A stretch of DNA of 64,000 nucleotides from a phage, in NCBI GenBank assembly GCA_020619395.1, contig GCA_020619395.1_4860.1; one strand, 5' to 3'. Below, one piece after another: positions 1 through 64,000 of the stretch. Numbering within the stretch: position 1 is the first letter of the stretch; every line of letters starts with the position of its first letter. A program made the position numbers and the translations under genes. The notes beneath the pieces are model-generated. The model was not told where the DNA came from and made no database searches. It was given only the letters and a program-made list of their open reading frames with translations.

Positions 1-35
1 GAAAGACCGCAAAAGAGCTGGTTTACGATCTCATC

Positions 36-539
36 GTGTCTCAGAATCCTGGACTGACTGGTAAGGGCGTGACAATCGATAAATTGTCGTTCGGTAACCC
101 GGCACACATCACCGTAGCCGATCCTGACCCAGAGCAATACACCAGACTGAACACCAACCTTGATGTTTCTGGTATCATTGAGAAGGGTACGTTCGGTAAG
201 ATGGGTCTTACTTATCGACGATTGGACGTAGCACATTTGTTTGAGAACGTCGTGTTGTCTGTCGATGGCACCGGTGTGTCGACTGCTGCCGATCTTGTTC
301 CCTTGCTGCGAACCAAATACAATTGGTTAATCGACACAACCGAGATTTACGCGACAGAATCAATGACCTCCTCCACGAAACACAATCTGCGTTTCAATGG
401 AAAGTCGCTGGCGTGGACAGGTACGGTTGAGGTTTATTTGACCGAAGTTCCGAGCGATGGTGTCGATATCAGTAAACTGATTACCGTTACTGAGTTGAAC
501 GGTCTGGTTTATGACGTTTCCGACATGGCTCAAGCGTAA
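36..539 (+). CDS. hypothetical protein (may be 5'-truncated; frame is open back to position 3)
   Basis: 167-aa ORF with GTG start at 36; no in-frame stop upstream to window edge; followed by hairpin terminator 556-597. Confidence 0.5.
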   Translation: MSQNPGLTGKGVTIDKLSFGNPAHITVADPDPEQYTRLNTNLDVSGIIEKGTFGKMGLTYRRLDVAHLFENVVLSVDGTGVSTAADLVPLLRTKYNWLIDTTEIYATESMTSSTKHNLRFNGKSLAWTGTVEVYLTEVPSDGVDISKLITVTELNGLVYDVSDMAQA

Positions 540-555
540 CAAAAAAAATAAGTAA

Positions 556-597
556 TGCGAGTACCCCGTTAGGGGTACTCGTTTGCTTTTATTTTTT
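556..597. terminator. bidirectional rho-independent terminator
   Basis: stem cgagtacccc/ggggtactcg with gtta loop, T-run on plus side and A-run (T-run on minus) on the other; sits between convergent genes. Confidence 0.6.
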
Positions 598-1033
598 AGC
601 GTTCGATAATCACTTTTACGATGTCTTTTACCGGAGGGTAATACCACAGTACCACGCTGTTTCGTCCCAAGTCTTTTGGAAACGTTTGGCAATATGCAAT
701 GTCGGTGCCGAAGCGCTCAGAGAGCTTTAAAACGTTCTCTGGGAACTGACAACCACCACGCCAGTCGTGTGTATAGAGTACCTGCTGTAATAACTTCACA
801 TTAGCATCGAAGAAGTACAGATTTTCTACCGGCGCAATGTGTGGTACCGGAATTGGTGTGTCGGTGAGTACGAACTCCAAACCACCGCATTGTTCTGAAC
901 GCTCCGCTAGGAATTTCAGATGCCATGGCATTAGACCGTGGTCTTCCCAGACGATATTGTTGACCAGTAAACGATCAACGTATTCGTCGTAATCAACCGT
1001 GAACAGTTTCTTCGCCATCGGTAAACGCCTCAT
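596..1033 (-). CDS. hypothetical protein
   Basis: 145-aa ORF in compact minus-strand array; no recognisable motif. Confidence 0.5.
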   Translation of the reverse strand: MRRLPMAKKLFTVDYDEYVDRLLVNNIVWEDHGLMPWHLKFLAERSEQCGGLEFVLTDTPIPVPHIAPVENLYFFDANVKLLQQVLYTHDWRGGCQFPENVLKLSERFGTDIAYCQTFPKDLGRNSVVLWYYPPVKDIVKVIIER

Positions 1034-1934
1034 CTTTTACAGTAAGGGAACCGTTTACTTCGATTTCAGCAGCGGTCATGTCTGCTTCTTTAACGAAGAT
1101 ACCGTCCGCGTTCAGGAAACCCTTACGGTCTTTGATTTCATCCCATGCCAGAGAGAAGCACTGTTCCAGCGTCATATCGTACGCATTAGCCAGCGCATTG
1201 GCGTATTCGACCATCTGAGCGAAGTGACATTCGATCATTACCGCGTCGCTGTTCTCGAAGTGTTTATATTCGAGTTGCTTATCCGAGTCGATGCCTGCCT
1301 GATCCCAGATATAATCAACCGCACAAGTAAGATGGAAACGCATTTTGTGGAACAGGTAATGACTGTTCCCGGCGTGTGGTTTCTTTGAACGTGCGTCGTT
1401 GACGTATGTGCTGATATCGGTTGAGTCAAACTTAATGAGTTCCATCAAGTTAACCAACACGACCAGAGCATCACCGATACCGTCCATGATGTAACGACGT
1501 TTGTTTTTACTGATACCGGTTGCCGCTTCACCGTCTTCTTCGTAGAGTTTGGTGGCTTGGCTATACCAGACGCCGTTATCCAGAATACCACGCGCTTTAG
1601 ACCAACCCATAACGTTAGTAATACATTGTGGGATGGTGTACAAAGGTACGTAACGCGGACGATCAACCGTACCACGATACTCGACACCTTCCAACGTCCA
1701 CGGCATTTCGAAATCATTTATTTCCAAACTCTGGTCGCCCGTGAAGACTTTACCTTCGACGTAAGTGTGACCGGTTTCACTGTTCACGCATAGGGTGTAC
1801 AGTTTCTCAAAGGACCACGGTTCAACAAACTGACGTTGGCAGAATCCAGCCAGAAGCTCATTAATCTGTGCCAGGTACTGGTTAGGTTCAACAATAACGT
1901 TATACGGAATCTGGATAATGAAACGTTCGCCCAT
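993..1934 (-). CDS. hypothetical protein
   Basis: 313-aa ORF; acidic, no recognisable catalytic motif. Confidence 0.55.
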   Translation of the reverse strand: MGERFIIQIPYNVIVEPNQYLAQINELLAGFCQRQFVEPWSFEKLYTLCVNSETGHTYVEGKVFTGDQSLEINDFEMPWTLEGVEYRGTVDRPRYVPLYTIPQCITNVMGWSKARGILDNGVWYSQATKLYEEDGEAATGISKNKRRYIMDGIGDALVVLVNLMELIKFDSTDISTYVNDARSKKPHAGNSHYLFHKMRFHLTCAVDYIWDQAGIDSDKQLEYKHFENSDAVMIECHFAQMVEYANALANAYDMTLEQCFSLAWDEIKDRKGFLNADGIFVKEADMTAAEIEVNGSLTVKDEAFTDGEETVHG

Positions 1935-1950
1935 TTTGATAGCTCCTTAA

Positions 1951-1990
1951 ACAAAAAAATAAGTAGGGTGTCCATATGGACACCCTAATA
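1951..1990 (-). terminator. rho-independent terminator (minus-strand oriented)
   Basis: palindrome agggtgtccatatggacaccct followed on minus strand by T-run (plus aaacaaaaaaat). Confidence 0.55.
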
Positions 1991-1996
1991 CGTATT

Positions 1997-2185
1997 TTAA
2001 ATCTTGCACGCACCACCGGTGCAGTTGTCGTCGTCTTTCGACGGGTCAACGCCACCTTCCACACCTGCGTCCGGGTCAAGTCCAGGGATAACCATCTCGT
2101 CATCTGGAGACATGTTTACATCCGCACCTAACCCATCACGATACATGAACGTTGTGGCTTGCCCACGACCGAGTTCTCCAGCCAT
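1997..2185 (-). CDS. hypothetical small protein (Asp/Gly-rich)
   Basis: 62-aa ORF filling gap between terminator and next gene. Confidence 0.35.
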   Translation of the reverse strand: MAGELGRGQATTFMYRDGLGADVNMSPDDEMVIPGLDPDAGVEGGVDPSKDDDNCTGGACKI

Positions 2186-2197
2186 ATTTTCCTCTAC

Positions 2198-2677
2198 TTA
2201 ATTAATCAGGTGTATCACAACGTCTGGCGTTACTACGTCGACCAGACTGCGATAGATTTTATCGTAACTGAACTTGTTGAAGAAGAAACCCGCTTCGTCG
2301 ACAATAACCAAACCGAATTTCTCGTAGCCGGATACACCAGCACCCGTCGCGCGTTTCCAACCCTCAGGCAAGTAGTTACAGTGCACGGTCAGCCATCCGA
2401 TCCCGGCAGCCTTTTCATGGAACTTCTCCACCACTTCGTTTCGTAACGCTTCGTTGTGAACCAGATACAGAACGCTGCCGTGGAACTTTGCTGACATATC
2501 AACAGCGTGTGTTGTAACGCCTTTCTGACGACCAGCGCCATAGCGGATAGTGCGGAACTCACTCAGTGCAATATGCGGTAAAAAGCCACAGCTACGGGCT
2601 TCATCGGAGTCCAGTTCGATAAGACCTTTGGACAGTTCTTTTACTACGGCACGATAATCGATCCGAGTTATAGACAT
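2198..2677 (-). CDS. hypothetical protein
   Basis: 159-aa ORF; contains VIVDEAGFF-like segment but no P-loop. Confidence 0.5.
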   Translation of the reverse strand: MSITRIDYRAVVKELSKGLIELDSDEARSCGFLPHIALSEFRTIRYGAGRQKGVTTHAVDMSAKFHGSVLYLVHNEALRNEVVEKFHEKAAGIGWLTVHCNYLPEGWKRATGAGVSGYEKFGLVIVDEAGFFFNKFSYDKIYRSLVDVVTPDVVIHLIN

Positions 2678-2688
2678 CTGTTTTCACC

Positions 2689-3456
2689 TTATTTGTAATT
2701 AACCATATACGGCGAGCCCTGCTTAGTAAAGCCAACCGTCATCTTGCTCGCCTCTTCTTTTACCCATGCGGGTAATTCTTCACGGAATGCCGGGTTCAGG
2801 AACCAAATCTGCTCATAGCGCCCGTCAATCTTTTCAACAACACGTTCCCAACCTTCGACGTACGTCAACGAGAACCATTTAGAACGCGCCTGGCGTGCCC
2901 AGTAGTGGTATTCGATGGTTCGACCGACGTGAGTCAAGACATCAATCAGAACTTGGTAGAAGCTCGGCTTTCCGATAACATGGGTATACTCGAAGATAAC
3001 AGACTCTTCGCCAGGGACGAAGTTATCTTCAAAATTCTTCTCCCCTGTTAACGGTACCATTATCGTGTCGTTGTTGATACACAGCAACCAGTGCTTATTC
3101 GAAAATATCGGCGTATCGCCTGAGAAACGAGCCCAGCGATAATTTTCAATCGCGACGCCAATCTGTGGCCGTAGTGTATCGACCACCTTCGCTATCGCTG
3201 CAGGGTCTATCGGCTCATAAACCAGACAAATCGCTTGCGCTTGCTCTCTTTCCTGCTCAGGTTCCGCAGGTCGTGGTCGCCGCCCCAGCATCAAAATCCC
3301 ACTGAGATTAGTTTCCCCAATCTCAATGATTTCTATTTCGCTAGTGGGAAGCTGCCGTTTAGCGTCCTCCATGTCGACGGCCCCTAATAACCCGTATTCG
3401 TAGTCGTCGAATTCCACCGTGTAGAATTCATCGGAGAACGCAAAGAGTTTCATCAT
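2689..3456 (-). CDS. hypothetical protein
   Basis: 255-aa ORF, tight spacing with neighbours. Confidence 0.55.
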   Translation of the reverse strand: MMKLFAFSDEFYTVEFDDYEYGLLGAVDMEDAKRQLPTSEIEIIEIGETNLSGILMLGRRPRPAEPEQEREQAQAICLVYEPIDPAAIAKVVDTLRPQIGVAIENYRWARFSGDTPIFSNKHWLLCINNDTIMVPLTGEKNFEDNFVPGEESVIFEYTHVIGKPSFYQVLIDVLTHVGRTIEYHYWARQARSKWFSLTYVEGWERVVEKIDGRYEQIWFLNPAFREELPAWVKEEASKMTVGFTKQGSPYMVNYK

Positions 3457-3457
3457 C

Positions 3458-3721
3458 TTATTTCTCCATTGTTTTAAAGAGAACGTCTACGCTGTTACGG
3501 AGCATATTCAGTTCTTCTTCTTTCTTACGCAGCAGCATTTCAGGAGCGTTCTTTGCAAACTCTTTCAATGCCATTTGGACGACATGCGAATCGGTTTCGT
3601 CCGGAAACAGGGCCTTTAATGCAACCCATTCTTCCGCCGTGAAAACATCGCCTTTGCGAACGTTACGCTGTTGTGGTAGTCGAATTGTTTTACTGAGTCG
3701 GTCAGTCATAGCTCCACCCAA
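3458..3721 (-). CDS. hypothetical protein
   Basis: 87-aa ORF, 1-nt gap to upstream gene. Confidence 0.45.
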   Translation of the reverse strand: MGGAMTDRLSKTIRLPQQRNVRKGDVFTAEEWVALKALFPDETDSHVVQMALKEFAKNAPEMLLRKKEEELNMLRNSVDVLFKTMEK

Positions 3722-4242
3722 ATCAGTTTAAAGGTATTACCTTCTAAGCCGGTCGGATGGATAATCATCGCTTCGGTATAGATAGGCTCTTCTTCTGCAA
3801 TACGGTGCTCAGCTGCTAAGCCTGAAAGGTGCATGTAGAGGTCTTCATCCATATCCCCGTTAAAAGATGAGGTCAGGATGAAAGGTGTGGATTCTGCGAT
3901 TTGCAAAAGCGTTTCTTTGCTAATCTGCATCTCCATTGTCCGACGTCGTTCCATCCAACTGCCTTGTTCGTGGATATACGGGTCGGTATTAATGCGAACG
4001 ACAGGTTCCGTAGACACACCCAGACCACGCGACATCATCTGGATGGCCAGAAGCGTCCACCATTCTTGTTCAGCTATCGGGAAACCGATAGCTTTCATCG
4101 TCCCGTCCGGTTGTGGAACGTGCAGTTGTCCACGATGTTCGTCTGGAAACTCGATGATCTTCTGTCCATTGACAGGAATAAACGGCGGTTCGTCCGTAGC
4201 AACCACCACTTTAGGTTTGAATGGAACGACGTTGTCAACCAT
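3706..4242 (-). CDS. hypothetical protein
   Basis: 178-aa ORF. Confidence 0.5.
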   Translation of the reverse strand: MVDNVVPFKPKVVVATDEPPFIPVNGQKIIEFPDEHRGQLHVPQPDGTMKAIGFPIAEQEWWTLLAIQMMSRGLGVSTEPVVRINTDPYIHEQGSWMERRRTMEMQISKETLLQIAESTPFILTSSFNGDMDEDLYMHLSGLAAEHRIAEEEPIYTEAMIIHPTGLEGNTFKLIWVEL

Positions 4243-4254
4243 AAACGCTCCTAA

Positions 4255-5292
4255 TTAGATAGCGACAGGCGCAGATATTTTTTCATGAGACTGATACCCA
4301 ACGATCTCAAAATCTTCGAATTTATAATCGAAGATAGATTCCGGTTTACGCTTGATGATCAGTTTCGGTAAAGGTAACGGCTCACGCGTCAGCTGCAGCT
4401 TGGCCTGCTCCAGATGGTTGGAGTACAGATGTACGTCACCACCACTCCAAACGAAATCGCCTGGCACCATGTTAACTTGCTGAGCTACCATGTGTACGAG
4501 TAATGCGTAAGACGCGATGTTGAACGGTGTTCCCAGGAAGAAGTCTTGGGAACGTGCATACAGCTGACATGAAAGAATGCGGCGAGGTATTTCAAGTGCG
4601 TCCATCTCAACGTGGAACACTGCGTCATCTGCTACAGCTTCATTACTAAAGCGGGAATCGTTAAATTGATCTGGAAGGTTCTTTTCAAACCAATCAAGAC
4701 GCTCGTCGATAGACAGCTCACGAGTGTAGAACTGAAAGAACGCATGACACGGAGCTAACGCCATTTGATCCAACTCACCCACATTCCATGCACTGACAAT
4801 AATACGGCGACTGTCAGGATCGTTACGCAGTTGGTCAATCACCTTGGAGATTTGGTCGTGCAGTTTCAGAAGTACACGCGCATCGAACATTTGTGAACCG
4901 TCGTCCGCGTCGCCATAATCCACGTATCCTGCATCTTGCAGTTTCTCGAGTAAAGCTGCGTTTTTCTTAGGCACCAGTTTCACATCTTTCCAACGTCTCC
5001 ACTGTTCCCCATACAGGGGGCCAAGGTTCCCATTTTCATCTTGCCACTCCCGCCAAATGGTAACGCCGTTATCTTCCAGATATTTGGTGTTGGTATCGCC
5101 ACTAAGGAACCACAGCAGTTCGTGAATAATAGAACGCAGGTGGAGTTTTTTAGTCGTGACTAACGGGAAACCTTTGCGCAAATCAAAACGCATTTGGCGA
5201 CCAAAGACGGAGAGCGTCCCTGTCCCAGTACGATCGTCCTTAACATGCCCTTCATCCAGAATATTCTGCATCATTTCAAGATACTGTTTCAC
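4255..5292 (-). CDS. thyA: thymidylate synthase family protein (ThyA-like) with two large in-frame insertions
   Basis: DRTGTGT, ALAPCH (catalytic Cys), [10 protein letters not shown] and a C-terminus near-identical to E. coli ThyA ([16 protein letters not shown]...APVAI); GTG start at 5292 directly after upstream stop; about 50-aa and about 48-aa insertions relative to E. coli ThyA. Confidence 0.85.
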
Positions 5293-5294
5293 AA

Positions 5295-6233
5295 TTATTT
5301 TCCTTTCAATAAATTCAAAATGTCTCTTAAATCGTCGTTCGCACAAATGTTTACAGCGTTACCGTCGAACTTAACATCAACGCGAGGGTTACGATTGAAC
5401 AACATTTGTTTTCTTACTATCCACGGTTCAAAGTGCGCCTTGAGAAGCTCTTGCAGCTTTTCGTTCATAATGTCCTCCATCCGCAGCAATAGCTGCGGCA
5501 TGGCGACTTCACCGTTATGTTCGGTTTGTAAATCATTCGATGTGGCCAAAAGGCAATTTACAATAATGTCGTGAACTGACTCGTTGGTTTTGTACACCGT
5601 CTGATAGGTTTGTTTCGCCAAATCATCGTCGGATAACGGCAACGATGCTTTGAGCAGTTCGCCGAGCGTGCTTGTCGTTTCAGGCGTCTTAACGAGCTTA
5701 CGATGGCCATTAAAAACAACACGGTCAAACTCCAGCCCGCAACGACACGCCAACAATTGATACTGTCTCATCAACTTACGAAGCAGCGCGCTATAACTCT
5801 TAGGGTCAGGTTCTGGTTCACGCAAAACAACACTAACGGTCTCGACTGCAATTAACATGAGCTGCTGCAGTTGTCCTTCTTTCGTGCCTGTTGTAGTACG
5901 AACAGACACCGCATCACTCAACGGAACGACAATATCACCGAGGTTAGAATGTGGACCGAGGTGTAGCAGCGCGGCAAATGTCCAAATCGATTCACCGATA
6001 CCGGCAGCCACCTTTAAGTTATCCAGTTCATCGACACCTGCTGAGATCCTGCCGAGTGTGACGTAATACTTCACCAACTGACGTTCAGTCGCTTTCTGTT
6101 GGTAAATATCTGTCTTGCGAAACCACTCTTCGACTGCCTGAACTTGCTGAATGATGCTAGGCACAGACTTCTTCCTCCCGATACGCGTAGCAGATTGCAA
6201 AGTTAAGCTGGCCGGTTGCGCGAGAAACGACAA
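5295..6233 (-). CDS. hypothetical protein
   Basis: 312-aa ORF; true start may be internal because the 5' end overlaps next gene by 77 nt. Confidence 0.5.
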
Positions 6234-6579
6234 CGGCGATAGTCTGGTCTTCTACACCAGACATCGGTGTGCCTTGGTTAACCATCTGGCCAGCGGCTTT
6301 ACTTACCGGACCCAACAAACGCCAGCTGTACAGACGGCTACGTAACGCGGCGTTTTGTAAGAAAGCGGAGCCGCAATCATAGTCGACATTAAACGCTGCA
6401 AACATTGGACCACAGTCTGCCATCGTGCCGTTTAACGGCAGCTCGCTCGTTACCACAATCTTCACAGGCTTGTCTCTGAGACGCTGTGCTAACGCTTCCC
6501 AGTTAGCGTTATTAGTGCCAGCGATGATGGTGTTGTTCAGAAGTAAGCCAACGCCTTTTTCAAACGCGATATTGTTCAT
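6157..6579 (-). CDS. hypothetical protein
   Basis: 140-aa ORF. Confidence 0.45.
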   Translation of the reverse strand: MNNIAFEKGVGLLLNNTIIAGTNNANWEALAQRLRDKPVKIVVTSELPLNGTMADCGPMFAAFNVDYDCGSAFLQNAALRSRLYSWRLLGPVSKAAGQMVNQGTPMSGVEDQTIAVVVSRATGQLNFAICYAYREEEVCA

Positions 6580-6627
6580 TATAGTTCTCCTTGAGGTCTT
6601 TTACATACGTACAGCCGTGGCCGTAAA

Positions 6628-6990
6628 TTATCGAAGAATAAGAATTTGACTACTGTCGTGCACATTGTACGTATTCATCCTGGGCTTGCTAGGCGGGTTG
6701 AATCCCATCAATAATTCGCTCAATACACGACCAGGCTGCCCACTGAAGATAACCGGGTGTGTGGTGTCTTCACTGTCCCCAAGCCTAGAGAAAGCCACGC
6801 GTGGCGACGCAGCTTGCGTGTAGAGCTGCAGCAGTTGAAACTTACCTTCTGCGAAGGGAGCAAGTTTCTCTTTCCATTCAACTTTAGACGCTTCGTCTAG
6901 TTCCAGCGTGCGTACACGTCTCCCGTCACTATCCGGAACACCACAAACAAACACGATTCCGTGACGATTAAAGAAGAAGCCGATTTGCAT
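6628..6990 (-). CDS. hypothetical protein
   Basis: 120-aa ORF. Confidence 0.45.
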   Translation of the reverse strand: MQIGFFFNRHGIVFVCGVPDSDGRRVRTLELDEASKVEWKEKLAPFAEGKFQLLQLYTQAASPRVAFSRLGDSEDTTHPVIFSGQPGRVLSELLMGFNPPSKPRMNTYNVHDSSQILILR

Positions 6991-7003
6991 TTACATACTC
7001 CTT

Positions 7004-7044
7004 AAGATAAAAAATAAAGATACCCTCTCCCGAAGGAGAGGGCA
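7004..7044 (-). terminator. rho-independent terminator
   Basis: stem ccctctcc/ggagaggg with cgaa loop, T-run on minus strand. Confidence 0.6.
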
Positions 7045-7048
7045 CGAC

Positions 7049-7708
7049 TTAGATGCGGGTTTCATTATCCCAGTAGTCCCGAATGACTTCTTGGTCATCT
7101 GGGTTAGAAGGATTGCCTGGAATAGCGTCTTCTACTGCAAACGGCAATACGTCCTTGATAGACGTCAGCTCAAATCGCTCAACTTCCAGTTCGACTTTTA
7201 CCCACTCGCCGAATGTCGTGGAGTCGCGCAGTTCGTTGACAAGGTCTTCAAACCCTGCTTGCGATTCGATAACCGGATGACCAGCCAGTTTAAAGAACAG
7301 ATCAATATCCCAATGTTTCGCACCTTGCTCTGCCAGCTCGCCTGGCTCGAGTTTGATACGACGCACGAGATGTGCAAGATTGCCATCTTCGTAGAAGGTC
7401 AGACCGGAAGCAAACCCGATATCCGAGTTCTCTTCGATACGACCATCAGATGCTTGTCGTTTTAACGTTAAGACCGCGGTTTTATCGGTGGACAACCGCA
7501 CACGACGTTTGCCGTTAACGACCGGCATGATGACATCCAGGAACGTTTCACCTGTCTGACCAAACAGCCATTGCCAACCTTCTTCAGTGGGTTTAACCCA
7601 CATGCAATACTCACGTTCCTTCTCCGTAGAGATGGACTCACGCGCAACAGTAATGACTTCTTTTTCCTGCTGTTCGTCGAGGTTTTTGAGAATATCAAAT
7701 AGTCCCAT
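7049..7708 (-). CDS. hypothetical protein
   Basis: 219-aa ORF. Confidence 0.55.
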   Translation of the reverse strand: MGLFDILKNLDEQQEKEVITVARESISTEKEREYCMWVKPTEEGWQWLFGQTGETFLDVIMPVVNGKRRVRLSTDKTAVLTLKRQASDGRIEENSDIGFASGLTFYEDGNLAHLVRRIKLEPGELAEQGAKHWDIDLFFKLAGHPVIESQAGFEDLVNELRDSTTFGEWVKVELEVERFELTSIKDVLPFAVEDAIPGNPSNPDDQEVIRDYWDNETRI

Positions 7709-8546
7709 CGTCGATTCCTAGTTTCTTCAAAAGTTCGGTTCGATCAAACGTACTGTCCTCAGGATCGATATGTTCGGCTATCATCTCAATCAGATTCGGT
7801 AGCCAGTCCCAGTGTGCCGGGAATATCTTACGCCCTTGCATCATGTAATAATGCTTAAGCGGGATACGTGCCCGCAGAATCTCCGCAAACACATTACCTA
7901 ACGAAGTCCCGTCGACCGACAGTATAAAGAGTTTATTTACCAGCGCATGGATAAAGCGGCTTTCTGTAACCGGGGTAAATGAACCGGGCTTATAACTGGT
8001 TCCTCCGTAGATTTCCGCTTTCAGATTACGACCTAACCGGATACAGTCGGTGCCATCTAGCGCACGTAACTTCTCAATATCTGGCCAGGTGTTCACCGCT
8101 TGTCGCATGATATCAAATTCCATCACCAAAGTGCGGTTATCAATTTCACGCATTAAGTAATCCAGAATACGCAGGTAATGATAATAACCTTCGAGCGTCC
8201 GGAAAGGGCCGTGGGGGGTAACAAAATACTCACCAGGGCGAGCGTAAAAGTTGCTCGCCATTCGACCTATCTCAGTTCGCCCCTGCGAATAGATGTTGAA
8301 GTGATTCAGACCGTCTGTAGACGGCGTGATATCCACCAAGGTACTCTGGTAACCCATACGCAGTAAATAGCGTACAAAGGCTTCCTTTTCTTCTGGTGGG
8401 AGGATGGGACGTAAAACAGGATATGTAGTTTCTACCGAGGCGGGCAACGTAAACCCAAAAGCAGCCGCCAAAGCATCCACCGATGCACCATCGACACGTA
8501 GACGTTCCAACGCACTACGCAAAAACTTACCTTCATCTTTCGACAT
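7695..8546 (-). CDS. hypothetical protein
   Basis: 283-aa ORF. Confidence 0.55.
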   Translation of the reverse strand: MSKDEGKFLRSALERLRVDGASVDALAAAFGFTLPASVETTYPVLRPILPPEEKEAFVRYLLRMGYQSTLVDITPSTDGLNHFNIYSQGRTEIGRMASNFYARPGEYFVTPHGPFRTLEGYYHYLRILDYLMREIDNRTLVMEFDIMRQAVNTWPDIEKLRALDGTDCIRLGRNLKAEIYGGTSYKPGSFTPVTESRFIHALVNKLFILSVDGTSLGNVFAEILRARIPLKHYYMMQGRKIFPAHWDWLPNLIEMIAEHIDPEDSTFDRTELLKKLGIDDGTI

Positions 8547-8555
8547 AGAGGTACC

Positions 8556-9830
8556 TTACAAGGCGAAATAGCTCTGCACCAGTGTACTGGCAGACTGATA
8601 TTGGACACTACCACCGGCGATAACGTACGGACGTTTCTCGGTGGTCAGGAGTGCTTGAATCGCATTACTGTTAGCGTACGTGTAAAGCTTAAGCTCAACC
8701 ATTCCAGGATTCGTTTTAGAGATATCCCAGTTTGGATTAAGCGCATTAAACAACGTTAACAGTCGCTGACCGTAGGTGCTGTAACCCACCCCCGGCTCAA
8801 CGTTAAGGTTCATCAGAAGATTCTGAATAACAGTATCTGCAATCTCAGCACCTTGACCTGGCTGTAGTTTAGGCAAGTAATACTCAACAGAATTGAGATT
8901 GCCCGCAGCCGCAGCCTGTATCATCAGTTCGCCGTACAACGCTTGTTGTGCAATAGGATCGGTGATAGCCTGAATCATCGGATCGATGCGATTCGGCAGA
9001 CCGTATTGATTGAGCTTTGTGGACATACCGTATATCAACGCAGACGAGGTGTTGATATCCAGCGAGGAGAAATTCCCACTCCCGCCCGTAAAGCTATCAA
9101 TGATCCCGTCGATAGACAAGAAGTCGTCCAGGTCCTTAAAGCTATCAAACGTGTGCGTAACATCGTCAATCAGTGCGGTGACTTGCCACTTGGCGCTATT
9201 GGCCATATCGACGTAGTTACCGATTTCACGCTGTACCTCACCAGGCAGTTTGGCAAGCTGTCCCGCGATGTTCATCGTGGACTCCAGGCGAGCTTTCACT
9301 GACGCATAATCTGTCCCGACCGCGCTTAAAGCGCTATCGCGAAGATCAGTCAGTGTATCCCATCCCTTACTTAACAGGCTACCTGCGCCACCCGGTGAGA
9401 GATAGCTCAGTGCAGTTTTCCCTTCCTGGTTTACCTTCTGAAAGGGTTCGGACACATCGCGCTTCTGCGGATCGATAACCGGCAGCGCTTCTTTCGTGTT
9501 GGAAGCAAAAGTAGGCACACGTTGTGGCGGCGATACTCCGGAAGCCGCTGAACCTGCTGCCTTTTTACCGCCTACCGTGACTTGGTCGCCACCCCCGAAC
9601 ACGTTACCAAATTTCTCACTTATCGTGTTGCCAATGTTGGAGATCTTGTCGAAAGTTTCCCCTGCTTTGGCGGTTACGTTATTGTACAAATTTTGAGCAC
9701 TTTCAATACCGCGCTCGGCATTACCAATCGTTGACTGGACACGGTTTTGAACATCGTTAACTTTGTTCTCTATTGCGCCCGTTGTGCTGCTTATCTGGTT
9801 GGTAATCCCATCAAGGTTGTTCAGTTTCAT
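8556..9830 (-). CDS. hypothetical protein (Ser/Gly/Asn/Thr-rich, possibly virion-associated)
   Basis: 424-aa ORF; composition resembles structural or injected proteins; no catalytic motif. Confidence 0.55.
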   Translation of the reverse strand: MKLNNLDGITNQISSTTGAIENKVNDVQNRVQSTIGNAERGIESAQNLYNNVTAKAGETFDKISNIGNTISEKFGNVFGGGDQVTVGGKKAAGSAASGVSPPQRVPTFASNTKEALPVIDPQKRDVSEPFQKVNQEGKTALSYLSPGGAGSLLSKGWDTLTDLRDSALSAVGTDYASVKARLESTMNIAGQLAKLPGEVQREIGNYVDMANSAKWQVTALIDDVTHTFDSFKDLDDFLSIDGIIDSFTGGSGNFSSLDINTSSALIYGMSTKLNQYGLPNRIDPMIQAITDPIAQQALYGELMIQAAAAGNLNSVEYYLPKLQPGQGAEIADTVIQNLLMNLNVEPGVGYSTYGQRLLTLFNALNPNWDISKTNPGMVELKLYTYANSNAIQALLTTEKRPYVIAGGSVQYQSASTLVQSYFAL

Positions 9831-10689
9831 TGGAACTCCAGAATCTATACGTCGCTAACGGAACGTTGTCGCTGACCTCATATTCTCTACCACTGCGATG
9901 GCGAACTTTGAAAGTGATTTCGAACTCACGTACGTCCAGCGCTTGTAAGATTATTAGAAACCAACGCCAGGTGATTGCCTCGGTGTGACGCATCGCCTGT
10001 TTCATGTTGTTTCGTCTGTCCCCACGTTTGGATGATGTGCCTGGGCACAACTTAGGGTTGTTGACGTAGTTCGTCGTCCACCGTTCCAGTTTATCGCCAT
10101 CGATTTTATACCCACGAATAACTTTGTAGATTAGACGCAGGAGAATATGCTTCATCACATGTTCGATGGTGTGGTCGATGTTCGCGACATACTCGTTAAC
10201 GTCGTGAGATGCAGGATGCTCGAAACGCTCTTTACGTTTCTTCCTATTCTCATTACGTAAGTTCTTAATGAAGTCCTCACGCACAAACGTACTGTCGAAT
10301 ACAAAACACTTCGTGTCAAAGCTTCCCCGCTTAGTCAGCAGGGTGACTGTTAGCGTTTGCATCTCCAGGATAACTAATCCCTCGATGAAACGTTTCCACG
10401 TAAAATCGACTGTCAGGTTACGTACTGAACCACCCGTAAGTGAGGTGTTCAGCCGGTTAACGCGGTCGGTCATCGTGGTCAGTTTGCTGTCGCGAAACTG
10501 TTTCAGATACTCCGGGTCGTTGACATGTTGACGGATAAGGTCTTTCCATATCCCGTCGCTAATACCCATCAACTTAACCAGATTCCAATAAGCTTTCCTT
10601 AACGGGTAGCTGGAATCTGACGCCGGTGGCGTACCGTGCCAAATTTGCTCGCGTGTGCTATTCAGCGGCGGCTTTTTCTCATCATCCAT
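9811..10689 (-). CDS. hypothetical protein
   Basis: 292-aa ORF; basic KR-rich segment. Confidence 0.5.
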   Translation of the reverse strand: MDDEKKPPLNSTREQIWHGTPPASDSSYPLRKAYWNLVKLMGISDGIWKDLIRQHVNDPEYLKQFRDSKLTTMTDRVNRLNTSLTGGSVRNLTVDFTWKRFIEGLVILEMQTLTVTLLTKRGSFDTKCFVFDSTFVREDFIKNLRNENRKKRKERFEHPASHDVNEYVANIDHTIEHVMKHILLRLIYKVIRGYKIDGDKLERWTTNYVNNPKLCPGTSSKRGDRRNNMKQAMRHTEAITWRWFLIILQALDVREFEITFKVRHRSGREYEVSDNVPLATYRFWSSNETEQP

Positions 10690-10722
10690 ACATCACCTTG
10701 TTACAAGGGAATAGATTAAAAG

Positions 10723-11253
10723 TTAGAGATAGTGTTCCACTATCACTTCTAACTCGCGGAAGATATGTGCGGTTTGATTAAACAGCGTATCCTGTTCGGG
10801 TGTTTGTTTATCAAATGCACGCTGATACAGTTCTAACATAGCGAAGACTGTGCGCAGTTTATCGCGCGCGACTTCAGGATCGGATGCACCGAAATAATGA
10901 TCAAGCCATCGTGGTTCTGAACTCTCTCCTTTTCTATCGATTGCCTCAGGCAACTCTAACCAACGTTGATTGGGAATGTTGCTACTGGATACACGGTTAT
11001 ACTCAGAAATGAAGAATTCCAATCGCTCCACCAACGTGTCAAAATCTCGAATACGTAATTCGAGTTGTCCACGCAATGAAAAAGGAAGGTATTCTTTCCC
11101 ATTATATTCCAGAGGCTCTGTAATGAGTTCTAAGCCCACCATCACTCTGTGTAGGGTGTTATGGGTATTCTTATGAAACTCAGCCTCCAAAGAGCGTCTG
11201 CGAGCTTCTACAGCCTTACGACGCAGGAGTGTTGAAAGCCATTTAAAAAGCAT
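10723..11253 (-). CDS. hypothetical protein
   Basis: 176-aa ORF. Confidence 0.5.
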   Translation of the reverse strand: MLFKWLSTLLRRKAVEARRRSLEAEFHKNTHNTLHRVMVGLELITEPLEYNGKEYLPFSLRGQLELRIRDFDTLVERLEFFISEYNRVSSSNIPNQRWLELPEAIDRKGESSEPRWLDHYFGASDPEVARDKLRTVFAMLELYQRAFDKQTPEQDTLFNQTAHIFRELEVIVEHYL

Positions 11254-11280
11254 AGGTGTTATCCTATTATGAGATGTTGT

Positions 11281-11305
11281 CTCAGATAGATAATATCTGT
11301 CTGAG
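11281..11305. promoter_or_regulatory. palindromic intergenic motif CTCAGATAGATAATATCTGTCTGAG (candidate operator/promoter element)
   Basis: imperfect 25-nt palindrome in divergent intergenic region; core AGATAATATCT recurs at 19832, 28925 and, degenerate, at 35864, 41449, 37685. Confidence 0.4.
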
Positions 11306-11329
11306 TTCTTTTTGAGATGAGGTTATCCC

Positions 11330-11800
11330 ATGAGCGAAGAAGTGAAATACCAAGCGTTCGACGGAGATGTGGACAACGAAGATTCGCTTCTCCGCCAAAC
11401 ACAACAGCTACGCGTTAAGCTCGTCACAGATATGGTGAACGACGGTGAAGTACACAAAGACTTAAAAGCCGTCGACCGAATCGAACGCCTAATCAACGGC
11501 ATCGACAAACAGGTCATGACGAAGCGGAAAATTAAAGCTGCTGAGAAAGGCGCTGAGGCGACTCAAGATTTGGCCAACAGTTTAAACGGCTTCTTAATGA
11601 CCCGTGCAGGCGTTGGTATCAAACGTCACGACGATGAAGAAGATTTAAATAACGGATACCAACCCACCGTCCCACAGATTGCCGCAGTACGGCCTCCGAA
11701 AGAAGGTGAGTTGGCACCAGTAGGCGAAAAGATTGACGTTGACCAGATCATGGCGTCTGCGTTTGCGAGTCGTCGTCCTGCTGATGACGACGAAGACTAA
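11330..11800 (+). CDS. hypothetical acidic protein
   Basis: 156-aa ORF, lone plus-strand gene; ATG preceded by motif region. Confidence 0.5.
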   Translation: MSEEVKYQAFDGDVDNEDSLLRQTQQLRVKLVTDMVNDGEVHKDLKAVDRIERLINGIDKQVMTKRKIKAAEKGAEATQDLANSLNGFLMTRAGVGIKRHDDEEDLNNGYQPTVPQIAAVRPPKEGELAPVGEKIDVDQIMASAFASRRPADDDED

Positions 11801-12476
11801 ACAGCGCAGTGTCCTTTACGTCAGTACCGACGTATTGAGCAAGAAAACGGGTGGACTCCTTAAAGGGGTTCACCTTATCTCTTTTTATTTGCGCGATGGC
11901 TTCTTCCGTTAATTCGCTGGTCAGCATACTCGGTCGGGTAATGGTGAAATCCGGAATCGGTTTCTGGAAATGGCCCGCGTGTTGTTCTATCCACGGGTAC
12001 CAGTCGTACATTATCCAACCGTCCCACGCCGAAGCAAGTCGTCCTGGTGTAAGATCGCTGTGAGGAATAACAACGACGTCTACTTGCACTTCGTTATAGT
12101 AGTAACGCAGTTCTTCCAAAAACGCATGACGTTCTTCATCATCGAGATCAGCGTACGGCCACAGGTTAAACGTTAAGACTGGTCGCTCGATAGGAGCGTG
12201 CATCTGTATCGTCATTAACATTGCCTGTACTTCGTTCTTTAGCGTAAGCAACATTTCTGTTGGCTGCGCGTTCTGCAACGCGCGTTTATCACGCTCCGCG
12301 AACTTTTTATTCCAGTCCTGAATTCCTACCACTTCGGCCCACGCATCCGTGAACCGCATCCGATACACTTCTAAATCAAGCTTCTCTAATACATCAGGCT
12401 GCAACACTTTCGCCCAACCAATTCGTGTATCGAAGATTGTGTCGATATCGACTAAGAAACGGCGTCCTAATCTCAT
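11748..12476 (-). CDS. hypothetical protein
   Basis: 242-aa ORF; 3' end overlaps convergent plus gene by about 53 nt. Confidence 0.5.
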   Translation of the reverse strand: MRLGRRFLVDIDTIFDTRIGWAKVLQPDVLEKLDLEVYRMRFTDAWAEVVGIQDWNKKFAERDKRALQNAQPTEMLLTLKNEVQAMLMTIQMHAPIERPVLTFNLWPYADLDDEERHAFLEELRYYYNEVQVDVVVIPHSDLTPGRLASAWDGWIMYDWYPWIEQHAGHFQKPIPDFTITRPSMLTSELTEEAIAQIKRDKVNPFKESTRFLAQYVGTDVKDTALFSLRRHQQDDDSQTQTP

Positions 12477-13141
12477 TCCGGGCGTCCTAAGTTGTTACCG
12501 ATGTGCATTGCTTTAAAGTACGAAGACCATGTACGCGGCGCTTTTGAACTGGTACGCTCAGCCCCTTCCAGGTTGATGCGACCTTTACCGGTTTGCCGTA
12601 GCGATTGATAGAACGCACGTTGTAACGTATCGTTACCACCACGCGCCCACAGGAACTCCTGGAGCGTTGAGTCGTGTCCATCCGAGTACATGATGTACGC
12701 TTCTGGAAACGAAACACCCGAAGCTTTGGAAGGCCCTACTACCTGACCTGAGAGTTTATCGCGGACTTTATCGTTCTTCGCCACCGCCATTTTCTTCTCT
12801 TGCATCTGCGTCTGGCGACGTGCAGGTAGCCGGAAGACTAAATGGGGGTAACGGGTACGCTGTAGGATACCGGTTTTCGGTTCCGTGAGCCACAGGCGCT
12901 GACACAAGTTCAGTCCCATCGCTTCGCAAATTTTAATATTGCGCATATGGTCAATTTTGACCTTGCCGCCAGTTGGGTTGTAAACAGGCAACCCTTCGCG
13001 CAGACGATTGAACTCTTCGTCAGACATTCGTGAGAAAGCGCGCTTGGCAGCTTCCGCGTTAATCCCGGTCGGGTCAACTAAGTTCAGTAACTGTAAAGCA
13101 TAAGCTTCTGCTTTTTTTCGCCGTGCCGGGTCTAATCTCAT
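12473..13141 (-). CDS. hypothetical protein
   Basis: 222-aa ORF, 4-nt overlap with downstream gene. Confidence 0.5.
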   Translation of the reverse strand: MRLDPARRKKAEAYALQLLNLVDPTGINAEAAKRAFSRMSDEEFNRLREGLPVYNPTGGKVKIDHMRNIKICEAMGLNLCQRLWLTEPKTGILQRTRYPHLVFRLPARRQTQMQEKKMAVAKNDKVRDKLSGQVVGPSKASGVSFPEAYIMYSDGHDSTLQEFLWARGGNDTLQRAFYQSLRQTGKGRINLEGAERTSSKAPRTWSSYFKAMHIGNNLGRPE

Positions 13142-13413
13142 TTTTTCATCCTCTCACGGAGCACTGGAAGAACCACACGTTCCAGGTCTTCAATCCAGTA
13201 CGGGATATCTTCATTGTGTTCAGGCACACCGACCGCATCAACCTTCGGTTTATCATTAATCAGGTTGCCGTAATGGGCATTTACCTGATGACTAAATTCA
13301 GACAGTGCATGTCGCGGTGCTGAGAACTCGTTATGGAACGCGGTGCTAAGTTCCTGGCTAATACCAGCGAGACCCAGACACAGACGCTCTACAATATCTT
13401 TCTGATAACGCAT
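13138..13413 (-). CDS. hypothetical protein
   Basis: 91-aa ORF, 4-nt overlap coupling. Confidence 0.45.
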   Translation of the reverse strand: MRYQKDIVERLCLGLAGISQELSTAFHNEFSAPRHALSEFSHQVNAHYGNLINDKPKVDAVGVPEHNEDIPYWIEDLERVVLPVLRERMKK

Positions 13414-13425
13414 CGCTAATCCTCA

Positions 13426-13456
13426 GGGGGAAAAAACAGGCGGGTTGCCCCGCCCA
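13426..13456 (-). terminator. rho-independent terminator
   Basis: GC stem ggcggg/cccgcc followed by T-run on minus strand. Confidence 0.5.
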
Positions 13457-13459
13457 TGC

Positions 13460-14953
13460 TTATTTCTTCTTAGTCAAGAACTTAGGTTCCAGACCATCCA
13501 CGGCCATCGCCAGTAATGACATTGCTGTTAAGCAACGCTTACCACCTTTGACTTCCTGATCCTTGAACATCCAGTATTCCACTGTATTGTCCAGAATTTC
13601 ATTCCAGTCCCACTTTTCGTCGATAACTTTATAAAGCTCCGCCGGTGAGAGATGGTATTTCATTTCCAGTCGGTGGTAGTTATTCTGCATGTACGCTAAT
13701 GCGGCGGTGATTTCCAACGCACGGCGCAAACGCGGGTTGGTGTCACACATGTCGCGAATCGTGGTACGCATGAAAGATGTACCAGGTAGCAAATCGAGGG
13801 TATAATTAGCACCACTACGTTTGTAGCCCCATTCATCTTTCAGTGTGTCGCTCAGGTAATGCCACAGTGAGAGGTGATAAAGCAGACCCATCTCCTGTGA
13901 GAAGACCATTTTGAACTTAACGCCTGTGTGACCACCTTTCGCACGGTACTGCGTGAACACGATTTCTTTCAGGTCGTTCACCGAAGCATTCATTGCTTTC
14001 GAACGCGCAGTCGGGTATTTCTCTTCGTTTACACCGGTCTTCGCGTTGTAAGTCTGATCCTGCTTCAACTCACCAGACTTGGTTGCAACCAGCAGGGAGT
14101 TAGTTAAGAACGACAACTGACGGCGCGGGATACCCGCAAACTTCAGATCATCGCCTGCATCGTCCAACAGTTTACCGTTCGCCTTCGGTCCACCACGGCC
14201 ACCTGCCGCCATTGCTTTACCCGCATCGTCGGCCAACTGAGCAACGAAGCCCATATAGAAACCACCACGCGCAAACGCAGACGGCCAACGGCTCATCATG
14301 TTCGATTTCTGCAGCGCATCGTGGGCGTTCAGGATGTTCTGTTCAGAATCACCGACCTCTGATTTGGCGTGTTTCTCTTCCAGGGAAGAGGTGTGCCATT
14401 CGGACAGGGAGTCAATCGAGTACAACCACGGGTCGAGAATCTTTTTCGCAGAGCGACGGATTGGGTCCGGGAACGGTGTTTCACGTGCCTTACCAGCCAT
14501 ATACTCTTTGAAACGTTTTTCGACTTCGTCACGGATATAAGCAGAGTAATACTCCTCACCCGCCATGATATCCGAGCCAACCATGTTGTAACGACCTTCG
14601 TGGATCAGGTCCAGCACGCCGCCTGTTGGTGATACTTCTAATCCGTTTGCTTTCGCAGCGGAGATATACCCCGTTTCCAGACGACTTAATGCTGCCGTAA
14701 CTTCGGTATCGTATTTCGATCCCCAGGCTGCATTATAACGTTGCAGAATCATGAAAATGCAGAAGTCTAATAAGGTAGACTTAAAAGTGTTCCCACGACC
14801 TGCGAAGCCCATGATGTGGGCAAAACCACCGTTGAGGTAGTACAAACCATCTTCCCCGCGCTCGTAGTTACCGAGAGCGTGGTCCATGATGGTATATACG
14901 TTAAAACGAGGGCGAATTACTTCACCCATGACTTGTTTAGCTGGACCTGCCAT
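13460..14953 (-). CDS. hypothetical protein with variant P-loop-like motif (possible RecA/UvsX-like ATPase; uncertain)
   Basis: 497-aa ORF; GFAGRGNTFKST near residue 50 resembles the UvsX-type Walker A variant (G-P-S-K-S-F-K-S); no other motif confirmed. Confidence 0.5.
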   Translation of the reverse strand: MAGPAKQVMGEVIRPRFNVYTIMDHALGNYERGEDGLYYLNGGFAHIMGFAGRGNTFKSTLLDFCIFMILQRYNAAWGSKYDTEVTAALSRLETGYISAAKANGLEVSPTGGVLDLIHEGRYNMVGSDIMAGEEYYSAYIRDEVEKRFKEYMAGKARETPFPDPIRRSAKKILDPWLYSIDSLSEWHTSSLEEKHAKSEVGDSEQNILNAHDALQKSNMMSRWPSAFARGGFYMGFVAQLADDAGKAMAAGGRGGPKANGKLLDDAGDDLKFAGIPRRQLSFLTNSLLVATKSGELKQDQTYNAKTGVNEEKYPTARSKAMNASVNDLKEIVFTQYRAKGGHTGVKFKMVFSQEMGLLYHLSLWHYLSDTLKDEWGYKRSGANYTLDLLPGTSFMRTTIRDMCDTNPRLRRALEITAALAYMQNNYHRLEMKYHLSPAELYKVIDEKWDWNEILDNTVEYWMFKDQEVKGGKRCLTAMSLLAMAVDGLEPKFLTKKK

Positions 14954-14968
14954 TTAGCGCTCCGTCAA

Positions 14969-15268
14969 TTAGCGTTTTTTCAGTGGGAGTAACAGACGAC
15001 GTTTATGCCAAACTTCGAAATGCATTTCTGCCCACTCGGTGACTTGACTGTCATCTTTAGGGTTGATATTAGAAATGCCCTTGAAGCGGTTACGGTTACG
15101 TTCGTCGATTTCGATTTCCAGAACGCGCTGACCATCAGCACGAGTGGTCACGTTCAGGATTTTACCAACCACGATCGGACTACCATCGGTATTCTTCTTC
15201 GTCGGGGTGGTGTAAATCTCAGGTTCGATACGAGAGGTTAAAGCGCGAGTCAGTAATTTGATTCTCAT
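14969..15268 (-). CDS. hypothetical protein
   Basis: 99-aa ORF. Confidence 0.45.
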   Translation of the reverse strand: MRIKLLTRALTSRIEPEIYTTPTKKNTDGSPIVVGKILNVTTRADGQRVLEIEIDERNRNRFKGISNINPKDDSQVTEWAEMHFEVWHKRRLLLPLKKR

Positions 15269-15366
15269 CAGGTGTTACCTTTTTGCAGTTCTCGTACATA
15301 AGGTTTGGGTGATACGTAAAAGACTTACTATGTAGCCCAATCCCTTATATATTCGAGGTTGATAGA

Positions 15367-16122
15367 ATGAATGTTAATCCACTTGCAGCGTTGTCGGGCT
15401 TTGTTGCCAAAGCATCCACGATTCTGCCTAAAGCCTTTAGCGGCTCTCAACAGGAACTCGCGCTGACCACCTATGACGACATGTCTGATGTGTCCAAGTG
15501 GATGCAGCAAGAGAAGTTTTTAAACTTTACCGGAATGCTTGTACCCGTACCTCCGGGCTTCAACACGTATGTGATGGACCACATAGAACGGTTGGAATCT
15601 GTATGGGCTGTGCTCCAGAAGATTCAGGAAGGGGTTTTAACACCCATCGATAAACGTTTCGGCGCGATGACCCATGACCTGGGCATGTTAACTCTGCCGA
15701 TTGGGTTTAAGTTCAAAGACCTGAACTACCCGCTGAAAAATATCAATCCAAAAGATCTGGTTGAGAAACTGGCGAAGTCGTATACCAACAACGTCATTGA
15801 CCAGCGTCCGATTGAAAAGACCTACCACAGTGCAGGCGAGATCGATGTTGCATTTAATCGTGCCAAAGCGCTGAACCTGGAAGTGACTAAGAAACTTCAG
15901 AAAAGTATTGATCGTACAGTTGAAAGCATCAATGTCTCTGTGGACATTATCTCTAATTCACAAGTCCATCCTAATGTGGCGGCAGAGTTAGTGAAAATGG
16001 CTGACATGGGTGCTGACTGGGTTGAGCTGTTCGGACTGTTTATGAAACAGATTAATGAACTGACAGAATGCCTGAACGTAACCGGTGATCGCCTCAAGAC
16101 CCTGAAAGCAAACAAAAAATAA
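15367..16122 (+). CDS. hypothetical protein
   Basis: 251-aa ORF on plus strand followed by strong terminator. Confidence 0.55.
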   Translation: MNVNPLAALSGFVAKASTILPKAFSGSQQELALTTYDDMSDVSKWMQQEKFLNFTGMLVPVPPGFNTYVMDHIERLESVWAVLQKIQEGVLTPIDKRFGAMTHDLGMLTLPIGFKFKDLNYPLKNINPKDLVEKLAKSYTNNVIDQRPIEKTYHSAGEIDVAFNRAKALNLEVTKKLQKSIDRTVESINVSVDIISNSQVHPNVAAELVKMADMGADWVELFGLFMKQINELTECLNVTGDRLKTLKANKK

Positions 16123-16135
16123 AAAAAATAAGCAT

Positions 16136-16176
16136 TACCCACTCCCCTTATGGGAGTGGGTAGGCTTTATTTTATT
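16136..16176. terminator. bidirectional rho-independent terminator (CCCACTCCC/GGGAGTGGG family)
   Basis: 9-bp GC stem, 5-nt loop, T-runs on both sides; between convergent genes. Confidence 0.65.
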
Positions 16177-17095
16177 TGCATTTAGAACCGTTGACAAATG
16201 TCGGCGGTATCCATTTCAAAATCTTTGTCCGATTCCCGTCACGTGGACCGAGCCAGTAAGTACGCCAGTGTGCACGACGCATATGCGCACATCTGCTACC
16301 TTGTGTTCTTTTCTCCGTATCAGTATCAAATTCTTCAAGATACTCGCTTTGTGCTTTTACGGTGGAGAGGACAGTCGGTTTAGATTTTGGTTCAATGTGG
16401 TAATTGGCGATACGTTTCTTTCCAGTTAATTGTCTCAGTTTGACGGGTGTAGGGTTGTGCGGGATCAGTGAGAATGTAAACATGGTAGCGCCGACAATGC
16501 GTAACGTTTTCTCATTGGCCGGCGTACCAGTTTCCGCCACACGCAAGGATACAAAGCCGTCACCCACGTCCACGATTTCAAAGGTTTCCCCCTCGATACG
16601 TTTTCCAAAAATCATCATTGTTAAACAATCTTTCCCTTTAAACATTCGCCGACCGAAAACGTAAGTCTTTTCTTGGATACCGATATCTTTAGCGCGATAG
16701 CACACTGAAAAGGAGACGGCCCAACCGGGAATCTTGTCTATCCAGCTGCGTGGTATCTCAGTGAGAACGTCGCCAAGTAGAACTTGTTCAAAAATATTAA
16801 GATCAAATTCCATCTGGATACCCCCGTATCGCCAGCCGTAGGCAAGAGACAGGAAGTCTGCGGTGCATTCTTCGGCGAAGCAGTTCTTTAGGAACGCCTC
16901 AATCGGTATAAAGTGCTGGCCTATCTCGCCACAATGGGCTATTGCGTATTGCTCGATGATGGCGGGATCTCCACTTCTGGATTTCACACGTTCGTCGATT
17001 TTAGTAAGACCGTTTAAGAAATTACTCGGGGATTCGCGCATACCGATTACATCTACATTTACCGATTCTGCCAAATCAAAAAGAAAGCTGTCCAT
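16172..17095 (-). CDS. hypothetical protein
   Basis: 307-aa ORF. Confidence 0.55.
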   Translation of the reverse strand: MDSFLFDLAESVNVDVIGMRESPSNFLNGLTKIDERVKSRSGDPAIIEQYAIAHCGEIGQHFIPIEAFLKNCFAEECTADFLSLAYGWRYGGIQMEFDLNIFEQVLLGDVLTEIPRSWIDKIPGWAVSFSVCYRAKDIGIQEKTYVFGRRMFKGKDCLTMMIFGKRIEGETFEIVDVGDGFVSLRVAETGTPANEKTLRIVGATMFTFSLIPHNPTPVKLRQLTGKKRIANYHIEPKSKPTVLSTVKAQSEYLEEFDTDTEKRTQGSRCAHMRRAHWRTYWLGPRDGNRTKILKWIPPTFVNGSKCK

Positions 17096-17117
17096 TTAAT
17101 ACTCCTTTAGATTAATG

Positions 17118-17160
17118 GTCGATTAAAATAAAACTACGGACACTCCGAAGAGTGTCCGTT
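17118..17160 (-). terminator. rho-independent terminator
   Basis: stem cggacactc/gagtgtccg with cgaa loop, T-run on minus. Confidence 0.6.
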
Positions 17161-17163
17161 TAA

Positions 17164-17706
17164 CTAGAAATTGCCAATAGTGATGGGCTGCATTGGCTCA
17201 ATCACAATTAGTATTTCTTTCAGACGTGAAACGATATGCTCCCAGACCTGTGCTTCGAGGTGACGTAGCATGGTGGTGAACTCACCCATGTACATCTCTT
17301 TATACTCGTCGCGGTTGAGATGTTCCCACGCTTCTTTCAATGGGCCTGCTTCCGGTCCAGACATCTTAATCATCATTTCGATGTCCTTCATTTCATCAAA
17401 GGCTTTACCGACCTTATCAATAACCTCATCGGTCTTGAGTTCGAGTGAGAAGCGACCCATCTTAGACTGCAGGAAGCCGTCTTCAATGTCTTCGTCGTTG
17501 TATTCGAAACACGCAATACGTTGCGCGAGTTGGTGAACTTCATTTACCGCGATATTGACATACGCTGCAGAGATAAGCCCAGCGAGGTGCTGACGATCGA
17601 TATTCTTCGGTATCAGATAGTCTTCACACTTGCGTTTAAACTCGAACAACGCCGCTGGAAATATTTCACGAAATTCGTCATCGAGTAAATCAATGAATAT
17701 TTTCAT
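17164..17706 (-). CDS. hypothetical protein
   Basis: 180-aa ORF. Confidence 0.5.
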   Translation of the reverse strand: MKIFIDLLDDEFREIFPAALFEFKRKCEDYLIPKNIDRQHLAGLISAAYVNIAVNEVHQLAQRIACFEYNDEDIEDGFLQSKMGRFSLELKTDEVIDKVGKAFDEMKDIEMMIKMSGPEAGPLKEAWEHLNRDEYKEMYMGEFTTMLRHLEAQVWEHIVSRLKEILIVIEPMQPITIGNF

Positions 17707-18242
17707 TCAATAGGTTTCCCGTATTTCTCACCGAGGTATAACAACTCACGGCGACAGATAGCCAGCACTTTCATTTCTGCTTCACGATACAACTTGGTGA
17801 TTTTGTCAATGATTGGCTGGTCAACGATGTCAGACCATGTTACCGTGTCCGTAACGTTCGACGTTTGCCCGTTAATGACCACAGCAACATATGTCTCGCC
17901 CAGGTTCTCTTGATGTAACCCCGCCAGAGATTCACCAACCTTATCAAAGGCTTCACTCAATAAGTCGGTGATTTGGTCCGTCCCTTCTACCAGTTCAAAA
18001 CGATGGGGATAATTCAGAATGTTACGCAGCCGCGTGAACATACGTTCAATAAGCTGATTTACCATATCCCCAGTGTCACAGATAGCCACATCTACACCCG
18101 AACCTATTTCGTCAGACAAACGATTTTCGTGGACGGCCAACGCATCGTGAAGTTCAAATTCCACGTCGCGTTTTAATCCTAACAGAATTTCATCTAGCTG
18201 ACGTCTCGACTCCGACAGAGCGAAGTCAATTACGATTTGCAT
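17703..18242 (-). CDS. hypothetical protein
   Basis: 179-aa ORF, 4-nt overlap. Confidence 0.5.
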   Translation of the reverse strand: MQIVIDFALSESRRQLDEILLGLKRDVEFELHDALAVHENRLSDEIGSGVDVAICDTGDMVNQLIERMFTRLRNILNYPHRFELVEGTDQITDLLSEAFDKVGESLAGLHQENLGETYVAVVINGQTSNVTDTVTWSDIVDQPIIDKITKLYREAEMKVLAICRRELLYLGEKYGKPIE

Positions 18243-18252
18243 CTAATGCTCC

Positions 18253-18726
18253 TTAAAAGTTACTTACCTCGGGCTGCGTATACCAGTATCTGCACGCTAC
18301 GAGATCCACAACGTTATATTTCAGTTGTCCACCGTGCTGTGACGTGTCTGCCAATTCATGCGCAAGCTTGTACGCCAAGTCTTCACGGTTGTCGAGGATA
18401 AGCAACACAACACGCTGCACCTCATTAAAGATATCCGGTTCACGTAAACAACTGTAGCGCTCGCTAAGATGCTTAATAACGCCTTTATAAACATCTCCTG
18501 GTACAGCAGTGCCATTTTCTGCTACGTGGAATGAAACAAGCACGATTTTAATTAAAATCTCGACAACCATGGAGTATATCATTCCACGGTTGCCGTTAAT
18601 TTCCACATGCTTTAGATACTCTTGCAAGTCCATCAATGACTCGCTATACACCTTTAACATAGCGACCACCTCTAGTTGGTTGCCGGCCACACCCCTGGCG
18701 ATGGGATTGCATCGTATCCACGCCAT
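18253..18726 (-). CDS. hypothetical protein
   Basis: 157-aa ORF. Confidence 0.5.
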   Translation of the reverse strand: MAWIRCNPIARGVAGNQLEVVAMLKVYSESLMDLQEYLKHVEINGNRGMIYSMVVEILIKIVLVSFHVAENGTAVPGDVYKGVIKHLSERYSCLREPDIFNEVQRVVLLILDNREDLAYKLAHELADTSQHGGQLKYNVVDLVACRYWYTQPEVSNF

Positions 18727-19049
18727 TTCTTAATCACGACAAGGTTCGAGCCTGGAAGGCCATCTAAATCAAAACCAACAGTAGCAACGACATCAACTTC
18801 AACATCCAGCGATACCTGATCGCGACCCTGTGTTCTGAAATGCGCAAGAGACACCAGTTTACCGCCAGTAATCGCAGTATCGCGAATAAGACGTGCCATA
18901 TTGCGCATCTCTACTGTCACTTCTCCACGAATAGCGACACTCAGCGTTGCTTTATTTAACCAGGCTTCTTGTCCCGGTTCGACAATATAGAGAATCACAC
19001 CTTCTTTGTAATACTGTTTTACCATCGTTTCAAATTCGTCTTGCGTCAT
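18672..19049 (-). CDS. hypothetical protein
   Basis: 125-aa ORF. Confidence 0.45.
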   Translation of the reverse strand: MTQDEFETMVKQYYKEGVILYIVEPGQEAWLNKATLSVAIRGEVTVEMRNMARLIRDTAITGGKLVSLAHFRTQGRDQVSLDVEVDVVATVGFDLDGLPGSNLVVIKKWRGYDAIPSPGVWPATN

Positions 19050-19062
19050 TTTAAATACTCCT

Positions 19063-19797
19063 TCAGTAGTTTAGTTTCTCAGCGACTTCTTTACGGATGC
19101 GACACATCACCACCATCGCACCATTCGGAATTTGGCTCACGCAGTTATCCGTGTAAAACTTACCTTCACACAGATAAAAGTCCAGACACATGGCATCGGT
19201 CAGCTCGTGCCACAGGGTGCCGAAACCATACTGCCAAGGGCCGGAATGAACGACATCGTAATCGCCATCAGTTATGCCAAATGCGGCAGTAGCGGAAGAC
19301 CACAGTGTTGAGGAAGTGGTATAAGTGTCATACCAGTAACCGAGCAGACGATGGTTACGACGTATCTCAGCTAACCGCTCGTACATTGGGATGAATACAT
19401 CTTCCACCTGCGTGACAAAATCAGCCAGCATCAACTTTTCCGTGAACCACTCGATCCACGCAAAGATTTGTTCTTCAACGTCTTGTTGGCTTAACCCCGT
19501 GGAAGTAATGCCTTCTTCGTAGGTGTAACCTTCGTAGACATCAACAACATTAATCTCTACATGTTCTAGCGTGAACAACCGTTCGGTGTTGATGCAGTCG
19601 TACATCTCTTGTAACCACGCAGTGAAGACTTCTATACAGACGTTGATGGCTGTGTACTTGAATTCATCGCGCAGTGGATACCACTGTGGGTTATCCTTTA
19701 GTTCGTTCTTCGCGAACGCGGGCCAATGCTTTTCGAACAACGCTTCAAAGAACTGGGGCGTGAGGTTTAAAAGCACTGGCACTTCGACTTTAAGCAT
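19063..19797 (-). CDS. hypothetical protein
   Basis: 244-aa ORF, Trp/Tyr-rich. Confidence 0.5.
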   Translation of the reverse strand: MLKVEVPVLLNLTPQFFEALFEKHWPAFAKNELKDNPQWYPLRDEFKYTAINVCIEVFTAWLQEMYDCINTERLFTLEHVEINVVDVYEGYTYEEGITSTGLSQQDVEEQIFAWIEWFTEKLMLADFVTQVEDVFIPMYERLAEIRRNHRLLGYWYDTYTTSSTLWSSATAAFGITDGDYDVVHSGPWQYGFGTLWHELTDAMCLDFYLCEGKFYTDNCVSQIPNGAMVVMCRIRKEVAEKLNY

Positions 19798-19830
19798 CGT
19801 GAATAAATTCTCCTTAAGGTTACGTCCCTG

Positions 19831-19850
19831 TAGATAATATCTATCTCAGA
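19831..19850. promoter_or_regulatory. palindromic motif TAGATAATATCTATCTCAGA
   Basis: perfect palindrome AGATAATATCT about 33 nt upstream of the minus-strand start at 19797. Confidence 0.4.
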
Positions 19851-20651
19851 TTACTTTAAGAGATGCAAGAAGCGTGCTGCCTGTTCTGTAAAGTGAAAAT
19901 ACTCGATGGTATCAGGTTCGTCCGAGTGAATGTCATCCGGGTCCAGCAGGTAGCCCGAGATATCATCCGTTAAAACCCAAGCGTCTCCCTGCAGGAAAAT
20001 ACCCATCGGTTTTTCTACCACGGACATCACCAAGTCGGAATAAGAGTTACCTTCTGCTACCTTTACAATGTCTTCACACGGGTCAACAATATACAGGTTG
20101 CAGAGACTACGATCTTTAAGACTGCGATGAAACATCGCTCGATCGTACCAAATAACCTGAGAACAATTATCTTCGTCACCCGCCACATCGACCAACTCTG
20201 TCCAGAAACGATGTAAGAACCAGTTCAACGCACCGGTTATTAGCTCGTTCGGTTTCAGCATTCTAACGTGTTCGTCGTACAACTCTTCCATTGTCCAGAT
20301 TCGACAATGCTCACGATCGATTGTCGGTAGCGGAGGTATTTGCGGCGGGACTTGTTTAGGCATCGGTTCATCACATCTTGCGTTGTAACGCGCAATTGTT
20401 TCGGTAACCAGCTCTGCCACAACATCACAAGCCGCTTCAAATCCCCACTTGTACAACACGTCGTAATCTTCCATGGGCGCAGCACCAAACTCACGGTTCG
20501 TTGCCATCCACGACATCCATCCGTATTGCTCCACACAGTTAATCAGACTTTGTGTGTGGAGCGTGAGCGATTCACTCACGACTCGCAACATGTTACACCT
20601 CTTCTTCTCGCAGTATGCGACGGTTTGCGTAATACGCACACCACAACCCAT
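19851..20651 (-). CDS. hypothetical protein
   Basis: 266-aa ORF. Confidence 0.5.
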   Translation of the reverse strand: MGCGVRITQTVAYCEKKRCNMLRVVSESLTLHTQSLINCVEQYGWMSWMATNREFGAAPMEDYDVLYKWGFEAACDVVAELVTETIARYNARCDEPMPKQVPPQIPPLPTIDREHCRIWTMEELYDEHVRMLKPNELITGALNWFLHRFWTELVDVAGDEDNCSQVIWYDRAMFHRSLKDRSLCNLYIVDPCEDIVKVAEGNSYSDLVMSVVEKPMGIFLQGDAWVLTDDISGYLLDPDDIHSDEPDTIEYFHFTEQAARFLHLLK

Positions 20652-22107
20652 GATACTCTTTACCGATATAGATTAAGAAGTAACGGATGTAGTATTTTTC
20701 AGGACGACACACCGCGATGTAATAACGGCCTTCGGGTTCTTTAATACGGTTGATTTCCGTACGTGATGGAATATCGATACCGCGAGTCAAAATAACCGAG
20801 ACCGGTCGTTTACCCATCGGAAAGTCAATCTTTAACGTTATTGACTTATCGACGCTACGGTAGTATTCCTTAACAGGCTTACCTTTGTCATCGAACAACA
20901 AGTCAGTAATATCATTTAAGACATAACCCTTTTCCTGATGCAGAACATCTCTCAACGTTGTAGCGAGTTCGTCACGAATATCGAGCGCACGGTACGACAA
21001 TAAGGGCGGGCGAAGCATTCTGGAGATGGCCAGGTCTTCAAAGAACCAGACATTGGAATCTTCCCCACTGAAATGCATCTTGTCTGCCGGTAATCCATCA
21101 CCTGCCACGTCAACGAACTTCTTACGTTTAACGAACTCATTGTTAACAACACCGATTGGATCATACTGCCGCATCTTCGGTGTATCTTTCCATGCCAGGG
21201 CGGCGTGGTTGTTTACAATCGTGTAGATGTTATCCCACGGTTGTTTAGTGAACATTACGGAAAAGTGTGCATCAGGAATCATTTTCCCAATAAACACCAA
21301 GTCGTCCTTGTTCTTTGCATGGTTGCCACCAAACATGTAATAGAAAGTTTCATCTTTCACTTTTACAGTAGGATGGTCCTCGTTCACCAACGGATAGCAA
21401 TATTTAACCGTACAAATCGGCGGATATGCCGCAAGGTTCATCCCAGCGGCGATGGGCTCGGGTTCCGCGGATGCAGGCAACTCGTCCTTCGACCAGTACG
21501 GCTGATATGGAACACCGTCGTTGGTCGCTGTGATGGCTGAACCTTTTCTAGCCAATTCGTCCGCCCGGTCGTTACCGTAGTGGCCGGAGTGTCCTTTGAT
21601 TTTGATAACCTTAACACCCCGTCCTTCTTTTTTCATCTGCTGTTTGATTTCCCAGATACGAACAATAAGTTCTTTGTTCGCCAGCGGAGTACCATCAGCA
21701 CGAACCCAACCACGTTTATGCCAGCCGTCTATCCACTCGTTAAAAGTGTTTACAACGTAACTGGCATCCACGTAGATGATATAGTTCTTCGCGCGGAAGG
21801 GCGCATTCTCAAACAACGTGATGAAGGCGATTAACTCGCCCACATCTGAGTAGAACTCTTTCGGAACGGGAATAACGGCGTCGACAAATTGAACGGTGTC
21901 CGGCAACTCCGGACACTTCACATCCTGCGGCACTTTTTTGTATCCAACAGTGGTAATCCGTTCTGAAACACCCGGATGGCTATAAGCCTGACTGTCTTCC
22001 AAATCTCCGTTGTTGAATAAATAACCATGAATACCAGCCCCCGAACCTTTCGGGGACTCAGTATGACTACCATCGGTATAAATAACCGCTACGTCGACGT
22101 CTTTCAT
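20593..22107 (-). CDS. RNase HI domain protein fused to about 310-aa uncharacterised C-terminal domain
   Basis: N-terminal about 190 aa carry RNase HI hallmarks: YTDGS, YVDASY, WHKRGW, GHSGHYGNDRADELAR (DEDD catalytic positions conserved). Confidence 0.8.
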   Translation of the reverse strand: MKDVDVAVIYTDGSHTESPKGSGAGIHGYLFNNGDLEDSQAYSHPGVSERITTVGYKKVPQDVKCPELPDTVQFVDAVIPVPKEFYSDVGELIAFITLFENAPFRAKNYIIYVDASYVVNTFNEWIDGWHKRGWVRADGTPLANKELIVRIWEIKQQMKKEGRGVKVIKIKGHSGHYGNDRADELARKGSAITATNDGVPYQPYWSKDELPASAEPEPIAAGMNLAAYPPICTVKYCYPLVNEDHPTVKVKDETFYYMFGGNHAKNKDDLVFIGKMIPDAHFSVMFTKQPWDNIYTIVNNHAALAWKDTPKMRQYDPIGVVNNEFVKRKKFVDVAGDGLPADKMHFSGEDSNVWFFEDLAISRMLRPPLLSYRALDIRDELATTLRDVLHQEKGYVLNDITDLLFDDKGKPVKEYYRSVDKSITLKIDFPMGKRPVSVILTRGIDIPSRTEINRIKEPEGRYYIAVCRPEKYYIRYFLIYIGKEYHGLWCAYYANRRILREEEV

Positions 22108-22826
22108 TATTCTCCTCGCAACTGCGGTGGAATGTATTCACCTGTGCACATTTCGCGGTGGGCTTCTAACATGCGTTCGAAGCCGTACGTACGCGCGACC
22201 AGGGCCAAATGATAGATGCGTGCCGTAGAATACGCTTCCTTCGCAGCATCAAAGCTAGCGTTATGCTCGTACGCTTCTTTGCCACGGGTCCAATGGTGCG
22301 CTTCTGCGTGCCAGTTCGGTTCCAGGCCAAACGCATATGCAATACGTTCTGCAGTCCGGTCAGAGTCCAATATAGAAAACTTGCGGTACTTGCCCGGCGG
22401 GATATCGCACTGCGCGAATGCGTTCATCAGAATTGGAGCATCGAAATCGGGACCGCGCATGGTGATAACCATTTTCACGTTGCCCAGATCATCCAACCAT
22501 TTTTTGGCCGCCCACAGTGCTTCTGGCAGTGGAGTGGTCCCAGAAAACGCTTCAATACGTGCTTTCTCGCTCGGTGCGTATTCGGGGTCGCCTTTACCTT
22601 CCCAATAACCGACCGTTTGTGGATCGATGTAGAAGATTTCTTTTGCTTTTGCATCATTGGGGTCGATTTTGTGGTAACATGAACCGATCATTTTCATTGT
22701 CGGAACATCGAATGCCACGTTTGCCAACGTTAAGATGTAGGCATCTGGACGTAAAGCCAGGGTCTCTAAGTCCGTCCCAACAACAACGGTGGGCGTTAAA
22801 ACAGGCAGAATTTTAGGATATGTCAT
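22107..22826 (-). CDS. putative DEDDh-type 3'-5' exonuclease
   Basis: motifs VVGTDLET (Exo I), PDFDAPIL (Exo II), H-x4-D in EHNASFDAAKEAY (Exo III). Confidence 0.6.
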   Translation of the reverse strand: MTYPKILPVLTPTVVVGTDLETLALRPDAYILTLANVAFDVPTMKMIGSCYHKIDPNDAKAKEIFYIDPQTVGYWEGKGDPEYAPSEKARIEAFSGTTPLPEALWAAKKWLDDLGNVKMVITMRGPDFDAPILMNAFAQCDIPPGKYRKFSILDSDRTAERIAYAFGLEPNWHAEAHHWTRGKEAYEHNASFDAAKEAYSTARIYHLALVARTYGFERMLEAHREMCTGEYIPPQLRGE

Positions 22827-22869
22827 TTCAACTCTCCACGAGATTATATATCACACTATTGACTATTAA

Positions 22870-22910
22870 CGTAAAAAAGGAAATCCCCTCTTACCCGAAG
22901 GTAAGAGGGA
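22870..22910 (-). terminator. rho-independent terminator
   Basis: stem ccctcttacc/ggtaagaggg with cgaa loop; T-run on minus. Confidence 0.6.
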
Positions 22911-22914
22911 GTTT

Positions 22915-23394
22915 TCATTGCACAAGGCAACTACTTTTGTGCCGTTCGTAGGCATGATTAAAAGACTCTCTGTCTTCGCGATAGCTGCGAATGAGAGACT
23001 TAATCTGTCGTGACAAATCACGACTAATGTCCTGAGGGCTACGAGAACCAGGGTCGAGATATATCCCGGAGGGTATATCATGAAGAGTGGGGCGAATAAA
23101 CTCTTCACAAAGCGGTGCGGCCATCGGGGTGCGCCACCCCTTAGCTTCTGCGTAATTGTTCAACGACTTAGCGTACAGATAAACGTAATAAGCATAAGCG
23201 TTCACATCCGCAACAAACATTTTCCCTGCCAGCTTTTTCGCCTCAGGACTGTTCCCACCAGCATAAACTGGTGGGTGTTCTAAAGGACGAAAAGGCCAAT
23301 CTCCGGTTGAGGAGTAATCTGGGTCTACGTGACGGATGACCCCAGGACATCCTGTCAACAATAGCACCAGTATCGCCACCAAAAATAACTTCAT
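22915..23394 (-). CDS. putative outer-membrane lipoprotein (o-spanin candidate)
   Basis: N-terminal signal with lipobox LLLTGC; immediately downstream of a type-II membrane protein. Confidence 0.45.
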   Translation of the reverse strand: MKLFLVAILVLLLTGCPGVIRHVDPDYSSTGDWPFRPLEHPPVYAGGNSPEAKKLAGKMFVADVNAYAYYVYLYAKSLNNYAEAKGWRTPMAAPLCEEFIRPTLHDIPSGIYLDPGSRSPQDISRDLSRQIKSLIRSYREDRESFNHAYERHKSSCLVQ

Positions 23395-23403
23395 GTATGC
23401 TCC

Positions 23404-23919
23404 TCATGGATTATTAAGCGTACTGATAATCTCCTGTCGGAAATCATTTGCCTCCTGCGACCCTACCGGGCGAGAAGCGGCCTGGTATTTCTTGGCAGGT
23501 GGGCTAGACGGATTTAACGGTGCCGGCGGTGTTACCGGCTTGAGTTCTACAGGCGGAACCGCGGCCTCAGTGCCTGTTCCTGTTGGAGATTTGGTACCAT
23601 CATATGGCGGTCGAGAACCCAGGCACGTGAAGAGACGATCGTACAACTTATTGTTCTCCACTTCGCCATGATCGGACTTCTCTTTTAGCTCCTTATAGGA
23701 TATCTCCAGATACTGAGTACGCGATTGAACGCTAACCAGTGTGTGGTATTGAACAATGTAGGCGTATGAGACAAATGCAGAGAACGCGATCAGTGCCACT
23801 ATCACTAGTGTCACTATTTTCCCGGCTCGTGTTACTTTCTCCCCCTCGCCCGGTTTAAATGCTTCCCACAGCATTTGTAAGAATGGAAGCAGTTTGAAAA
23901 CTGATGCTATCATGCTCAC
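23404..23919 (-). CDS. putative i-spanin-like membrane protein
   Basis: one hydrophobic TM segment (IVTLVIVALIAFSAFVSYAYIV), then predicted helical region and Pro-rich C-terminus. Confidence 0.4.
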   Translation of the reverse strand: MSMIASVFKLLPFLQMLWEAFKPGEGEKVTRAGKIVTLVIVALIAFSAFVSYAYIVQYHTLVSVQSRTQYLEISYKELKEKSDHGEVENNKLYDRLFTCLGSRPPYDGTKSPTGTGTEAAVPPVELKPVTPPAPLNPSSPPAKKYQAASRPVGSQEANDFRQEIISTLNNP

Positions 23920-23937
23920 CTCGGAGAGTTTTTAATT

Positions 23938-25317
23938 ATGTATGATTTACAAGGCTTTATTCAAATAGCGGCTCTGATTGATAATGGCCCTGGCAACACC
24001 GCTCCGGTAGGTGAGTTGTCTGAGCTGTCATATTCGTTCGCTAAAAGCAAGCAGTATTTTACTAAAGAAAATCTGCAGGTGGAACTGGTTGCTTTTACTT
24101 CTAAACGTGACGAGTTGCCTATTAAGACCCCGGCCGTCTTTAGCGACCACGTTCTTACTGTTTCCCAATGGATCTACCAACAGTCTATCCTGGGCAACTT
24201 AAGAAACGACGAAGTTGAATTCCAGCGTTTGCTGTTGGGGCAATTTAATAGCGTCATCAGCGGTGTTCAGTCTGGCGCGATGATTCAGACTAACAGTAAC
24301 TGGTTCCCACGTTGGGTCAGTTGGAAACTTGAAACCACAGCAGATAAAGTCGAAGACCCATCTGATGTGAATAACCAGATTATTCTCTGGTTTGCTGATG
24401 AAGATTTCAATCAGGACTATACCGGATTTGAAATTGAAGTCCAAATGCCGATATTACCGGTTGATACTTTCTTGGCTGTGAAATCTGTAGTCGAAAAGGC
24501 AATGGAAGGGTTCAACCTTCCGGATCACCATAATAAGATTAACGAATTAGCTGACGGTTATCCGTACACTAGCCTGATTACTAACATCTATACTTGGCAC
24601 GACCAGGAAGACTTTGATTCCACCTTACCGATACCGATGTCGGCTATCATCTACGGACGCGCGGGTCGTAACCCGAGCAGGATTAAACAAGCGTTACGTG
24701 ATTACATTTTGGCAAACTCCAGTTTTACTGTGGCGTTGGGTGTCAAGGTGTTCCCAGAAATCTTTACGACCACCAAGTTCACAATTGTTCCCGGTTGGTC
24801 AATTCGTGGGATTCCAAATGAGGAAGATGTTGCGGCATTATACTCGCCGATTCTCCCATATGATTTCTGGGTCAAAGCAATCTCCCGATTTGGGGAGTGG
24901 ACTGTTCAAACCATTACGGAAAAAAATAGTGGAGCAATCTCAACTCCAACTACCGATGTAACGGATTTACCGTCCATCTATAAATCACTAAACGCTGTAG
25001 TTATCGCAGGCCCTGAAAACGATTCACGCAAAACGACCCTGCACGATACGATTCCCGACTACGCATTAATCGGCACTAACAATGCAGATATTGCGAGAAT
25101 GTCGAAGAAAACCACCGAGTGGCTGGACTTGTTCTTCCAGGCGTTAATCGCAGCGGAAGAGTATCACCCACATTCCACCCCGCTGGATATCGTGAAGCTC
25201 GTAGACGACGTCGATCCTAACGTTTACTTCTACGTCTTCGAATTCGATAACGTGGAGTATCGTGTCTTGGCCCGCAAAGCTGTTTGGGATGTCCCTGCGG
25301 CAGAGCCAGAAGCCTAA
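23938..25317 (+). CDS. hypothetical protein
   Basis: 459-aa ORF on plus strand; ATG with AT-rich leader. Confidence 0.6.
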   Translation: MYDLQGFIQIAALIDNGPGNTAPVGELSELSYSFAKSKQYFTKENLQVELVAFTSKRDELPIKTPAVFSDHVLTVSQWIYQQSILGNLRNDEVEFQRLLLGQFNSVISGVQSGAMIQTNSNWFPRWVSWKLETTADKVEDPSDVNNQIILWFADEDFNQDYTGFEIEVQMPILPVDTFLAVKSVVEKAMEGFNLPDHHNKINELADGYPYTSLITNIYTWHDQEDFDSTLPIPMSAIIYGRAGRNPSRIKQALRDYILANSSFTVALGVKVFPEIFTTTKFTIVPGWSIRGIPNEEDVAALYSPILPYDFWVKAISRFGEWTVQTITEKNSGAISTPTTDVTDLPSIYKSLNAVVIAGPENDSRKTTLHDTIPDYALIGTNNADIARMSKKTTEWLDLFFQALIAAEEYHPHSTPLDIVKLVDDVDPNVYFYVFEFDNVEYRVLARKAVWDVPAAEPEA

Positions 25318-25327
25318 GGAGGGTTAA

Positions 25328-25951
25328 ATGGCACAACTGTTGCCTAACACGCCTCAGGTTAACCTTGAGGGGTTGTTCAAGGTTAAGGCACCTTATACGT
25401 TGCCAGATAAAGTGATTTACCGTGTTGACGCGGTACAGAACTTTCCGAAACTCCAACGTAATAATATTGACGTTTATAACAAGTATTATAAACCTGTCGG
25501 CCTAACTCGTGACGACTATATCAGCGACGCTAATGTCGAAGCCTCGATTGTAACATTAAAGTCGAGGGACGGTCAAGTCTACGAGTTGCCTGATACGTAC
25601 ATTGAGACGTATCCTGGACTGAACGGGTTAAATTATAGACGCAATGTGGTGGTTATTGACCTGGCATTAATACCCGAATACGTCGATGTCACACTGCTAA
25701 CGAACGACCTGAAAAGCATCTTAGAACGCGGTTTAGGAATCGATGCACGTGTGGACATCACATCGATGGATTACGAAGGGACGGTGACGGAAGAAGAACA
25801 CTTGCAAATGGAAGCGGTGCGTAAAGCCAAAATCCGTGAGCAGGTTCCTCTGACAGAACAAGTTGCAACACTCACTAAGCAGAATCAAGAACTGCAGGCG
25901 TTGAATGATGCGATGTTGAAAATCCTGAAAGATAACGGGTTAACAAATTAA
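25328..25951 (+). CDS. hypothetical protein
   Basis: 207-aa ORF with SD-like aaggagg upstream; followed by strong terminator. Confidence 0.6.
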   Translation: MAQLLPNTPQVNLEGLFKVKAPYTLPDKVIYRVDAVQNFPKLQRNNIDVYNKYYKPVGLTRDDYISDANVEASIVTLKSRDGQVYELPDTYIETYPGLNGLNYRRNVVVIDLALIPEYVDVTLLTNDLKSILERGLGIDARVDITSMDYEGTVTEEEHLQMEAVRKAKIREQVPLTEQVATLTKQNQELQALNDAMLKILKDNGLTN

Positions 25952-25964
25952 AGAAAAAAAAGAA

Positions 25965-26005
25965 CTACCTACTCCCTTGGGAGTAGGTAGGCTTTTATTT
26001 TTTAT
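25965..26005. terminator. rho-independent terminator (CCTACTCCC/GGGAGTAGG family)
   Basis: GC stem plus T-run; A-run upstream allows bidirectional function. Confidence 0.65.
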
Positions 26006-26009
26006 CGCA

Positions 26010-27167
26010 TTACTTGCCGATAATTTCACGCATCATTGCTTTGATTGTGGCAGCAGTACGTTTCTTTTTCGGCTGCTTGCGGATTTCCGCGTACAGCTTA
26101 TCCAGGTTCAGAGTTTTCTGTACCTGTGCAGCGATATGCATTTGCTCTTCGTCGATTTTCACTTCGACGGTCTGCTCCTGCATCTTGCCCAGTTCCTGAA
26201 TAACGCTGGCAACCGATACCGGATATGCGGTTGATTTCGGACGCTCAATGCCGAGGGTGATGAAGATTTCATCATCGATGAACACGTTTTCGATATCAGC
26301 CAGGTTTTCCAGAATGATTTCATCGTGGTCTTCATCTTCCGACGCATTCGGGTATGGACGTTTGTAGGTGTAATCCCACACGTCATAACCGAGTTTATCT
26401 GCGAGTTGTACGAAACCTTCCCAGGTTACTTCGCCGGGGTTGATAGTCTGGCCACGGAAACCGGGGTTGGCCGTAAAGACTTTCACCCAGTCGATGTTCG
26501 CGATGTTACGACACTCTTCCAGCGGCGCGTAACGATCTCCCACTTCGTCATTGTCAGTCTCTTCAACATGCTCTGCTTCACAACGCTCGAAAGTAACTGA
26601 GTGTGGTTTACCGTCGCCGAAGATAACGGAGGCAGCACGCCAGTCTTCGATAGTCCACTGGACATGAGTCAATTCAATGTAACAATGCCCAACCTTAGCA
26701 CGGCCTTGTGGGGCACTTACTGGTTTAATCAACTCACCTGGTTCGAAGAAGAATCCGTCAGAATGTGCAATGGCATACCAGACACCATCAACACCTTCAA
26801 CGAGAATAGACCAGTTATAAGGCGCGTGGCAATTTTGGAAAGCTACGCCCAGCATACTTCCCCAACGGTCATCTGGCGAATATTTCAGCGGCGGCAGGTT
26901 ATCAAACTGAAGAGTTTGAGAAGAAAGGCACAACTTATTACGCAGGTGCGGCAGCGGCAGATAAGCCTCCACATTGTTATCGACCAGCGCATTGTAAAGA
27001 TCCGGGTTGATAACACCGGTGCCAGTGACGTGTTGTGCAATCAGAGCTTCTGAATATGCACGAATACCCTCGTAGCTAAGCACATACGCACGGTCACGTA
27101 CTACACGAGCCATATCTTCGATTACGGAAATTGGAAATTGCATGTTAATAGTCCTTATAAAAGTCAA
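26010..27167 (-). CDS. hypothetical protein
   Basis: 385-aa ORF. Confidence 0.55.
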   Translation of the reverse strand: MTFIRTINMQFPISVIEDMARVVRDRAYVLSYEGIRAYSEALIAQHVTGTGVINPDLYNALVDNNVEAYLPLPHLRNKLCLSSQTLQFDNLPPLKYSPDDRWGSMLGVAFQNCHAPYNWSILVEGVDGVWYAIAHSDGFFFEPGELIKPVSAPQGRAKVGHCYIELTHVQWTIEDWRAASVIFGDGKPHSVTFERCEAEHVEETDNDEVGDRYAPLEECRNIANIDWVKVFTANPGFRGQTINPGEVTWEGFVQLADKLGYDVWDYTYKRPYPNASEDEDHDEIILENLADIENVFIDDEIFITLGIERPKSTAYPVSVASVIQELGKMQEQTVEVKIDEEQMHIAAQVQKTLNLDKLYAEIRKQPKKKRTAATIKAMMREIIGK

Positions 27168-27203
27168 TGGTATTTTCAGATGATTAGTTACTGCTGTAAA
27201 AAA

Positions 27204-27470
27204 CTAGTTACGGTCGGAATTAAAGACGTGCCAGGTACTCCGCCAGCGAAAGAATCGGGTTATGAAACCACGTATGTGGTAGCCTGAGAACAACATCCAG
27301 ATGGTAAGAAAGAGTTGCGCCCATGGAGACGTGAGTTCCATCAGATGCGCGACAATCGCACCGATCACCAACATTACCGTAGAGAATAACAAACTATACA
27401 TCATCGGAATGTTGTGGCTATAGCGTTTCTCCATCCAGTAGAGAATATTTATTAAACGTTTCACGAACAC
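27204..27470 (-). CDS. small membrane protein (2 predicted TM helices; holin-like candidate)
   Basis: 88 aa with two hydrophobic stretches and basic C-terminus. Confidence 0.4.
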   Translation of the reverse strand: MFVKRLINILYWMEKRYSHNIPMMYSLLFSTVMLVIGAIVAHLMELTSPWAQLFLTIWMLFSGYHIRGFITRFFRWRSTWHVFNSDRN

Positions 27471-27479
27471 ACACCCAAG

Positions 27480-27517
27480 AATTAAATAAAAGGTGGTCAG
27501 ACCCGAAGGTCTGACCG
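27480..27517 (-). terminator. rho-independent terminator
   Basis: stem ggtcagacc/ggtctgacc with cgaa loop, T-run on minus. Confidence 0.6.
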
Positions 27518-27521
27518 TTAA

Positions 27522-28115
27522 TTACGCTTCGGCCTCAAAGAACGGCTGGTTCGGTACCACTGCATATTCGAGCACGAAAAGATGTTCTGGGGCATCTTCT
27601 GCTCGCCACAGTTTGTGGCACGTTGCCAGTTTTTCCAGGATGGTCAACCAGCTGAGCTGGCAGAAAGCACGATCGCCGAAGAACAGTTTCTGCAGTGCAA
27701 TCGACACATCCATATACGCCTGTTTGAAGTCGAGTTCTTTATCGTAACCCGCCGACTGTCGCCACGTCAGCACGAAGCCTGCTTCGGTTTCGTTAATTGC
27801 TGGACGTAAACCACAAATCCACATCAGCGCCAGATTAACGTTCCAGTCGAATTCGATACCTTCGTCTTCGTCATCACCAAACGCCGCGTTTAACGCGTCG
27901 TAGAAACCGTGGTTCTCTGCGAACCATTCGCCGTACTCAACGTAGACAGGTGCTTCGACAGCTTCCCCATCGGCTTCACCGATAGGACGCTCAACGTAGT
28001 TCGGATTGGTTTGAACGTGTTCCGCACCCGCGCGAATCAGTTCGTAAACGTCTTTGGCGGTGATTTGTGCGGCTGTTTTAAGACCTGGATACCAGGGGCG
28101 TGTTACGAGTGTCAA
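27522..28115 (-). CDS. hypothetical protein
   Basis: 197-aa ORF. Confidence 0.5.
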   Translation of the reverse strand: MTLVTRPWYPGLKTAAQITAKDVYELIRAGAEHVQTNPNYVERPIGEADGEAVEAPVYVEYGEWFAENHGFYDALNAAFGDDEDEGIEFDWNVNLALMWICGLRPAINETEAGFVLTWRQSAGYDKELDFKQAYMDVSIALQKLFFGDRAFCQLSWLTILEKLATCHKLWRAEDAPEHLFVLEYAVVPNQPFFEAEA

Positions 28116-28834
28116 AGCAATGCTCCTTTCATGATAGTGTTATTTGCCAGTAATGTACCGGCCGCAGGTGATATTTTGGTGTACAGCGTATCCCAGATTT
28201 TCTGAAGTTCGGCGACGCGTTGGTCGTGGTCTTCCTTCGCAAAAGCAAGCTGACGTGTTTCAGCTTTCGGTGGTGTCATTTTCGCACCGTAGAATGCTGC
28301 GTCTTTTCGGTAGCTGGCCATCCAGCGTTTCCCGACCGGTGATTTCTTTTTAATCATCGCAACAGCAGCACCCTCACCGAAGCGGTAGCCTAAAGCGATT
28401 TCGGCTGTGCTCGGCTTGCGTTTGAGTTGTTTTGTCAGATGATCCTCGATGTGTTTCATGTAAACGGCAGCAAGCTGTACAGCATATTTCGGTTTATTAA
28501 GGTCCGCATTCTTTGGGATGTTAAGTTGTTTCCCATACAGACGTATCATGGAGCGTTTAGTGCCTGTCGTCATTTGGACAACACTACTAGCACTGCTCGT
28601 TTTATTCTTACCCACGTTTTTATTAAAACGGGATTCACGATAAATGGTGGTCGCGAGCATCCCGGCATGTACGCCTTGTTTTCGAGATGCGGTGACGATG
28701 AGAGGTTTAATCTCATTGAACTGGTCCTGGATAAGGACGAATTCTTTTTGGTGTTTGTTACTGGTGGTCTGGTAAGAAGCGTTGCTGTTGAACGTAGTCA
28801 TTGCTACCAGAAGAAATAAAATGGTGCGAAACAT
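28112..28834 (-). CDS. secreted protein, possible SLT-like lytic transglycosylase
   Basis: N-terminal signal peptide (MFRTILFLLVAMTTFNSNA); YRESRFN...SSVVQMTTGT loosely fits the SLT catalytic E-S...Q motif. Confidence 0.4.
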   Translation of the reverse strand: MFRTILFLLVAMTTFNSNASYQTTSNKHQKEFVLIQDQFNEIKPLIVTASRKQGVHAGMLATTIYRESRFNKNVGKNKTSSASSVVQMTTGTKRSMIRLYGKQLNIPKNADLNKPKYAVQLAAVYMKHIEDHLTKQLKRKPSTAEIALGYRFGEGAAVAMIKKKSPVGKRWMASYRKDAAFYGAKMTPPKAETRQLAFAKEDHDQRVAELQKIWDTLYTKISPAAGTLLANNTIMKGALL

Positions 28835-28924
28835 GGATGTATCTCCAAACGGATTTATACTTTTCCGTTCCCAATCCGGGAAGACGGCGCGGACGGCATT
28901 GTGCTCCTTTGTAATGTGCCCTGA

Positions 28925-28940
28925 TGATAATATCTATTTG
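28925..28940. promoter_or_regulatory. palindromic motif TGATAATATCTATTTG
   Basis: GATAATATC palindrome core in intergenic region upstream of 28834. Confidence 0.35.
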
Positions 28941-29434
28941 AAACTATTTGGGATGATTTTCTCTGCTTCCCTCAGCAGGGTGTCCGGTAAATAGAATCGA
29001 TAAGTCTGCTCCGTGTGCTGTAGTCGTTTCTGTAAGTGTATAAAGATTTCCAATCGCTCATGGTAACGTAACCAACCGTTAGCCATCCCTAGGGGCGGTA
29101 TCGCAATCCCTCCTTCTAAGTCTTCCCCTAGTCGCGCCAGCGCATCAATGCCGGACGTGACATAGTAAATCTGCGATTTATAGCGAAAATGGGTTTTAGT
29201 AGGAAGGAGTATTACCCCTTCCTCAGGATAACAATAGACCTCACCGATAACGATTTGCTCTTTACGGCATTTCTGGCGATAGTCATTATAAAGCGATGGG
29301 AAGCGTTCTCGGCACGCCAAGGCAATGCCCCTTCCCATTGCACCAACGCAGTTAACTGTAACGACCTTGAAGCGCTCAGGCGCGTTAAACAAGTCGTGGG
29401 AGATAACGGCCTCGTCGATCAGTTCGAGTGACAT
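28934..29434 (-). CDS. macro-domain protein (OARD1/TARG1-like ADP-ribose processing; candidate anti-defence)
   Basis: VNCVGAMGRGIALACRERFP matches the macro-domain G-x-G-I-A signature. Confidence 0.45.
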   Translation of the reverse strand: MSLELIDEAVISHDLFNAPERFKVVTVNCVGAMGRGIALACRERFPSLYNDYRQKCRKEQIVIGEVYCYPEEGVILLPTKTHFRYKSQIYYVTSGIDALARLGEDLEGGIAIPPLGMANGWLRYHERLEIFIHLQKRLQHTEQTYRFYLPDTLLREAEKIIPNSFK

Positions 29435-29633
29435 CTATTGCCATACCCCATTGTGAAATAACCGGAGACTGAAGCAACGATTCCAGCTCAGTAAGAACTC
29501 TGGCTTTTGCTTCTTCGCGCAACTTACGGACTTCCGGGTCAGGTTTGACTGCGCCCAAATATTGGGGTTCTGTTTGTGGGGTAGGGAAGCCACAGAAAGA
29601 ACCAACCGTTATTCCGATGATTGTTTTTTGCAT
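29385..29633 (-). CDS. hypothetical small protein
   Basis: 82-aa ORF; 50-nt overlap with downstream gene, start uncertain. Confidence 0.35.
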   Translation of the reverse strand: MQKTIIGITVGSFCGFPTPQTEPQYLGAVKPDPEVRKLREEAKARVLTELESLLQSPVISQWGMAIDVTRTDRRGRYLPRLV

Positions 29634-30056
29634 TTAGCTATTCCTTTTCACCCAGGCTTGTACCGCTGACTCGAAACCTTCGTGTTCGATACCGAGTCGT
29701 TTCATTGCCAACATAGTGTTGAGGCTATTCGTAATTTCTTCACGGTAGCGATGGTCGTCCATCTTACGCCAACACTTCTCCGGGTCAACACCTAAGCATT
29801 GGAGTAGATACGCCTCACGCACCATACCAGGCCGCCAGAATTTAGGGCGGGTAATCGCGATTTCAATCATGGGCGTCATGTCCAATGTGTGCGCGAGAAT
29901 ACTAACCGGCGTTTCCCCAACTTTATCACGTAGCGCTAAACGTAACCACCACTGAACATTTGCTTTGGTTTCAGGCAACAGGTCGTAGAATAAGGCTGTT
30001 TCTTCTTCTGATAAATGATCGTATAGTGATTTTGTTTCGCGAATAGCGGTAACCAT
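29634..30056 (-). CDS. hypothetical protein
   Basis: 140-aa ORF. Confidence 0.5.
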   Translation of the reverse strand: MVTAIRETKSLYDHLSEEETALFYDLLPETKANVQWWLRLALRDKVGETPVSILAHTLDMTPMIEIAITRPKFWRPGMVREAYLLQCLGVDPEKCWRKMDDHRYREEITNSLNTMLAMKRLGIEHEGFESAVQAWVKRNS

Positions 30057-30067
30057 TTTAATGCTCC

Positions 30068-30331
30068 TTAGGGTAAAGTTGCCTCCCAGTCGTGGTGGTG
30101 AGGCTCAGGCAGCGTACCAAGCGCTGCTTTAATACACGTACTCAGCGGAGTATCATCGAACGCAACACGCCCGATAGTACCCACGTTGATGTGTTTAGGA
30201 TTTACGGGTAAGAACTCCTTCACCCGCTCGTACTCAGCCCAACAGACATCGGTGTTTAAAGCTGAAAACCCAGGACGGTGAAACATAAATAGCACTCCTC
30301 GCGTAAAAATACCCCACTCATAGTGAGGCAT
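30068..30331 (-). CDS. hypothetical protein
   Basis: 87-aa ORF. Confidence 0.4.
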   Translation of the reverse strand: MPHYEWGIFTRGVLFMFHRPGFSALNTDVCWAEYERVKEFLPVNPKHINVGTIGRVAFDDTPLSTCIKAALGTLPEPHHHDWEATLP

Positions 30332-30356
30332 AATCGTAAGGAGTGCTAAAACAGGA

Positions 30357-30872
30357 CTATGCTACCGCAGTCCTTAAAGGTTCATCTGCTTCCGCAAGAA
30401 CCTGCTTCTTAAATTCAAGCCATTGTCCGTCTGTAGAGACGGTCTTGTCAAAACCGCGAGCGGTAAAGAACGCAATACCAGCTTCCTGGCAAGCGTATAT
30501 TCCCCCATGCGCACTGGTGAACTGTTCATTCACATCAAGCGCATCAAAAATCTGCGTCATCGTTTTACGACGGCGTGCCATTTCGGACACGAACATCGTA
30601 CGAATCTTCAGAACCCCAGCGATTACGCGATACAAACAGTAACCAACAGGGGTGCCCCCTTCCAGAGCAACACAAGCACGGTTCCCCGCCAACAGTTTCT
30701 CCAGAGTGAGGTTCGGAATCTCACCTTTTTCGATATGGAGTATGGTACGTTGGTGGTTCAGAAATTTATAATGCAGCCCCAACAGCTGTTTATTTTGTGC
30801 TTCCGTTAAATCTGAGGATGAGGAAAGAATGACAATTTCGGCCATGAGCTGAATTCCTAAGTGAGCTTTCAC
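30357..30872 (-). CDS. hypothetical protein
   Basis: 171-aa ORF; weak GNAT-like C-terminal pattern not convincing. Confidence 0.5.
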   Translation of the reverse strand: MKAHLGIQLMAEIVILSSSSDLTEAQNKQLLGLHYKFLNHQRTILHIEKGEIPNLTLEKLLAGNRACVALEGGTPVGYCLYRVIAGVLKIRTMFVSEMARRRKTMTQIFDALDVNEQFTSAHGGIYACQEAGIAFFTARGFDKTVSTDGQWLEFKKQVLAEADEPLRTAVA

Positions 30873-30991
30873 CTGCGATGAAAGCGAGTAACGAAGAATT
30901 GCGTTTGTGTTTTCTTAAGTTTACCGGTAAAGCTTAGCGGTGTATACCGCCAGAGGTGAAGACCAGTTCTCTATCGGAACCGTGTCTTTAA

Positions 30992-31270
30992 TCAGCAACG
31001 ACGTTGAAAACGTCGCGATGCTGAGGTAACCTTCCGTCGCCACATTCGCTCATGGCGCTTCTGATTACCACGCCAGTCTTCCCCGACTGTACGTGAAACT
31101 GCAAAATCATCCGGCCCGCAGACTTCCGCGATGTCTGCTAGAAGGTTCTTTGAAGACCCTATAGCCATCCCCGCGCTCGAAAGAACGATACGCCGGGTTG
31201 GCTCGGCCGCCCCTGAACCCACGACCACGGGATCAGAGACTGTTTCACTGTTACATGATACTTCTCCCAC
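30992..31270 (-). CDS. hypothetical protein
   Basis: 92-aa ORF. Confidence 0.4.
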   Translation of the reverse strand: MGEVSCNSETVSDPVVVGSGAAEPTRRIVLSSAGMAIGSSKNLLADIAEVCGPDDFAVSRTVGEDWRGNQKRHERMWRRKVTSASRRFQRRC

Positions 31271-31498
31271 TTCGTAAATGTCCTCCTGTTAAAACCAACC
31301 TTGCGTCAATGCAAGGATTGCGCCTAGGGCGTATGCGCCCGCTCCTAGTATCAGGCTACAGACGATACACCCAACCCATTTCACTAAAATAACCATGATG
31401 CCAGAAATGCTCCGATTGCACAGATGATAATCGTAATGCCAAGGTCTGTCCAGGTGGCACCATCATACGCACCTGTTGCAATCATGGCTGCGTTGACA

Positions 31499-31747
31499 CT
31501 ATTCACGACTGTCATAAGCCGGGTCCCTTAAACGCGGGGGCTTGCTCCACAGATTACCGAAGTAAACCCCTTCTAAGAACACCAAAACAACTAAGCCCCA
31601 AAAGGCAGGCGTAGCGCGAGACATGAAAATACCGAGTAGCACCACAGTGTGCATTACCACAACTGCCCAAAACTTTAAACGACCAGGTTTACGTCTTGCC
31701 ATGGAATGCCCATCCTTTCGTGCGGATAATCCAACCCCAGGCACCAC
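31499..31747 (-). CDS. small membrane protein
   Basis: 82-aa ORF (likely start at internal MARRKPG...) with two hydrophobic helices. Confidence 0.45.
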   Translation of the reverse strand: MVPGVGLSARKDGHSMARRKPGRLKFWAVVVMHTVVLLGIFMSRATPAFWGLVVLVFLEGVYFGNLWSKPPRLRDPAYDSRE

Positions 31748-31789
31748 GAATCAACCACAGTGCAATACCGGTTAATACGATACCTTCAA

Positions 31790-31981
31790 TCATGTCCGTT
31801 CCCCTATATCTCGCCACTCACAACGCGTGTCGAACAGACGTTCTTTAAGAGCAGCAGCTAAATAAACGACCGCAGCGATAACCACTACGGTTGCACAAAA
31901 GGAGAGGTACAGTACCATCACAACAAACTGAAGGAACTGAAAACCCCACCAAGCCCATAAGCGCCAACCTTTATGATGCAT
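31790..31981 (-). CDS. small membrane protein
   Basis: 63-aa ORF, Trp-rich N-terminus and TM helix. Confidence 0.4.
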   Translation of the reverse strand: MHHKGWRLWAWWGFQFLQFVVMVLYLSFCATVVVIAAVVYLAAALKERLFDTRCEWRDIGERT

Positions 31982-34481
31982 ATTTGATTATTACCCCTTC
32001 GTTATAAACCGGTGGAAGCGTTACACCTTCTGGCTCCACGACACAGTAGGTGGCTTCGTTAAGTTTAGAATGAACTTCCGCTTCATGCGAAACGACCAGC
32101 AATTGAGAAAACTCTCCCGACAACGCCAACGATTTAATGAAGTTGACCAGTCGATTTTTGTGTTCTTCATCCATGCCTTCAGAGGGTTCATCCAATAACA
32201 AAGGATAGTTTTGTAAACCAAGCGCTTTATACGCCGTTAAACGAAACATCATGTTAAAGATAATACGCTGTGCCTTCGAACCTTTCTTCACATCCGGCAC
32301 CAGTTCTTCATGGTCTTTTAATCGCACCGGGAAAGTATAATCCAAATCCCCGTCGGTTAGATCGCATGGAATAACCTGCATCGGATATGCCCACACCATT
32401 TCGATATACCGATTCATTAAATCCATGATGCGGGTAATCGCAGCATAAAAGTAACGACGCAATAATCCTTTTTCGGGTGAGACGGCATTGATAATCAATC
32501 TGGCATGATGGTGTTCTTTGAGCAACTCAGCTTGCTCTTTTTCCAATTCCGCTAAACGTGCAATAGCCCCTTCCATTTGACGAAACCGTTCACGAGCGGA
32601 AGTGTACGCATCGAGCTTCGCTTCGCGTCGGTTTAACAACTCGCGAACCACGACGTTGTTAACGGAGATGTTCATTTCCGATACCAGATGTTCGTAGCCT
32701 TTTTGGAAACGTTCGATTGCTTCTTTGGTTTGTTGCAGTTGGGTGGTTTCGCGTTCCAGCTCATTGGCTTGTCTGCGGTATTCTATCAGTCGACGGTTAG
32801 CCCCGTCCAGTTGTGAACGGATATGTTCAATTTTCTGGCTCAGCGCACCATCAACGTTACCTACTGCGGCAACAGCCTCTTGCCATTCCCGTTCCGCTGT
32901 TGCAAGCTTCGCCGATTGACGCAGATACATCATGGCCGAATCTAGCTCTTCAGTAAAGGCACGTGCAATGGCACCATAACGATCCCGCGCCGTGGTGAAG
33001 ATATCCAGCTCCTGCAGTTTACGGAAAAACAAACCGACAACAGGATGGTTGGAATACGACATGACGATTTCGCGAATCGTACGTAAGCTACGGACGTCCT
33101 CTTCAATCTCTTTGCGGTCACGCAAAAGACTATCCATTTCGTCTTTCAGCTGCTTCTTCCAACCTTCATTATCGTTGATGGCCTTTTCAATTTCAGGTAA
33201 CGACTTACGAATCCCAGGACGGAAACGGTGGTTACACTGTGGACAATCAACTTCTGCAGTTTCTAAGAAGTGTTGACGGTCGTGGTATAAACCGTGTAGC
33301 ACATTCTCACAACGTTGCAGCTTTTCAGATAGACCCGCAGAGGTTAAATCCATACCCTGTAAACGCTTCTCTAACGCTCCCAGGCGATCTGTTGTCTTTA
33401 ACTGGTCCAGATGCATGGACAACGGTAAATTCCAGTTACAGGCATCGTTTAACGCGTTCTGAATGCTATCCACATCAATGCGGGTACCTTCAAACAGAGC
33501 CGGGAACATCCAGTTCTGTTGGAACGTTGCCAGTTCCTGTTTTAAGCTGTCGATTGTTTGTTTTAGACCGGTATGGTTGCGCATCAGATACGCTTGACGC
33601 GACTCCTCATCCAGTAGCTGTGACAACTCTTTATTGTACATGTTGCATTCAGTTTCAGCAGAGGCAGCTTGCTCACGCCAGGCAACTACACGACTTTGAA
33701 ACTCGTTAATCAGTTCGTCAGAAGGCAGAACACCATAACGTTCCATAATGAGTTTTACAGCCGGTTGCAACGAAGCAATGCGTTTCCGGATACTATCAAC
33801 CGAAACGGCGTTATCTAAACCGGGTCTCGCTTCAATGGTACGGTTTAGTTCCTGAAGCTCAGCATCGAGTTCTTTCAAACGAACTTCTAAACGTGCACGA
33901 TCTTCTTCATCATCAACGACGCGCATTTTTGCTTCGCCGATTTTTCGTCCGGTGTGCTCAATGGCCCCACTTAAACTGGAAGCGAGTTTACGCAAACGTC
34001 GATAGCAACCAACAACGTACGTCAGATCAGATTCTGACATTAACGTAAACCATTTACGACGAACTTCGGTAGTGGCGTCAGTTAATAAGGTCTCACCATT
34101 AATTAACTCTTTGATTTCTTTGGTGATTCCGGTTAATTGCTCCACCATGGAGTTGTAAACTTTGGCGTTTACCGAGTCTACGATGGAGACACCTTTAGTG
34201 ATATTGAAAATACTACAAGACAAAGAAGAGCCACGACGCAGGACTTCAAACTTAAGACGGTCGTCCCCAACTAACGCGTAGTTAGTGTAGGAACCACCTT
34301 CACGGAATTCTGATTTTGCTGGAGCTAAGGGGAGAAAAACAGATAGGAGGCTTGTTTTACCGCAGCCGTTGCCACCGAGGATGATGGTAACGGTTGACTT
34401 AAGGGTGAAATCAAACGTTTCGATTTCATGTAACCCCATGCCGGTAAATCCTTTCAAAATGATACGTTCGACCTTGAGCAT
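31971..34481 (-). CDS. SbcC/Rad50-like recombination ATPase
   Basis: N-terminal Walker A GGNGCGKTS, long coiled-coil, central CPQC zinc-hook-like motif, C-terminal signature/Walker B LLLDEPSEGMD...VVSHE. Confidence 0.75.
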   Translation of the reverse strand: MLKVERIILKGFTGMGLHEIETFDFTLKSTVTIILGGNGCGKTSLLSVFLPLAPAKSEFREGGSYTNYALVGDDRLKFEVLRRGSSLSCSIFNITKGVSIVDSVNAKVYNSMVEQLTGITKEIKELINGETLLTDATTEVRRKWFTLMSESDLTYVVGCYRRLRKLASSLSGAIEHTGRKIGEAKMRVVDDEEDRARLEVRLKELDAELQELNRTIEARPGLDNAVSVDSIRKRIASLQPAVKLIMERYGVLPSDELINEFQSRVVAWREQAASAETECNMYNKELSQLLDEESRQAYLMRNHTGLKQTIDSLKQELATFQQNWMFPALFEGTRIDVDSIQNALNDACNWNLPLSMHLDQLKTTDRLGALEKRLQGMDLTSAGLSEKLQRCENVLHGLYHDRQHFLETAEVDCPQCNHRFRPGIRKSLPEIEKAINDNEGWKKQLKDEMDSLLRDRKEIEEDVRSLRTIREIVMSYSNHPVVGLFFRKLQELDIFTTARDRYGAIARAFTEELDSAMMYLRQSAKLATAEREWQEAVAAVGNVDGALSQKIEHIRSQLDGANRRLIEYRRQANELERETTQLQQTKEAIERFQKGYEHLVSEMNISVNNVVVRELLNRREAKLDAYTSARERFRQMEGAIARLAELEKEQAELLKEHHHARLIINAVSPEKGLLRRYFYAAITRIMDLMNRYIEMVWAYPMQVIPCDLTDGDLDYTFPVRLKDHEELVPDVKKGSKAQRIIFNMMFRLTAYKALGLQNYPLLLDEPSEGMDEEHKNRLVNFIKSLALSGEFSQLLVVSHEAEVHSKLNEATYCVVEPEGVTLPPVYNEGVIIKYAS

Positions 34482-34529
34482 GTTTGCCTTCTAATGAGAA
34501 AGTATTAGTCGTTCATATCCAAAAGGTCA

Positions 34530-34567
34530 TGCGTAAAAAAGAAGAAATGGAACCCCGAAGGGTTCCA
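34530..34567 (-). terminator. rho-independent terminator
   Basis: stem ggaaccc/gggttcc with cgaa loop, T-run on minus. Confidence 0.55.
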
Positions 34568-34577
34568 GAGAGGAGAG

Positions 34578-35204
34578 TTATTGCGGAATAAACTTACGGT
34601 GTCCGAGTGATTCCCAAAAACTATCGGTGCGCTCTTTGGTTAATTCGTACCACGCACGTCCGGCATCAGAATCGACAACCTTTAACGTTTCAGTAAGCAG
34701 GAATTTGAACAGTTCTGCGCTACGACCCGGTGCCACGCCGTCGAGATATATCGGGATTAAATAACCGGTTTTGATTTCTTCGTACGGTTGCGATTGGTGC
34801 TGGCCAACAACCCAGGCATCAGCAGCGCTACCGACCAAAGTGGTGTTTACAGTCAACTCATCAGAAATCCAGTTAACTGTATCAGCCATTATTGAATCGC
34901 CATTGACGTAGAAGAAAACTAAACGTTTAGGTTGCTCCACCGAACCAGCCAAATCTAATGCAGTGGTTCCGGTAAAGATCGTATTGTTAGGGTTACGTTC
35001 CGCAATAGGTAGAGCAAACCACGCTTCTAGCTGTTCCCAGCTACGCGGCAGTGCTTCTTTAAACCACTTCACCAATCGCGGGTATTCCAGAAACCCTTCT
35101 ACCTCTTCTTCCATCAGATTGATACGCAGTTTGGTATCCTGACGATTCGCTTTCTGACACGTCACCATGTCGTCGATGAAACGAATCAGGGTAATCTCGT
35201 TCAT
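34578..35204 (-). CDS. hypothetical protein
   Basis: 208-aa ORF; lacks Mre11/SbcD phosphoesterase motifs. Confidence 0.5.
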   Translation of the reverse strand: MNEITLIRFIDDMVTCQKANRQDTKLRINLMEEEVEGFLEYPRLVKWFKEALPRSWEQLEAWFALPIAERNPNNTIFTGTTALDLAGSVEQPKRLVFFYVNGDSIMADTVNWISDELTVNTTLVGSAADAWVVGQHQSQPYEEIKTGYLIPIYLDGVAPGRSAELFKFLLTETLKVVDSDAGRAWYELTKERTDSFWESLGHRKFIPQ

Positions 35205-35214
35205 GTTTAATCCT

Positions 35215-35251
35215 TCTTCAACAAAAAAAGAAGGTAGCCCGTAGGCTACCT
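35215..35251 (-). terminator. rho-independent terminator
   Basis: stem ggtagcc/ggctacc, T-run on minus. Confidence 0.55.
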
Positions 35252-35258
35252 CTCGTAT

Positions 35259-35825
35259 TTACAGCCCCATATGCATAAGGGAAATGATTGGGACCTTACG
35301 GCCACGAATCATTGCATATGGTTCGTACATTTGTGCGTTAGTTTCGAATAACTCACAGGCCGGAATACGGTCACCGGTGGAAAGTTGTAAGACTTCGATT
35401 TGGTCGCCCCAGAAATTGTTTACTAATACGTGGTCGACGGTGTTGTCTTCACGACCTTCAGGGGTTTTGCAATAAGTGGCTGCGGCGTACCAACCTTTGC
35501 GGTATACTTCATAACCCGCATGAAGCATCCGATAGTACGGACGTAGCTGTGGGGCATTCAACGCAGCATCTAACCATTCGCTGTGGATGCTGTTAATCAA
35601 TACGGTTGCTTCTGCTGGCCAGTCGGTGCGATTGAGGGTTAACTCGCCTAACAACTTCAACTTCCAGCCAGTGGAAAGAATGGCACGGGTACGTTCGGGA
35701 TTGACGTTCATCTGAGTAAAGAAAGAAGAACGGGTATCGTCGAGAATGTTCATGTTCATTTGCTTAATCCTTACGAGTAATAGTCGATTAAAAAGGACCC
35801 TGCGGCTAAGTGTTGGGGAAATCAC
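35259..35825 (-). CDS. hypothetical protein
   Basis: 188-aa ORF. Confidence 0.5.
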   Translation of the reverse strand: MISPTLSRRVLFNRLLLVRIKQMNMNILDDTRSSFFTQMNVNPERTRAILSTGWKLKLLGELTLNRTDWPAEATVLINSIHSEWLDAALNAPQLRPYYRMLHAGYEVYRKGWYAAATYCKTPEGREDNTVDHVLVNNFWGDQIEVLQLSTGDRIPACELFETNAQMYEPYAMIRGRKVPIISLMHMGL

Positions 35826-35863
35826 CGCAGGGCCAAAGTGAGATGGGTCGTCATCTCACGTTA

Positions 35864-35878
35864 TAACATCTGTCTGAA
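35864..35878. promoter_or_regulatory. degenerate copy of intergenic motif (ATAACATCTGTCTGA)
   Basis: matches ATAACATCTATCTG at 41449 and the AGATAATATCT family. Confidence 0.3.
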
Positions 35879-35888
35879 AACTTTTCGG

Positions 35889-36272
35889 TTACTGGTCGAG
35901 CGCTACTGAACCACGCACCACCCCTTGCTGTTCAATAACCAGGAGGCGTTGTTTGGTTTTCGTATTGTAAGCGAGCGACGCGCGAAGCGTCGGGTCGCAC
36001 GTTATTGTCTCTACTGGCACAATCTCTTGTGCCTTTGAGTTCAACAGAAAGTAGTAACCTGCCGGACAAGTTTCCTCGCCCTTTGCGTGGACTAGGATGT
36101 ACTCGTCGTGCCGGCTGACTTCTTCACATCTACCATCGTCGCCAGTACAGACTTCGAACGAAGGCGGGTTGTACTGATACGGTGTACCTGGTAGTAAATC
36201 TTCTACGCTGGTTGTAGCTGAAGCAGAAGCGGTAAAGAACACCGCCACGATAATACCCATAAATCCACGCAT
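35889..36272 (-). CDS. exported Cys-containing protein (paralogue family member 1)
   Basis: signal peptide ...ASASA; motif VC-x8-C-x-V ... C-P-A-G shared with neighbours. Confidence 0.5.
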   Translation of the reverse strand: MRGFMGIIVAVFFTASASATTSVEDLLPGTPYQYNPPSFEVCTGDDGRCEEVSRHDEYILVHAKGEETCPAGYYFLLNSKAQEIVPVETITCDPTLRASLAYNTKTKQRLLVIEQQGVVRGSVALDQ

Positions 36273-36285
36273 GTTGTTTCCTTAC

Positions 36286-36696
36286 TTAAAAGTCGAGTTT
36301 ATTGATGCCTACATTTTTCTTAATCGTAGGGTCATACATGATAACCGTCAGGGCATTATCGCCTGGGTCGCGAGTAAACTCGGCAACGGCTTCACCACTG
36401 CAGGCTTGGTTATCATTATAGTTCATGGATTCGGCTTGCCCGGTTGCCATGTTAATGACCCCGTATTCAGGGTCGCCACATGCGACACCGCCCATCGTTT
36501 TCACTAAGAGATAACGGTTGTTATCGGACATCGCAACGATCTGGCAGCTACCGCCTTGTACGTCAGAGTTCTGGCACCAGAACTCTCCGCCGTATTCGTG
36601 ATCGTTAACAACTTTTGGTAACTCGATACTTCCAGCGCGAGCGAAGAAGCTAATGGCCAGAGTAGCAAGTAAAACTGGTAATAAAAAATGTTTCAT
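36286..36696 (-). CDS. exported Cys-containing protein (paralogue family member 2)
   Basis: signal peptide ...FFARA; motif FWC-x8-C-x-IV ... ACGDP. Confidence 0.5.
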   Translation of the reverse strand: MKHFLLPVLLATLAISFFARAGSIELPKVVNDHEYGGEFWCQNSDVQGGSCQIVAMSDNNRYLLVKTMGGVACGDPEYGVINMATGQAESMNYNDNQACSGEAVAEFTRDPGDNALTVIMYDPTIKKNVGINKLDF

Positions 36697-36718
36697 AATA
36701 GCACCTCAATTTTTTGAG

Positions 36719-37210
36719 TTATTCTGAATAGTCGATTGTTTTGATGGTTTCCATACCGTAGTACATAGCGATGGAGGCCAGAGTTTTGGTATCCGGTCGC
36801 TGTACAAAACCGGCCCTGAAATCTTTGCTGCAAATTTTCTCCACTGATAGTTCATCACGATTAGGGATAAGCCATAACGCGTCACCATTGTGACGGTCGA
36901 CTGCACCCCACCAACCACCTGGGCAATCTTTATCGCCCGGACGGTGTACGATAGCGACACGACCGTTGAAGGATATGTCAACTACACGACACTGTTTCTT
37001 AAGCAGCTTACGCGCATTGCACCAGAACGGCTTATCATTAAGATTGATGGTGCGGGTATATGCTGGAATGCTGCCGTTAATACTGCCCTGGAACCCGCTG
37101 AATTCGTCAGCGCGTGCCTTAGAAATCCGTAGCCCAACAACAACTGACATCAACAGCACAGTAAAAAGCACCACTTTGGCCAAGTGGCGATTAACGTTAT
37201 TGCATTTCAT
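36719..37210 (-). CDS. exported Cys-containing protein (paralogue family member 3)
   Basis: likely start at internal MKCNN (ORF track extends to 37255); signal/anchor ...SKARA; motif FWC-x8-C-x-VV ... DCPGG. Confidence 0.5.
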   Translation of the reverse strand: MKCNNVNRHLAKVVLFTVLLMSVVVGLRISKARADEFSGFQGSINGSIPAYTRTINLNDKPFWCNARKLLKKQCRVVDISFNGRVAIVHRPGDKDCPGGWWGAVDRHNGDALWLIPNRDELSVEKICSKDFRAGFVQRPDTKTLASIAMYYGMETIKTIDYSE

Positions 37211-37598
37211 TTTTGATATCTCCACGATTGAGGGTGATGCGACCGACGAGCACATCGTTGTGATAAAAGCTCACAGCAACCATATTCGGTAATTCCAGTG
37301 GTGACACACTGACCGAGGTGACTTTTGGTTGATTGCACGATATGTCAATCAACCGCTGATACATTTTCAATTTCTTATCAGCGATAACCAGCCCTGTGCA
37401 GTTCTTACCGTCCGTCAGTCTGTAGATTTGTAACTGTTCGACCTCACGCATCAGTTCCGGTTTTTCATTCGGCGCAATGCCATAATCCGAATCAGCTGAT
37501 GTGTATTCAGTCACGTCTGGCTTATCGAAAGCATAAGTTGCTGCAATACCACATGCGGCCAGAACTACTACTGCTTGTAAGAACTTCTTGATAGTCAT
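37197..37598 (-). CDS. putative lipoprotein
   Basis: N-terminal signal with lipobox VLAACG; 133 aa. Confidence 0.5.
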   Translation of the reverse strand: MTIKKFLQAVVVLAACGIAATYAFDKPDVTEYTSADSDYGIAPNEKPELMREVEQLQIYRLTDGKNCTGLVIADKKLKMYQRLIDISCNQPKVTSVSVSPLELPNMVAVSFYHNDVLVGRITLNRGDIKNEMQ

Positions 37599-37615
37599 GT
37601 TTTACTCTATAGTCG

Positions 37616-37653
37616 ATTGGTTTAAAAAAGAATAGGCTACCCGAGGGTAGCCA
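37616..37653 (-). terminator. rho-independent terminator
   Basis: stem ggctacc/ggtagcc with cgag loop; T-run on minus. Confidence 0.55.
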
Positions 37654-37703
37654 GTTGAGTTAATCTCTTAACTCTCACCTAGGTAATATATATCTGAGAT
37701 ATT

Positions 37704-38300
37704 TTACAATGTGAAGGTTGTGTTAAGAATACGAAAACCCAATGCTCGCTTAGCGATTTGCATATTTGCAGGCGTGAAGTCCACCAGTTTGATTTGAACG
37801 ATCGATAAATCGTAAAGCTTGTGAAGCACTTCGATTTTGTGTCGCCAATCTGTTTTTTGGTGCAGCTCTATCGTCGTCGGTAACTCACCCAGTCTCGGCA
37901 ACTGCGCCCCAAGTAAACGATGATGGACTTTACCGTTTATAGTTGGGGTGCCTTCCGTGACCATCAGTCGCGCATCGATGTAGTTATTTCGCTTAGCGTA
38001 CTCCATAAAAGTTTTGACATTTATCTTTTCCTCGTATAGAATGCTGCGAAAGTATTCGTAAATGATGTGTCCTGCCTCCCTACCGCTTTCCGAGTCTGGA
38101 ATAACCTTATCGATGAAAATCGCAGAGACCACTTCGCTCCCACGCGAATGCATTGTAATGACCCTATCCCCGTGCTCTGCGGCAGTTAATAATCCACTCA
38201 CATCAAGCCCCACCGGAAACAAGCCACGACTACGCATTACGTGCAGGTCTTCTAACTTGTTCTCTTGCAGTCGTAAAATACGTTCTGTCATATACCACAC
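37704..38300 (-). CDS. hypothetical protein
   Basis: 198-aa ORF. Confidence 0.5.
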   Translation of the reverse strand: MWYMTERILRLQENKLEDLHVMRSRGLFPVGLDVSGLLTAAEHGDRVITMHSRGSEVVSAIFIDKVIPDSESGREAGHIIYEYFRSILYEEKINVKTFMEYAKRNNYIDARLMVTEGTPTINGKVHHRLLGAQLPRLGELPTTIELHQKTDWRHKIEVLHKLYDLSIVQIKLVDFTPANMQIAKRALGFRILNTTFTL

Positions 38301-38319
38301 CTCAAATTAATTTGAGTTA

Positions 38320-38366
38320 AGTGTAAAAAATAAGAGGACTCCAGTAACCGCGAGGGTTACTGGAGA
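38320..38366 (-). terminator. rho-independent terminator
   Basis: stem ctccagtaacc/ggttactggag, T-run on minus. Confidence 0.55.
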
Positions 38367-38370
38367 TAAA

Positions 38371-38898
38371 CTACACACTCAACGTTTCAATGAATTTGAT
38401 GCGCGCTGGGTGAAATGTGTGATAAACAGTTACTGGCGCGTGCGGGCCTTCGGCTGCGTGTATTGCGCCATCGTATCCGCTCAGCAACAGATGGTCATAT
38501 ATCGCACTACAGTTATACGCCACCGATGCCCATAGTGGTAACTTGTCAAACTCTTTAGGGTGTTGGTGGTAAACCTCCATCAAACCCTTTTCAGGATGAC
38601 TCTCTTGGATACGCTCCCACTCATTTGTTTCAATGAGCAAGTTCCCTTTCTTCTGTGCAACTGTCTGGTATTGATGCGGGGAAAGAATCTCGCGGAAATT
38701 ACCGATATCGACGAACGGGTCAGTAGGATCGTTGATAAATGGATTGGTGATTTCCAAAGAAACGTGGTTGATTAGCCAGCTGGGATTCGCTTTAACAATT
38801 TCAGCAGGGACATCGATGTCTTTATAGACAACTTGAGAACGTGAAAGGTTAGCCTCAACAAACGGCTTATCAGTAACAATATAACCTTCGAGTTTCAT
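38371..38898 (-). CDS. hypothetical protein
   Basis: 175-aa ORF. Confidence 0.5.
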   Translation of the reverse strand: MKLEGYIVTDKPFVEANLSRSQVVYKDIDVPAEIVKANPSWLINHVSLEITNPFINDPTDPFVDIGNFREILSPHQYQTVAQKKGNLLIETNEWERIQESHPEKGLMEVYHQHPKEFDKLPLWASVAYNCSAIYDHLLLSGYDGAIHAAEGPHAPVTVYHTFHPARIKFIETLSV

Positions 38899-39461
38899 TA
38901 TAAGGCTCCTTTAAAGTGGTATGTTAAGCTTTCTACGAGATGGCAGGTTTGGCTTTCAAAGAAGTGTAAAATGGGCTCAATGGGCACACCGCCGAGATTA
39001 TAGACGATTACGACATGCTTTAATCCGGCCTCGACTTCGCTAAGAAACGATTCGGTTGCGAGTTCACTCTCTGACGAGGAAAGGGTAATCGTTGTTTCCC
39101 CGTCGTCGCTACTACCAGACACGTCCTGTAAACGCAAAACTGTCGGTACGGTTTTACTGATACGAATATCTGGCGGGAGTGTAACCTCCAGTAGCGGTGT
39201 ACGGACTTTACGCGCAAGATAGTTGGTGAATAGATTGGGATCAAGCTCACTGACGCCGCAGCAAATGCAGCTCAGTAAGGTCGACAAGCTTGTCGTTTTA
39301 CGTTCAAATATCCCCTTGATCTGTTTGGCCTTATCGCTATAAAGGAACACCAGCAGCTGGTCGGGGTTATCCGGTAAATCACTTTCAACTCCTTCCCACT
39401 CCGGATCGTTGCGGATGTGCTCTTGCCAGATATCGTTTCGAATTTCTAGTAAACGGAACAT
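38898..39461 (-). CDS. hypothetical protein
   Basis: 187-aa ORF. Confidence 0.5.
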   Translation of the reverse strand: MFRLLEIRNDIWQEHIRNDPEWEGVESDLPDNPDQLLVFLYSDKAKQIKGIFERKTTSLSTLLSCICCGVSELDPNLFTNYLARKVRTPLLEVTLPPDIRISKTVPTVLRLQDVSGSSDDGETTITLSSSESELATESFLSEVEAGLKHVVIVYNLGGVPIEPILHFFESQTCHLVESLTYHFKGAL

Positions 39462-39470
39462 ACACTCACC

Positions 39471-40052
39471 TTACGCAATGTAAATACCGCGGTGGTTACG
39501 GAAACCGTGTTCTTCGGTAAGGTAACGCGCATAGGTGTGCTCGACGGATGGGGTGTAGCAAACCAGATGCAGTTCCTGACCTTCAGCTAGGCCCGGTAAC
39601 ATGACGTTTAGCCAATCCATCCCGCCGTTCTGCTGTAACGTATCTTGCGACAGCGTTAGTGGCTGAACAATATGCGCTGGGTTACTGTCGTCTTCGCTTT
39701 TCGTAAAACGAAGAATAGCCGGACGGGAACCATCTACTAGTACCGTGCGCGGTAAGTCAAAAGCAACCACCTTCGCTTTCTGTTCGTAGGATGATTTATA
39801 ACGACGTAACAGTCCAATATCGGTATCTAGTACGGTAGCCATCACGTTATACAACATCACTAGACGGGCGTCGTTATCGGTGGTGACGTGTTTTACGAAC
39901 ACCATCATCGGAATACCTTCGCGTTGGAATACCACGAAGTCTGCTTCTTTGTATTTCTCGCAACCTTCTACTACCCGTGGGGCTTTCACGCGATAGCGGC
40001 GGGTCAGTTCTTCGTAGTTCATTTCATGTTGTTCAATAATTGGTTGTGGCAT
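39471..40052 (-). CDS. hypothetical protein
   Basis: 193-aa ORF. Confidence 0.5.
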   Translation of the reverse strand: MPQPIIEQHEMNYEELTRRYRVKAPRVVEGCEKYKEADFVVFQREGIPMMVFVKHVTTDNDARLVMLYNVMATVLDTDIGLLRRYKSSYEQKAKVVAFDLPRTVLVDGSRPAILRFTKSEDDSNPAHIVQPLTLSQDTLQQNGGMDWLNVMLPGLAEGQELHLVCYTPSVEHTYARYLTEEHGFRNHRGIYIA

Positions 40053-40075
40053 GGTTAAATACTCTTTACGGTTAA

Positions 40076-40110
40076 AAAATAAGAAGGGGGTACAAGACCC
40101 CCGATGACGA
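40076..40110 (-). terminator. rho-independent terminator
   Basis: stem gggggt/accccc, T-run on minus. Confidence 0.5.
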
Positions 40111-40112
40111 GA

Positions 40113-41387
40113 TTACAGTAAACGCAAATCTGCGACAAACAACAGTTGACGGCCGTACTTAGTCACTTCTTTCCAGCCATTGTTAACACCCCATTTGATG
40201 ATAGCGTCGTAATGCCACTGTTTCAGTTCGCTGGTACCCCACGCATCCCGTACCGCCTTCGCCGACATCAAATAAGCAGGTTCGGCAACGGAGCGCATTT
40301 CAGAATCTGGCAGGCGAGAAACAACGGAACTGTTCACACGCTGCAGCGTTCCTGACACCTGTATCCAGAACGCAGGCGATATTGTATTTGTCGGTCGACA
40401 GTCAAATACCCAGGCCGTGTCATTTTCACTGGCCGGGGTCTTACGCTTATAGATGCTTAACAGTATTTCCGATTGGATAACTTCGCGGAAAACGTTAAGA
40501 AGGGTGACGACCTTCTCATTAACCACATCGCCTTTTTCGACCTTATGGTAATCTTTAAGGTTTCCGGGCTCTGCTATCGGCATTACTGACCAAACATCGG
40601 CGTCTAACATCTCACCGAAATAATGGTTAGCGTTTTCATCAGATGTCCAGAACATCGTATTGCCATCATTGGCTATGGTGGCTAGATCACGCAGTGCTTC
40701 CTTGGTGTCTTCGTCAATTTCCACAGGTTTGGCTGCTTCACGCGGTGCGTTTTTCGTGTAGAATCTGCGCTTGCTTACCGCTCTATTCCATACGGTAGTA
40801 ATTTGGTACGCAGTGAATTCGGGGAACTGCTGCACCAACACTTCTGCATCAACATCAAGCCGCTCTGAATTAAAGTTTTGTAATTTCTCATTAAACCCTG
40901 TATTCAGCTCTCCGCCAGTCCACCAGTTGCTGTCGCTTAGTGCAGGCATGTCAGGTGTTAACTCGAACACCGGTTTATCGATCAGCAGAGTAAGAATGTA
41001 GTGCACCCACATTGTGTTACCCTCAGCAATGGCGCGTCCGATGTTTTGATTACCCGATAGGTAAGCTACCCGCGAATCCCCTTCGAACGTCATGGTTAAT
41101 TCAACCCACGGCGCTAAGTCAGAGACGTGGTGGCCTAAACGACACTTTACTTCCCCTTTGTCAAGCAGACGCTTTTCGACAACGGTTGAGAGCTTTTGTG
41201 GCAGGCACGCACAATCCTGCCACGTTACGTCGCTGTAAGCCATACTCCGAACACTGAACTGCATTCCCAACAGTACAATTGTGTTAGTAATTACTGCATT
41301 AAAGAATGCTTCTTTCGGTGTCTGGTAAACTAATTCGTATTCGTTATACATTTGGTATTTCCTTTTAAAGTACACTAAAGTGACCAA
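40113..41387 (-). CDS. hypothetical protein
   Basis: 424-aa ORF (alternative start at MYNEYE, about 41351). Confidence 0.55.
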   Translation of the reverse strand: MVTLVYFKRKYQMYNEYELVYQTPKEAFFNAVITNTIVLLGMQFSVRSMAYSDVTWQDCACLPQKLSTVVEKRLLDKGEVKCRLGHHVSDLAPWVELTMTFEGDSRVAYLSGNQNIGRAIAEGNTMWVHYILTLLIDKPVFELTPDMPALSDSNWWTGGELNTGFNEKLQNFNSERLDVDAEVLVQQFPEFTAYQITTVWNRAVSKRRFYTKNAPREAAKPVEIDEDTKEALRDLATIANDGNTMFWTSDENANHYFGEMLDADVWSVMPIAEPGNLKDYHKVEKGDVVNEKVVTLLNVFREVIQSEILLSIYKRKTPASENDTAWVFDCRPTNTISPAFWIQVSGTLQRVNSSVVSRLPDSEMRSVAEPAYLMSAKAVRDAWGTSELKQWHYDAIIKWGVNNGWKEVTKYGRQLLFVADLRLL

Positions 41388-41448
41388 AAACTGTTACTAA
41401 AGAACAGTTGGTGTTTAAGCGACTGTGGGTTTATACACAATGCTCACG

Positions 41449-41464
41449 AAGATAACATCTATCT
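41449..41464. promoter_or_regulatory. degenerate copy of intergenic motif (AGATAACATCTATCTG)
   Basis: intergenic, about 60 nt upstream of the minus-strand start at 41387. Confidence 0.3.
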
Positions 41465-41472
41465 GTAAAAAC

Positions 41473-41790
41473 TTAGTATACAACCAGTACGATGCAGTCA
41501 TCGATAGCCAGATTCAGTAATGAGTAGTCGTTACTTAACCGCTGGTAACGCATCCCTTTTTCAAACTGACTTAATTGTTCAGTCGGCATGGCGTATACCG
41601 CGCTTTGCACTACTCCCGTAAACAGTTCGTCGTAGAACTGGTCTACTTCCCCGACTTTGTAAAAGCGCATTCTTTGATTGTTAGCAAAGACGCTGTCTAG
41701 CTTCCCGTTACTGGCTTTCTGTACCGCAGTAAAGGCACTGTCTGCATCATTACGCTCTAATGCACTTTTAATGGTTTGAAATAAAGACAT
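41473..41790 (-). CDS. hypothetical protein
   Basis: 105-aa ORF; last gene of the minus-strand block. Confidence 0.45.
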   Translation of the reverse strand: MSLFQTIKSALERNDADSAFTAVQKASNGKLDSVFANNQRMRFYKVGEVDQFYDELFTGVVQSAVYAMPTEQLSQFEKGMRYQRLSNDYSLLNLAIDDCIVLVVY

Positions 41791-41975
41791 GGTACTGCAC
41801 TCCTCGTTAGGTTAAAAGTCAAGGTCAACTACAAAAACAAAAAGGATGTCGGTATCCTACGGATACCTCCGTCTATGTTCGCATCCAATACATAAACCCC
41901 CTTACCCCCGTACTCTCCTCGATTGTCAAACGATGAGATCGAAACGTAAAAAGTGTAGTATGAGAGGAGGGTGGT

Positions 41976-42908
41976 ATGAATAAATCTAAGTCAGGGTTGC
42001 ACATCTTCTCGATAGGTATCGTCGCGGAAGATAAACCTCGTGGTGCCACTCGAGTTAAAGTCATCCCTATCGAAGTTAACTTTATTAATCCTACAGCTGT
42101 CGATGCAACAGAGACACCTGTAGAGAAGCAACACAACAGTTTAAGTGGTACTGACAACCTTACTGTAAAGCAAGGTAATGCCATCACTGCAAAATGGATG
42201 AAGTCCAACAGCAACCGGGTTAACCCTCCGGATGTGAAAAAAGAAGACTACGTAAGAATCTGGCGTATCGGTGAAACCGATATGTACTTCTGGGAAGATT
42301 TAAACAACAGTAACGTTAAGCGACTGGAAGATGGGGTATACGCCTGGTCTGCTGACCCAGTAAACCAGATGGCCGATGACCTCTCTAACGCCTACGTACT
42401 GAATATCTCCCCGATGGATGGTCACGTTACTTTACGCACCAGTATGACTAACGGTGAGAAAAATGCGTATCTATTTCAATTGAACACGCGCGATGGGTTT
42501 TTCCAGTTAGTAGATGACGAAGGGCGTAAGTTCTACCTTAACTCCCCAGAGGATGACTTAGGGTTTGAAAACGCCTGCCGATCGAAGGTTAATATCAATA
42601 AAGAGGACGCTTTCATTTATGCTAAACGTTCTATTAATCTCGAGACAAAAACGATTAACGAGAAGTGCGAAACTCGCAACTCTGCAGCGTCGAAAAACAT
42701 GGCATGGACGACTGAAGACTGGAAGACCGATTGTCCAACGAATCTATTTACCGGTAACCTGGAAGTAGGTAAGGATTTCCTCTATAATGGCAAGGGTGAA
42801 GGTAAGGGTACATTCACAGTTACCGAATCGGTTATCGGTGGCATCACCTTTAGTCTTCACTTGCATACTGGCCATGGTCCGGGCAACGACACTAGCACAC
42901 CGCACTAA
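41976..42908 (+). CDS. hypothetical protein (first gene of plus-strand tail-fibre module; possibly structural)
   Basis: 310-aa ORF with strong SD gagaggagg; no catalytic motif. Confidence 0.6.
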   Translation: MNKSKSGLHIFSIGIVAEDKPRGATRVKVIPIEVNFINPTAVDATETPVEKQHNSLSGTDNLTVKQGNAITAKWMKSNSNRVNPPDVKKEDYVRIWRIGETDMYFWEDLNNSNVKRLEDGVYAWSADPVNQMADDLSNAYVLNISPMDGHVTLRTSMTNGEKNAYLFQLNTRDGFFQLVDDEGRKFYLNSPEDDLGFENACRSKVNINKEDAFIYAKRSINLETKTINEKCETRNSAASKNMAWTTEDWKTDCPTNLFTGNLEVGKDFLYNGKGEGKGTFTVTESVIGGITFSLHLHTGHGPGNDTSTPH

Positions 42909-43116
42909 TTTAATTACGTGTGAGCTGTATATTGTGACAATAAACCTCCTAACTGTAACGATAACCCAAATCGCTTGTACACGGTTAGCCACTTTTTTCG
43001 CACAAAAGCCGGTTTATTGTCAACTAATTTACGAGTCGGGGCAGTTAATATGCCTCGAAGTACAAGTAGTTGAACATTGGGTTCTTCTGCTATCATTTGT
43101 TAATGGAGATAAGTAA

Positions 43117-43326
43117 ATGAGCATTCGTGAAATCACCGCAGGCAGCGACGTTTCTGGTCTGGTAGAAGCAGGCACTGTTCAGGTTTCTGGACTGAGCACC
43201 GTTACCGAAGTTACCGAAGCGCTGGCTAAGAAAGCCGAAGCTGAAGGCGGCGTAGCATTTAAAGTTACCGCTTGTGGCGGCAACAACAAAATGTTCGGCA
43301 ACGCAATCTACTACGTAAACGCGTAA
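43117..43326 (+). CDS. DUF1471 (YdgH/BhsA/McbA)-like small protein lacking a signal peptide
   Basis: 69 aa; C-terminal AEAEGGVAFKVTACGGNNKMFGNAIYYVNA parallels BhsA-family AKSFRITSVTGPNTLHGTAVIYK; own promoter-like region and terminator. Confidence 0.45.
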   Translation: MSIREITAGSDVSGLVEAGTVQVSGLSTVTEVTEALAKKAEAEGGVAFKVTACGGNNKMFGNAIYYVNA

Positions 43327-43353
43327 TCGGCCTGCAGGCAAAAAAGATATAGG

Positions 43354-43397
43354 TACCCTACTCCCATTGGGAGTAGGGTTTACCTTTTATTTTTTTC
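43354..43397 (+). terminator. rho-independent terminator (CCCTACTCCC/GGGAGTAGGG family)
   Basis: 10-bp GC stem, attg loop, long T-run. Confidence 0.65.
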
Positions 43398-44649
43398 TTG
43401 CTTTGTAGCGATGCATTTCAACAAACGGCTTACCCCAAGCCCCGAAAGGCCCGACGATTGCCTGCGCGTCGTTTACCAAATTCTGGTTATACCAACGCGC
43501 GTTCCCCAACAAAAAGTTTTCCCGGTCGAAGAATGTGGTATTAAAGACCCACTCCCCTTCTTCCCAGGTCGGCCAGTACCCTACACATTTACCAATACGG
43601 TTAAAGATAGGACCTAGCGTCTTCTTCCCATCTGGGTCAGTCGGGTCTTTTAAATAGAACCGGCCCCAGATAGCGTTGTGGCTTATTCCGTGAATCTCTT
43701 TTTCGAGATACGGGTTGTCTATCGTAAAGATAAACGAGGATTCGTGCGTCAGCAACGCTTTTAACGTTTCTGAGTTACGAATACGTTGAACGGACGTAGG
43801 CGTACTTAAATCACCTACACCGATGGCGTCCCAATCGTAATAGCGACGGGTTTCCAATACAATCTTCGCCACGCTAAGGTTTGGCAGACTCAGCATAATC
43901 GCACGGTCGCTGAAATAGCCCTGCGGTGGCAACCAATGCAGAATACCCCCGATGACGAACCCAACGGTTTTCCCTGTAATGGAATCGGGTAAGGTCAACA
44001 TTAACGAAGAATAGTAATCTCGCGTAGTATCGAGTTTGTTCATCGTTAAACCGGATATGGGGTAAGTCTTCACTTTACCAATATTCGCCATCACTAGACA
44101 GCCGATGTCGGGTGTGTTGGCTCTCCGCACGATGTTACCAGCGCCGGTTAAGCGAACACCCACTGGGTCAGATTGGTGCGGTACCCATTGACCGTTGATG
44201 TTGTACAGTACCCCAGTACGGTATTTCTCTTTCCACTCATCGTCGCAGACTACAACAACGTCGTGTGCATCATCAGGATTGAAGTCCTGAGTGTAGTGGT
44301 ACCCAGGAGGGCACAGGTGCGTTTCTACGGGCACATCTGCATTAATAGACTGGTAGTGTGCCTCAACGAATTCGAGCTTCGGTAAGCCCTTCCCAAGCGT
44401 TGGAATCGCGATTCCTGACTTGGTGTTTAACCAATCTTGCAACGTGTCCGTACGGTTTTGTAAATCAGCCAGGTGATACTGGCTATAGAAGGTATATTCA
44501 GCACCTAGTGCTTCTAGTCCTACTTCGAAAAAGTGGTAGTTAGCACAAAGGGTATTTAAGGGCTGCGTGACATCGATGGTTCCCCAAGTTCGGGTGTCTC
44601 GAGAGAAGCCAAAAGCGCTGTCGGCCCGCACTTGATAAGCAGTAGTCAC
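43387..44649 (-). CDS. hypothetical protein
   Basis: 420-aa ORF on minus strand embedded between plus-strand genes. Confidence 0.55.
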   Translation of the reverse strand: MTTAYQVRADSAFGFSRDTRTWGTIDVTQPLNTLCANYHFFEVGLEALGAEYTFYSQYHLADLQNRTDTLQDWLNTKSGIAIPTLGKGLPKLEFVEAHYQSINADVPVETHLCPPGYHYTQDFNPDDAHDVVVVCDDEWKEKYRTGVLYNINGQWVPHQSDPVGVRLTGAGNIVRRANTPDIGCLVMANIGKVKTYPISGLTMNKLDTTRDYYSSLMLTLPDSITGKTVGFVIGGILHWLPPQGYFSDRAIMLSLPNLSVAKIVLETRRYYDWDAIGVGDLSTPTSVQRIRNSETLKALLTHESSFIFTIDNPYLEKEIHGISHNAIWGRFYLKDPTDPDGKKTLGPIFNRIGKCVGYWPTWEEGEWVFNTTFFDRENFLLGNARWYNQNLVNDAQAIVGPFGAWGKPFVEMHRYKARKK

Positions 44650-44716
44650 TGGCTGTTTCCTCTAAGGATTCGGGTCATAGTATGAACTCGACGCCCTCAG
44701 AGAAAAGGAGTGTAAA

Positions 44717-47700
44717 ATGGCTGTCGTCCCTGACCCGCACTATCAAGAACCGGGGAATATGCAGACCGGTGAAGCGGTAACGCCGATCGGTACTAAGTAC
44801 CGGATGCTGTTCCCCGCACACGCCCCCTTTTATACCACATCCCTGGTGGTCAAGAGTGGCGGCAAGAAATTAACATTAGGTGATGATTACGTCATCACCC
44901 ATGCGTACGTTACGGGCATGGCCCGCACTGGCCATGTTTGTCACGGCGGCGTGTGGATTACCAACCCGAAATACCAGAGCGGCTTTACACTCGATTACCA
45001 TGCAATTGGTATCGGCGAAGCCACTGCAGAAATGATCGCCGCAGAACGAGAAGCGAATAAAGATCGCTATCCCGTAGACTGCCAATGGGATAACGTCATT
45101 GGGGATTTATATTTCCCACCGGTCGATATTAAGTTCGATTGGGAAAACTGGCGTGGCGAATCTGAGTTGATGGAAGCCATTGTTGCGGTTGGTGCTAAGC
45201 TCGGTGAAGCGATCAGTCGCGTTGACCCGATTGCTCGTAACACGTTAGACCTTCAATATCGCGCCGGCGTCACGCTTATCACATCCGAGCAGTATGCGAC
45301 GTACGACGGTACTGGCGGCTACACGTATAACGCGTCGCGTCGTCGTTATTCGTTATCTTACCAGAACACGACATTCGATGCGTATTCGTTAGCGGTAAAA
45401 CACCGTTTACCGAGCATTCCACCGGAAACAACGTTGAACCCAGGCGAGCTGATCGATTGGATGCTCTGTTACGCAAACGGCGGGACAAGTATCCTGCGTC
45501 TTCAGTTGAAGCAACGCGCGATTTATCTTACCTTAACGACAGCGATTGGTTCCGGTTCGTCTAATTACAGCTATACGTTAACTACTGGCCTGACCGATAC
45601 CGAGTTGGCGGGTGAGGTTGAGTTTAGCGTGGTCAGACGCGAAGGTAACGGCGTTTACGACATCACCGTTAAAACAAGCAAGCAAACCGTTAACTACAGC
45701 TTTAACGTTGACAACCCACCGAGCGAATTTGCACCAGGGTATCAGAAAACTGATGTCGCAAAATGGTTGAAGTTTAAATCGGACGTCAACCTAAACTGGT
45801 GGGCAGGTGAGAACGATTACGTCCAGATTCGCTCATTACCTGGCGCACCGTCGCCTGACGTTAACAATGACGTGTACCAGCTGCTGGTAAAATATCACCA
45901 GATTGTCGATAAACTGTACCGTGATGCACCGGCACACACACACGTGCCGCGCAAGGATAACCCGCATCGCGATTCGTGGGGCGCAATCCGTGCTTTGGAG
46001 AATAACGGTATTGCTTCGGACGCGACGCTGGTATACGGAAAAACGCAACCGCAGCTGACAGATTACGTTAACAATCTGTTGCCGAAACTGTCAACGCTGG
46101 CGAATAAGCTTTTACGTTTACCGACGGCTGCACAGTCTATCAACGGCACGTTCGGCATGAAGCCTGGCCTGACTTCAATAACGTCAGCAGTGGGTACCGA
46201 TGAGTCTGAAGGCGTGGGTGCACAATTTACGGTTGACCCGAGGGTTATCCGTTTTATTGGACGCGATTCGCAAACCGTTAACGCCGGGAACAATCCGATT
46301 ACATGGCAAGGTGGGGCTAACCAACTCATCCTTTATCCGGATTCCCGTGGATTGGAGTTCAACGGTAAGAAATTGTTGGACCCTACTACGGTCGGGCCGT
46401 ACCTGCCGGGCAACGAGTCGGGTGGTGATGGACTATTTTACGGAACATCCACAGCTACTGTAACCATTAACGGTAACGGTATTCAGTCTGTTCCGTTCAT
46501 TTGTACTTTTGTTCCACCGGAGTCCGACGACCTTGGCCTGATGGCTGTCCGTTTGTTGGCTACTGAATTCGGTGATCGTGAGGACTTGGCCGCAACGCCG
46601 GCACTCATCAAGAAATTGGATCAGCAGTTTACGGGCAAGTTGGTTGCCGTTAAATCGTACATCAACGACATGCCACTGACGAGTTCTATTTACATCGATA
46701 AAACTAACTTCGGCTTATCGAACGTACAGAACGTCCCAGATGTACAATTGCCGATCTCCCCGCTCCAACAAGCTGAGCTGGACAAGTATGCATTCGTTGG
46801 TCACACACACACTCCTGCTGCGCTCGGGATTAAGCGTGCAACAACGACGGAGTTCGGTTTAGTACAGTTCGGCACCGCGGTTGATGATGCCACGCTGGCA
46901 TTAGACGGCGGTGAGGTCATCCGACAGGCGGACGCCATCACAGAGATAGAGAAGGTTGCGAAGACAGTCGACTCTGGTGCTTCAATCAATATTATTCGTT
47001 ACGGTTTACCCGGCACGGATATCATTGAAAACGGCATCACTTACACCGACTGGATGGTTACTATTAAAGCGAACGATTATTTCGTTGGTCGCGAGTACAA
47101 AGTACCTCTCTCCACATTTAACTTGGCTGAGCTATTCCCAGCGACGCACGAAGATGCTGAGTTTGGCGTGTATGTTGACGCGGCGGGCGATGATGGCAAG
47201 TACATTATCTACGAAAATCCAAACACGGCAGAAACTGAGACGATGACCAAAATAGGTTCCATCATCACCAGTGAAACCGGTGTGGTTTTTGTAGAAATCC
47301 GCAACGTAACGCGTTTAGGTGAGTTTCGTGAATTAGGCGAGCATGTCGAGGACGATAACGCCCATATTCGTCGGGGTATGTCGCAAGCTGAATTCGGATT
47401 TACTTACGGTACAGGCGGGCCTGTGTGGTCCACGGGCGCGCCGGGTACAAAACGTATAGATGCTGATTGGCGTTACGCGCAGGCTAGCAGCTATACGCCT
47501 ATGTTGAAAGCGGACTACGATCCGGCTGCTGATAAATGGACGTTTAAAACAACCAGTTTATCTGTAGCCGATTATCGTTTTGTCCACAACACATTCCCGA
47601 TGTTCCAGAATAACGGCATTACCGCAACGTGGACACCTTTAACCGCAACAGCGGACAGTGTGCTAGAAACGGTAATTGGGTGTTGTCATCACTCGGCCAC

Positions 47701-48430
47701 GTTCATGCACCGTATTTCTGTACTCGTCGCACGCACCGCAGGGCGTATCACCACTCCAGGCGGCGTGAGCACGTATGCGGGAATCGCGGTTAACTACGGA
47801 CGTGCTGCACAGGTTGTTATTGGCTTGAACGGCGTTACTGGTTCCGGCCATGACTGGACGGCACTTAACCCATCGGTGCGTTTCAGCCACACGCGAACAG
47901 CGGACGGTATTTCGTTCGAGGGAACGATTAACATCGATTCCAAAACGATCAACTTTGAGCTGACGCTAACCGCGACAACAAAGACGCTGAAATACACCTT
48001 GCAGTCGACCGGCGAGTCGTGGACTGAGGATTTGTCTACCCGTCTCCGTCCTGACTATATCGACTTGACGAAACTGATTACCGATCCGAGTACGCCGATT
48101 TATCACGGCGTGGGTGGTTTGTTTAGTTCCGACACAGAAGCGCGTTTGACTTACGCTAACCTGAACACGATGCCGACAAAGAATCGTTATTACGCCACGT
48201 TCCTTGACTATGCGATTAACTATTCCGGCTTAAACCGCGCAAGATTCTTTACTGGCGTGGTGGATGCAGGTTTAACGATTAATGAGATGAACAGCGCGAT
48301 GTGCAACTATTCATACAGTTCGTTCCGACCAGTGGATGCAGGTAAAATTCCACTGGTGGCACACCCATCCAAGATGATGACGTTCAATCCGAAAAACACG
48401 TCAGCTCGAACACTTATTATTCGTGATTAA
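44717..48430 (+). CDS. tail fibre protein 1
   Basis: 1237 aa; SD aaggag; N-terminal domain shared with next three genes; T4 gp34-like fibre repeat TTTEFGLVQFGT and HTHTP motif. Confidence 0.75.
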   Translation: MAVVPDPHYQEPGNMQTGEAVTPIGTKYRMLFPAHAPFYTTSLVVKSGGKKLTLGDDYVITHAYVTGMARTGHVCHGGVWITNPKYQSGFTLDYHAIGIGEATAEMIAAEREANKDRYPVDCQWDNVIGDLYFPPVDIKFDWENWRGESELMEAIVAVGAKLGEAISRVDPIARNTLDLQYRAGVTLITSEQYATYDGTGGYTYNASRRRYSLSYQNTTFDAYSLAVKHRLPSIPPETTLNPGELIDWMLCYANGGTSILRLQLKQRAIYLTLTTAIGSGSSNYSYTLTTGLTDTELAGEVEFSVVRREGNGVYDITVKTSKQTVNYSFNVDNPPSEFAPGYQKTDVAKWLKFKSDVNLNWWAGENDYVQIRSLPGAPSPDVNNDVYQLLVKYHQIVDKLYRDAPAHTHVPRKDNPHRDSWGAIRALENNGIASDATLVYGKTQPQLTDYVNNLLPKLSTLANKLLRLPTAAQSINGTFGMKPGLTSITSAVGTDESEGVGAQFTVDPRVIRFIGRDSQTVNAGNNPITWQGGANQLILYPDSRGLEFNGKKLLDPTTVGPYLPGNESGGDGLFYGTSTATVTINGNGIQSVPFICTFVPPESDDLGLMAVRLLATEFGDREDLAATPALIKKLDQQFTGKLVAVKSYINDMPLTSSIYIDKTNFGLSNVQNVPDVQLPISPLQQAELDKYAFVGHTHTPAALGIKRATTTEFGLVQFGTAVDDATLALDGGEVIRQADAITEIEKVAKTVDSGASINIIRYGLPGTDIIENGITYTDWMVTIKANDYFVGREYKVPLSTFNLAELFPATHEDAEFGVYVDAAGDDGKYIIYENPNTAETETMTKIGSIITSETGVVFVEIRNVTRLGEFRELGEHVEDDNAHIRRGMSQAEFGFTYGTGGPVWSTGAPGTKRIDADWRYAQASSYTPMLKADYDPAADKWTFKTTSLSVADYRFVHNTFPMFQNNGITATWTPLTATADSVLETVIGCCHHSATFMHRISVLVARTAGRITTPGGVSTYAGIAVNYGRAAQVVIGLNGVTGSGHDWTALNPSVRFSHTRTADGISFEGTINIDSKTINFELTLTATTKTLKYTLQSTGESWTEDLSTRLRPDYIDLTKLITDPSTPIYHGVGGLFSSDTEARLTYANLNTMPTKNRYYATFLDYAINYSGLNRARFFTGVVDAGLTINEMNSAMCNYSYSSFRPVDAGKIPLVAHPSKMMTFNPKNTSARTLIIRD

Positions 48431-48442
48431 GGAGATTTTTGA

Positions 48443-51400
48443 ATGAAAACGTATCCTTACGATCCTCGGGGTGTAAATCCCGAGTGTCACTTCATCGAGG
48501 AACGTATCATCGACTCCGACAATCCTAACGATCGGGTGGTGATGCTAGATCATCGCCCGTTTTTCGAAGGATTGGTGGTAAGGCTCGCCGGCTCGTCCAT
48601 ACCGCTTACCCGCGGGACGGACTATGAGCTGGAGTATGCTTTAACACCGTTGGACGACTCGGTGACGACCCCGGTGTTTTGCGGGGTGCATCTTATTAAC
48701 CCTAAACTGCGTGGTGCGGTGGTCTTTGAAGGCCAGATGCTCGGGGGTACGTTTTACAGTGGTTTGATTGAGATGTTGGATGAGCTAATTAAGGCACTCA
48801 ACAACCCAACGGCTGCAGATTGGCTGCTTTTAGGTAATCGACCTTCCCTGTACCCAGCCACCCCTGCAGCGGTAGCTTGGTCAGACATGCTGAATAAAAA
48901 GTATGTTGCCTCTGCAGTGCATGATGTGGAGTTAGATGCCGGGGCGGCCAACGAGCAGATTCGTGAAAAGCTTACTGAGCTGAAAGATGCGGTTTTGGGC
49001 TTAGGAACTGAAATCGCCACATTTAACTACCCCGGACACATTGCGTCCACTAACCCTCATGGGACTACCGCGGCGCAGGCCGGTGCGCATCCTGTCAACC
49101 TGAAAACGCCAGATACTTTCCTGGCGTATGGAAAGACGTTGCGTCAGTTAACCAGCGAGGTCCGTGCACTGGGTCTGCAACAATCGGATATCGACAAGTA
49201 CATTTCTAAATGGGTATCGAAAGAATCCAAAGGGGTGTTTAATGCGACGATATCCGGTACTCGTGCCCTGTTCCGTTCTCCTGCTGGTGAATCCGAAATT
49301 GTGTTCTCTGCTGAGGCATTCACTCTTAAATCTAATGGCTCTGTTGTGTTGGCGTGTGGGTATGCCGACACTACTGGAACCGCCCGGTTTATGGAGTGGA
49401 AAGCAGGCAACAATACATTACGTATTGAGTCGACTGGCAGTGCCTTGGGGATGGATAAGCTGACGCTTAATGGTACGACGTTACTGACCACAACTGCTCT
49501 CATGGGCTATCAACAAGACCCTGGTACCGGCGGTGGTACCGTTGACCCGGATGACAACAAACTGTACATTAGCGGGGTGAACGGCATTACTTTCACGGGT
49601 AAAGGGTCAAAAGCCGATCCCGTCACCGGGAAGGTCACAGCCAAACCCGCGACGACCTCTGAACCTGGCGTTGTGACGCTGACTGATAAGCCGAGCGATG
49701 TAGTCAAGGGACAAGCAGTCACCCCAGCTTCGCTCTTACCGTACGAGGGTGATCTGTCTTCGTACGTCAGGAAAACAACGCTGCTGAATAACCAGCCGAT
49801 GGACACTGGTAGCCGAACGCTAACGAAAAAGGATTTGGGTCTGGACTTGGCTGATAACACAGCTGACGTCGATAAACCACTTTCTGATGCGTTGGCAGAA
49901 GCAGTTACCGGTCTTAGTGATAAAGATCACCATCACAACTTCGCCGATTTACAGATCCCAACGGCTTCTCAAACAGTTCCCGGTATCGCTCGATATTCTA
50001 CCAACCTAAACGGCTTGTCGGATAATCGCGGCGTTACCCCGAACGTTCTGAACGATTTGTCAAAACGTTTAGACGTAGTTGCAGCTGCGCTAGCAAACGC
50101 GAAAGAGGATTCCGTGACCGATTTTGCCGCTGTGCGCGGTAAGACTTGGACTGTGGGATCTACACGTACCACCCTCGCCGTAACGGATTTGAATTATTTC
50201 TATCTGTTAAATGGTGCACGTAAAGAGGGGACGGTATCTGGTTCGATAGACTTGCAAACCACCCCGATGTTCCAGTGGTTCTCTCCAGATAACCGTATGG
50301 AAAGAACGTGGCAGAACGCGGTAATTAATACCGGTGCCGGTATTGATTTTAGTGGGTTTGAGGTTGCCGTCCCGGAAACGAACTACGGTGCGCAGATTGG
50401 GTTAACGACAACCGGAATGGGTGATTTGTCGGTCGTTAACCTCTTGGCGAAAACGTGGGTTCGTTGCGACTCTGGTAAGCTGCGGATTTGGGTTCGTGGC
50501 GGTGGTGCTGTTTCTGTTTATCTGGACGGTGAAATTATCGGTGCGGGTATTACAGAAGCGGGGTATCTGGAGGCGAAGGTCAAGGAGGGGTGGAAGCAAC
50601 ACTGCTTAGCATTCCGTGCCGAGTGTAACGATAGCGCTAAAGCAGCCGCAATTCGTTTCACAATTTACGACGGTGACTTTGCGGTTGGGGCCTCGGATAA
50701 AAACACCAAAGTTGCCCGCCTGCAGGAGTTTGTTAAGACGCCGAACGGTTTAAGGCATTACCTTTACGTGAACATGATAACCGATGCGTTATATTCGCGC
50801 GCCGAACCTATTGTGGACACGGAAGGTATTAACCTGGAACGTGGGTATATCGGCCACATTGATGTCCCTGACGCGGGATTGGTTGCAGGCACGACTTACG
50901 AGTTTGAAACGACGTTTGATTTTGGCATGGCGTCCGAACTTAAACGGCACTTCGAAACACGTCTAGCACACGGGGTGAGTAACACCGACTGGTCGTTGAC
51001 GGATAACCCGAAAATGCTGCCGTTGAATAAGGTTGATCCATTACCTAAACAATGGCTGTATGCGTATCCAACTAACCCGTCTGTTTCTGGGGATAACCTC
51101 GTTCGTTTAGATCGTGGGTTATTTGATTATAAATTCGTAAGTGCCACCTCGCTTAGGATTCTTCTTGCGGCGGTTGTTTCCACTGAAAACGCGTCCCCGT
51201 ATTGCTGGTTTACACCAAGCAACCCGAAAGAAAATGGTATGGCGACATTCGAGGGTTCGGTGGTAATCGACACTGATTATCCTGAAGTCCCAAAAACCTC
51301 GGACGTCGAAGTTTCATTAAACTTCATGACCCCTTCTGCTGATGGGAAAGGTAAAACCAGAGTCCTGCGGTGGAGTAACACCAAGACCAGTTTAAATTGT

Positions 51401-52573
51401 GGCTTTATTGCCGCGCCGTACGATAAACCAACCGGAAGAATTGCCAGCACACAATCCAGCGTTACTAATACGCTGGTTGATGCTCCTCGTGTAATCAAGA
51501 GCGTGGATGTTCAGTCGCCTGACTGTTTAGACTATCTCCCGGTTTCAATCGCTAGCGAGTTCGCAGCCATTGGTTCGCGCTGGCTTATTCGTTATCGCTA
51601 TATTGTTGATACGCAGATACTGCGAATATCGACGATTAGTAAGATAGGTGGCCAGGCTTCGGCAACTGTTCGTGAGATAGAATACGACGTTCCGTTTGAC
51701 GCGATTGATTATTTTAAAGGTGGCGCTTTATCGATTAGTGTTACTGGCATCGAAACTGGTGAAGGCGTCACAATCAACCACGGTTTGATGGACCCCTCCA
51801 CAACAGAAGTAGATTTAAATCGTTTCCATTATCTACGCTCACTATTTGAGTCGTATATTGAGCGTTCTCCAGACAGCCAGTCTTCTGGGCATGAGGAGAT
51901 GTCGATATCAACCGTCACGTTCGCGAACTTTGGAGATAACGTCGATAACCCGGTTACGGAATACATCACGATGTCTGCTGCAAGTGAGGGTTATCCGGAA
52001 CTTGCACCGAACGGTAAACTCCCCGCACCGTTTTACAAAGGGCTGCAGAAACGTGGTGCTCCGCTACTTGAGTCGGCTCCTGCAGACTATACGTCTAACG
52101 GTGGTGAATGGAAGTACGGCTTTATGCGGGCTTATCGCCCAACTCAAAATGAGCGTTTTGTGTCGGTAAATGGGACAATGCTCTCTAACTACCCTGGATA
52201 TATCATCGTGGGTAGTGAGAAAATTCCGGGTAATGTTATACCTTTCAGTGCATCGACAACAGCTGTTCAGATATCTGGGACTCTTGCCCGCACGAAACCG
52301 ATGCAGCCAATTCACATCGTGTTCGTGCCTCCGGAAGGTTCTGTGCCGCCGCTGCAAGCGAAGTTCACTATTAATGGCGTGGGCAGTAGTGGTAATCCGA
52401 TGTTCGTGATTACTGAAACGACACCGGTGGAACTTCGCACTGGTGGCGAGACGATTCTCATTGAGAAGCGTAATCCATTCCACATCCCCACCAGGACATG
52501 GGATTGGATTTTACAAACGTTGGATACTGAACGTAGAAACGAAGGCAACAACTCGGGTGAGTGGGCCTCTTAG
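48443..52573 (+). CDS. tail fibre protein 2
   Basis: 1376 aa; SD aaggag; repeats ASQTVPGIARYST and TTSEPGVVTLT; HHH motif. Confidence 0.75.
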   Translation: MKTYPYDPRGVNPECHFIEERIIDSDNPNDRVVMLDHRPFFEGLVVRLAGSSIPLTRGTDYELEYALTPLDDSVTTPVFCGVHLINPKLRGAVVFEGQMLGGTFYSGLIEMLDELIKALNNPTAADWLLLGNRPSLYPATPAAVAWSDMLNKKYVASAVHDVELDAGAANEQIREKLTELKDAVLGLGTEIATFNYPGHIASTNPHGTTAAQAGAHPVNLKTPDTFLAYGKTLRQLTSEVRALGLQQSDIDKYISKWVSKESKGVFNATISGTRALFRSPAGESEIVFSAEAFTLKSNGSVVLACGYADTTGTARFMEWKAGNNTLRIESTGSALGMDKLTLNGTTLLTTTALMGYQQDPGTGGGTVDPDDNKLYISGVNGITFTGKGSKADPVTGKVTAKPATTSEPGVVTLTDKPSDVVKGQAVTPASLLPYEGDLSSYVRKTTLLNNQPMDTGSRTLTKKDLGLDLADNTADVDKPLSDALAEAVTGLSDKDHHHNFADLQIPTASQTVPGIARYSTNLNGLSDNRGVTPNVLNDLSKRLDVVAAALANAKEDSVTDFAAVRGKTWTVGSTRTTLAVTDLNYFYLLNGARKEGTVSGSIDLQTTPMFQWFSPDNRMERTWQNAVINTGAGIDFSGFEVAVPETNYGAQIGLTTTGMGDLSVVNLLAKTWVRCDSGKLRIWVRGGGAVSVYLDGEIIGAGITEAGYLEAKVKEGWKQHCLAFRAECNDSAKAAAIRFTIYDGDFAVGASDKNTKVARLQEFVKTPNGLRHYLYVNMITDALYSRAEPIVDTEGINLERGYIGHIDVPDAGLVAGTTYEFETTFDFGMASELKRHFETRLAHGVSNTDWSLTDNPKMLPLNKVDPLPKQWLYAYPTNPSVSGDNLVRLDRGLFDYKFVSATSLRILLAAVVSTENASPYCWFTPSNPKENGMATFEGSVVIDTDYPEVPKTSDVEVSLNFMTPSADGKGKTRVLRWSNTKTSLNCGFIAAPYDKPTGRIASTQSSVTNTLVDAPRVIKSVDVQSPDCLDYLPVSIASEFAAIGSRWLIRYRYIVDTQILRISTISKIGGQASATVREIEYDVPFDAIDYFKGGALSISVTGIETGEGVTINHGLMDPSTTEVDLNRFHYLRSLFESYIERSPDSQSSGHEEMSISTVTFANFGDNVDNPVTEYITMSAASEGYPELAPNGKLPAPFYKGLQKRGAPLLESAPADYTSNGGEWKYGFMRAYRPTQNERFVSVNGTMLSNYPGYIIVGSEKIPGNVIPFSASTTAVQISGTLARTKPMQPIHIVFVPPEGSVPPLQAKFTINGVGSSGNPMFVITETTPVELRTGGETILIEKRNPFHIPTRTWDWILQTLDTERRNEGNNSGEWAS

Positions 52574-52648
52574 GACGGACTGCCTACGGGCGGGTAGTCC
52601 GTAGGTAAACCGCCCTTCCGTTATTGGGAGGGCGGTCTCCGTTTTATT
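52574..52648 (+). terminator. tandem hairpins / probable terminator between fibre genes
   Basis: two GC-rich stem-loops (cctacgg/ccgtagg; accgccc/gggcggt) followed by ccgttttatt. Confidence 0.45.
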
Positions 52649-52668
52649 ACAGATTAGGAGTGTTTGCA

Positions 52669-55600
52669 ATGCCGAGAGAAGATGCGGCGCAGTTTAACGG
52701 TACCCTCAGTACCGCTACTTACCCGAACCGTTATTCGACGGTCATTCCCGTCGAAGCACCGTTCTATCGCATCGGGTTAACGTTAACCGTTACCGATAAA
52801 ACAACCGGAACCAAACGCAAGTTAATAGAAGGTCTTGATTATTTCTTAGGACATTACTTCCAGGAATTAGCCGAGGCTGAGAACGATGCAATATACGGCA
52901 GCATAATGCTGCTGAACGCCACAGAGGTAGAATACGAGTTGTTGTCGGTTGGTCGACAGTATCGCATCCCTGCTTCTGAAATCGGCAAGTATCTGGTTAA
53001 GACAGATATGAAAGACCCGCGTAACTGCGATTGGTCTGAGCTGATGAAATATCCGCCGATTATCTCGCCAATCGACCCGCCAAAAGATCTCGAAGAAGCC
53101 ATCCTTCGCGATGAGATTGTAAAGGCGCTGGAAGATATCCGACTGGGCATTTTAGAACGTGCCCACGAACTGGATGAGGCTTTTGCCGAAGTTACCGATT
53201 TGATTTATCAGAACGGTAAACAGGTGTTTGATGACGAAATGTATCAACACCACCTGATTAAAAATGCACATGGTTACACCTGTGGCGATATCGGTGCACT
53301 CCCTGTGCTCGGTAAGGCCGTGGATGCGACTAAGGCGTTTGGACGTACACTGGCAGAGCTAGTGACGTTAATGTCTACCAGCGGCATCCAACAGAAACAC
53401 GTTGACATGCTTCTGGATAATACCCTGGGTGATTTACTGGGCCGTATGCGTGTTCTGAATAACGACGCGATTACGTTCCAAACAACGTCTGGTCACGTTA
53501 TCAGCATGAAGGGTGAGAAGTTCATTATCACCTCGACAAAACCGCTGGTATTAAAAGCTGACCAGGATAACAACGAACCGGGTATCGCTACGGAGTTCAG
53601 TGCTGGTCTGAACACGCTTTGGGTTCACTCGGGTAAAGCAGGTGACAAGTGGGGCGCTTATGATGCAGGTGTGCTTGCACCTGTATATAACAGCGTGTAT
53701 CTCGTTACACCGGATATGGTTAAGATGTACTTGACCTCGGTGAAGATACTTCCAGCAAACGCCTACTTCAAGTCCAGCGACACGTTGAAGATTTACGGCT
53801 CTGGTAAAGAAACAAACAAAGTTTACATGAATGCGGAGCTGCCTGCAGCAACCACAACTGTGCAGGGTTTGTTTGCGATTACTAACCTCTCGGCATCCGC
53901 TGCAGCGTCCACAGCGATTTCCCAAAAAGCTGTTACTGACTTGAAGAACAAACTCGACGGATATGTGGACGACACGTATACAGTCAATGGTAAAGGGTTT
54001 GTATTAGATTCAAACGGGCAGATGCATCTGACCTTAACCGCGGCAGATTTCGGTATTGAGAAGATGAACAATACCGGACCGCTGGAGAAACCGGTTACTA
54101 ATGCGTTGCGCACCGTGCTATCAGGCAAAGCGCTTACAACGCACACCCACACCATTGCAGATCTCGATAACGTGCCGTACGCATCCACGTCTGTTACAGG
54201 TTTGGCTAAACTGTGGGATGCAATCGACACTACCTCGGATAAGATGGTCACTTCGCGTCAGGGCTTCTTGCTTGAACAAAAGATTGACACACTGAATGAC
54301 AAGATTGCTACGCTGTTGCCCGCATGGACTGTCGGCGGATCATCGTACGGCAACAATAACTTCTTGCCTATACCTGTCCAGGGGAACTACGAAGGGTATA
54401 CCAAAAACCAAACCTGGCAGAAAGGTTTGGCGCGTTACGAGTCTGGTAAGGTTTACTCGCTCCGTAACGGTTCTAACGGGAATCCACCAGGTGACTGGGC
54501 TATCTATTACGCCTATGCTGATGTGTCGCCAAGCAATACGCTGGAAAATATGCAGCAGACGTCCGTACGTTATCGACCCGCTGGAATGTCGGCGTATCCT
54601 GGGGTGAATCTGGTTGCTATTGTGATTACCGGTACCGATGCAATGATCTGCTTAGGCAGTGACGGTGCGTACTACCTGGTCATCTTCGATGGGACGATTG
54701 ACCATGCAAAACATCATCGTGTTGTTAAAGTGGTGTTGGGTGATTACAAGAACGGTAATGGTGCGGGCACAGTAACGACAGCACCGTGGGCTCCAAACGC
54801 TTCTACAGACGATTTGATTGTTTGTAATGAGCGTGTCTACCTGTTGCGTACGGTGCTTACCTCCGGTGACTATTTCGTGAGTATGCGTAGCATCGCACTC
54901 AACGAACTTAATCCGGGTGGTAGCAACACGTTTGTGGCGGATGCGTTAACAGGCGGGATATTAACGTCGGGTGAAAACGTTTATCTACGACAGGGACAGA
55001 AACGTGCAGCTTCCGATGCGCTCCCAGCACCAGTTACACAGATCTACGCAGACGCGTTAGCGAAATGGAACAATGCAATCAACTTTGTACATGGCCCTGA
55101 GTGTAATCACGCGATTGGTGTTGATGGGCTGAAATTTCGTGTTGGTTTAACGCCAACAGTCTGGTTTGCCTCCTCCACAGGACAGACGATTAACTTTAAA
55201 CAGTGGACGTCAAGCTTTGTTGTCGACTGTAGCGCATTAACGGTAACTCTGGAAGGCGCTGATCGATTCCCTATTGTGGCTGATCTTACCACGGTTCGTT
55301 ATAACAGTGGTGCTGAGATTGGGATTCCGAGCCGGAAGTGGGGCGAAGGCCAAGCTAATAACAAAACCTTTGCAACATCGCAAGACAAGTATATTGTTTC
55401 GCAAGGACATGCAGGCGATCGCGACCTAATGCCTTATGTCACGATTACAACGTTAGATGACGGTGTGAGTTGGTACGAGTACCTGTCGTGCGACTACAAC
55501 TTCACTGCCAGAAGTTTTAGTGCGGTAATGTTAAACCAAGGTCGTGGTTCTATCTACGAGCTGGGTATGGCGTATCCGCTGACTCTGGGAGCGAATTCCA

Positions 55601-57852
55601 GACTTATCTGGTTGTCACAACCGCGTTCCCGTTTGGCAATTGAAGTTGAGTTTGATCCGAACACCACTTACTCAGGTAAGGCGGGGTATGGCCCAACTAA
55701 CAATCGTCGTGTAGTAGATTCTATCACGTATGAGAATCTGTCGCAGATGTGCCACATTGTTACACCGGCGTCGCCTGGTACAGAGTTAAACGGCTGGTAT
55801 TGCACAGGACCAGAAACATTCCCTTATCACAACGTTTCTGGCACTTTCACGATTCATGCCGATCGGTTGACGCTGTCACAAGCCGAATGGGATAAGATGA
55901 AGCAGATGATCATCGACGGTGCACCGGCTGGCGCTGCGAATGGTTATGCTTCGGAATTTATCCTTGCCGCAAATAACGCAGGAAAGGCATTGTTCTCCGT
56001 TTGGTTCATCGGCATTGGTACGGCCACACCGCTCACGTTAGCACAAGTAGCATGTACGCGTACTGTGAACAACGTTAACGTGTTGGATATCTACTACTTT
56101 ACACTGAAACCAACAATCAGCAACGGGCAGGTAACATTCCCCGCAGCGATATTGGCTTTGTTTGACTTCTATAACAACCTCGACTATGGCTTGAACTATG
56201 CTACGTTGGGTGAGATAACGGGAGGAAAAACACGCCGGCCGGGACAACCTACACTGGTGTCGGTAGATGGTACTCGGTTCGGGTTGTATCTTCCACACAC
56301 GTTAACCTTGCGCCTGATTGGCGACTTGGGTGCGCTTAACTACGCTGTTGGTCTTACGCTGTCTAATGGTACTTGGACGCGTTCTTCTGCTCCACACGGC
56401 GTTGGACGTATGGCACCGGCACACACTCCAGTCAGTCCAGCTTATCTGGCCCATCGCGATCAAGTGATGCTACACAACTCATCTCTCGACTACGTCTACT
56501 GTGGTGGTATCGCAACGTCGTCGAGTGATTTTGTCGCGGCTCCTAATTTTAGTGGCCCGACTGAATCGGTTGTCATTGCTGGTGTGGAAACAGCTGAAGG
56601 TTGGCTGGTATATGTGACTGAGGAAGTTGACCTGCGTTTCGGCTCGAGCACTTATAAGCTGCCTACGTGGTATATTGACCTCAGCGCAGCATTTCCAACA
56701 AACCATCAGAACCGGACATTCTACCTGCACGCCAAGGTAGAAAATGGTACACCGAAGTACGTAATGGACGTGATTCAACATCCAGACACTGAAACGGAAC
56801 TCTATATCGGGTATGTTAAAACGGGCTCGTCGCGAGTCGTCGAGACTAACGTCGAACATGCTAAGCGATTAGGGGCGGTGAAACAACTGTTGGAACATGC
56901 GGCGGTTGAGAATAAGCATGATGTGGAGGTGGGAAGGGATGCAGCAACGGGCAGACTGGCACCATTGCGTAAAGAAGCGATGGGTCCTTTGTCGATCGAT
57001 GCTACGAAAGGCTATCTGGATAGTCAGTTGCTTTATACCGTATCCGACGCACAGCGTCGCGGTAAAGCGATGGTGTCCAAACGTTTCGAAGGCTTGAAAA
57101 CTTTGCCGGCGTTTACTCAGGCAAACAAGTCGGGGGCGTTTTGGAAACATCCTACAACAATTGCGACGGTAACGGCCGATGAGAACAGTGAAGCGACATC
57201 GTTGGGTATGGAGTGGGTAGGTATTCCAACGCCCGCTTTCGCTCCGACCTCAACAAACCTGATGGTGGTGGTGCAAAGTAAATTCGTCGTCCCAGGTACA
57301 CCGGGAGTAGAAACGACCTTTAATGTCCACGTTGCCCCATGGGAGGCGGTGGATGGCTTTTTCTACAACGTCGAGGCGGAAGGTACGGATGTTAACATTG
57401 ATGAAAATCCAGAAGTGTTATTGCCGTCACCACATACCGTGCACCACAAACAGCACTCTCTGCCAGCAGGCGTGCCGTGTACCTTTACATTTGTCGCGGC
57501 GGTAAGTTCTTCAGCGCTCGAAACAGCTAACCAGCATATTTGCTCTTGGCTTTTCACTGACGCTGGGGGACTACCAATCACCACCGATCTTTCGGATAGT
57601 AAGATTCAAATCTTACCACAGCCGGGAGAGACCAACGGCACACCAGTTGTTCTGAACAGTCGTAGCTACACGTTTACGAATGTGACAGGTGCAATCCCGG
57701 TTGTTACCACGGGCGCTCAGGGTTTATTCCCACCACCGATCGTGGCGTGGGATGGCGATGATCTTACGTTAACGATTGCGCACGATTGGGTGAACGAGAG
57801 GGGACGTCAACAGCCTGATGTTATCCAGGTCAATCTTATGTTCCGTACCTAA
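52669..57852 (+). CDS. tail fibre protein 3
   Basis: about 1727 aa from ATG at 52669 with SD aggag (ORF track extends to TTG 52624); repeats TTTVQGLFAITN, STSVTGLAKLWD; HTHTIADL. Confidence 0.75.
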   Translation: MPREDAAQFNGTLSTATYPNRYSTVIPVEAPFYRIGLTLTVTDKTTGTKRKLIEGLDYFLGHYFQELAEAENDAIYGSIMLLNATEVEYELLSVGRQYRIPASEIGKYLVKTDMKDPRNCDWSELMKYPPIISPIDPPKDLEEAILRDEIVKALEDIRLGILERAHELDEAFAEVTDLIYQNGKQVFDDEMYQHHLIKNAHGYTCGDIGALPVLGKAVDATKAFGRTLAELVTLMSTSGIQQKHVDMLLDNTLGDLLGRMRVLNNDAITFQTTSGHVISMKGEKFIITSTKPLVLKADQDNNEPGIATEFSAGLNTLWVHSGKAGDKWGAYDAGVLAPVYNSVYLVTPDMVKMYLTSVKILPANAYFKSSDTLKIYGSGKETNKVYMNAELPAATTTVQGLFAITNLSASAAASTAISQKAVTDLKNKLDGYVDDTYTVNGKGFVLDSNGQMHLTLTAADFGIEKMNNTGPLEKPVTNALRTVLSGKALTTHTHTIADLDNVPYASTSVTGLAKLWDAIDTTSDKMVTSRQGFLLEQKIDTLNDKIATLLPAWTVGGSSYGNNNFLPIPVQGNYEGYTKNQTWQKGLARYESGKVYSLRNGSNGNPPGDWAIYYAYADVSPSNTLENMQQTSVRYRPAGMSAYPGVNLVAIVITGTDAMICLGSDGAYYLVIFDGTIDHAKHHRVVKVVLGDYKNGNGAGTVTTAPWAPNASTDDLIVCNERVYLLRTVLTSGDYFVSMRSIALNELNPGGSNTFVADALTGGILTSGENVYLRQGQKRAASDALPAPVTQIYADALAKWNNAINFVHGPECNHAIGVDGLKFRVGLTPTVWFASSTGQTINFKQWTSSFVVDCSALTVTLEGADRFPIVADLTTVRYNSGAEIGIPSRKWGEGQANNKTFATSQDKYIVSQGHAGDRDLMPYVTITTLDDGVSWYEYLSCDYNFTARSFSAVMLNQGRGSIYELGMAYPLTLGANSRLIWLSQPRSRLAIEVEFDPNTTYSGKAGYGPTNNRRVVDSITYENLSQMCHIVTPASPGTELNGWYCTGPETFPYHNVSGTFTIHADRLTLSQAEWDKMKQMIIDGAPAGAANGYASEFILAANNAGKALFSVWFIGIGTATPLTLAQVACTRTVNNVNVLDIYYFTLKPTISNGQVTFPAAILALFDFYNNLDYGLNYATLGEITGGKTRRPGQPTLVSVDGTRFGLYLPHTLTLRLIGDLGALNYAVGLTLSNGTWTRSSAPHGVGRMAPAHTPVSPAYLAHRDQVMLHNSSLDYVYCGGIATSSSDFVAAPNFSGPTESVVIAGVETAEGWLVYVTEEVDLRFGSSTYKLPTWYIDLSAAFPTNHQNRTFYLHAKVENGTPKYVMDVIQHPDTETELYIGYVKTGSSRVVETNVEHAKRLGAVKQLLEHAAVENKHDVEVGRDAATGRLAPLRKEAMGPLSIDATKGYLDSQLLYTVSDAQRRGKAMVSKRFEGLKTLPAFTQANKSGAFWKHPTTIATVTADENSEATSLGMEWVGIPTPAFAPTSTNLMVVVQSKFVVPGTPGVETTFNVHVAPWEAVDGFFYNVEAEGTDVNIDENPEVLLPSPHTVHHKQHSLPAGVPCTFTFVAAVSSSALETANQHICSWLFTDAGGLPITTDLSDSKIQILPQPGETNGTPVVLNSRSYTFTNVTGAIPVVTTGAQGLFPPPIVAWDGDDLTLTIAHDWVNERGRQQPDVIQVNLMFRT

Positions 57853-57899
57853 CAGATAGCGCTATGGGGCAAGGAAGCCCCAATCAAAGGAGTTTGGCA

Positions 57900-59102
57900 A
57901 TGGCCGAAATCATTTATCAGTACCCGCTTGACCTTACCGGGACATTAACGTCGAACGCCGTTACACGGCGTATTACGTTAGGTTCTGGTAAAGTTAACCG
58001 GGCTTTTGCTTTTCCTGACGGAGCTTTCTACGCGGATACCTTCCGCTTGGCAGCTGCGAATAAACCAGGTGTCTACCCGTACAAACGCGGCACAGACTAC
58101 GAACTGATTTTTGCACATACTGCATATCAGAAAATGACCAAGAACCGCGAAGTGGTCATGGGTGTGGTGGTAACTAACTCGGCCATTCCTACTGATATCG
58201 AAGTCTCTGCGCAAGTCGTTGGTGGTTTTCAGTCCGCGAACGTCGAAGGTATCCGACAAGCGATTGCGTCGCTGAAAATTGAAGACCGTGTGGTGGACTT
58301 CAAGGATCTTCGAAACGTACCTGATACGTTCCCATCCGCCCCGACGTATAAAGACCTTGGCGATATCTACGGTTTTGAGTATATCATTACCGTACTCGCT
58401 GGGATTAAAGATGCGATTAACTCCGGCTCTGCAGTACAGCTGGAAGAAATCAAAGGTATTCTGGACGGTCTGAAAAACGACTTCCTCGATGCCTTAAATG
58501 CCCACATCAACGCCGAAGGTAACGTACACAATCTCGACATTCATCAGGTTAATGGCCTGACGGAGACGGAGATTCGTGCTCTGATTCAAAGTGTACAGAC
58601 TGCCATTGACGCCACTATCAAAGATATCGGCGACTTAAGAGCAGCAGACACGGCGTTGGGGCAACGCATCGATGCAATTGTGGCTTCGTTAGCCGCGTGG
58701 AACGACCAGCTTAATGTAGTTGCTCAAAATTACCAGAAAATGTCGTTAGCATTAGCTAACCTTAATTCTCTGGTGTTGCAATTACAGAAGATGGTTAACG
58801 ATCTTCAGTCTGCACTGAATGAAACAAATCAGCGCGTCACGGATCTTGAGAATCAGGGCAAAGACTTCCAACAGCAAATTGATAACCTGCAAGGACAAAT
58901 CAACAGTCTTAAAACTCAGGTTATAAACAACACCAACGCAATTTCGCAGGCAAACCAGAATCTGGCGAACCATGCGGCTGCGGATAACCCACACCCGAAT
59001 TACCTCCATAAACAGTATGGCGGTGTTGTGCAGGCTGCTGTTCACGTCAACAACAGCCTCACCTCGCGCGACGATGTTCAAGCTGAAGCGGGTACTAAGT
59101 AA
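57900..59102 (+). CDS. tail fibre-like protein 4 with C-terminal coiled coil
   Basis: about 400 aa from ATG 57900 (SD aaaggag); N-terminal domain homologous to fibres 1-3; Q/N/L-rich heptad region near C-terminus. Confidence 0.65.
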   Translation: MAEIIYQYPLDLTGTLTSNAVTRRITLGSGKVNRAFAFPDGAFYADTFRLAAANKPGVYPYKRGTDYELIFAHTAYQKMTKNREVVMGVVVTNSAIPTDIEVSAQVVGGFQSANVEGIRQAIASLKIEDRVVDFKDLRNVPDTFPSAPTYKDLGDIYGFEYIITVLAGIKDAINSGSAVQLEEIKGILDGLKNDFLDALNAHINAEGNVHNLDIHQVNGLTETEIRALIQSVQTAIDATIKDIGDLRAADTALGQRIDAIVASLAAWNDQLNVVAQNYQKMSLALANLNSLVLQLQKMVNDLQSALNETNQRVTDLENQGKDFQQQIDNLQGQINSLKTQVINNTNAISQANQNLANHAAADNPHPNYLHKQYGGVVQAAVHVNNSLTSRDDVQAEAGTK

Positions 59103-59167
59103 CTTGTTTACGAGCCGGACTATGTTTATGGACATAGTCCGCTCGTTCTACTTTTTAAGGAAGCGTA

Positions 59168-59560
59168 ATGGCGATATCTATTAAAGACGTCAGAAACCGC
59201 GTCCAGATAGTCGAAGCTAACATGGCGACAGGCCCCCGCATCGAGGCGCAAGTGGCCTCTAAAGCCCATAATGCAGCAGACCGATTTGGGGGTTGGACGA
59301 AAGCACAGCTAGATTGCGGCGGGACATGTTCTTGGACGTGCTCTAACGGTTGCTCGCATGGCTGTTCGAGCTGTTCAGGAAGCTGTTCTGCTTCTTGTAT
59401 CGGTAGCTGTTCTTCGACGTGTGGCGGTAACTGTTCTGGTTGCTCTGGTTGTTCTGGTGGTTGCAGTAGTAGCTGTACCGGTAACTGTTCAGGTGGTTGC
59501 GGCGGCTCTTGTTCCGCAAACTGCTCCGGGGCCTGCTCCGGCGGCTGTTCAGGTCGCTAA
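59168..59560 (+). CDS. Cys/Ser/Gly-rich precursor-like peptide A (leader + C-x3-C repeat core, 21 Cys)
   Basis: 130 aa; SD aagga; about 50-aa leader then DCGGTCSWTCS... with Cys every 4th residue; adjacent to radical-SAM genes. Confidence 0.65.
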   Translation: MAISIKDVRNRVQIVEANMATGPRIEAQVASKAHNAADRFGGWTKAQLDCGGTCSWTCSNGCSHGCSSCSGSCSASCIGSCSSTCGGNCSGCSGCSGGCSSSCTGNCSGGCGGSCSANCSGACSGGCSGR

Positions 59561-59570
59561 GGGGGATTAA

Positions 59571-59972
59571 ATGGCAATTGGATTAAAAGAACTGAATAAC
59601 CGATTAAACGCGATCGATGCAAACGCTTTAAAGAACACCACGAATGTGCAAAACTACATTCGCAATAAAGCTACGAATAACGCCGACTTGTTCGCAGGTC
59701 AAGGCCGTTCGCACTATGACTGTGGTGGCACATGCTCTTTTAGTTGCTCGAGTTGTTCTGGCGGGTGTACTGGGTCTGCTACGGGCGGTTGTGGGTCGAC
59801 TTGTTCCGCAAACTGTGTATCGGGCTGTAGCAGTAGCTGTACGGGCTGTAGCTCTTCGTGCTCGGGTGGTTGTAGCGGAACGTGTACTGGTAACTGTTCT
59901 GGGGGTTGTGGTAAATCCTGCTCCGCAAACTGCTCCGGCGCGTGTTCTGGTGGTTGTTCAGGTCCTAACTGA
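59571..59972 (+). CDS. Cys/Ser/Gly-rich precursor-like peptide B (paralogue, 20 Cys)
   Basis: 133 aa; SD ggggga; leader homologous to A; core DCGGTCSFSCS...; C-terminus near-identical to A. Confidence 0.65.
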   Translation: MAIGLKELNNRLNAIDANALKNTTNVQNYIRNKATNNADLFAGQGRSHYDCGGTCSFSCSSCSGGCTGSATGGCGSTCSANCVSGCSSSCTGCSSSCSGGCSGTCTGNCSGGCGKSCSANCSGACSGGCSGPN

Positions 59973-59983
59973 CGGAGGCTTAT

Positions 59984-60190
59984 GTGATCAGTCTCAAGAC
60001 TATTCGAAACCGTCTCGTTACGGTAGAAGGTTACATTACAACCGCACAGGCAAACAACTATATCGCTAACCAGGGCACCGTGTCGACCACAAATAACCTG
60101 GCTGGCTTACCGCTTTCTCACTATAACTGTAATGGTGGGTGTAGCTGGTCCTGCAGCGGAAGCTGTAGCCGTGGAGCGGGGAATCGATAA
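59984..60190 (+). CDS. Cys-rich precursor-like peptide C (short core, 5 Cys)
   Basis: 68 aa; GTG start with SD ggagg; leader homologous to A/B (LK-x-IRNRL); core NCNGGCSWSCSGSCS. Confidence 0.5.
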   Translation: MISLKTIRNRLVTVEGYITTAQANNYIANQGTVSTTNNLAGLPLSHYNCNGGCSWSCSGSCSRGAGNR

Positions 60191-60212
60191 CAGAAAACGT
60201 TCGGAGTATTAA

Positions 60213-61100
60213 ATGAAAAACGATTTGCATCTTGCGTATAAAACCACATTCAACCACCCGCTGCATCTATCTTCCCCAGATTCAGTGCGTGCGCACCTTG
60301 CTGACAAAGTCAGACTGATTGCACAGATTCCTGGTGAGTGGCCAAAGGTTCGTGGTCGCTTCTTGACCGACAAGAAGAACTACACCGTAGAAAATACGTT
60401 TAAGATCCGTGATATGGTTGCAGAGGCCATCGTTATCTTTAACGGCGATGGTAACTCTCGTGGCGTGTTAGTCGACGGTAAGTATTTCTTCAGTGAAGGG
60501 ATTTTGAACAACAGCGTCGATTTAGAACTGATGTTTACACCGTTTGACGAACTTGAAGCAAAACCGATGGCGCGCCGTTGGTGGAGTCCGGACTATCTGG
60601 GCTCGTTCCCTTACTACTTTGTACTGGTACCTGCCGATACGGAAACGTATTTCGACACCGAACCGTACATCGATATCGAGGGATATAAAGAACTCGGCAT
60701 CACCCGTTTAGCGGACATGATGGCGTATAGCTATAAGTTCGTGTGGGATAAAAAGCGTTCTGTCTGGTATGCGTTGACTGACGATTTTGAAATCACCAAA
60801 CGTATTCGTAAGCCGTGGATGCAACACCTGGTTCAAACCCGATATGGGGATTACCCGGCGACAGAAGCGGATTTGAGTAAGCTGGTAAGCTTCCTCTTAA
60901 CGAAGGTGGATTTAACGAAAGAAGAAGCAGAAGCTGTTTCTGAGATTCGTAGTCGTTCGGTAACGTTGGCCGATTTGAAACGCTTGAACGAAAGACACGC
61001 CGACCTGAACAAAATTTTAGCTGCCTATCACGACCCGATGTTACTGGTGCCTGGCGCTAATGTAGACGAAGATCCTTTATTCGCCATTGATTATATTTAA
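60213..61100 (+). CDS. hypothetical protein (cluster-associated, unknown function)
   Basis: 295-aa ORF with SD ggag, lying between precursor peptides and radical-SAM genes. Confidence 0.6.
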   Translation: MKNDLHLAYKTTFNHPLHLSSPDSVRAHLADKVRLIAQIPGEWPKVRGRFLTDKKNYTVENTFKIRDMVAEAIVIFNGDGNSRGVLVDGKYFFSEGILNNSVDLELMFTPFDELEAKPMARRWWSPDYLGSFPYYFVLVPADTETYFDTEPYIDIEGYKELGITRLADMMAYSYKFVWDKKRSVWYALTDDFEITKRIRKPWMQHLVQTRYGDYPATEADLSKLVSFLLTKVDLTKEEAEAVSEIRSRSVTLADLKRLNERHADLNKILAAYHDPMLLVPGANVDEDPLFAIDYI

Positions 61101-61122
61101 AAATATACTGGAGCAACCTGCA

Positions 61123-62037
61123 ATGACAGATCAAGTAGAATCCAGGATCTCGTCTGAACTGTACGACAAACCGTCAATTCTGTCGGTTGTCGCAACTTCT
61201 AAGTGTAACTTAGACTGTAGCTTCTGTGGAGGGGCTTATTACATGGATAGAGAAGATACTTCTCGTGAGTTTCAACGCGAAGAGATTCTCTCGATTTTAG
61301 AGAAGAATCCGGATATCGGTGAGATTCATTGGACGGGCGGTGAGCCGCTGTTAGCGCAGCGTAAGATTGAAGACTTCGTGAACGAGTTGAAGGAGTCTCA
61401 TCCGAACCTCCGTCATCACATGTACACCAACGGTTTAAAGATGCGTAAATCACATCTGCCGTTGCTGAAACAGTTCGACCTTATCTTTGTGTCCATTGAC
61501 GGCTACAAGAAGTCGGAACGTCCGTTTATGAACTTTGTAAACGGTGGTAATCACGAAGCGCTGGAAGTGCTGTACGAGCTGGACAACTATTACACCTGGG
61601 GTGTGATGACGCGTGACCAGTTAGGTGATAAACGCTGGTACGAAGATTTCATCGAGCTGCACCGAGCAATCTATCATTACCGTCCAGGTGGTGTGTCGTT
61701 GTTGTTTGATGCGATGATGCCGAAACCGTTATCGCCAGACCACGTCATGAACTTCATGTACGGGTATTGGAAAATACTCGACAATATCGAACGCCTTAAC
61801 ATGCAGAACGATTCTGAATGTGGGCTCGCGATCAGTAAAATGTTCGATACCGAGTGCAACACGTGCAGTGAAGTGCTGTGGCTTAACGCCGACGGTACGC
61901 AGGAGCAAATTCAGAACGCCCCAGAGATATTGGAAGTCGGCTGTAATCGCCTGGCGCGTTCTATCGGCGTTGATGCGTATAACTACATCAACCGTGTAAT
62001 TTCTGCTAAGCGTAAACGGGCGGCGAACAATGAGTAA
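61123..62037 (+). CDS. radical SAM enzyme (peptide-maturase-like)
   Basis: CNLDCSFC (CxxxCxxC) near N-terminus, GGEPLL SAM-binding motif, C-terminal extra Cys (ECG...CNTC...GC); ATG 61123 with SD tggag. Confidence 0.8.
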   Translation: MTDQVESRISSELYDKPSILSVVATSKCNLDCSFCGGAYYMDREDTSREFQREEILSILEKNPDIGEIHWTGGEPLLAQRKIEDFVNELKESHPNLRHHMYTNGLKMRKSHLPLLKQFDLIFVSIDGYKKSERPFMNFVNGGNHEALEVLYELDNYYTWGVMTRDQLGDKRWYEDFIELHRAIYHYRPGGVSLLFDAMMPKPLSPDHVMNFMYGYWKILDNIERLNMQNDSECGLAISKMFDTECNTCSEVLWLNADGTQEQIQNAPEILEVGCNRLARSIGVDAYNYINRVISAKRKRAANNE

Positions 62038-63358
62038 TAGCGAACAGCAAATCCAGTACACACCACGCACGTATCAGGTTGTGACTAACCTGTCATGTAA
62101 CCTGGACTGCGAATACTGCTACGAGCGTAAATATCCGCGTAACAACAAAGTAGCAGACGTGATTGATTTTATCCACGCTTGTTTCGAGCGCGATAAAGAT
62201 ATCCCGAACGTTGAAGTCATCATCGATATCATCGGTGGTGAGCCGTTCATGCAGCCTAAACTTCTTTTGGCGGCCTTTGAAACCGCAGAGAAGTTATGCG
62301 CAGAACACAATCGCCCGTATATGTTCAGTATCTCCACGAACGGTACGCTTCTGGACCGTCCGCTGAACAAAGAAATTATCGAGCGCTGGAAAGACAAACT
62401 GTCTATTGGGGTCTCCATCGATGGTTTACCTGAAGTCCATGACAAATATCGTATCTTTACCACGACGCGTGAAGGGTCGTACGAAGCTGCGGTACGCGGT
62501 TACAATTATCTGAAGAGTGTTGGCATCGCTGAACTGGGCGTAAAAGCGACGTTTACGATCGATACATTGCCGCACTATGCCGCCAGCATGAAATCGTTAA
62601 TTGACATGTCCGGCGGTGGTACCATTTCTGGTAATGTAACGTACGAAGATATCCTGCCGCGCCATATGGCGTTGGATATCGCGAACCAGATGATGGACGT
62701 GATGGACTACTGGATTGAGAAGGGTCTGCACACCAACCCGCGTAACACGATTACACACATCATCCCGGATGGCCTGAACTTTATGGCAACTTGGGACCCG
62801 GATTGGCGTGACAAACTCTTACACGACGACTCTGTTCGTCTCGACCCAGAACGCCTGAAACCGTACTGCGGTACGTTGACGCACATGACCTGTCTCGGCT
62901 TTGATCGCAAGATTTACGGTTGTAACCGTTTCATGTCCACGGTAACTTCCCGCTCTGCTGTAGCGGAACTGGTCGGTCGTGAGTTTGTGAGTCTGGACGG
63001 TGGTAAGCTGTTAGAAGAGATTCAAACGCAGTACACCAACTACCCAGAAACCTGTTTAGGGTGTCCGATGAAACACAGCTGCGGTAGCTGCGCAGCGGCA
63101 TCGTACGAAAACGGTGAAGGTACACTGGAAGACCGTAAAGCGTATCACGCCGAGCGTCGTCAGTGTGGTTGGACTACTGCGAAGCTGATGGCGGCGGAAT
63201 ATTGGTATCAGAAAACTGGTACGACTCGCGCATCAGATTTGCACGATAAATCCATGTGCTATTGTTCACGTTGTGTACGCCAACGTGCCGAAGCAGAAAA
63301 ATTACAAAACGGAGCCCAGAATGAAGTCAATACTGATTCACAATTTTACGAAGCGTAA
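62030..63358 (+). CDS. radical SAM/SPASM-domain enzyme (anSME/sactisynthase-like)
   Basis: CNLDCEYC (CxxxCxxC), GGEPF, C-terminal SPASM-type cluster CLGCPMKHSCGSC plus further Cys; start overlaps upstream stop (ATGAGTAATAG). Confidence 0.85.
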   Translation: MSNSEQQIQYTPRTYQVVTNLSCNLDCEYCYERKYPRNNKVADVIDFIHACFERDKDIPNVEVIIDIIGGEPFMQPKLLLAAFETAEKLCAEHNRPYMFSISTNGTLLDRPLNKEIIERWKDKLSIGVSIDGLPEVHDKYRIFTTTREGSYEAAVRGYNYLKSVGIAELGVKATFTIDTLPHYAASMKSLIDMSGGGTISGNVTYEDILPRHMALDIANQMMDVMDYWIEKGLHTNPRNTITHIIPDGLNFMATWDPDWRDKLLHDDSVRLDPERLKPYCGTLTHMTCLGFDRKIYGCNRFMSTVTSRSAVAELVGREFVSLDGGKLLEEIQTQYTNYPETCLGCPMKHSCGSCAAASYENGEGTLEDRKAYHAERRQCGWTTAKLMAAEYWYQKTGTTRASDLHDKSMCYCSRCVRQRAEAEKLQNGAQNEVNTDSQFYEA

Positions 63359-63887
63359 ACTGCACTTGGTCGATCGCTTCCTGCGCAAAAGCAAGCTGTA
63401 CAATGTGCACGCAATTGTGGCAGGGGAAGACTTCACTGATGAAATCCAAAGCCTGTTGATTAAATACGGGCTGAATGTGATGATCCCGGTCTACTGCGTT
63501 GAGAAAGGACACGAGTCTGTCGCGGAAATCGAAAAGCGCAACCCTGGCTTTGAGAAGCGACTGCTTGCATACCCACGCCACAAAATCGAACTGCTACGTC
63601 ACTCTATTGATGAAGCCAGTCCTGAAAGTTTAGTGGCATTGGGCTTGTCATTCCCGCGGATGCGTATTCGTAACTTACGCTCCAATAACCCGGTTGACGC
63701 TTATTACACAGAACGTCAAATCTTCGAAGAACACCTGCTCCCGCAGTTGGAAGAAGAAGAGCAACACAACATTTCTCTGTTGTGGGCCGGTAACCTCGAT
63801 CAGGACTTCCAGATGCTGGACTTCGGTTTGTTGTTAGAACTTGGCCTGATTGAGGAGGACGAATGTCTGTTACTGACAAAAGCTTAA
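63321..63887 (+). CDS. hypothetical protein
   Basis: about 188 aa from ATG 63321 with SD ggag (ORF track extends to 63273); start overlaps rSAM gene end. Confidence 0.5.
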   Translation: MKSILIHNFTKRKLHLVDRFLRKSKLYNVHAIVAGEDFTDEIQSLLIKYGLNVMIPVYCVEKGHESVAEIEKRNPGFEKRLLAYPRHKIELLRHSIDEASPESLVALGLSFPRMRIRNLRSNNPVDAYYTERQIFEEHLLPQLEEEEQHNISLLWAGNLDQDFQMLDFGLLLELGLIEEDECLLLTKA

Positions 63888-64000
63888 CGAACGAAGAGAT
63901 CCGCGCCCGTTATTTCCAGCGTGATTTGCCGATTGATCGTCACGGTAATTTCATGGAACGAATCGGTGCGCAGGATCAGGGTCGTACCGGATTTTGTGCA
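63862..64000 (+). CDS. hypothetical protein (3'-truncated by window edge)
   Basis: ATG 63862 preceded by SD gaggagga; open to end of window. Confidence 0.45.

Follow-up and report, generated by a model that had tools for sequence, protein, structure and literature searches.

A radical-SAM and cysteine-repeat gene module in an SPN3US-like jumbo phage that may build a crosslinked tail-fibre element

Analysis of a cassette downstream of the tail-fibre genes of a giant phage revealed three small cysteine-repeat proteins, pepA, pepB and pepC, encoded together with two radical-SAM (rSAM) enzymes and an accessory protein. To judge from sequence comparison, the three peptides are stand-alone versions of a domain, with Cys at every fourth residue, that in other phages forms the distal C-terminal end of the fibre. 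On balance, we lean towards reading pepA-C and the homologues of gp163-gp165 as a tail-fibre-associated, rSAM-crosslinked structural module rather than a classical diffusible RiPP. An earlier note on this DNA, which had proposed a RiPP pathway, named a crosslinked virion or fibre component as an alternative, and it is this alternative that the evidence favours.

The window, that is, the whole 64,000-nucleotide stretch analysed, comes from an SPN3US-like jumbo phage, a giant Salmonella phage (98-99% identity), and all features described here lie on its plus strand. The cassette forms one co-directional block, with gaps of 10-65 nt, with gp170, gp169, gp168 and gp167, all of which are virion tail or fibre proteins. 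The gp168 homologue (52669..57852, annotated ATG 52669; longest ORF from TTG 52624) is a baseplate/tail-fibre protein, and gp168 was found in SPN3US virions and placed in the tail (PMC5105663; PMC5694885). Directly 5' of the cassette lies the gene for the gp167 homologue (57864..59102), a coiled-coil virion structural or 'viral fiber' protein with coiled-coil type Pfam matches and a match to PHROG 2163, 'virion structural protein' (E 1e-108); SPN3US virions contain gp167 at 70-89% coverage. The ORF coordinates agree with the gene set that the earlier note described: three tandem paralogous genes, pepA (59168..59560, 130 aa), pepB (59571..59972, 133 aa) and pepC (59984..60190, 68 aa, GTG start), followed by the gp165 homologue (60213..61100, 295 aa, PHROG 8030) and the two enzymes, rSAM2 (gp164 homologue, 61123..62037, 304 aa) and rSAM1 (gp163 homologue, 62030..63358, 442 aa), whose genes overlap by 8 nt. 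The gene for the gp162 homologue (63321..63887, 188 aa, PHROG 7988) overlaps the 3' end of rSAM1, and a DUF4376 protein is encoded downstream of the cassette. The cassette was present in 62 of 62 cultured SPN3US/phiEaH2/CR5-like phage records (63-100% identity); pepC was kept in SPN3US-like and phiEaH2-like phages and was missing from L015-L017, the CR5, Phobos and Wellington-like loci.

In pepA, a 49-aa N-terminal region precedes 81 aa of C-[ST]-G-x repeat. The Cys counts given earlier (21, 20 and 5) were correct for pepA and pepB, but pepC has 4, together with the same N-terminal region and entry motif as its paralogues. The cores of pepA and pepB (81-83 aa, ~26% Cys) are made nearly entirely of C, S, G, T, N and A. 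Their C-x3-C periodicity shows in a Cys-Cys gap of 4 in 17 of 20 cases in pepA and 16 of 19 in pepB, the remainder being 3, plus one gap of 8; in 200,000 shuffles of each core, none had more than 10 gaps of 4. All three peptides match PHROG 6085 (pepA E 7e-40, pepB E 1.8e-41, pepC E 2.8e-25); the peptides also weakly match TIGR04114 and TIGR04117, pepA reaching 18.4 bits against the TIGR04114 cut-off of 20. The junction between N-terminal region and core in pepB reads KATNNADLFAGQGRSHYDCGGTCSFSC. For pepB, AF2 returned a low-confidence model (pLDDT 40.7) that places helices at 5-18 and 23-34 and leaves the core without predicted structure.

Each pep ORF is preceded, 6-10 nt upstream, by a GGAG/AAGG-type ribosome-binding site, and the Cys frame was the sole frame open in all eight divergent jumbo-phage orthologues. 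Across eight phages the 21 + 20 Cys columns were 100% conserved, as against 68-72% identity in the other columns; the N-terminal region is conserved and the non-Cys core positions are hypervariable. The DNA proved not to be a recent tandem repeat. The SPN3US GenBank record lacks an annotated pepA and carries gp166 (SPN3US_0166) in the frame of an overlapping V/A/L-rich ORF (59644..60069). This frame (translation of L001:9545-9880) is most likely not a gene, as it contains stop codons in other jumbo phages, in which the Cys frame is always open. Comparison of the frames thus indicates that gp166 of SPN3US was most likely annotated in the wrong frame, in which case published proteomics never searched for the pep peptides.

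Comparison with more distant phages revealed that the same repeat is joined to fibre proteins. Genes like those of gp165, gp164 and gp163 were found in P2-like and lambda-like phages, a T4-gp13-linked contig and a Deferribacter prophage. There, tail-fibre or fibre-like proteins terminate in the CXXX repeat, which has the same entry motif, LxGQ…YYxC..CSW[ST]C. The full four-part module (CXXX protein, gp165-like, rSAM2-like and rSAM1-like) recurs in the Deferribacter prophage and in viral contigs L004/5, L020, L021, L024, L025 and L026. The fused CXXX proteins (255-568 aa) are encoded at the fibre-gene position, and two have tail-fibre family matches: that of L020, whose gene lies 3' of baseplate J/I-type genes, matches the Pfam tail-collar fibre N-terminus PF12571 (E 1.8e-40), and that of L025 matches a PHROG tail fibre (E 1e-31). 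In L003, L021 and L024 the CXXX protein gene follows a lambda GpJ-like gene, and the L003 fibre carries HxH fibre repeats. Overall, the fibre motifs of the fused relatives included PF12571, HxH repeats, the SPxLTGTPTAPT/LDTLNELA motif and collagen-like GXY, and their C-termini match phrog_6085 beginning at profile positions 17-36. The description of the cassette as fused to a tail-fibre module understated the case: relatives carry the repeat within the fibre polypeptide itself.

Of five occurrences of the junction motif in 412,626 residues, three fall exactly where the repeat begins in CXXX proteins that are fibres or fibre-like (L003, L004/5 and L026). When 3,343 ORFs were searched with an HMM of the Cys-free leader alone, the fibre junction of L003 gave the one match (E 0.0016) and L005, L021 and L026 gave none, so that homology of the leader alone to fibre shafts is weak. 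Together with the entry motif, the distal part of the 'leader' is common to the end of other phages' tail-fibre shafts.

A co-directional CXXX protein accompanied a related rSAM in 79 of 85 viral or phage loci, compared to 12 of 80 bacterial genome loci, and its repeat ranged from 4 to 103 Cys. Large neighbouring proteins were surveyed in 36 loci (103 after removal of redundancy); of the 25 PHROG families that they matched most often, all those with an annotation fall under tail, with baseplate wedge (12) and tail(-collar) fibre at the head. The cassette directly follows three Peptidase_S74 fibre genes in L166 and lacks adjoining fibre genes on the related contig L167. Far-clade viral rSAMs are true TIGR04115 members (400-513 bits, cut-off 350) adjoining CXXX proteins of 200-500 aa, also among tail genes. 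Bacterial relatives have tandem precursors with ~20-aa leaders and look like true RiPPs.

Both enzymes matched Pfam Radical_SAM (rSAM1 55.6 and rSAM2 58.7 bits, cut-off 29.5), as predicted. In rSAM1, the rSAM motif (C23/C27/C30) is followed by SPASM cysteines C280/C288/C298 ... C342-x2-C345-x5-C351-x2-C354 ... C379. The 3+7 Cys pattern was retained without change by 25 homologues, the most distant at 32% identity; C288, the middle Cys of the first SPASM half, was common rather than invariant, and the tail C410-x-C412-x2-C415 is clade-specific. The earlier claim of a canonical SPASM holds for the Cys pattern and for full-length alignment to SPASM peptide-maturase families, but the Pfam SPASM model did not match. 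The family search proposed in the earlier note placed rSAM1 nearest to TIGR04115, the CXXX-repeat-target maturase (125.6 bits, cut-off 350, E 3e-36), then PapB, a ranthipeptide maturase (113.6 bits, cut-off 340), with the SCIFF maturase CteB (5wgg) the nearest solved relative by sequence (E 3e-10). Nucleotide or cofactor families were rejected for either enzyme, as matches to MoaA, QueE, NrdG and viperin span the rSAM core only. These alignments support rSAM1 as a peptide-maturase-type SPASM enzyme and place it as a sister clade of TIGR04115, not a member; since it falls below the curated cut-offs of TIGR04115 and PapB, their chemistry is not confidently transferable. The annotation pipeline of the SPFM2 record names gp163 'AlbA'.

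rSAM2 carries CX3CX2C at C28/C32/C35 and conserved C-terminal cysteines, C245-x2-C248 ... C274, that form a twitch-like half-SPASM. It is homologous over its full length to a 263-aa rSAM of L003 (E 2e-14), and its best NCBIfam matches (TIGR04084, HxsC and PapB) are all far under cut-off. The longer ORF begins at 61087, but the start is most likely ATG 61123, because GGAG lies 9 nt upstream and this start is used in phage Lh1B; with this start, rSAM2 does not overlap the gp165 gene. In most related modules, with exceptions, the gp165-like gene lies between substrate and enzyme genes. gp165 has no Pfam or NCBIfam family; the Deferribacter prophage encodes a 250-aa homologue in the corresponding place (BLASTP E 1e-9), and further homologues occur in L021, L024, L025 and L026. 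Its AF2 model was confident (pLDDT 89.6), with no structural match in the PDB (Z <= 4.5) and none in BFVD except its own orthologue. The virion proteome of SPN3US (PMC5694885) does not include gp163-165, as expected for maturation factors. The gp162 homologue has no Pfam, NCBIfam or PADLOC family and was found only in jumbo-phage loci; its membership of the module is uncertain.

The substrates of SPN3US-type phages are free tandem paralogues of 68-133 aa, a layout typical of RiPP precursors that counts against a structural role. In a classical diffusible RiPP, the ~50-aa leaders would be removed and the crosslinked cores freed at lysis to target the host or rival bacteria or phages, e.g. as a bacteriocin, signal or metal chelator. 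The conserved N-terminal region and hypervariable cores of these small precursors would fit, as would the peptide-maturase-type enzyme, the short-leader tandem precursors of bacterial relatives, the 'AlbA' label of gp163 and the position of the L167 cassette away from fibre genes. We nevertheless consider this unlikely, though by no means negligible, because cores of 81-83 aa with 20-21 Cys far exceed known sacti- and ranthipeptides in size, because in the nearest non-jumbo relatives the domain is covalently part of 255-568-aa proteins and cannot diffuse, and because the baseplate/fibre association extends across 36 loci. Moreover, Pfam, NCBIfam, PHROG and PADLOC searches found no RRE, leader peptidase/protease, exporter/transporter or immunity gene in or beside the cassette. 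The initial RiPP interpretation stands as regards the maturase-type enzyme and falters on the leader peptidase, the exporter and a 'leader' whose distal part is shared with fibre shafts.

The repeat could also be unmodified, its Cys ladder binding Fe, Zn or Fe-S or forming disulfides after lysis, with the rSAMs acting elsewhere or using the peptides as scaffold or cluster donor. A composition of ~26% Cys and small residues only resembles metallothioneins, metal-binding repeats are a known feature of phage fibres (cf. the HxH motifs of L003), and the isolated chain has no AF2 fold; yet the strict, side-by-side co-occurrence of rSAM and CXXX genes (79 of 85 viral or phage loci), the bona fide membership of far-clade rSAMs (400-513 bits, cut-off 350) in a family defined by its CXXX target, and the strict period 4 with a conserved entry motif, suggestive of processive enzymatic recognition, make this improbable. 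Highly doubtful, in our estimation, is that the CXXX segment serves only assembly, as a transient intra- or intermolecular chaperone for fibre trimerisation (cf. Peptidase_S74, T4 gp38/gp57A) that is discarded and absent from the mature virion. Its place at the fibre C-terminus, gp165 in the slot usual for tail-fibre assembly genes, the Peptidase_S74 fibres adjoining the cassette in L166 and the downstream DUF4376 protein agree with such a role, but neither a protease domain nor a cleavage motif was found, two rSAM enzymes seem costly for a disposable segment, and a repeat length that varies from 4 to 103 Cys is more usual in fibre parts that are exposed and adaptive.

We propose that, in a crosslinked fibre-associated module, the pep peptides would be translated from the tail-fibre operon late in infection, and gp163, which has two auxiliary clusters besides its SAM cluster, would modify the Cys repeat. 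gp164, with one twitch-like auxiliary cluster, could add a second link type or act at other sites, and gp165 might serve, without catalysing anything itself, as an adaptor or chaperone. By analogy with PapB and CteB, the chemistry would most likely be H-atom abstraction followed by C-S bond formation, which along the C-[ST]-G-x units could yield a ladder of small thioether rings. Disulfides cannot form in the reducing cytoplasm; the product would be a rigid rod, redox- and protease-resistant, that can be made there. Once matured, the peptides would become part of the baseplate/fibre apparatus (gp167-gp170), where they would contact the host or lend stability. If so, phages probably harden host-recognition fibres by antibiotic-style peptide chemistry. 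Besides the free paralogues, the points against this proposal are the absence of adjoining fibre genes in L167, the weak leader-only homology, the sub-cut-off scores of rSAM1 for TIGR04115 and PapB, cores without Asp/Glu acceptors and the absence of an AF2 core structure.

Among known systems, the NCBIfam CXXX-repeat system (TIGR04114 = Pfam PF27846 tSAM_targ_Cxxx_rpt, TIGR04115, TIGR04117) shares a Cys-Xaa3 substrate beside an rSAM/SPASM enzyme. rSAM1 differs from viral TIGR04115 members in lacking their ~35-45-residue N-terminal extension, and the SPN3US-type module differs from TIGR04115 loci in its extra twitch-like second rSAM and gp165-like protein. To our knowledge this family is defined computationally only, and a literature search found no paper on it or on the phage pepA-C/gp163-165 system. 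PapB (NF047865, freyrasin), to which rSAM1 aligns nearly full-length (residues 22-357 to model 12-319 of 330), forms small i to i+4 thioether rings on periodic Cys (CX3D repeats) and is, chemically, the best model for a Cys repeat of period 4. Unlike PapB substrates, the phage cores lack Asp or Glu acceptors and have 20-21 Cys in 81-83 aa, and the setting is a phage fibre module rather than a bacterial RiPP cluster. CteB, the SCIFF thioether maturase (PDB 5WGG), likewise combines a SPASM domain with a peptide substrate rich in Cys, but its significant alignment with rSAM1 is limited to the rSAM core; CteB residue 106 aligns with rSAM1 residue 22, so that its ~100-residue N-terminal RRE is missing from rSAM1, in which no N-terminal RRE was found. 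HxsB/HxsC (TIGR03978/TIGR03977) resemble the module in pairing a large SPASM rSAM with a smaller rSAM and a short-period repeat substrate, and HxsC was the top match of the small L003 rSAM. However, the Hxs repeat is His/Ser rather than Cys, the scores were far under cut-off (rSAM1 to HxsB 75 bits, cut-off 370; rSAM2 to HxsC 45 bits, cut-off 268) and, as far as we know, the function of the Hxs system is itself unknown. Finally, tail-fibre modules such as P2 H/G, T4 gp37 with gp38/gp57A and Peptidase_S74 chaperones share the order of fibre followed by accessory gene(s) and the position of the domain at the C-terminal, distal fibre end. We know of no described fibre that requires rSAM enzymes, and here the maturation factors are two such enzymes, implying covalent chemistry, while in contrast to the fused fibre relatives the SPN3US domain is split off as separate small proteins.

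Analysis of the region from 59100 to 63400 revealed 98-99% identity to Salmonella phage SPN3US and its close relatives, jumbo myoviruses of ~240 kb in the genus Seoulvirus, and at most 80% identity to Erwinia and Cronobacter relatives. In SPN3US numbering, the gene order is gp168, annotated in SPN3US as a baseplate/tail-fibre protein; gp167, a virion structural protein; three small ORFs; gp165, encoding a 295-aa protein; gp164 (61123-62037) and gp163 (62030-63358), annotated 'radical SAM 2' and 'radical SAM 1', respectively; and gp162 (63321-63887). All genes lie on one strand from 44717 to the window end with very short gaps; a scan for σ70 promoters and terminators gave nothing usable within the cassette (59168-63358), and promoter-like sites were fewer than in shuffled sequences. 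The strongest terminator-like hairpin of the region, at 52609-52636 between gp169 and gp168, has a 12-bp stem with 8 GC pairs followed by a T-rich tail, and the fibre block may thus form more than one transcription unit. The longest gp168 ORF begins at a TTG that this hairpin overlaps, which makes the annotated ATG at 52669 the likelier start of gp168. Just past the window end, after gp162, SPN3US gp161 (L001:13770-14441 in the SPN3US locus) matched Pfam DUF4376 with 36.9 bits (cut-off 25), a domain common among phage proteins of the tail-fibre assembly type. If gp161 is such a protein, the fibre module would extend beyond the radical SAM (rSAM) cassette.

The three small ORFs noticed in an earlier note were confirmed at 59168-59560 (pepA, 130 aa), 59571-59972 (pepB, 133 aa) and 59984-60190 (pepC, 68 aa, with a GTG start), as were the 21 and 20 Cys that it had counted in pepA and pepB; pepC proved to have four Cys rather than five. 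The distance between successive Cys is 4 in 17 of 20 intervals in pepA and 16 of 19 in pepB, and none of 200,000 shuffled cores contained more than 10 such gaps. The repeat unit, hereafter CXXX, has the consensus C-[ST]-G-[SGT], with ~84% of units of period 4 and 16% of period 3. A Shine-Dalgarno-like sequence precedes each ORF, and the Cys frame is the sole open frame across eight phages diverged to about 63% enzyme identity, with Cys columns conserved at 100% and leader and non-Cys core columns at 68-72% identity. TRF gave just two weak arrays, and differences between pepA and pepB are mostly synonymous or between small residues, with all Cys retained, so that a recent DNA tandem repeat or low-complexity artefact was rejected; together, these features indicate that the Cys frame is coding. 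The peptides scored below the cut-off of 20 bits for TIGR04114 (18.4, 16.4 and 13.7 bits for pepA, pepB and pepC), and an AF2 peptide model from a 6-sequence alignment had low confidence (pLDDT 40.7) and did not inform the core structure.

The SPN3US reference record lacks pepA and pepC and calls gp166 (SPN3US_0166; window 59644-60069, L001:9545-9880) in the +1 frame of pepB, where it is a V/A/L-rich artefact ORF; the records Lh1B and EC001 annotate all three peptides as hypothetical proteins. A pepB query retrieved 16 sequences only from 5.8 billion predicted proteins, indicating that gene callers usually miss these ORFs. The published SPN3US virion proteome includes gp167-171 and does not list gp163-166 (PMC5694885 supplement); the absence of gp163-165 fits non-structural enzymes. 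As a guide to the location of pepA-C this proteome was set aside, since gp166 is annotated off-frame. In practical terms, with gp166 mis-framed, pepA and pepC unannotated and the cores free of Lys and Arg, the three peptides are invisible to published proteomes; diagnostic tryptic peptides include ATNNADLFAGQGR, NTTNVQNYIR, AHNAADR and FGGWTK. In the records SPFM5, 6, 9 and 10 (LR535903, LR535905, LR535907 and LR535908), the cassette was matched as ~40 short pieces with frameshifted protein calls (P0081-P0084 and P0142-P0157), which suggests indel-rich (long-read, unpolished) assemblies rather than true gene decay.

The larger enzyme, gp163 (442 aa), has the CX3CX2C motif at C23/C27/C30 and matched Pfam PF04055 Radical_SAM with 55.6 bits (cut-off 29.5), placing it in the radical SAM superfamily. 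SPASM domains, which carry two auxiliary [4Fe-4S] clusters, are defined by the seven-Cys pattern C-x9-15-G-x4-C ... C-x2-C-x5-C-x3-C ... C. In gp163, the corresponding residues C280, C298, C342, C345, C351, C354 and C379 do not vary among 25 homologues with identities as low as 32%, with the spacing C-x2-C-x5-C-x2-C as a variant of the textbook x3, and full-length alignment to SPASM families backs the assignment. Pfam SPASM PF13186 gave no match to gp163 at E up to 5, even with the isolated C-terminal half; Radical_SAM and Fer4_12 were the only Pfam matches at that threshold. The best NCBIfam match was TIGR04115, the 'radical SAM peptide maturase, CXXX-repeat target family', at 125.6 bits against a cut-off of 350; gp163 is thus not a member by score, and the CXXX-repeat genes that go with this family, here pepA-C, stand immediately upstream. 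PapB (NF047865) followed at 113.6 bits (cut-off 340), with other peptide maturases behind it, all below their cut-offs; the CX3[D/E] acceptor of PapB-type substrates is missing from the cores, which contain neither Asp nor Glu. The jumbo-phage enzymes have an extra C-terminal tail with a conserved C-x-C-x2-C triad (residues 410-415, window 63257-63274; e.g. MCYCSRC, VCNCYQC, ACDCPTC) that is absent from the shorter non-jumbo homologues and could be an extra metal site.

The smaller enzyme, gp164 (304 aa, most likely starting at ATG 61123), carries CX3CX2C at C28/C32/C35 and matched PF04055 with 58.7-58.8 bits (cut-off 29.5). In the C-terminal part, 14-16 of 16 homologues retain three Cys (C-x2-C ... 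G-C), which align with the first SPASM half of gp163-type enzymes, and gp164 scored 40 bits against the twitch rSAM family NF033640 (cut-off 170); from its sequence, gp164 is predicted to have a twitch-like arrangement for one auxiliary cluster. The earlier note would have given up a peptide-modifying role had the enzymes matched a nucleotide or cofactor rSAM family. Family searches spoke against such a match, because similarity to MoaA, QueE, NrdG and viperin was confined to the rSAM core and far under cut-offs, and these functions were rejected. Viperin scores were 45-48 bits with PADLOC and 44.7 bits with NCBIfam (cut-off 180), and only ~110 residues, at the N-terminal side of the rSAM core, aligned to pVip, rather than the full length. 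We read the cassette, as the earlier note did, as a radical-SAM peptide or protein maturation system, with the CXXX repeats as the probable substrates of its enzymes.

Homologues of gp163 were sorted into three groups. The first comprises jumbo-phage contigs with 47-100% identity to gp163; among cultured phages, homologues were limited to 62 SPN3US/phiEaH2/CR5-like records and to two faecal phage contigs that carry no annotation (23-26% identity). Cassette layouts within related contigs include one on a 225-kb viral contig (L018) that reads pepA, rSAM2', pepB, pepC, gp165, rSAM2 (gp164-type), rSAM1 (gp163-type), where rSAM2' is a second gp164-like paralogue (L018:4543-5454). A rearranged cassette in L166 (rSAM1 47% identity) reads rSAM1, a 177-aa protein, two peptides, a 322-aa protein and rSAM2, and directly follows three tail-fibre-like genes, two of them with Peptidase_S74 domains, which are intramolecular chaperones (L166:2845-7902 and L166:8001-12681). 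Contig L167 encodes its CXXX peptides a few hundred bases downstream of an Acb2/Tad1-hairpin (anti-CBASS/Thoeris sponge-like) gene at L167:4877-5098, and has an additional rSAM gene at the locus edge.

The second group is a close clade with 30-39% identity to gp163. These loci encode a gp165-like protein (BLASTP E 1e-9; phmmer 1e-5 to 7e-12), a gp164-like rSAM (E 2e-14) or both, usually in the order baseplate/tail genes, protein ending in a CXXX repeat, gp165-like protein, small rSAM, SPASM rSAM; in some, the last three genes are permuted or one is undetectable. Wherever the repeat was found in this clade, it formed the C-terminus of a large protein at the fibre-gene position, and two such proteins match tail-fibre families outright: a 384-aa protein in L020, encoded downstream of P2 J/I-type baseplate genes, which has the Pfam tail-collar fibre N-terminal domain (E 1.8e-40), and a 437-aa protein in L025 matching PHROG tail-fibre families (E 1e-31). 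Others are a collagen-like fibre (L026); proteins that follow a lambda GpJ-like gene (L021 and L024); a 568-aa protein adjoining a T4 gp13-like gene (L005); and a 302-aa protein of a Deferribacter abyssi prophage (L003) with HxH 'HDDRYYTETE' fibre repeats, also after a GpJ-like gene. The family of pepA-C, phrog_6085, matched the C-terminal 65-100 residues of the CXXX proteins in L025, L026, L021, L005 and L003 (E 2.7e-14 to 7e-6), so that the peptides are homologous to part of a protein recognised in its own right as a tail fibre (L025). Since these matches begin at profile positions 17-36, they include part of the supposed leader. An entry motif is common to 'KATN-ADQLGGQAGSYYRCSDCSWTCS' in L003 and 'KATNNADLFAGQGRSHYDCGGTCSFSCS' in pepB; the five matches of its regular expression among 412,626 non-jumbo ORF residues included three exactly at the repeat start in fibre or fibre-like proteins. 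A Cys-free leader HMM found one target among 3,343 ORFs, the fibre junction of L003 (E 0.0016), a single match that weakly supports putative leader-only homology to fibre shafts; we argue fibre homology from the junction motif and the shared accessory genes.

The third group, a far clade with ~25% identity to gp163, has a single ~440-aa rSAM over the TIGR04115 cut-off, as in the viral loci L027, L030, L047 and L053 (400-513 bits; cut-off 350). The proteins paired with it are 200-500 aa long, carry a domain of ~110 aa at the N-terminus and hold as many as 103 repeat Cys; they are likewise encoded among tail/fibre genes. Examples with bona fide TIGR04115 partners are a 500-aa protein with 103 Cys in register (L047:3932-5434), a 480-aa protein with 92 (L030:5756-7198) and a 937-aa protein whose internal repeat is followed by a Gly/Thr-rich 'GTGTGTGP' beta-propeller-like region (L065:3976-6789).

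Comparison across larger sets revealed at least 475 viral stretches with a related rSAM. A co-directional CXXX-run ORF lay near the rSAM in 79 of 85 phage and viral loci, as compared with such an ORF in 12 of 80 loci from species-representative bacterial genomes. We surveyed 103 non-redundant neighbour proteins of 250 aa or more whose genes run in the direction of the CXXX gene and lie no further than 5 kb from it, in 36 non-jumbo viral loci. All annotated PHROG families among the 25 commonest fell in the tail category, with baseplate wedge (12 members) first and tail-collar fibre and tail fibre (4-6 each) next. A bacterial chromosomal origin of the SPN3US-type clade was rejected, as 100,044 species genomes contained no close relatives; the best match, at 28% identity, came from other SPASM clades.

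The best reading of these data is that distal ends of phage tail fibres make up the natural substrate class of the cassette, and that in SPN3US-like phages this distal end has been turned into three separate small proteins. The earlier note had pointed to a sactipeptide or ranthipeptide pathway, and the precursor part of that proposal stands formally, with leader and Cys core beside an rSAM/SPASM enzyme, although the core of 81-83 aa is unusually long. Other marks of such a pathway were absent: searches found no RRE, fused to the maturase or stand-alone, and no leader peptidase or exporter family (e.g. C39-ABC) in gp165, gp162, gp161 or their neighbours. The same observations bear on the possibility that pepA-C are classical diffusible RiPPs. 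Free paralogous peptides arranged in tandem, and the CXXX peptides of L167 with no fibre genes next to them, would suit a diffusible product, and several of the 12 bacterial loci do have the classical RiPP form, with tandem 53-99-aa peptides and ~20-aa leaders. Several points nevertheless argue against it for pepA-C, namely the missing processing and export functions, the very large cores and the fusion of the same domain to structural proteins in relatives. We thus lean slightly towards a structural or fibre-associated product. Among the bacterial examples, Bacillota and Ruminococcaceae MAGs (L087:10402-11718, L090:10412-10991 and L099:12074-12846) encode CXXX peptides of 53-77 aa, two or three in a row, whose leaders are ~20 aa long (e.g. 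MNNLFGFKKIHNENNDVNGY...), ~1.3-3 kb downstream of a related rSAM/SPASM gene.

In sacti- and ranthisynthases, a 5'-deoxyadenosyl radical strips a substrate carbon of a hydrogen atom, and a Cys thiolate bound at an auxiliary cluster then takes part in C-S bond formation. On the model of PapB and CteB, gp163 would install thioether links along the C-[ST]-G-x units, gp164 could contribute a second type or set of links, and gp165 would present the substrate; thioether is a tentative assignment of the chemistry. Such a ladder would confer covalent rigidity and, unlike disulfides, could form in the reducing cytoplasm before lysis. We also put forward, as a possibility that falls short of probable, that many tailed-phage lineages make the distal portion of the fibres that recognise the host from a CXXX repeat that is crosslinked by one or two rSAM enzymes in the cytoplasm, as a continuous thioether or other C-S/C-C ladder, and that the SPN3US-like phages have split it into three subunits.

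If true, this would give virions their first RiPP-type structural element with enzymatic crosslinks, and RiPP enzymology a new role, the covalent, redox-independent stiffening of a virion part in a reducing cytoplasm. Most of the CXXX-repeat rSAM target family would in that case be a system for phage fibres, not a natural-product pathway, and the uncharacterised TIGR04114/TIGR04115/PF27846 would gain a biological role. Phage infectivity would be tied to host Fe-S and SAM metabolism, and hundreds of metagenomic phages would carry unnoticed fibre components, including proteins with up to 103 repeat Cys. The genetic tractability of SPN3US, with amber mutants and existing proteomic raw data, makes the hypothesis directly testable.

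The pairing of rSAM enzymes with CXXX targets has already been catalogued computationally (NCBIfam TIGR04114/5/7 and Pfam PF27846). Full-text literature searches found nothing on this cassette, on TIGR04114/5, whether experimental or descriptive, or on rSAM-modified fibres, and the tail-fibre link of the system appears undescribed in the searchable literature; the one matching paper, on a cyanophage, concerns an unrelated rSAM. Peptide-crosslinking radical-SAM/SPASM enzymes are known from bacterial natural-product pathways. The [ST]-x-x-C spacing of the repeat may resemble the N-x-x-C and C-x3-D motifs of known small-ring ranthipeptides. The solved structure closest to gp163 is that of the SCIFF maturase CteB, whose ~100-residue N-terminal RRE has no counterpart in gp163, which lacks an N-terminal domain. 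Relative to these systems, the SPN3US-type module is a distinct variant that combines a SPASM enzyme from a sister clade with a twitch-like rSAM and a novel-fold protein.

Follow-up and report, generated by a model that had tools for sequence, protein, structure and literature searches.

What does a protein of 295 residues with no recognisable domain contribute to a phage gene cassette built around radical SAM enzymes? The question is raised by a locus towards the end of a 64,000-nucleotide stretch of phage DNA (the window), which shares 98-99% DNA identity with the Salmonella jumbo phage SPN3US. The protein is 100% identical to SPN3US gp165 (SPN3US_0165 / YP_009153459.1), and it is annotated as "hypothetical protein" in SPN3US and in all the other phage records examined.

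The gp165 gene and its neighbours

The initial annotation described a 295-aa ORF lying between precursor and maturase genes, preceded by a good ribosome-binding site and showing no diagnostic motif. That description stands: three Cys-rich ORFs are found 5' of the gene and two radical SAM genes 3', a GGAG precedes the ATG, and gp165 gives no match in a Pfam scan and noise only in an NCBIfam scan. The features of the region are as follows:

52624..57852, + strand: giant tail fibre/baseplate protein, a 1742-aa ORF homologous to SPN3US gp168 (SPN3US_0168)
57864..59102, + strand: virion structural protein with a coiled coil, gp167 homologue (phrog_2163, E 1e-108)
59168..59560, + strand: putative Cys-repeat substrate 1, 130 aa with 21 Cys (phrog_6085, E 7e-40; TIGR04114, E 0.002)
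59571..59972, + strand: putative Cys-repeat substrate 2, 133 aa with 20 Cys (phrog_6085, E 2e-41)
59984..60190, + strand: short third Cys-rich ORF, 68 aa, GTG start (phrog_6085, E 3e-25)
60203..60206, + strand: ribosome-binding site GGAG of the gp165 gene, read from the sequence, 6 bases 5' of the ATG
60213..61100, + strand: gp165-family accessory gene, ATG start, TAA stop, 295 aa
61123..62037, + strand: gp164-like radical SAM enzyme, 304 aa, no SPASM match (PF04055, E 1e-15)
62030..63358, + strand: gp163-like radical SAM/SPASM peptide maturase, 442 aa (PF04055)
63321..63887, + strand: gp162-like protein (phrog_7988), a lineage-restricted fifth gene of the cassette

Substrate 1 consists of an N-terminal part of about 49 aa, followed by the junction CGGTCSWTCS and then the repeats; the short third ORF (59984..60190) has the junction motif, HYNCNGGCSWSCS, and almost no repeats. 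The CxxxCxxC motif of the radical SAM enzymes is found at C28/C32/C35 in the gp164-like protein and at C23/C27/C30 in the gp163-like protein, whose gene overlaps that of gp164 by 8 nt. The gp162-like gene was found in the window, CR5, Wellington, phiEaH2 and the loci L012, L258 and L256 (L numbers denote the loci and contigs of our surveys), and was not detected in L008, L009, L014 or L015; a role for gp162 as a universal fifth component was rejected, since it was detected in jumbo-like loci only. The next SPN3US gene, gp161, lies beyond the window end and encodes a DUF4376 protein. Another DUF4376 protein is encoded just upstream of the substrate in L009 (8563-9228), where it matches tail-fibre and fibre-assembly PHROGs.

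Annotation errors exposed here have kept the Cys-repeat proteins out of the SPN3US reference proteome. The deposited gp166 (SPN3US_0166; window 59571-60069; L001 8425-8760; product MCKTTFAIKLRITLTC…) is in the wrong frame and overlaps the conserved Cys-repeat ORF 2, and both Cys-repeat ORF 1 and the short ORF 3 are unannotated, so that none of the three putative substrates is represented. The deposited SPN3US_0164 (L001 10030) begins at an internal Met (MDREDT…) and thereby loses the CNLDCSFC radical SAM cluster motif (window 61123-61242); the true gp164 start is likely the ATG at 61123, which is preceded by GGAG at 61110-61113.

The gp165 gene, on the other hand, is well supported. Its product matches phrog_8030 ("unknown function") over essentially the entire profile (E 7.4e-151, residues 1-293 on profile positions 1-293 of 295), and a word-indexed search of 5.8 billion proteins returned 49 clusters, each at least 40% identical to gp165 and none with a Pfam domain. 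These 49 relatives align end to end at 40-100% identity, and an exhaustive HMMER profile search of 1.84 billion representative proteins likewise returned 49 relatives. Together with the SPN3US identity, the full-length PHROG match and the end-to-end relatives establish a real gene and not a chance ORF. Among the SPFM records LR535901-LR535917 (Salmonella phages SPFM1, 5-10, 12, 14, 15 and 20), whose genomes are otherwise SPN3US-like, gp165 and gp163 matches are fragmentary and of low coverage, which looks like the product of frameshift-rich assemblies. Literature searches on SPN3US gp165, phage radical SAM enzymes and tail fibres, CXXX repeats, and ranthipeptides and phage returned nothing on gp165 or the cassette.

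Linkage to radical SAM genes and Cys-repeat proteins

Gene linkage was surveyed with local HMMs, from the gp165 side as well as the maturase side, in 16 loci that represent 12 or more phage lineages. All 16 have a gp164-like radical SAM gene together with the gp165-like gene, the two being direct neighbours in 15, as found with radical SAM profiles that were partly built from the same loci, and precomputed Pfam labels (PF04055) independently confirm the neighbours as radical SAM. A gp163-like SPASM radical SAM gene is present in each locus wherever the contig extends that far. The survey covers the SPN3US-like genera Seoulvirus, Derbicusvirus, Wellingtonvirus and Erskinevirus, the jumbo-like contigs L012, L258 and L256, a T4-like myophage (L008), an SU10-like podophage (L009), a lambda-like prophage in Deferribacter abyssi (L014) with a related contig (L015), and several short contigs. 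The suggestion in the initial annotation that gp165 could define a new accessory family thus holds in part: with radical SAM genes at every locus, gp165 is a dedicated cassette accessory, but the family itself is not new, having been catalogued before as phrog_8030.

The order of the genes varies around a constant core. The SPASM gene lies upstream of the substrates in L256 and L257, and between the gp165-like and gp164-like genes in L008, yet in all three the gp165-like gene stays between the substrate and radical SAM genes. In L009 (10699-12672) the two radical SAM enzymes are fused into a single protein of 657 aa. Gene ends commonly overlap by 4-8 nt (4 nt in L009, 8 nt in L007, and 8 nt between gp164 and gp163 in the window), and such overlapping or abutting ends suggest translational coupling.

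Several individual loci are of interest in their own right. L014 (GCA_049472655.1, contig JAQNCS010000009, 79416-94573), the sole cellular-genome context seen for the gp165 family, has a complete cassette of the window's type at the end of a lambda-like prophage tail module with a GpJ-like protein, and L015 (5306-8134) has three radical SAM genes in a row. In the T4-like contig L008 (12982-14727) a 581-aa YcaO protein is encoded after the cassette, suggesting that azolines or thioamides are formed in the same Cys/Ser/Thr-rich domain.

In every locus whose sequence 5' of the gp165-like gene was available and inspected, a Cys-repeat ORF was found there; it lies directly upstream except in L007, where the gp164-like gene intervenes. 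The form of these ORFs differs among phages. In the jumbo phages there are two Cys-repeat proteins of about 130 aa and a conserved short ORF of about 68 aa; in L008, L009, L011, L014 and L015 the Cys-repeat domain is the C-terminus of a protein of 180-300 aa, encoded directly 5' of the gp165-like gene. The C-terminal parts in L009, L011, L014 and L015 match phrog_6085, the family of the window's Cys-rich ORFs, with E values of 2.5e-14 to 8.5e-4. The N-terminal parts in L009 (E 1e-6) and L008 (E 6e-4) match a tail-fibre PHROG, and the L014 and L015 substrates have weak "phage tail repeat" Pfam matches that fall below the gathering score, so that four of the five long proteins from the non-jumbo loci have a tail-fibre PHROG or tail-repeat Pfam match. 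The cassette also follows a GpJ-like central fibre gene in L014 and L015, and a Collar-domain fibre gene and the DUF4376 gene in L009.

The substrates share a distinctive junction. Of 20 substrates from cassettes with gp164 and gp165, 17 have the motif N-A-x-x-L-x-G-x5-Y-x-C-x-G-x-C-S-W-(T/S)-C ahead of the repeats (junction peptide …NNLAGLPLSHYNCNGGCSWSCS), and the C-S-W junction occurs in none of the three canonical TIGR04115/TIGR04116 targets (L112, L217 and L239) discussed below. The extra radical SAM enzyme and gp165 may act specifically at this junction. The short third ORF of 60-70 aa, with its Y-x-C-x-G-x-C-S-W motif and almost no Cys repeats, is retained in the SPN3US-like genera and was seen in CR5, Wellington, phiEaH2, L219, L012 and L256 (coordinates include L003 5780-5989, L004 5779-5988, L005 5784-5990, L012 7786-7995 and L256 5808-5990); a minimal substrate, a primer and a regulator are its candidate roles.

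These observations change the meaning of the word precursor. The initial annotation had precursor genes upstream of gp165, and three Cys-rich ORFs are indeed there, but free secreted RiPPs are improbable when the same domain forms the C-terminus of 180-300-aa proteins, some of them with fibre matches. The "precursors" are probably structural-protein domains awaiting maturation, and the cassette as a whole looks like a structural-protein maturation system.

The same evidence invites the view that gp165 is a fibre-assembly chaperone that would help the Cys-repeat end to fold, trimerise or attach to the virion, either ahead of the radical SAM modification or after it, and would not directly serve the enzymes. 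Its gene in L008, L009, L011, L014 and L015 occupies the classic position of such a chaperone, directly 3' of a long gene that is fibre-like in most of these cases, whereas in the window short Cys-repeat ORFs lie 5' of it; the window cassette lies inside the tail fibre/baseplate block gp167-gp173; and gp165 has a profile that looks non-enzymatic and, like many chaperones, is absent from virions. We nonetheless consider the chaperone reading unlikely. The strict partner of gp165 is the gp164-like radical SAM enzyme, and the cassette in L012 has no recognisable structural genes alongside. Phage Cys-repeat proteins in L217 and L239 lack a gp165-like gene, which argues that the repeat domain itself needs none. 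Similarity to tail-fibre assembly families was not found, the best "tail fiber assembly" match in BFVD having an E value of 1.0 and a TM score of 0.14.

Proteomic data on SPN3US bear on a further alternative, that gp165 is a minor structural protein of the tail fibre or baseplate that has escaped detection. Mass spectrometry of the SPN3US virion identified 86 proteins, among them all the products of gp167-gp173, with gp168 assigned as a tail protein; gp165 is not among the 86, and these published data thus give no detection of gp165 in purified virions (PMC5694885 Table 1 and Supplementary Table 1; PMC5105663 for gp168). The gene does lie within a block of virion genes, and proteins of very low copy number can go undetected in mass spectrometry. 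However, that survey lists some virion proteins on the strength of only four spectra (PMC5694885 Supplementary Table 1), and gp165, a 34-kDa protein rich in Lys and Arg, did not appear. Moreover, what gp165 is linked to are enzymes, not any given set of structural genes, and this is so in myo-, podo- and sipho-type phages alike, whose tails are unrelated. We regard a structural role as highly improbable. The absence of the Cys-repeat proteins from the same proteome is uninformative, because gp166 was misframed and the other two ORFs were omitted (assuming the proteomics used that annotation), and because small Cys-repeat proteins would struggle with the three-peptide threshold given in the table footnotes.

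Fold, conservation and a proposed docking role

The gp165 of the window is a 34-kDa protein with a pI of 5.5 and no Cys. Its predicted architecture comprises an N-terminal alpha/beta part (residues ~1-190) and a C-terminal helical module (~191-272), and the latter holds the best-conserved positions of the family. Remote-homology and fold searches, proposed in the initial annotation, gave no match to a solved structure, no hit in a profile search of PDB sequences with the gp165 family, and only phrog_8030 among PHROGs, which is also the only PHROG matched by distant relatives. The initial annotation had singled out homology to an unrelated structural protein or fibre chaperone as the result that would speak against an accessory role, and none was found by sequence or by fold.

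Two of the specific roles it had offered fare less well. A transporter is excluded: gp165 has no membrane segment, the highest Kyte-Doolittle value over 19 residues being 0.82, and no ABC ATPase or transporter family match in Pfam or NCBIfam scans. A standard Ser, Cys or metallo-peptidase is disfavoured, as gp165 has no Cys and an alignment of 42 diverse members shows no family-wide conservation of any Ser, His or Cys; neither an HExxH motif, nor a catalytic Ser/His/Asp or Cys/His set, nor a peptidase family match (Pfam, NCBIfam) was found.

A more general enzymatic alternative remains to be weighed, wherein gp165 is a new-fold enzyme that carries out a third modification of the Cys-repeat protein, such as leader removal, cyclisation, dehydration or a cofactor-independent cross-link at C-S-W. 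An unrecognised active site is conceivable in a fold without known relatives, and the junction motif is confined to cassettes that have both gp164 and gp165. The SPN3US-like group also has many invariant polar and aromatic residues (H28, R47, R49, K90, Y91, W124, R197, R199, K200 and W202, among others). Across the 42 members, however, only a hydrophobic/aromatic core and D168, K200, D220, K223, K231, E238 and R261 are kept, and while these charged positions could be read in favour of catalysis, they are accompanied by neither a conserved Ser/His/Cys nor any cofactor-binding motif (Pfam, NCBIfam and conservation analysis). The RIRKPW patch and most other invariants of the close group are lost in a distant subgroup with the same gene context. 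That divergent subgroup spans 230-393 aa and keeps mainly the C-terminal module (consensus ADYGRLIxFLLSKVxLTxEEK), and an enzyme core would not usually vary so much in length and have so poorly conserved an N-terminal half. An enzymatic gp165 therefore strikes us as quite unlikely.

Overall, we see about an even chance that gp165 is a non-catalytic docking or scaffold subunit of a two-enzyme radical SAM maturase. All functional statements made here rest on gene context and exclusion, and docking in particular is argued from position and exclusion, not from resemblance; we infer the binding by gp165, the cross-link chemistry and the structural fate of the product alike. In the proposed pathway, gp165 would dock the Cys-repeat protein and present it to the gp164-like radical SAM enzyme and the gp163-like SPASM enzyme. 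The contact might be made with the N-terminal part of about 50 residues, or with the junction N-A-x-x-L-x-G-x5-Y-x-C-x-G-x-C-S-W-x-C that directly precedes the repeats. Next, the two enzymes would introduce covalent cross-links into the CXXX repeats, most likely thioethers by analogy with PapB-type enzymes. Once modified, the domain would serve as the hardened end of a tail-fibre-like protein; in the SPN3US-like phages, the modified small protein would join the fibre/baseplate apparatus. gp165 would then leave and stay out of the virion. Several points weigh against this scheme: a recognition element could reside within the SPASM enzyme itself, the C-terminal helical module of gp165, its best-conserved part, could contact the enzymes instead of the substrate, or the few conserved charged residues could be catalytic and gp165 an unrecognised enzyme. 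The fuller version of the docking proposal, in which gp165 founds a new-fold class of docking subunits and, with the radical SAM pair, installs RiPP-type cross-links in the Cys-repeat ends of tail-fibre proteins, is one we advance more tentatively, at somewhat less than even likelihood.

If this is correct, radical peptide-maturation chemistry known from secreted natural products and enzyme cofactors also builds virion proteins in myo-, podo- and siphophages. Radical SAM peptide maturases have been studied mainly as makers of antibiotics and cofactors, and the presence of the cassette in very different tailed phages, often in association with fibre-like proteins, points to cross-linked receptor-binding or fibre structures. 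We found no description of virion hardening by this form of post-translational cross-linking in the literature searched. gp165 is the one component of the cassette without a recognisable fold or function, and the SPN3US amber-mutant system, together with virion proteomics, makes its role directly testable.

Comparison with known systems

Tail-fibre chaperones (Tfa, gp38 and gp57A-like proteins) have in common with gp165 a gene directly 3' of a fibre-like gene in several phages and an absence from the virion. They differ in showing no sequence or structural similarity to gp165, and gp165 is strictly coupled to radical SAM genes, a coupling we do not know for any classical fibre chaperone.

RRE/PqqD proteins (PqqD, MftB and fused RREs) offer a closer functional parallel, being non-catalytic, substrate-docking elements encoded beside a radical SAM/SPASM maturase, the same job that we propose for gp165. 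The resemblance ends there: these domains are about 90 aa long, gp165 is 295 aa with another predicted architecture, and it has neither a PqqD-type model match (Pfam, NCBIfam) nor a match to the winged-helix RRE fold of three helices and a three-stranded sheet. A docking role for gp165 is possible, but not by way of an RRE/PqqD-type domain.

The His-Xaa-Ser system, with its target HxsA, radical SAM/SPASM enzyme HxsB, radical SAM enzyme HxsC and HxsD, shares the general design of a repeat target, paired radical SAM enzymes of which one is a SPASM protein, and a small extra protein. The top NCBIfam match of the gp164-like enzyme in L014 is HxsC, and gp163 matches HxsB. These scores are weak, however (41-49 bits for HxsC against a cutoff of 268, and 75-96 bits for HxsB against a cutoff of 370), the phage target repeats are Cys-based and not His-Xaa-Ser, and NCBIfam scans of gp165 gave no Hxs family match. 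The position of the radical SAM cluster is also informative here. The CxxxCxxC motif begins at residues 23-28 in both phage enzymes and 80-105 positions into the SCIFF, HxsB and nif11 maturase models, and the phage enzymes thus lack the N-terminal region of those models, where those families carry recognition domains; we count this in favour of the docking reading.

Among characterised enzymes, PapB is the closest. It forms Cys thioether cross-links in short repeated motifs, and its substrate recognition has been attributed to an RRE docking module (PMC12373016), which shows that docking is important for this enzyme. On the PapB model gp163-like enzymes reach 113-163 bits, close to their TIGR04115 scores (the PapB cutoff of 340 lies far above), and gp163 itself has as its best NCBIfam matches the TIGR04115 CXXX-repeat maturase (125.6 bits, cutoff 350) and PapB (113.6 bits). 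PapB, in contrast, acts without partners, its substrate is a short leader-core peptide, and its cross-links join Cys with acidic residues (freyrasin, a ranthipeptide); the phage repeats are composed of Cys, Ser, Gly and Thr with almost no Asp or Glu, the phage system has two radical SAM enzymes plus gp165, and its substrates can be fibre-like proteins of 180-300 aa.

The most instructive comparison is with the CXXX-repeat cassettes, which combine a Cys-rich repeat target (TIGR04114), a radical SAM/SPASM maturase (TIGR04115) and an associated protein of 90 aa (TIGR04116); the literature searched yielded no functional study of this canonical system. Genome and viral collections were scanned for runs of nine Cys codons spaced as CXXX, which gave 240 loci, and local filtering then pointed to canonical examples in Candidatus Termititenax (L112) and in the phage contigs L217 and L239. 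In L217 the maturase and accessory score 386 bits on TIGR04115 and 59 bits on TIGR04116, both above the curated cutoffs; gp163-type enzymes score 125-179 bits on TIGR04115 (cutoff 350). The canonical cassettes on phage contigs stand beside Cys-repeat proteins (L217 7319-9547; L239 5656-8619), and the L239 target has a tail-protein PHROG match and a weak match to the F5/8 type C domain. The gp165 type may therefore not be the only cassette by which phage proteins with Cys repeats are matured.

Homology between gp165 and TIGR04116 was considered and rejected. gp165 has no match to this family (cutoff 50 bits), and only one of the 42 family members reaches 10.9 bits (E 0.4), in the conserved C-terminal module; hhalign gave probabilities of 0.09-0.25% against the L112, L217 and L239 proteins, a comparison whose power is limited by its three templates. 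At 295 aa against about 90 aa, gp165 also differs in size and context, and it is only the position in the cassette that is analogous.

There are thus two types of cassette, each with a Cys-repeat target, an accessory and a SPASM radical SAM maturase. Type A, the canonical one, consists of a target, one SPASM radical SAM enzyme and a 90-aa accessory; type B, that of the window, consists of one or more targets with the C-S-W junction, a gp165-like protein, a gp164-like radical SAM enzyme and a gp163-like SPASM radical SAM enzyme. In L112, L217 and L239 the small, non-enzymatic TIGR04116 protein occupies the same slot as gp165, which is three times longer. Type B adds a second radical SAM enzyme without SPASM, and its substrates have the Y-x-C-x-G-x-C-S-W junction that canonical targets lack. 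Among the 240 pattern-scan loci, no gp165-like gene occurs without radical SAM genes, and the type-A loci have no gp165-like gene. gp165 is the marker that separates the phage variant from the canonical bacterial CXXX-repeat cassette. What appears to be new here is a non-homologous accessory without a solved-fold match, its pairing with a second radical SAM enzyme, and the apparent use of the whole on phage fibre proteins.

Follow-up and report, generated by a model that had tools for sequence, protein, structure and literature searches.

The window analysed here, a stretch of 64,000 nucleotides from an SPN3US-like jumbo Salmonella phage, carries two neighbouring radical-SAM genes (Table 1), which raises the question of why a phage would keep two such enzymes side by side and on what substrate they act. 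The initial annotation regarded them as two different maturases of one precursor family. Our analysis makes it on balance probable that the two genes are part of a cassette, conserved among phages, for the post-translational maturation of a Cys-rich tail-fibre module. The best reading of this maturation would be an enzymatic cross-linking of the tip module of the tail fibre, with thioethers as the probable linkage.

Table 1. Features of the region surrounding the two radical-SAM genes (positions refer to the window).
Feature	Position	Strand	Remarks
gp167 homologue (SPN3US), coiled-coil virion fibre protein	57864..59102	+	phrog_2163 at 1e-108
Terminator-like hairpin and T-run	59110..59156	+	between gp167 stop codon and first CXXX gene
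P1, CXXX-repeat protein	59168..59560	+	130 aa, 21 Cys; phrog_6085 at 7e-40; AGGAAG ribosome-binding site
P2, CXXX-repeat paralogue	59571..59972	+	133 aa, 20 Cys; phrog_6085 at 2e-41; conserved orthologues
P3, short paralogue	59984..60190	+	68 aa, 4 Cys, GTG start; GGAGG ribosome-binding site
gp165-like accessory protein	60213..61100	+	295 aa; constant cassette companion
rSAM-A, radical-SAM enzyme	61123..62037	+	304 aa, ATG at 61123; twitch-like C-terminal extension (C245, C248, C274)
Overlap ATGAGTAA	62030..62037	+	8 nt; rSAM-A stop codon / rSAM-B start codon
rSAM-B, radical-SAM/SPASM enzyme	62030..63358	+	442 aa; extra CxCxxC tail
gp162-like conserved neighbour	63321..63887	+	phrog_7988 at 7e-87
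gp161-like DUF4376 protein	63863..64000	+	5' part only, continues past window end; N-terminus identical to SPN3US gp161

Two intact and different radical-SAM enzymes

Both reading frames were found to carry the radical-SAM motifs, namely C28-x3-C32-x2-C35 and G72-G73-E74 in rSAM-A (gp164 in SPN3US), and C23-x3-C27-x2-C30 and G69-G70-E71 in rSAM-B (gp163 in SPN3US). Against Pfam PF04055 (cut-off 29.5 bits) they scored 58.8 and 55.6 bits, respectively, which places both in the radical SAM superfamily. Neither gene is a degraded pseudogene; the essential motifs are invariant in both families, and both genes are under purifying selection (24 homologues for rSAM-A). The start codon of rSAM-A is preceded by GGAG at a distance of 8-11 nt, and a TTG at 61087 is unnecessary as a start, since the homologues begin at the same Met.

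The Cys positions confirmed the contrast, already drawn in the initial annotation, between a short twitch-like set in rSAM-A and a full SPASM set with extra Cys in rSAM-B. The C-terminal Cys residues of rSAM-A are located at positions 233, 245, 248 and 274. C245, C248 and C274 are invariant, together with C28, C32 and C35, in 24 homologues down to 40% identity, while C233 varies. A twitch domain is defined by one Cys-bound auxiliary cluster in an extension that follows the barrel and consists of a beta-hairpin and a helix; in the AF2 model of rSAM-A the CxxC lies ahead of a hairpin whose strands span 251-254 and 260-262, and C274 ahead of a helix (275-281). Three ligands might leave an open site, comparable to that of MoaA. 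Distant relatives of rSAM-A keep two or three of C245, C248 and C274, and the fused domain of lineage L012 keeps none. In rSAM-B the SPASM-type Cys residues occupy positions 280, 288, 298, 342, 345, 351, 354 and 379, including C342-x2-C345-x5-C351-x2-C354; all are invariant except C288, which is nearly so. The SPASM subfamily is characterized by 7-8 C-terminal Cys for two auxiliary [4Fe-4S] clusters, in the order C...C...C, CX2CX5CX3C, C, and rSAM-B belongs to it by this pattern, with a last spacing of CX2C instead of CX3C; PF13186 gave no match to rSAM-B in the Pfam scan. The additional motif C410-x-C412-x2-C415 was found in the jumbo-phage clade only.

The two enzymes indeed belong to different families, as their profile-profile alignment is restricted to the catalytic core (residues 13-206 vs. 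4-211, 20% identity). The idea that rSAM-A is a truncated paralogue of rSAM-B was ruled out on the same ground. The 8-nt overlap of the reading frames is present as well. Stoichiometric coupling through it, as initially suggested, is plausible, although the overlap is variable: it is retained in Erwinia phage Asesino, while in Cronobacter phage CR5 and Erwinia phage Wellington it is missing and gaps of 10-12 nt separate the enzyme genes.

Regarding the relationships of rSAM-B, its profile matched CteB at E = 1.6e-34, aligned across all SPASM Cys, and its top NCBIfam matches were TIGR04115 (3e-36) and PapB (1e-32). Both scores fall below the curated cut-offs (125.6 vs. 350 for TIGR04115, 113.6 vs. 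340 for PapB, NF047865), and the chemistry is not transferable through family membership. Judged by sequence, the rSAM-B clade is sister to the TIGR04115 and PapB families.

Cysteine-rich proteins as candidate substrates

Three genes encoding the CXXX-repeat proteins P1-P3 are located upstream at a distance of 0.9-1.9 kb and in the same orientation, in agreement with the adjoining CXXX target (TIGR04114) expected for TIGR04115 enzymes. P1 consists of an N-terminal part of about 49 aa, followed by an invariant C-G-G-x-C-S-W and the CXXX repeats, while P3 carries an N-terminal part as in P1 and P2 and a C-x-G-x-C-S-W with hardly any repeats. In P1 and P2 the Cys density reaches 15-16%. The Cys-to-Cys spacing equals 4 in 170 of 208 intervals, and the repeat positions are mostly Ser/Thr, Gly, and Ser/Gly/Thr, Asp being rare. 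P1 and P2 match TIGR04114 weakly (18.4 and 16.4 bits, cut-off 20). PF27846 (CXXX target repeat) appears in precomputed annotation, yet P1-P3 and the other CXXX proteins gave no local Pfam match. Orthologues of P1, as well as of P3 (68-69 aa), were found in CR5, Wellington and Asesino.

P1-P3 are likely substrates of the enzyme pair. From the initial proposal of two maturases for one precursor family, the conserved pairing beside one Cys-rich target family stands, while the assignment of that family as substrate is our inference and two different chemistries are conceivable. The proteins that had been called precursors are modules with homology to the C-termini of tail fibres, unlike classical leader-core peptides.

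Genomic setting

The cassette lies directly downstream of the virion fibre genes gp167-169. According to a PHROG search, the N-terminal domain of gp167 is common to gp168 (52624-57852) and gp169 (48443-52573) via phrog_2163, and the latter two are candidate large baseplate/fibre proteins. The RNA of positions 59100-59166, between gp167 and P1, is predicted to fold at -24.1 kcal/mol (z = -4.3; none of 200 shuffles was as good), and may act as a terminator. A scan for sigma-70 promoters yielded sites more rarely than expected by chance.

Downstream, the gp162-like gene overlaps the 3' end of rSAM-B by 38 nt, its phrog_7988 match begins at residue 17 of the ORF starting at 63273, and its synteny is preserved in Asesino, CR5 and Wellington. 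In SPN3US, gp161 has a PF14301 match (5e-9), and in lineage L172, too, the rSAM pair is followed by a DUF4376 protein.

A cassette conserved across phages

A set composed of a CXXX-repeat protein, a gp165-like protein, a small rSAM and a SPASM rSAM recurs in 13 phage or prophage lineages that form the close clade. The CXXX protein and the gp165-like protein are each present in 12 of the 13. A second, small rSAM is clearly present in 11 and probably in one more, and it is absent from L008; L012 carries a natural fusion of both enzymes (A::B) and L170 three rSAMs. When the distant clade is included, 79 of the 85 loci with an rSAM-B relative have a CXXX-repeat ORF close by on the same strand. Three distant viral relatives, L014, L056 and L092, are genuine TIGR04115 members, scoring 434-474 bits. 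Among the matches listed for the rSAM-B profile against 185,579 species genomes, only distant single-enzyme CXXX systems were present. Close prophage copies, e.g., that of Deferribacter abyssi, may be absent from those matches.

The gp165-like protein is a fourth conserved partner, which had been overlooked in the initial annotation. Its fold had no match among known folds, and its alignment contains no stretch conserved enough to serve as a search query.

Link to tail fibres

Outside jumbo phages, the CXXX repeats form the extreme C-terminus of recognisable tail fibres. The CXXX fibre of L009 matches PF12571 at 1.8e-40, and many PHROG tail-fibre matches were obtained in L008, L009, L012 and L013. 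Furthermore, the last 65-100 residues of the fibres in L002, L003, L010, L012 and L013 are matched by phrog_6085, to which P1 and P2 belong, and a junction motif, NAxxLxGQ...Y-x-C-x-G-x-C-S-W-[ST]-C, is common to the fibres and P1-P3. Family, junction motif and fibre domains thus connect P1-P3 to tail fibres by homology. It was considered whether rSAM-A is specific for the aromatic C-S-W-[ST]-C junction; this was ruled out, as second rSAMs also occur with a Trp-less type of junction (L009, L172, L174).

In these phages the cassette sits in the genomic slot of the tail-fibre assembly chaperone gene. The order is Baseplate_J, Tail_P2_I, CXXX fibre, gp165-like, rSAM-B, rSAM-A, DUF1353 and sheath in L009; fibre, rSAM-A, gp165-like, rSAM-B, sheath and tube in L013; and GpJ, CXXX fibre, gp165-like and rSAM-B in L008. 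Since the same gene set occurs in unrelated phages in which Cys repeats end the tail fibres, the enzymes probably cross-link a structural protein of the virus rather than producing a secreted peptide. The jumbo phages encode the CXXX module as a separate small protein, and its attachment to a fibre is therefore assumed.

Proposed mechanism and its alternatives

The substrates would be P1-P3 in the window and, in other phages, the C-terminal CXXX repeats that are part of the tail fibre. As a SPASM enzyme of the CteB/PapB/TIGR04115 group, rSAM-B may abstract H from residues of the repeats, which are rich in Gly/Ser/Thr, and link each Cys sulfur to a neighbouring carbon, so that a ladder of small thioether rings would arise. 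With its one twitch-like auxiliary site, rSAM-A could act on this substrate in a further radical reaction, introducing additional links or an epimerisation. The gp165-like protein would take the part of a conventional tail-fibre assembly chaperone by delivering the fibre module to the enzymes. The product would be a stiff tip of the fibre that withstands redox changes and proteases and is incorporated in the virion. A more specific version of this proposal, which we put forward tentatively, is a four-part 'fibre-stapling' cassette that replaces the tail-fibre chaperone and turns about 20 Cys into a thioether-laddered, redox-proof tip. RiPP-type radical-SAM chemistry would then serve virion building for the first time, and the gp167 fibre of SPN3US-like jumbo phages might carry a heterotrimeric tip made of P1-P3.

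It is improbable, in our view, that rSAM-B alone modifies the repeats while rSAM-A acts on a non-peptide substrate, such as a nucleotide, cofactor or lipid (cf. viperin and MoaA), or serves as a non-catalytic partner. Outside its own small family rSAM-A gave generic core matches only, including viperin, MoaA, QueE and NrdG-type enzymes (39 bits against 170 for NF033640, core only), and one enzyme suffices in canonical TIGR04115 systems. However, its full-length relatives are essentially restricted to the cassette with CXXX protein, gp165-like protein and rSAM-B. It is adjacent to rSAM-B in 11-12 of 13 lineages despite a varying gene order and fused to it in one, its catalytic motifs are invariant, and in fold it is closest to two peptide-modifying enzymes, namely CteB, which ranked first, and SuiB.

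Two further explanations concern the repeats. The cluster-like layout, with several small paralogous genes followed by maturases, the free small proteins sharing a conserved N-terminal part, and the fact that the nearest named families of rSAM-B are peptide maturases would suit a classical RiPP, in which P1-P3 are leader-core precursors and lysis frees the modified cores, which would have nothing to do with the virion and would serve as an antimicrobial, signalling or anti-defence peptide. We regard this as unlikely, given that searches of 59168-64000 with Pfam, NCBIfam and PHROGs revealed no protease, exporter/transporter, immunity gene or RRE/PqqD-like recognition element, i.e., none of the features of a classical RiPP cluster. 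In addition, 12 other lineages carry the repeat and junction as a fibre C-terminus or in small post-fibre ORFs, in the chaperone slot, and the phrog_6085 alignments show the N-terminal part of P1-P3 to be similar to the fibre segment preceding the repeats. The very high Cys density and regular spacing might also indicate that the repeats bind metal or Fe-S, with the rSAMs acting on another substrate or merely aiding folding. Metal-stabilised fibre tips do exist, as exemplified by the T4 gp37 tip with its His-bound iron. Nevertheless, the tight association of SPASM maturase and CXXX repeats in close and distant clades and the homology of rSAM-B to enzymes forming Cys thioethers render metal binding very unlikely, and free thiols or labile clusters would presumably be a liability on an extracellular particle. 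The maturation of a tail-fibre module remains our preferred explanation.

Comparison with known systems

The closest counterparts are the TIGR04115/TIGR04114 systems, in which a SPASM radical-SAM enzyme likewise adjoins proteins with Cys at every fourth residue. The canonical systems are single-enzyme, with neither a gp165-like protein nor a second rSAM. Sequence relationships suggest that the present system belongs with these CXXX-repeat systems, as a previously undescribed form. In the literature covered, most subscription-journal papers lying outside it, we found nothing on a cassette of CXXX protein, gp165-like protein and rSAM pair and no paper on the chemistry of the TIGR04115 family. 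CteB (the SCIFF maturase, PDB 5WGG) and PapB (the freyrasin ranthipeptide synthase) are also thioether-forming radical-SAM/SPASM enzymes with Cys-rich peptide substrates. In contrast to them, rSAM-B has no N-terminal RiPP recognition domain, as its cluster motif begins already at residue 23, and the targets of the cassette are modules of fibres instead of short peptides destined for secretion. PapB-family substrates are expected to carry Cys-X3-Asp/Glu acceptor motifs, and the Cys-X3-Asp of freyrasin is lacking in the CXXX targets.

In quinohemoprotein amine dehydrogenase, the radical-SAM/SPASM enzyme QhpD introduces several Cys thioether cross-links into a functional protein subunit, QhpC, and thus not into a natural product. 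rSAM-B matches the respective family (TIGR03906) at 4e-15, a much weaker similarity than to CteB, PapB or TIGR04115, and the QhpC target differs in being a periplasmic enzyme subunit with Asp/Glu acceptors, no repeat and no second rSAM. HxsB and HxsC resemble the pair in that a SPASM rSAM and a smaller non-SPASM rSAM are found beside a repeat-containing target. However, the scores lie far under the cut-offs (rSAM-B vs. HxsB 5e-21, 75.1 bits, cut-off 370; rSAM-A vs. HxsC 6e-12, 45 bits, cut-off 267.9), and the target is CXXX instead of His-Xaa-Ser, placing the pair outside these families. The window ORFs contain no HXS repeat, and an NCBIfam search gave no match to HxsA. To our knowledge, the HxsB/HxsC system is likewise uncharacterised. 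The cassette shares its genomic slot with tail-fibre assembly chaperones (P2 gpG, lambda Tfa): the fibre gene immediately precedes it, and the sheath or the end of the tail module follows. Neither sequence nor fold similarity to them was found, and chaperones assist folding transiently, while the cassette is proposed to modify covalently.

Implications and virion proteomics

If our proposal is correct, the cassette joins RiPP/radical-SAM enzymology with phage structural biology: phages would harden their receptor-binding organelle by enzyme-installed covalent cross-links, and the family of CXXX-repeat maturases would acquire a biological role. SPN3US in Salmonella would then be a tractable system for examining why some such systems need two radical-SAM enzymes, and thioether-stapled repeat rods might be used in engineering stable phage fibres and peptide scaffolds.

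In public SPN3US records P1-P3 are either unannotated or called in a wrong frame. P1 is missing from the annotations of SPN3US and MET_P1_082_240, and SPN3US 'gp166' is an ORF in another frame that covers P2 with an offset of 73 nt. Mass spectrometry of SPN3US virions detected gp167, gp168 and gp169, while none of gp163-166 is listed in the published virion proteome (PMC5694885 Supp. Table 1). For the CXXX proteins this absence tells little, because P1 and P3 were absent from the annotation used and gp166 was in the wrong frame. Published virion proteomes have thus been blind to P1-P3, as their genes are missing or in a wrong frame in SPN3US and its relatives, an annotation that is corrected here. 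The tryptic peptides predicted from the ORFs include VQIVEANMATGPR, IEAQVASK and FGGWTK for P1, and LNAIDANALK, NTTNVQNYIR and ATNNADLFAGQGR for P2.

Phage Identity and the Radical-SAM Gene Pair

The region 59100-63900 of the window shares 98-99% identity with Salmonella phage SPN3US and its relatives (Seoulvirus), which are phiKZ-related jumbo myoviruses of ~240 kb. Two adjoining genes, encoding the radical-SAM enzyme rSAM-A and the radical-SAM/SPASM enzyme rSAM-B, are the counterparts of SPN3US gp164 and gp163, whose sole annotation since 2011 has been 'putative radical SAM superfamily protein 2' and '1', respectively. The initial annotation had described both ORFs and their overlap, which were confirmed, and had read them as two modification chemistries acting on one precursor family. 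We believe that the main interest lies beyond this framing, as the genes belong to a conserved phage cassette that most likely matures tail-fiber tips.

Features of the cassette region in the window
Feature	Coordinates	Strand	Description
Hairpin and T-run	59110-59156	+	right after gp167 stop; -24 kcal/mol, z = -4.3
P1	59168-59560	+	130 aa, 21 Cys
P2	59571-59972	+	133 aa, 20 Cys
P3	59984-60190	+	68 aa, 4 Cys
Alternative-frame ORF	59358-59570	+	across CXXX genes
Alternative-frame ORF	59644-60069	+	across CXXX genes
gp165-like gene	60213-61100		accessory protein
rSAM-A	61123-62037	+	ORF, 304 aa; SPN3US gp164
Overlap, rSAM-A stop/rSAM-B start	62030-62037	+	ATGAGTAA, 8 nt
rSAM-B	62030-63358	+	ORF, 442 aa; SPN3US gp163
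CxCxxC of rSAM-B	63257-63274		residues 410-415
DUF4376 gene	63863-64000		SPN3US gp161; runs off the window end

The ATG start of rSAM-A has a GGAG ribosome-binding site and is the same in all homologues. The overlap is retained in Erwinia phage Asesino, while a gap of 10-12 nt is found in Cronobacter phage CR5 and Erwinia phage Wellington. Downstream of the pair, SPN3US-like phages encode a DUF4376 protein, and so does an unrelated 104-kb contig (L172, 8248-8919). The pair was also detected at 75% identity on 'plasmids' of ~222 kb from E. coli strain 98232 and Enterobacter ludwigii (NZ_CP173450.1, 28483-30559; NZ_CP134650.1, 209817-211893), and an identical protein on ~240-kb contigs in many Salmonella and E. 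coli assemblies. Such 'plasmids' and contigs resemble genomes of jumbo phages that the bacterial cultures harbored or that were isolated along with them.

CXXX-Repeat Proteins as Candidate Substrates

Upstream of the enzyme genes, on the same strand and with good ribosome-binding sites, lie the paralogous Cys-rich genes P1, P2 and P3, whose products are the proposed substrates. Each combines a ~49-aa N-terminal part with an invariant C-x-G-x-C-S-W motif, after which a run of CXXX repeats extends in P1 and P2. Cys-to-Cys spacing equals four in 170 of 208 intervals in the close clade; X1 is mainly Ser/Thr, X2 mainly Gly and X3 mainly Ser/Gly/Thr. The trio is kept in CR5, Wellington and Asesino.

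P1-P3 are essentially missing from public annotation. In SPN3US, 'gp166' is an other-frame ORF over P2, with P1 and P3 unannotated; in MET_P1_082_240 the entire 1.1 kb of the region is blank, and the genes are likewise unannotated or mis-framed in CR5 and Wellington. The SPN3US virion proteome lists gp167-173 and not gp163-166 (PMC5694885, Supp. Table 1); P1-P3 were undetectable in it because the genes are missing or mis-framed in the annotation. Long alternative-frame ORFs cross the CXXX genes in the window and in SPN3US (JN641803, 143409-143744), one of them being the annotated gp166. The strong hairpin after gp167 may separate the fiber gene from the CXXX/radical-SAM unit.

Two Distinct Enzymes

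The two enzymes are indeed different, as had been claimed: in a profile-profile comparison only the catalytic cores aligned (13-206 of rSAM-A with 4-211 of rSAM-B, 20% identity, E = 2.7e-11), and no alignment was obtained for the C-terminal parts. Both exceed the cut-off of the Pfam radical-SAM model (58.8 bits for rSAM-A and 55.6 for rSAM-B, against 29.5). The motifs ascribed to rSAM-A were located at C28-x3-C32-x2-C35 and 72-74 (GGE), and its C-terminal part carries Cys 233, 245, 248 and 274. Among 24 homologues, down to 40% identity, C245, C248 and C274 are invariant and Cys233 is variable. The confident AF2 model (pLDDT 87.8), with CxxC before a beta-hairpin and C274 before a helix, matched CteB and SuiB best, then viperins, MoaA, anSME and EpeE, and is compatible with, though no proof of, a twitch-like enzyme holding a single auxiliary cluster on three Cys ligands.

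Matches of rSAM-A to named families are confined to the first ~130 residues. Its full-length relatives form a small family: a set of 5.8 billion proteins contained 36 clusters, almost all of them from contigs of 220-250 kb, and in a set of 1.84 billion proteins 16 representatives reached E <= 1e-30. The 68 GenBank phage records belong to SPN3US-like jumbo phages of Salmonella, Erwinia, Escherichia, Cronobacter and Proteus, except for a partial match in an unannotated 5-kb 'Bacteriophage sp.' fragment.

rSAM-B has C23-x3-C27-x2-C30, GGE at 69-71 and, in agreement with the SPASM-type cluster and extra cysteines proposed initially, Cys 280, 288, 298, 342, 345, 351, 354 and 379 plus a C-terminal CxCxxC. 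The latter is conserved in the jumbo-phage clade only and might bind an additional metal or serve in docking. The top NCBIfam matches were the TIGR04115 'CXXX-repeat target' maturase (3e-36) and PapB (1e-32), both far under the curated cut-offs (125.6 against 350 for TIGR04115). The family profile matched the SCIFF maturase CteB (5WGG), a thioether-forming enzyme, at E = 1.6e-34 with every SPASM cysteine aligned. Given this homology to CteB, PapB and QhpD-type enzymes, rSAM-B probably links the repeat cysteines to neighboring residues through thioether bridges; rSAM-A would probably perform a second radical step on the CXXX substrate.

Related Loci

Loci with rSAM-B relatives were gathered from viral contigs, assemblies and genomes; 79 of 85 have a CXXX-repeat ORF close by in the same orientation. 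In a distant tier (~25% identity), a single enzyme, a true TIGR04115 member (434-474 bits), accompanies a CXXX protein with a ~110-aa N-terminal domain, and no further partners were found. In this tier CXXX repeats also occur fused behind a GDSL esterase domain in L060 (6297-7553) and behind a sugar-binding domain of F5/8 type C in L075 (6535-7917), both characteristic of phage proteins that bind receptors or act as depolymerases.

The close tier comprises 13 lineages (SPN3US group, L002, L003, L008, L009, L010/11, L012, L013 and L170-L174), with 30-39% identity outside the jumbo phages, and its gene set is fuller than that of the distant tier and remarkably constant. The CXXX protein is present in 12 lineages (L173 is cut by the contig end), the gp165-like protein in 12 by HMM, and a second small radical-SAM enzyme clearly in 11, probably in L173 and not in L008. 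Gene order varies, A preceding B with one junction type and B preceding A with the other. On a 284-kb viral contig (L012, 7137-9197), both enzymes form one 686-aa A::B fusion, whose small-enzyme part is without the C-terminal Cys. A neighborhood conserved despite shuffled order, together with this fusion, provides strong evidence that rSAM-A and rSAM-B work together. The earlier interpretation holds in part, for two distinct, cooperating enzymes, while two chemistries remain unproven. In L170 (4306-7134), three consecutive radical-SAM genes follow a CXXX-tipped fiber and a gp165-like gene in a prophage-like tail module with GpJ upstream.

Tail-Fiber Context and Proposed Function

Outside the jumbo phages, CXXX repeats form the extreme C-terminus of recognizable tail fibers. 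The L009 protein has a Phage_tail_fib N-terminal domain (1.8e-40), that of L002 has typical fiber repeats, and L008, L009, L012 and L013 match many PHROG tail-fiber families. The last 65-100 residues match phrog_6085, the P1/P2 family, and the fibers have in common with P1-P3 the segment ahead of the first Cys (NAxxLxGQ...Y-x-C-x-G-x-C-S-W-[ST]-C). Maturation would yield a redox-insensitive fiber tip held by covalent staples, encoded in SPN3US-like phages as three separate small proteins that may be incorporated into the virion, with the gp165-like protein probably acting as adaptor or chaperone. A secreted natural product is disfavored, since no protease, exporter or RiPP recognition element was found at the cassette (Pfam, NCBIfam, PHROGs).

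The closest known kind to this putative fiber-tip cassette is the TIGR04115/TIGR04114 CXXX-repeat system, from which it is set apart by its second enzyme, by the gp165-like protein and by its tail-fiber setting. Our literature search, mostly without subscription journals, found no publication on TIGR04115/TIGR04114 chemistry or on radical-SAM modification of phage fibers.

Gene order is Baseplate_J, Tail_P2_I, CXXX fiber, gp165-like, rSAM-B, rSAM-A, DUF1353 and tail sheath in L009; fiber, rSAM-A, gp165-like, rSAM-B, sheath and tube in L013; and GpJ, CXXX fiber, gp165-like and rSAM-B in L008. The slot after the fiber gene, occupied here by the cassette, is the normal place of the tail-fiber assembly chaperones P2 gpG and lambda Tfa. 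The cassette of the window comes right after gp167, gp168 and gp169, whose products have a common N-terminal domain and were identified by mass spectrometry as tail proteins of the virion (PMC5694885, Supp. Table 1). This shared domain is phrog_2163, and the three proteins (genes within 48443-59102) fit the baseplate/fiber candidates described for SPN3US as 'paralog family C'.
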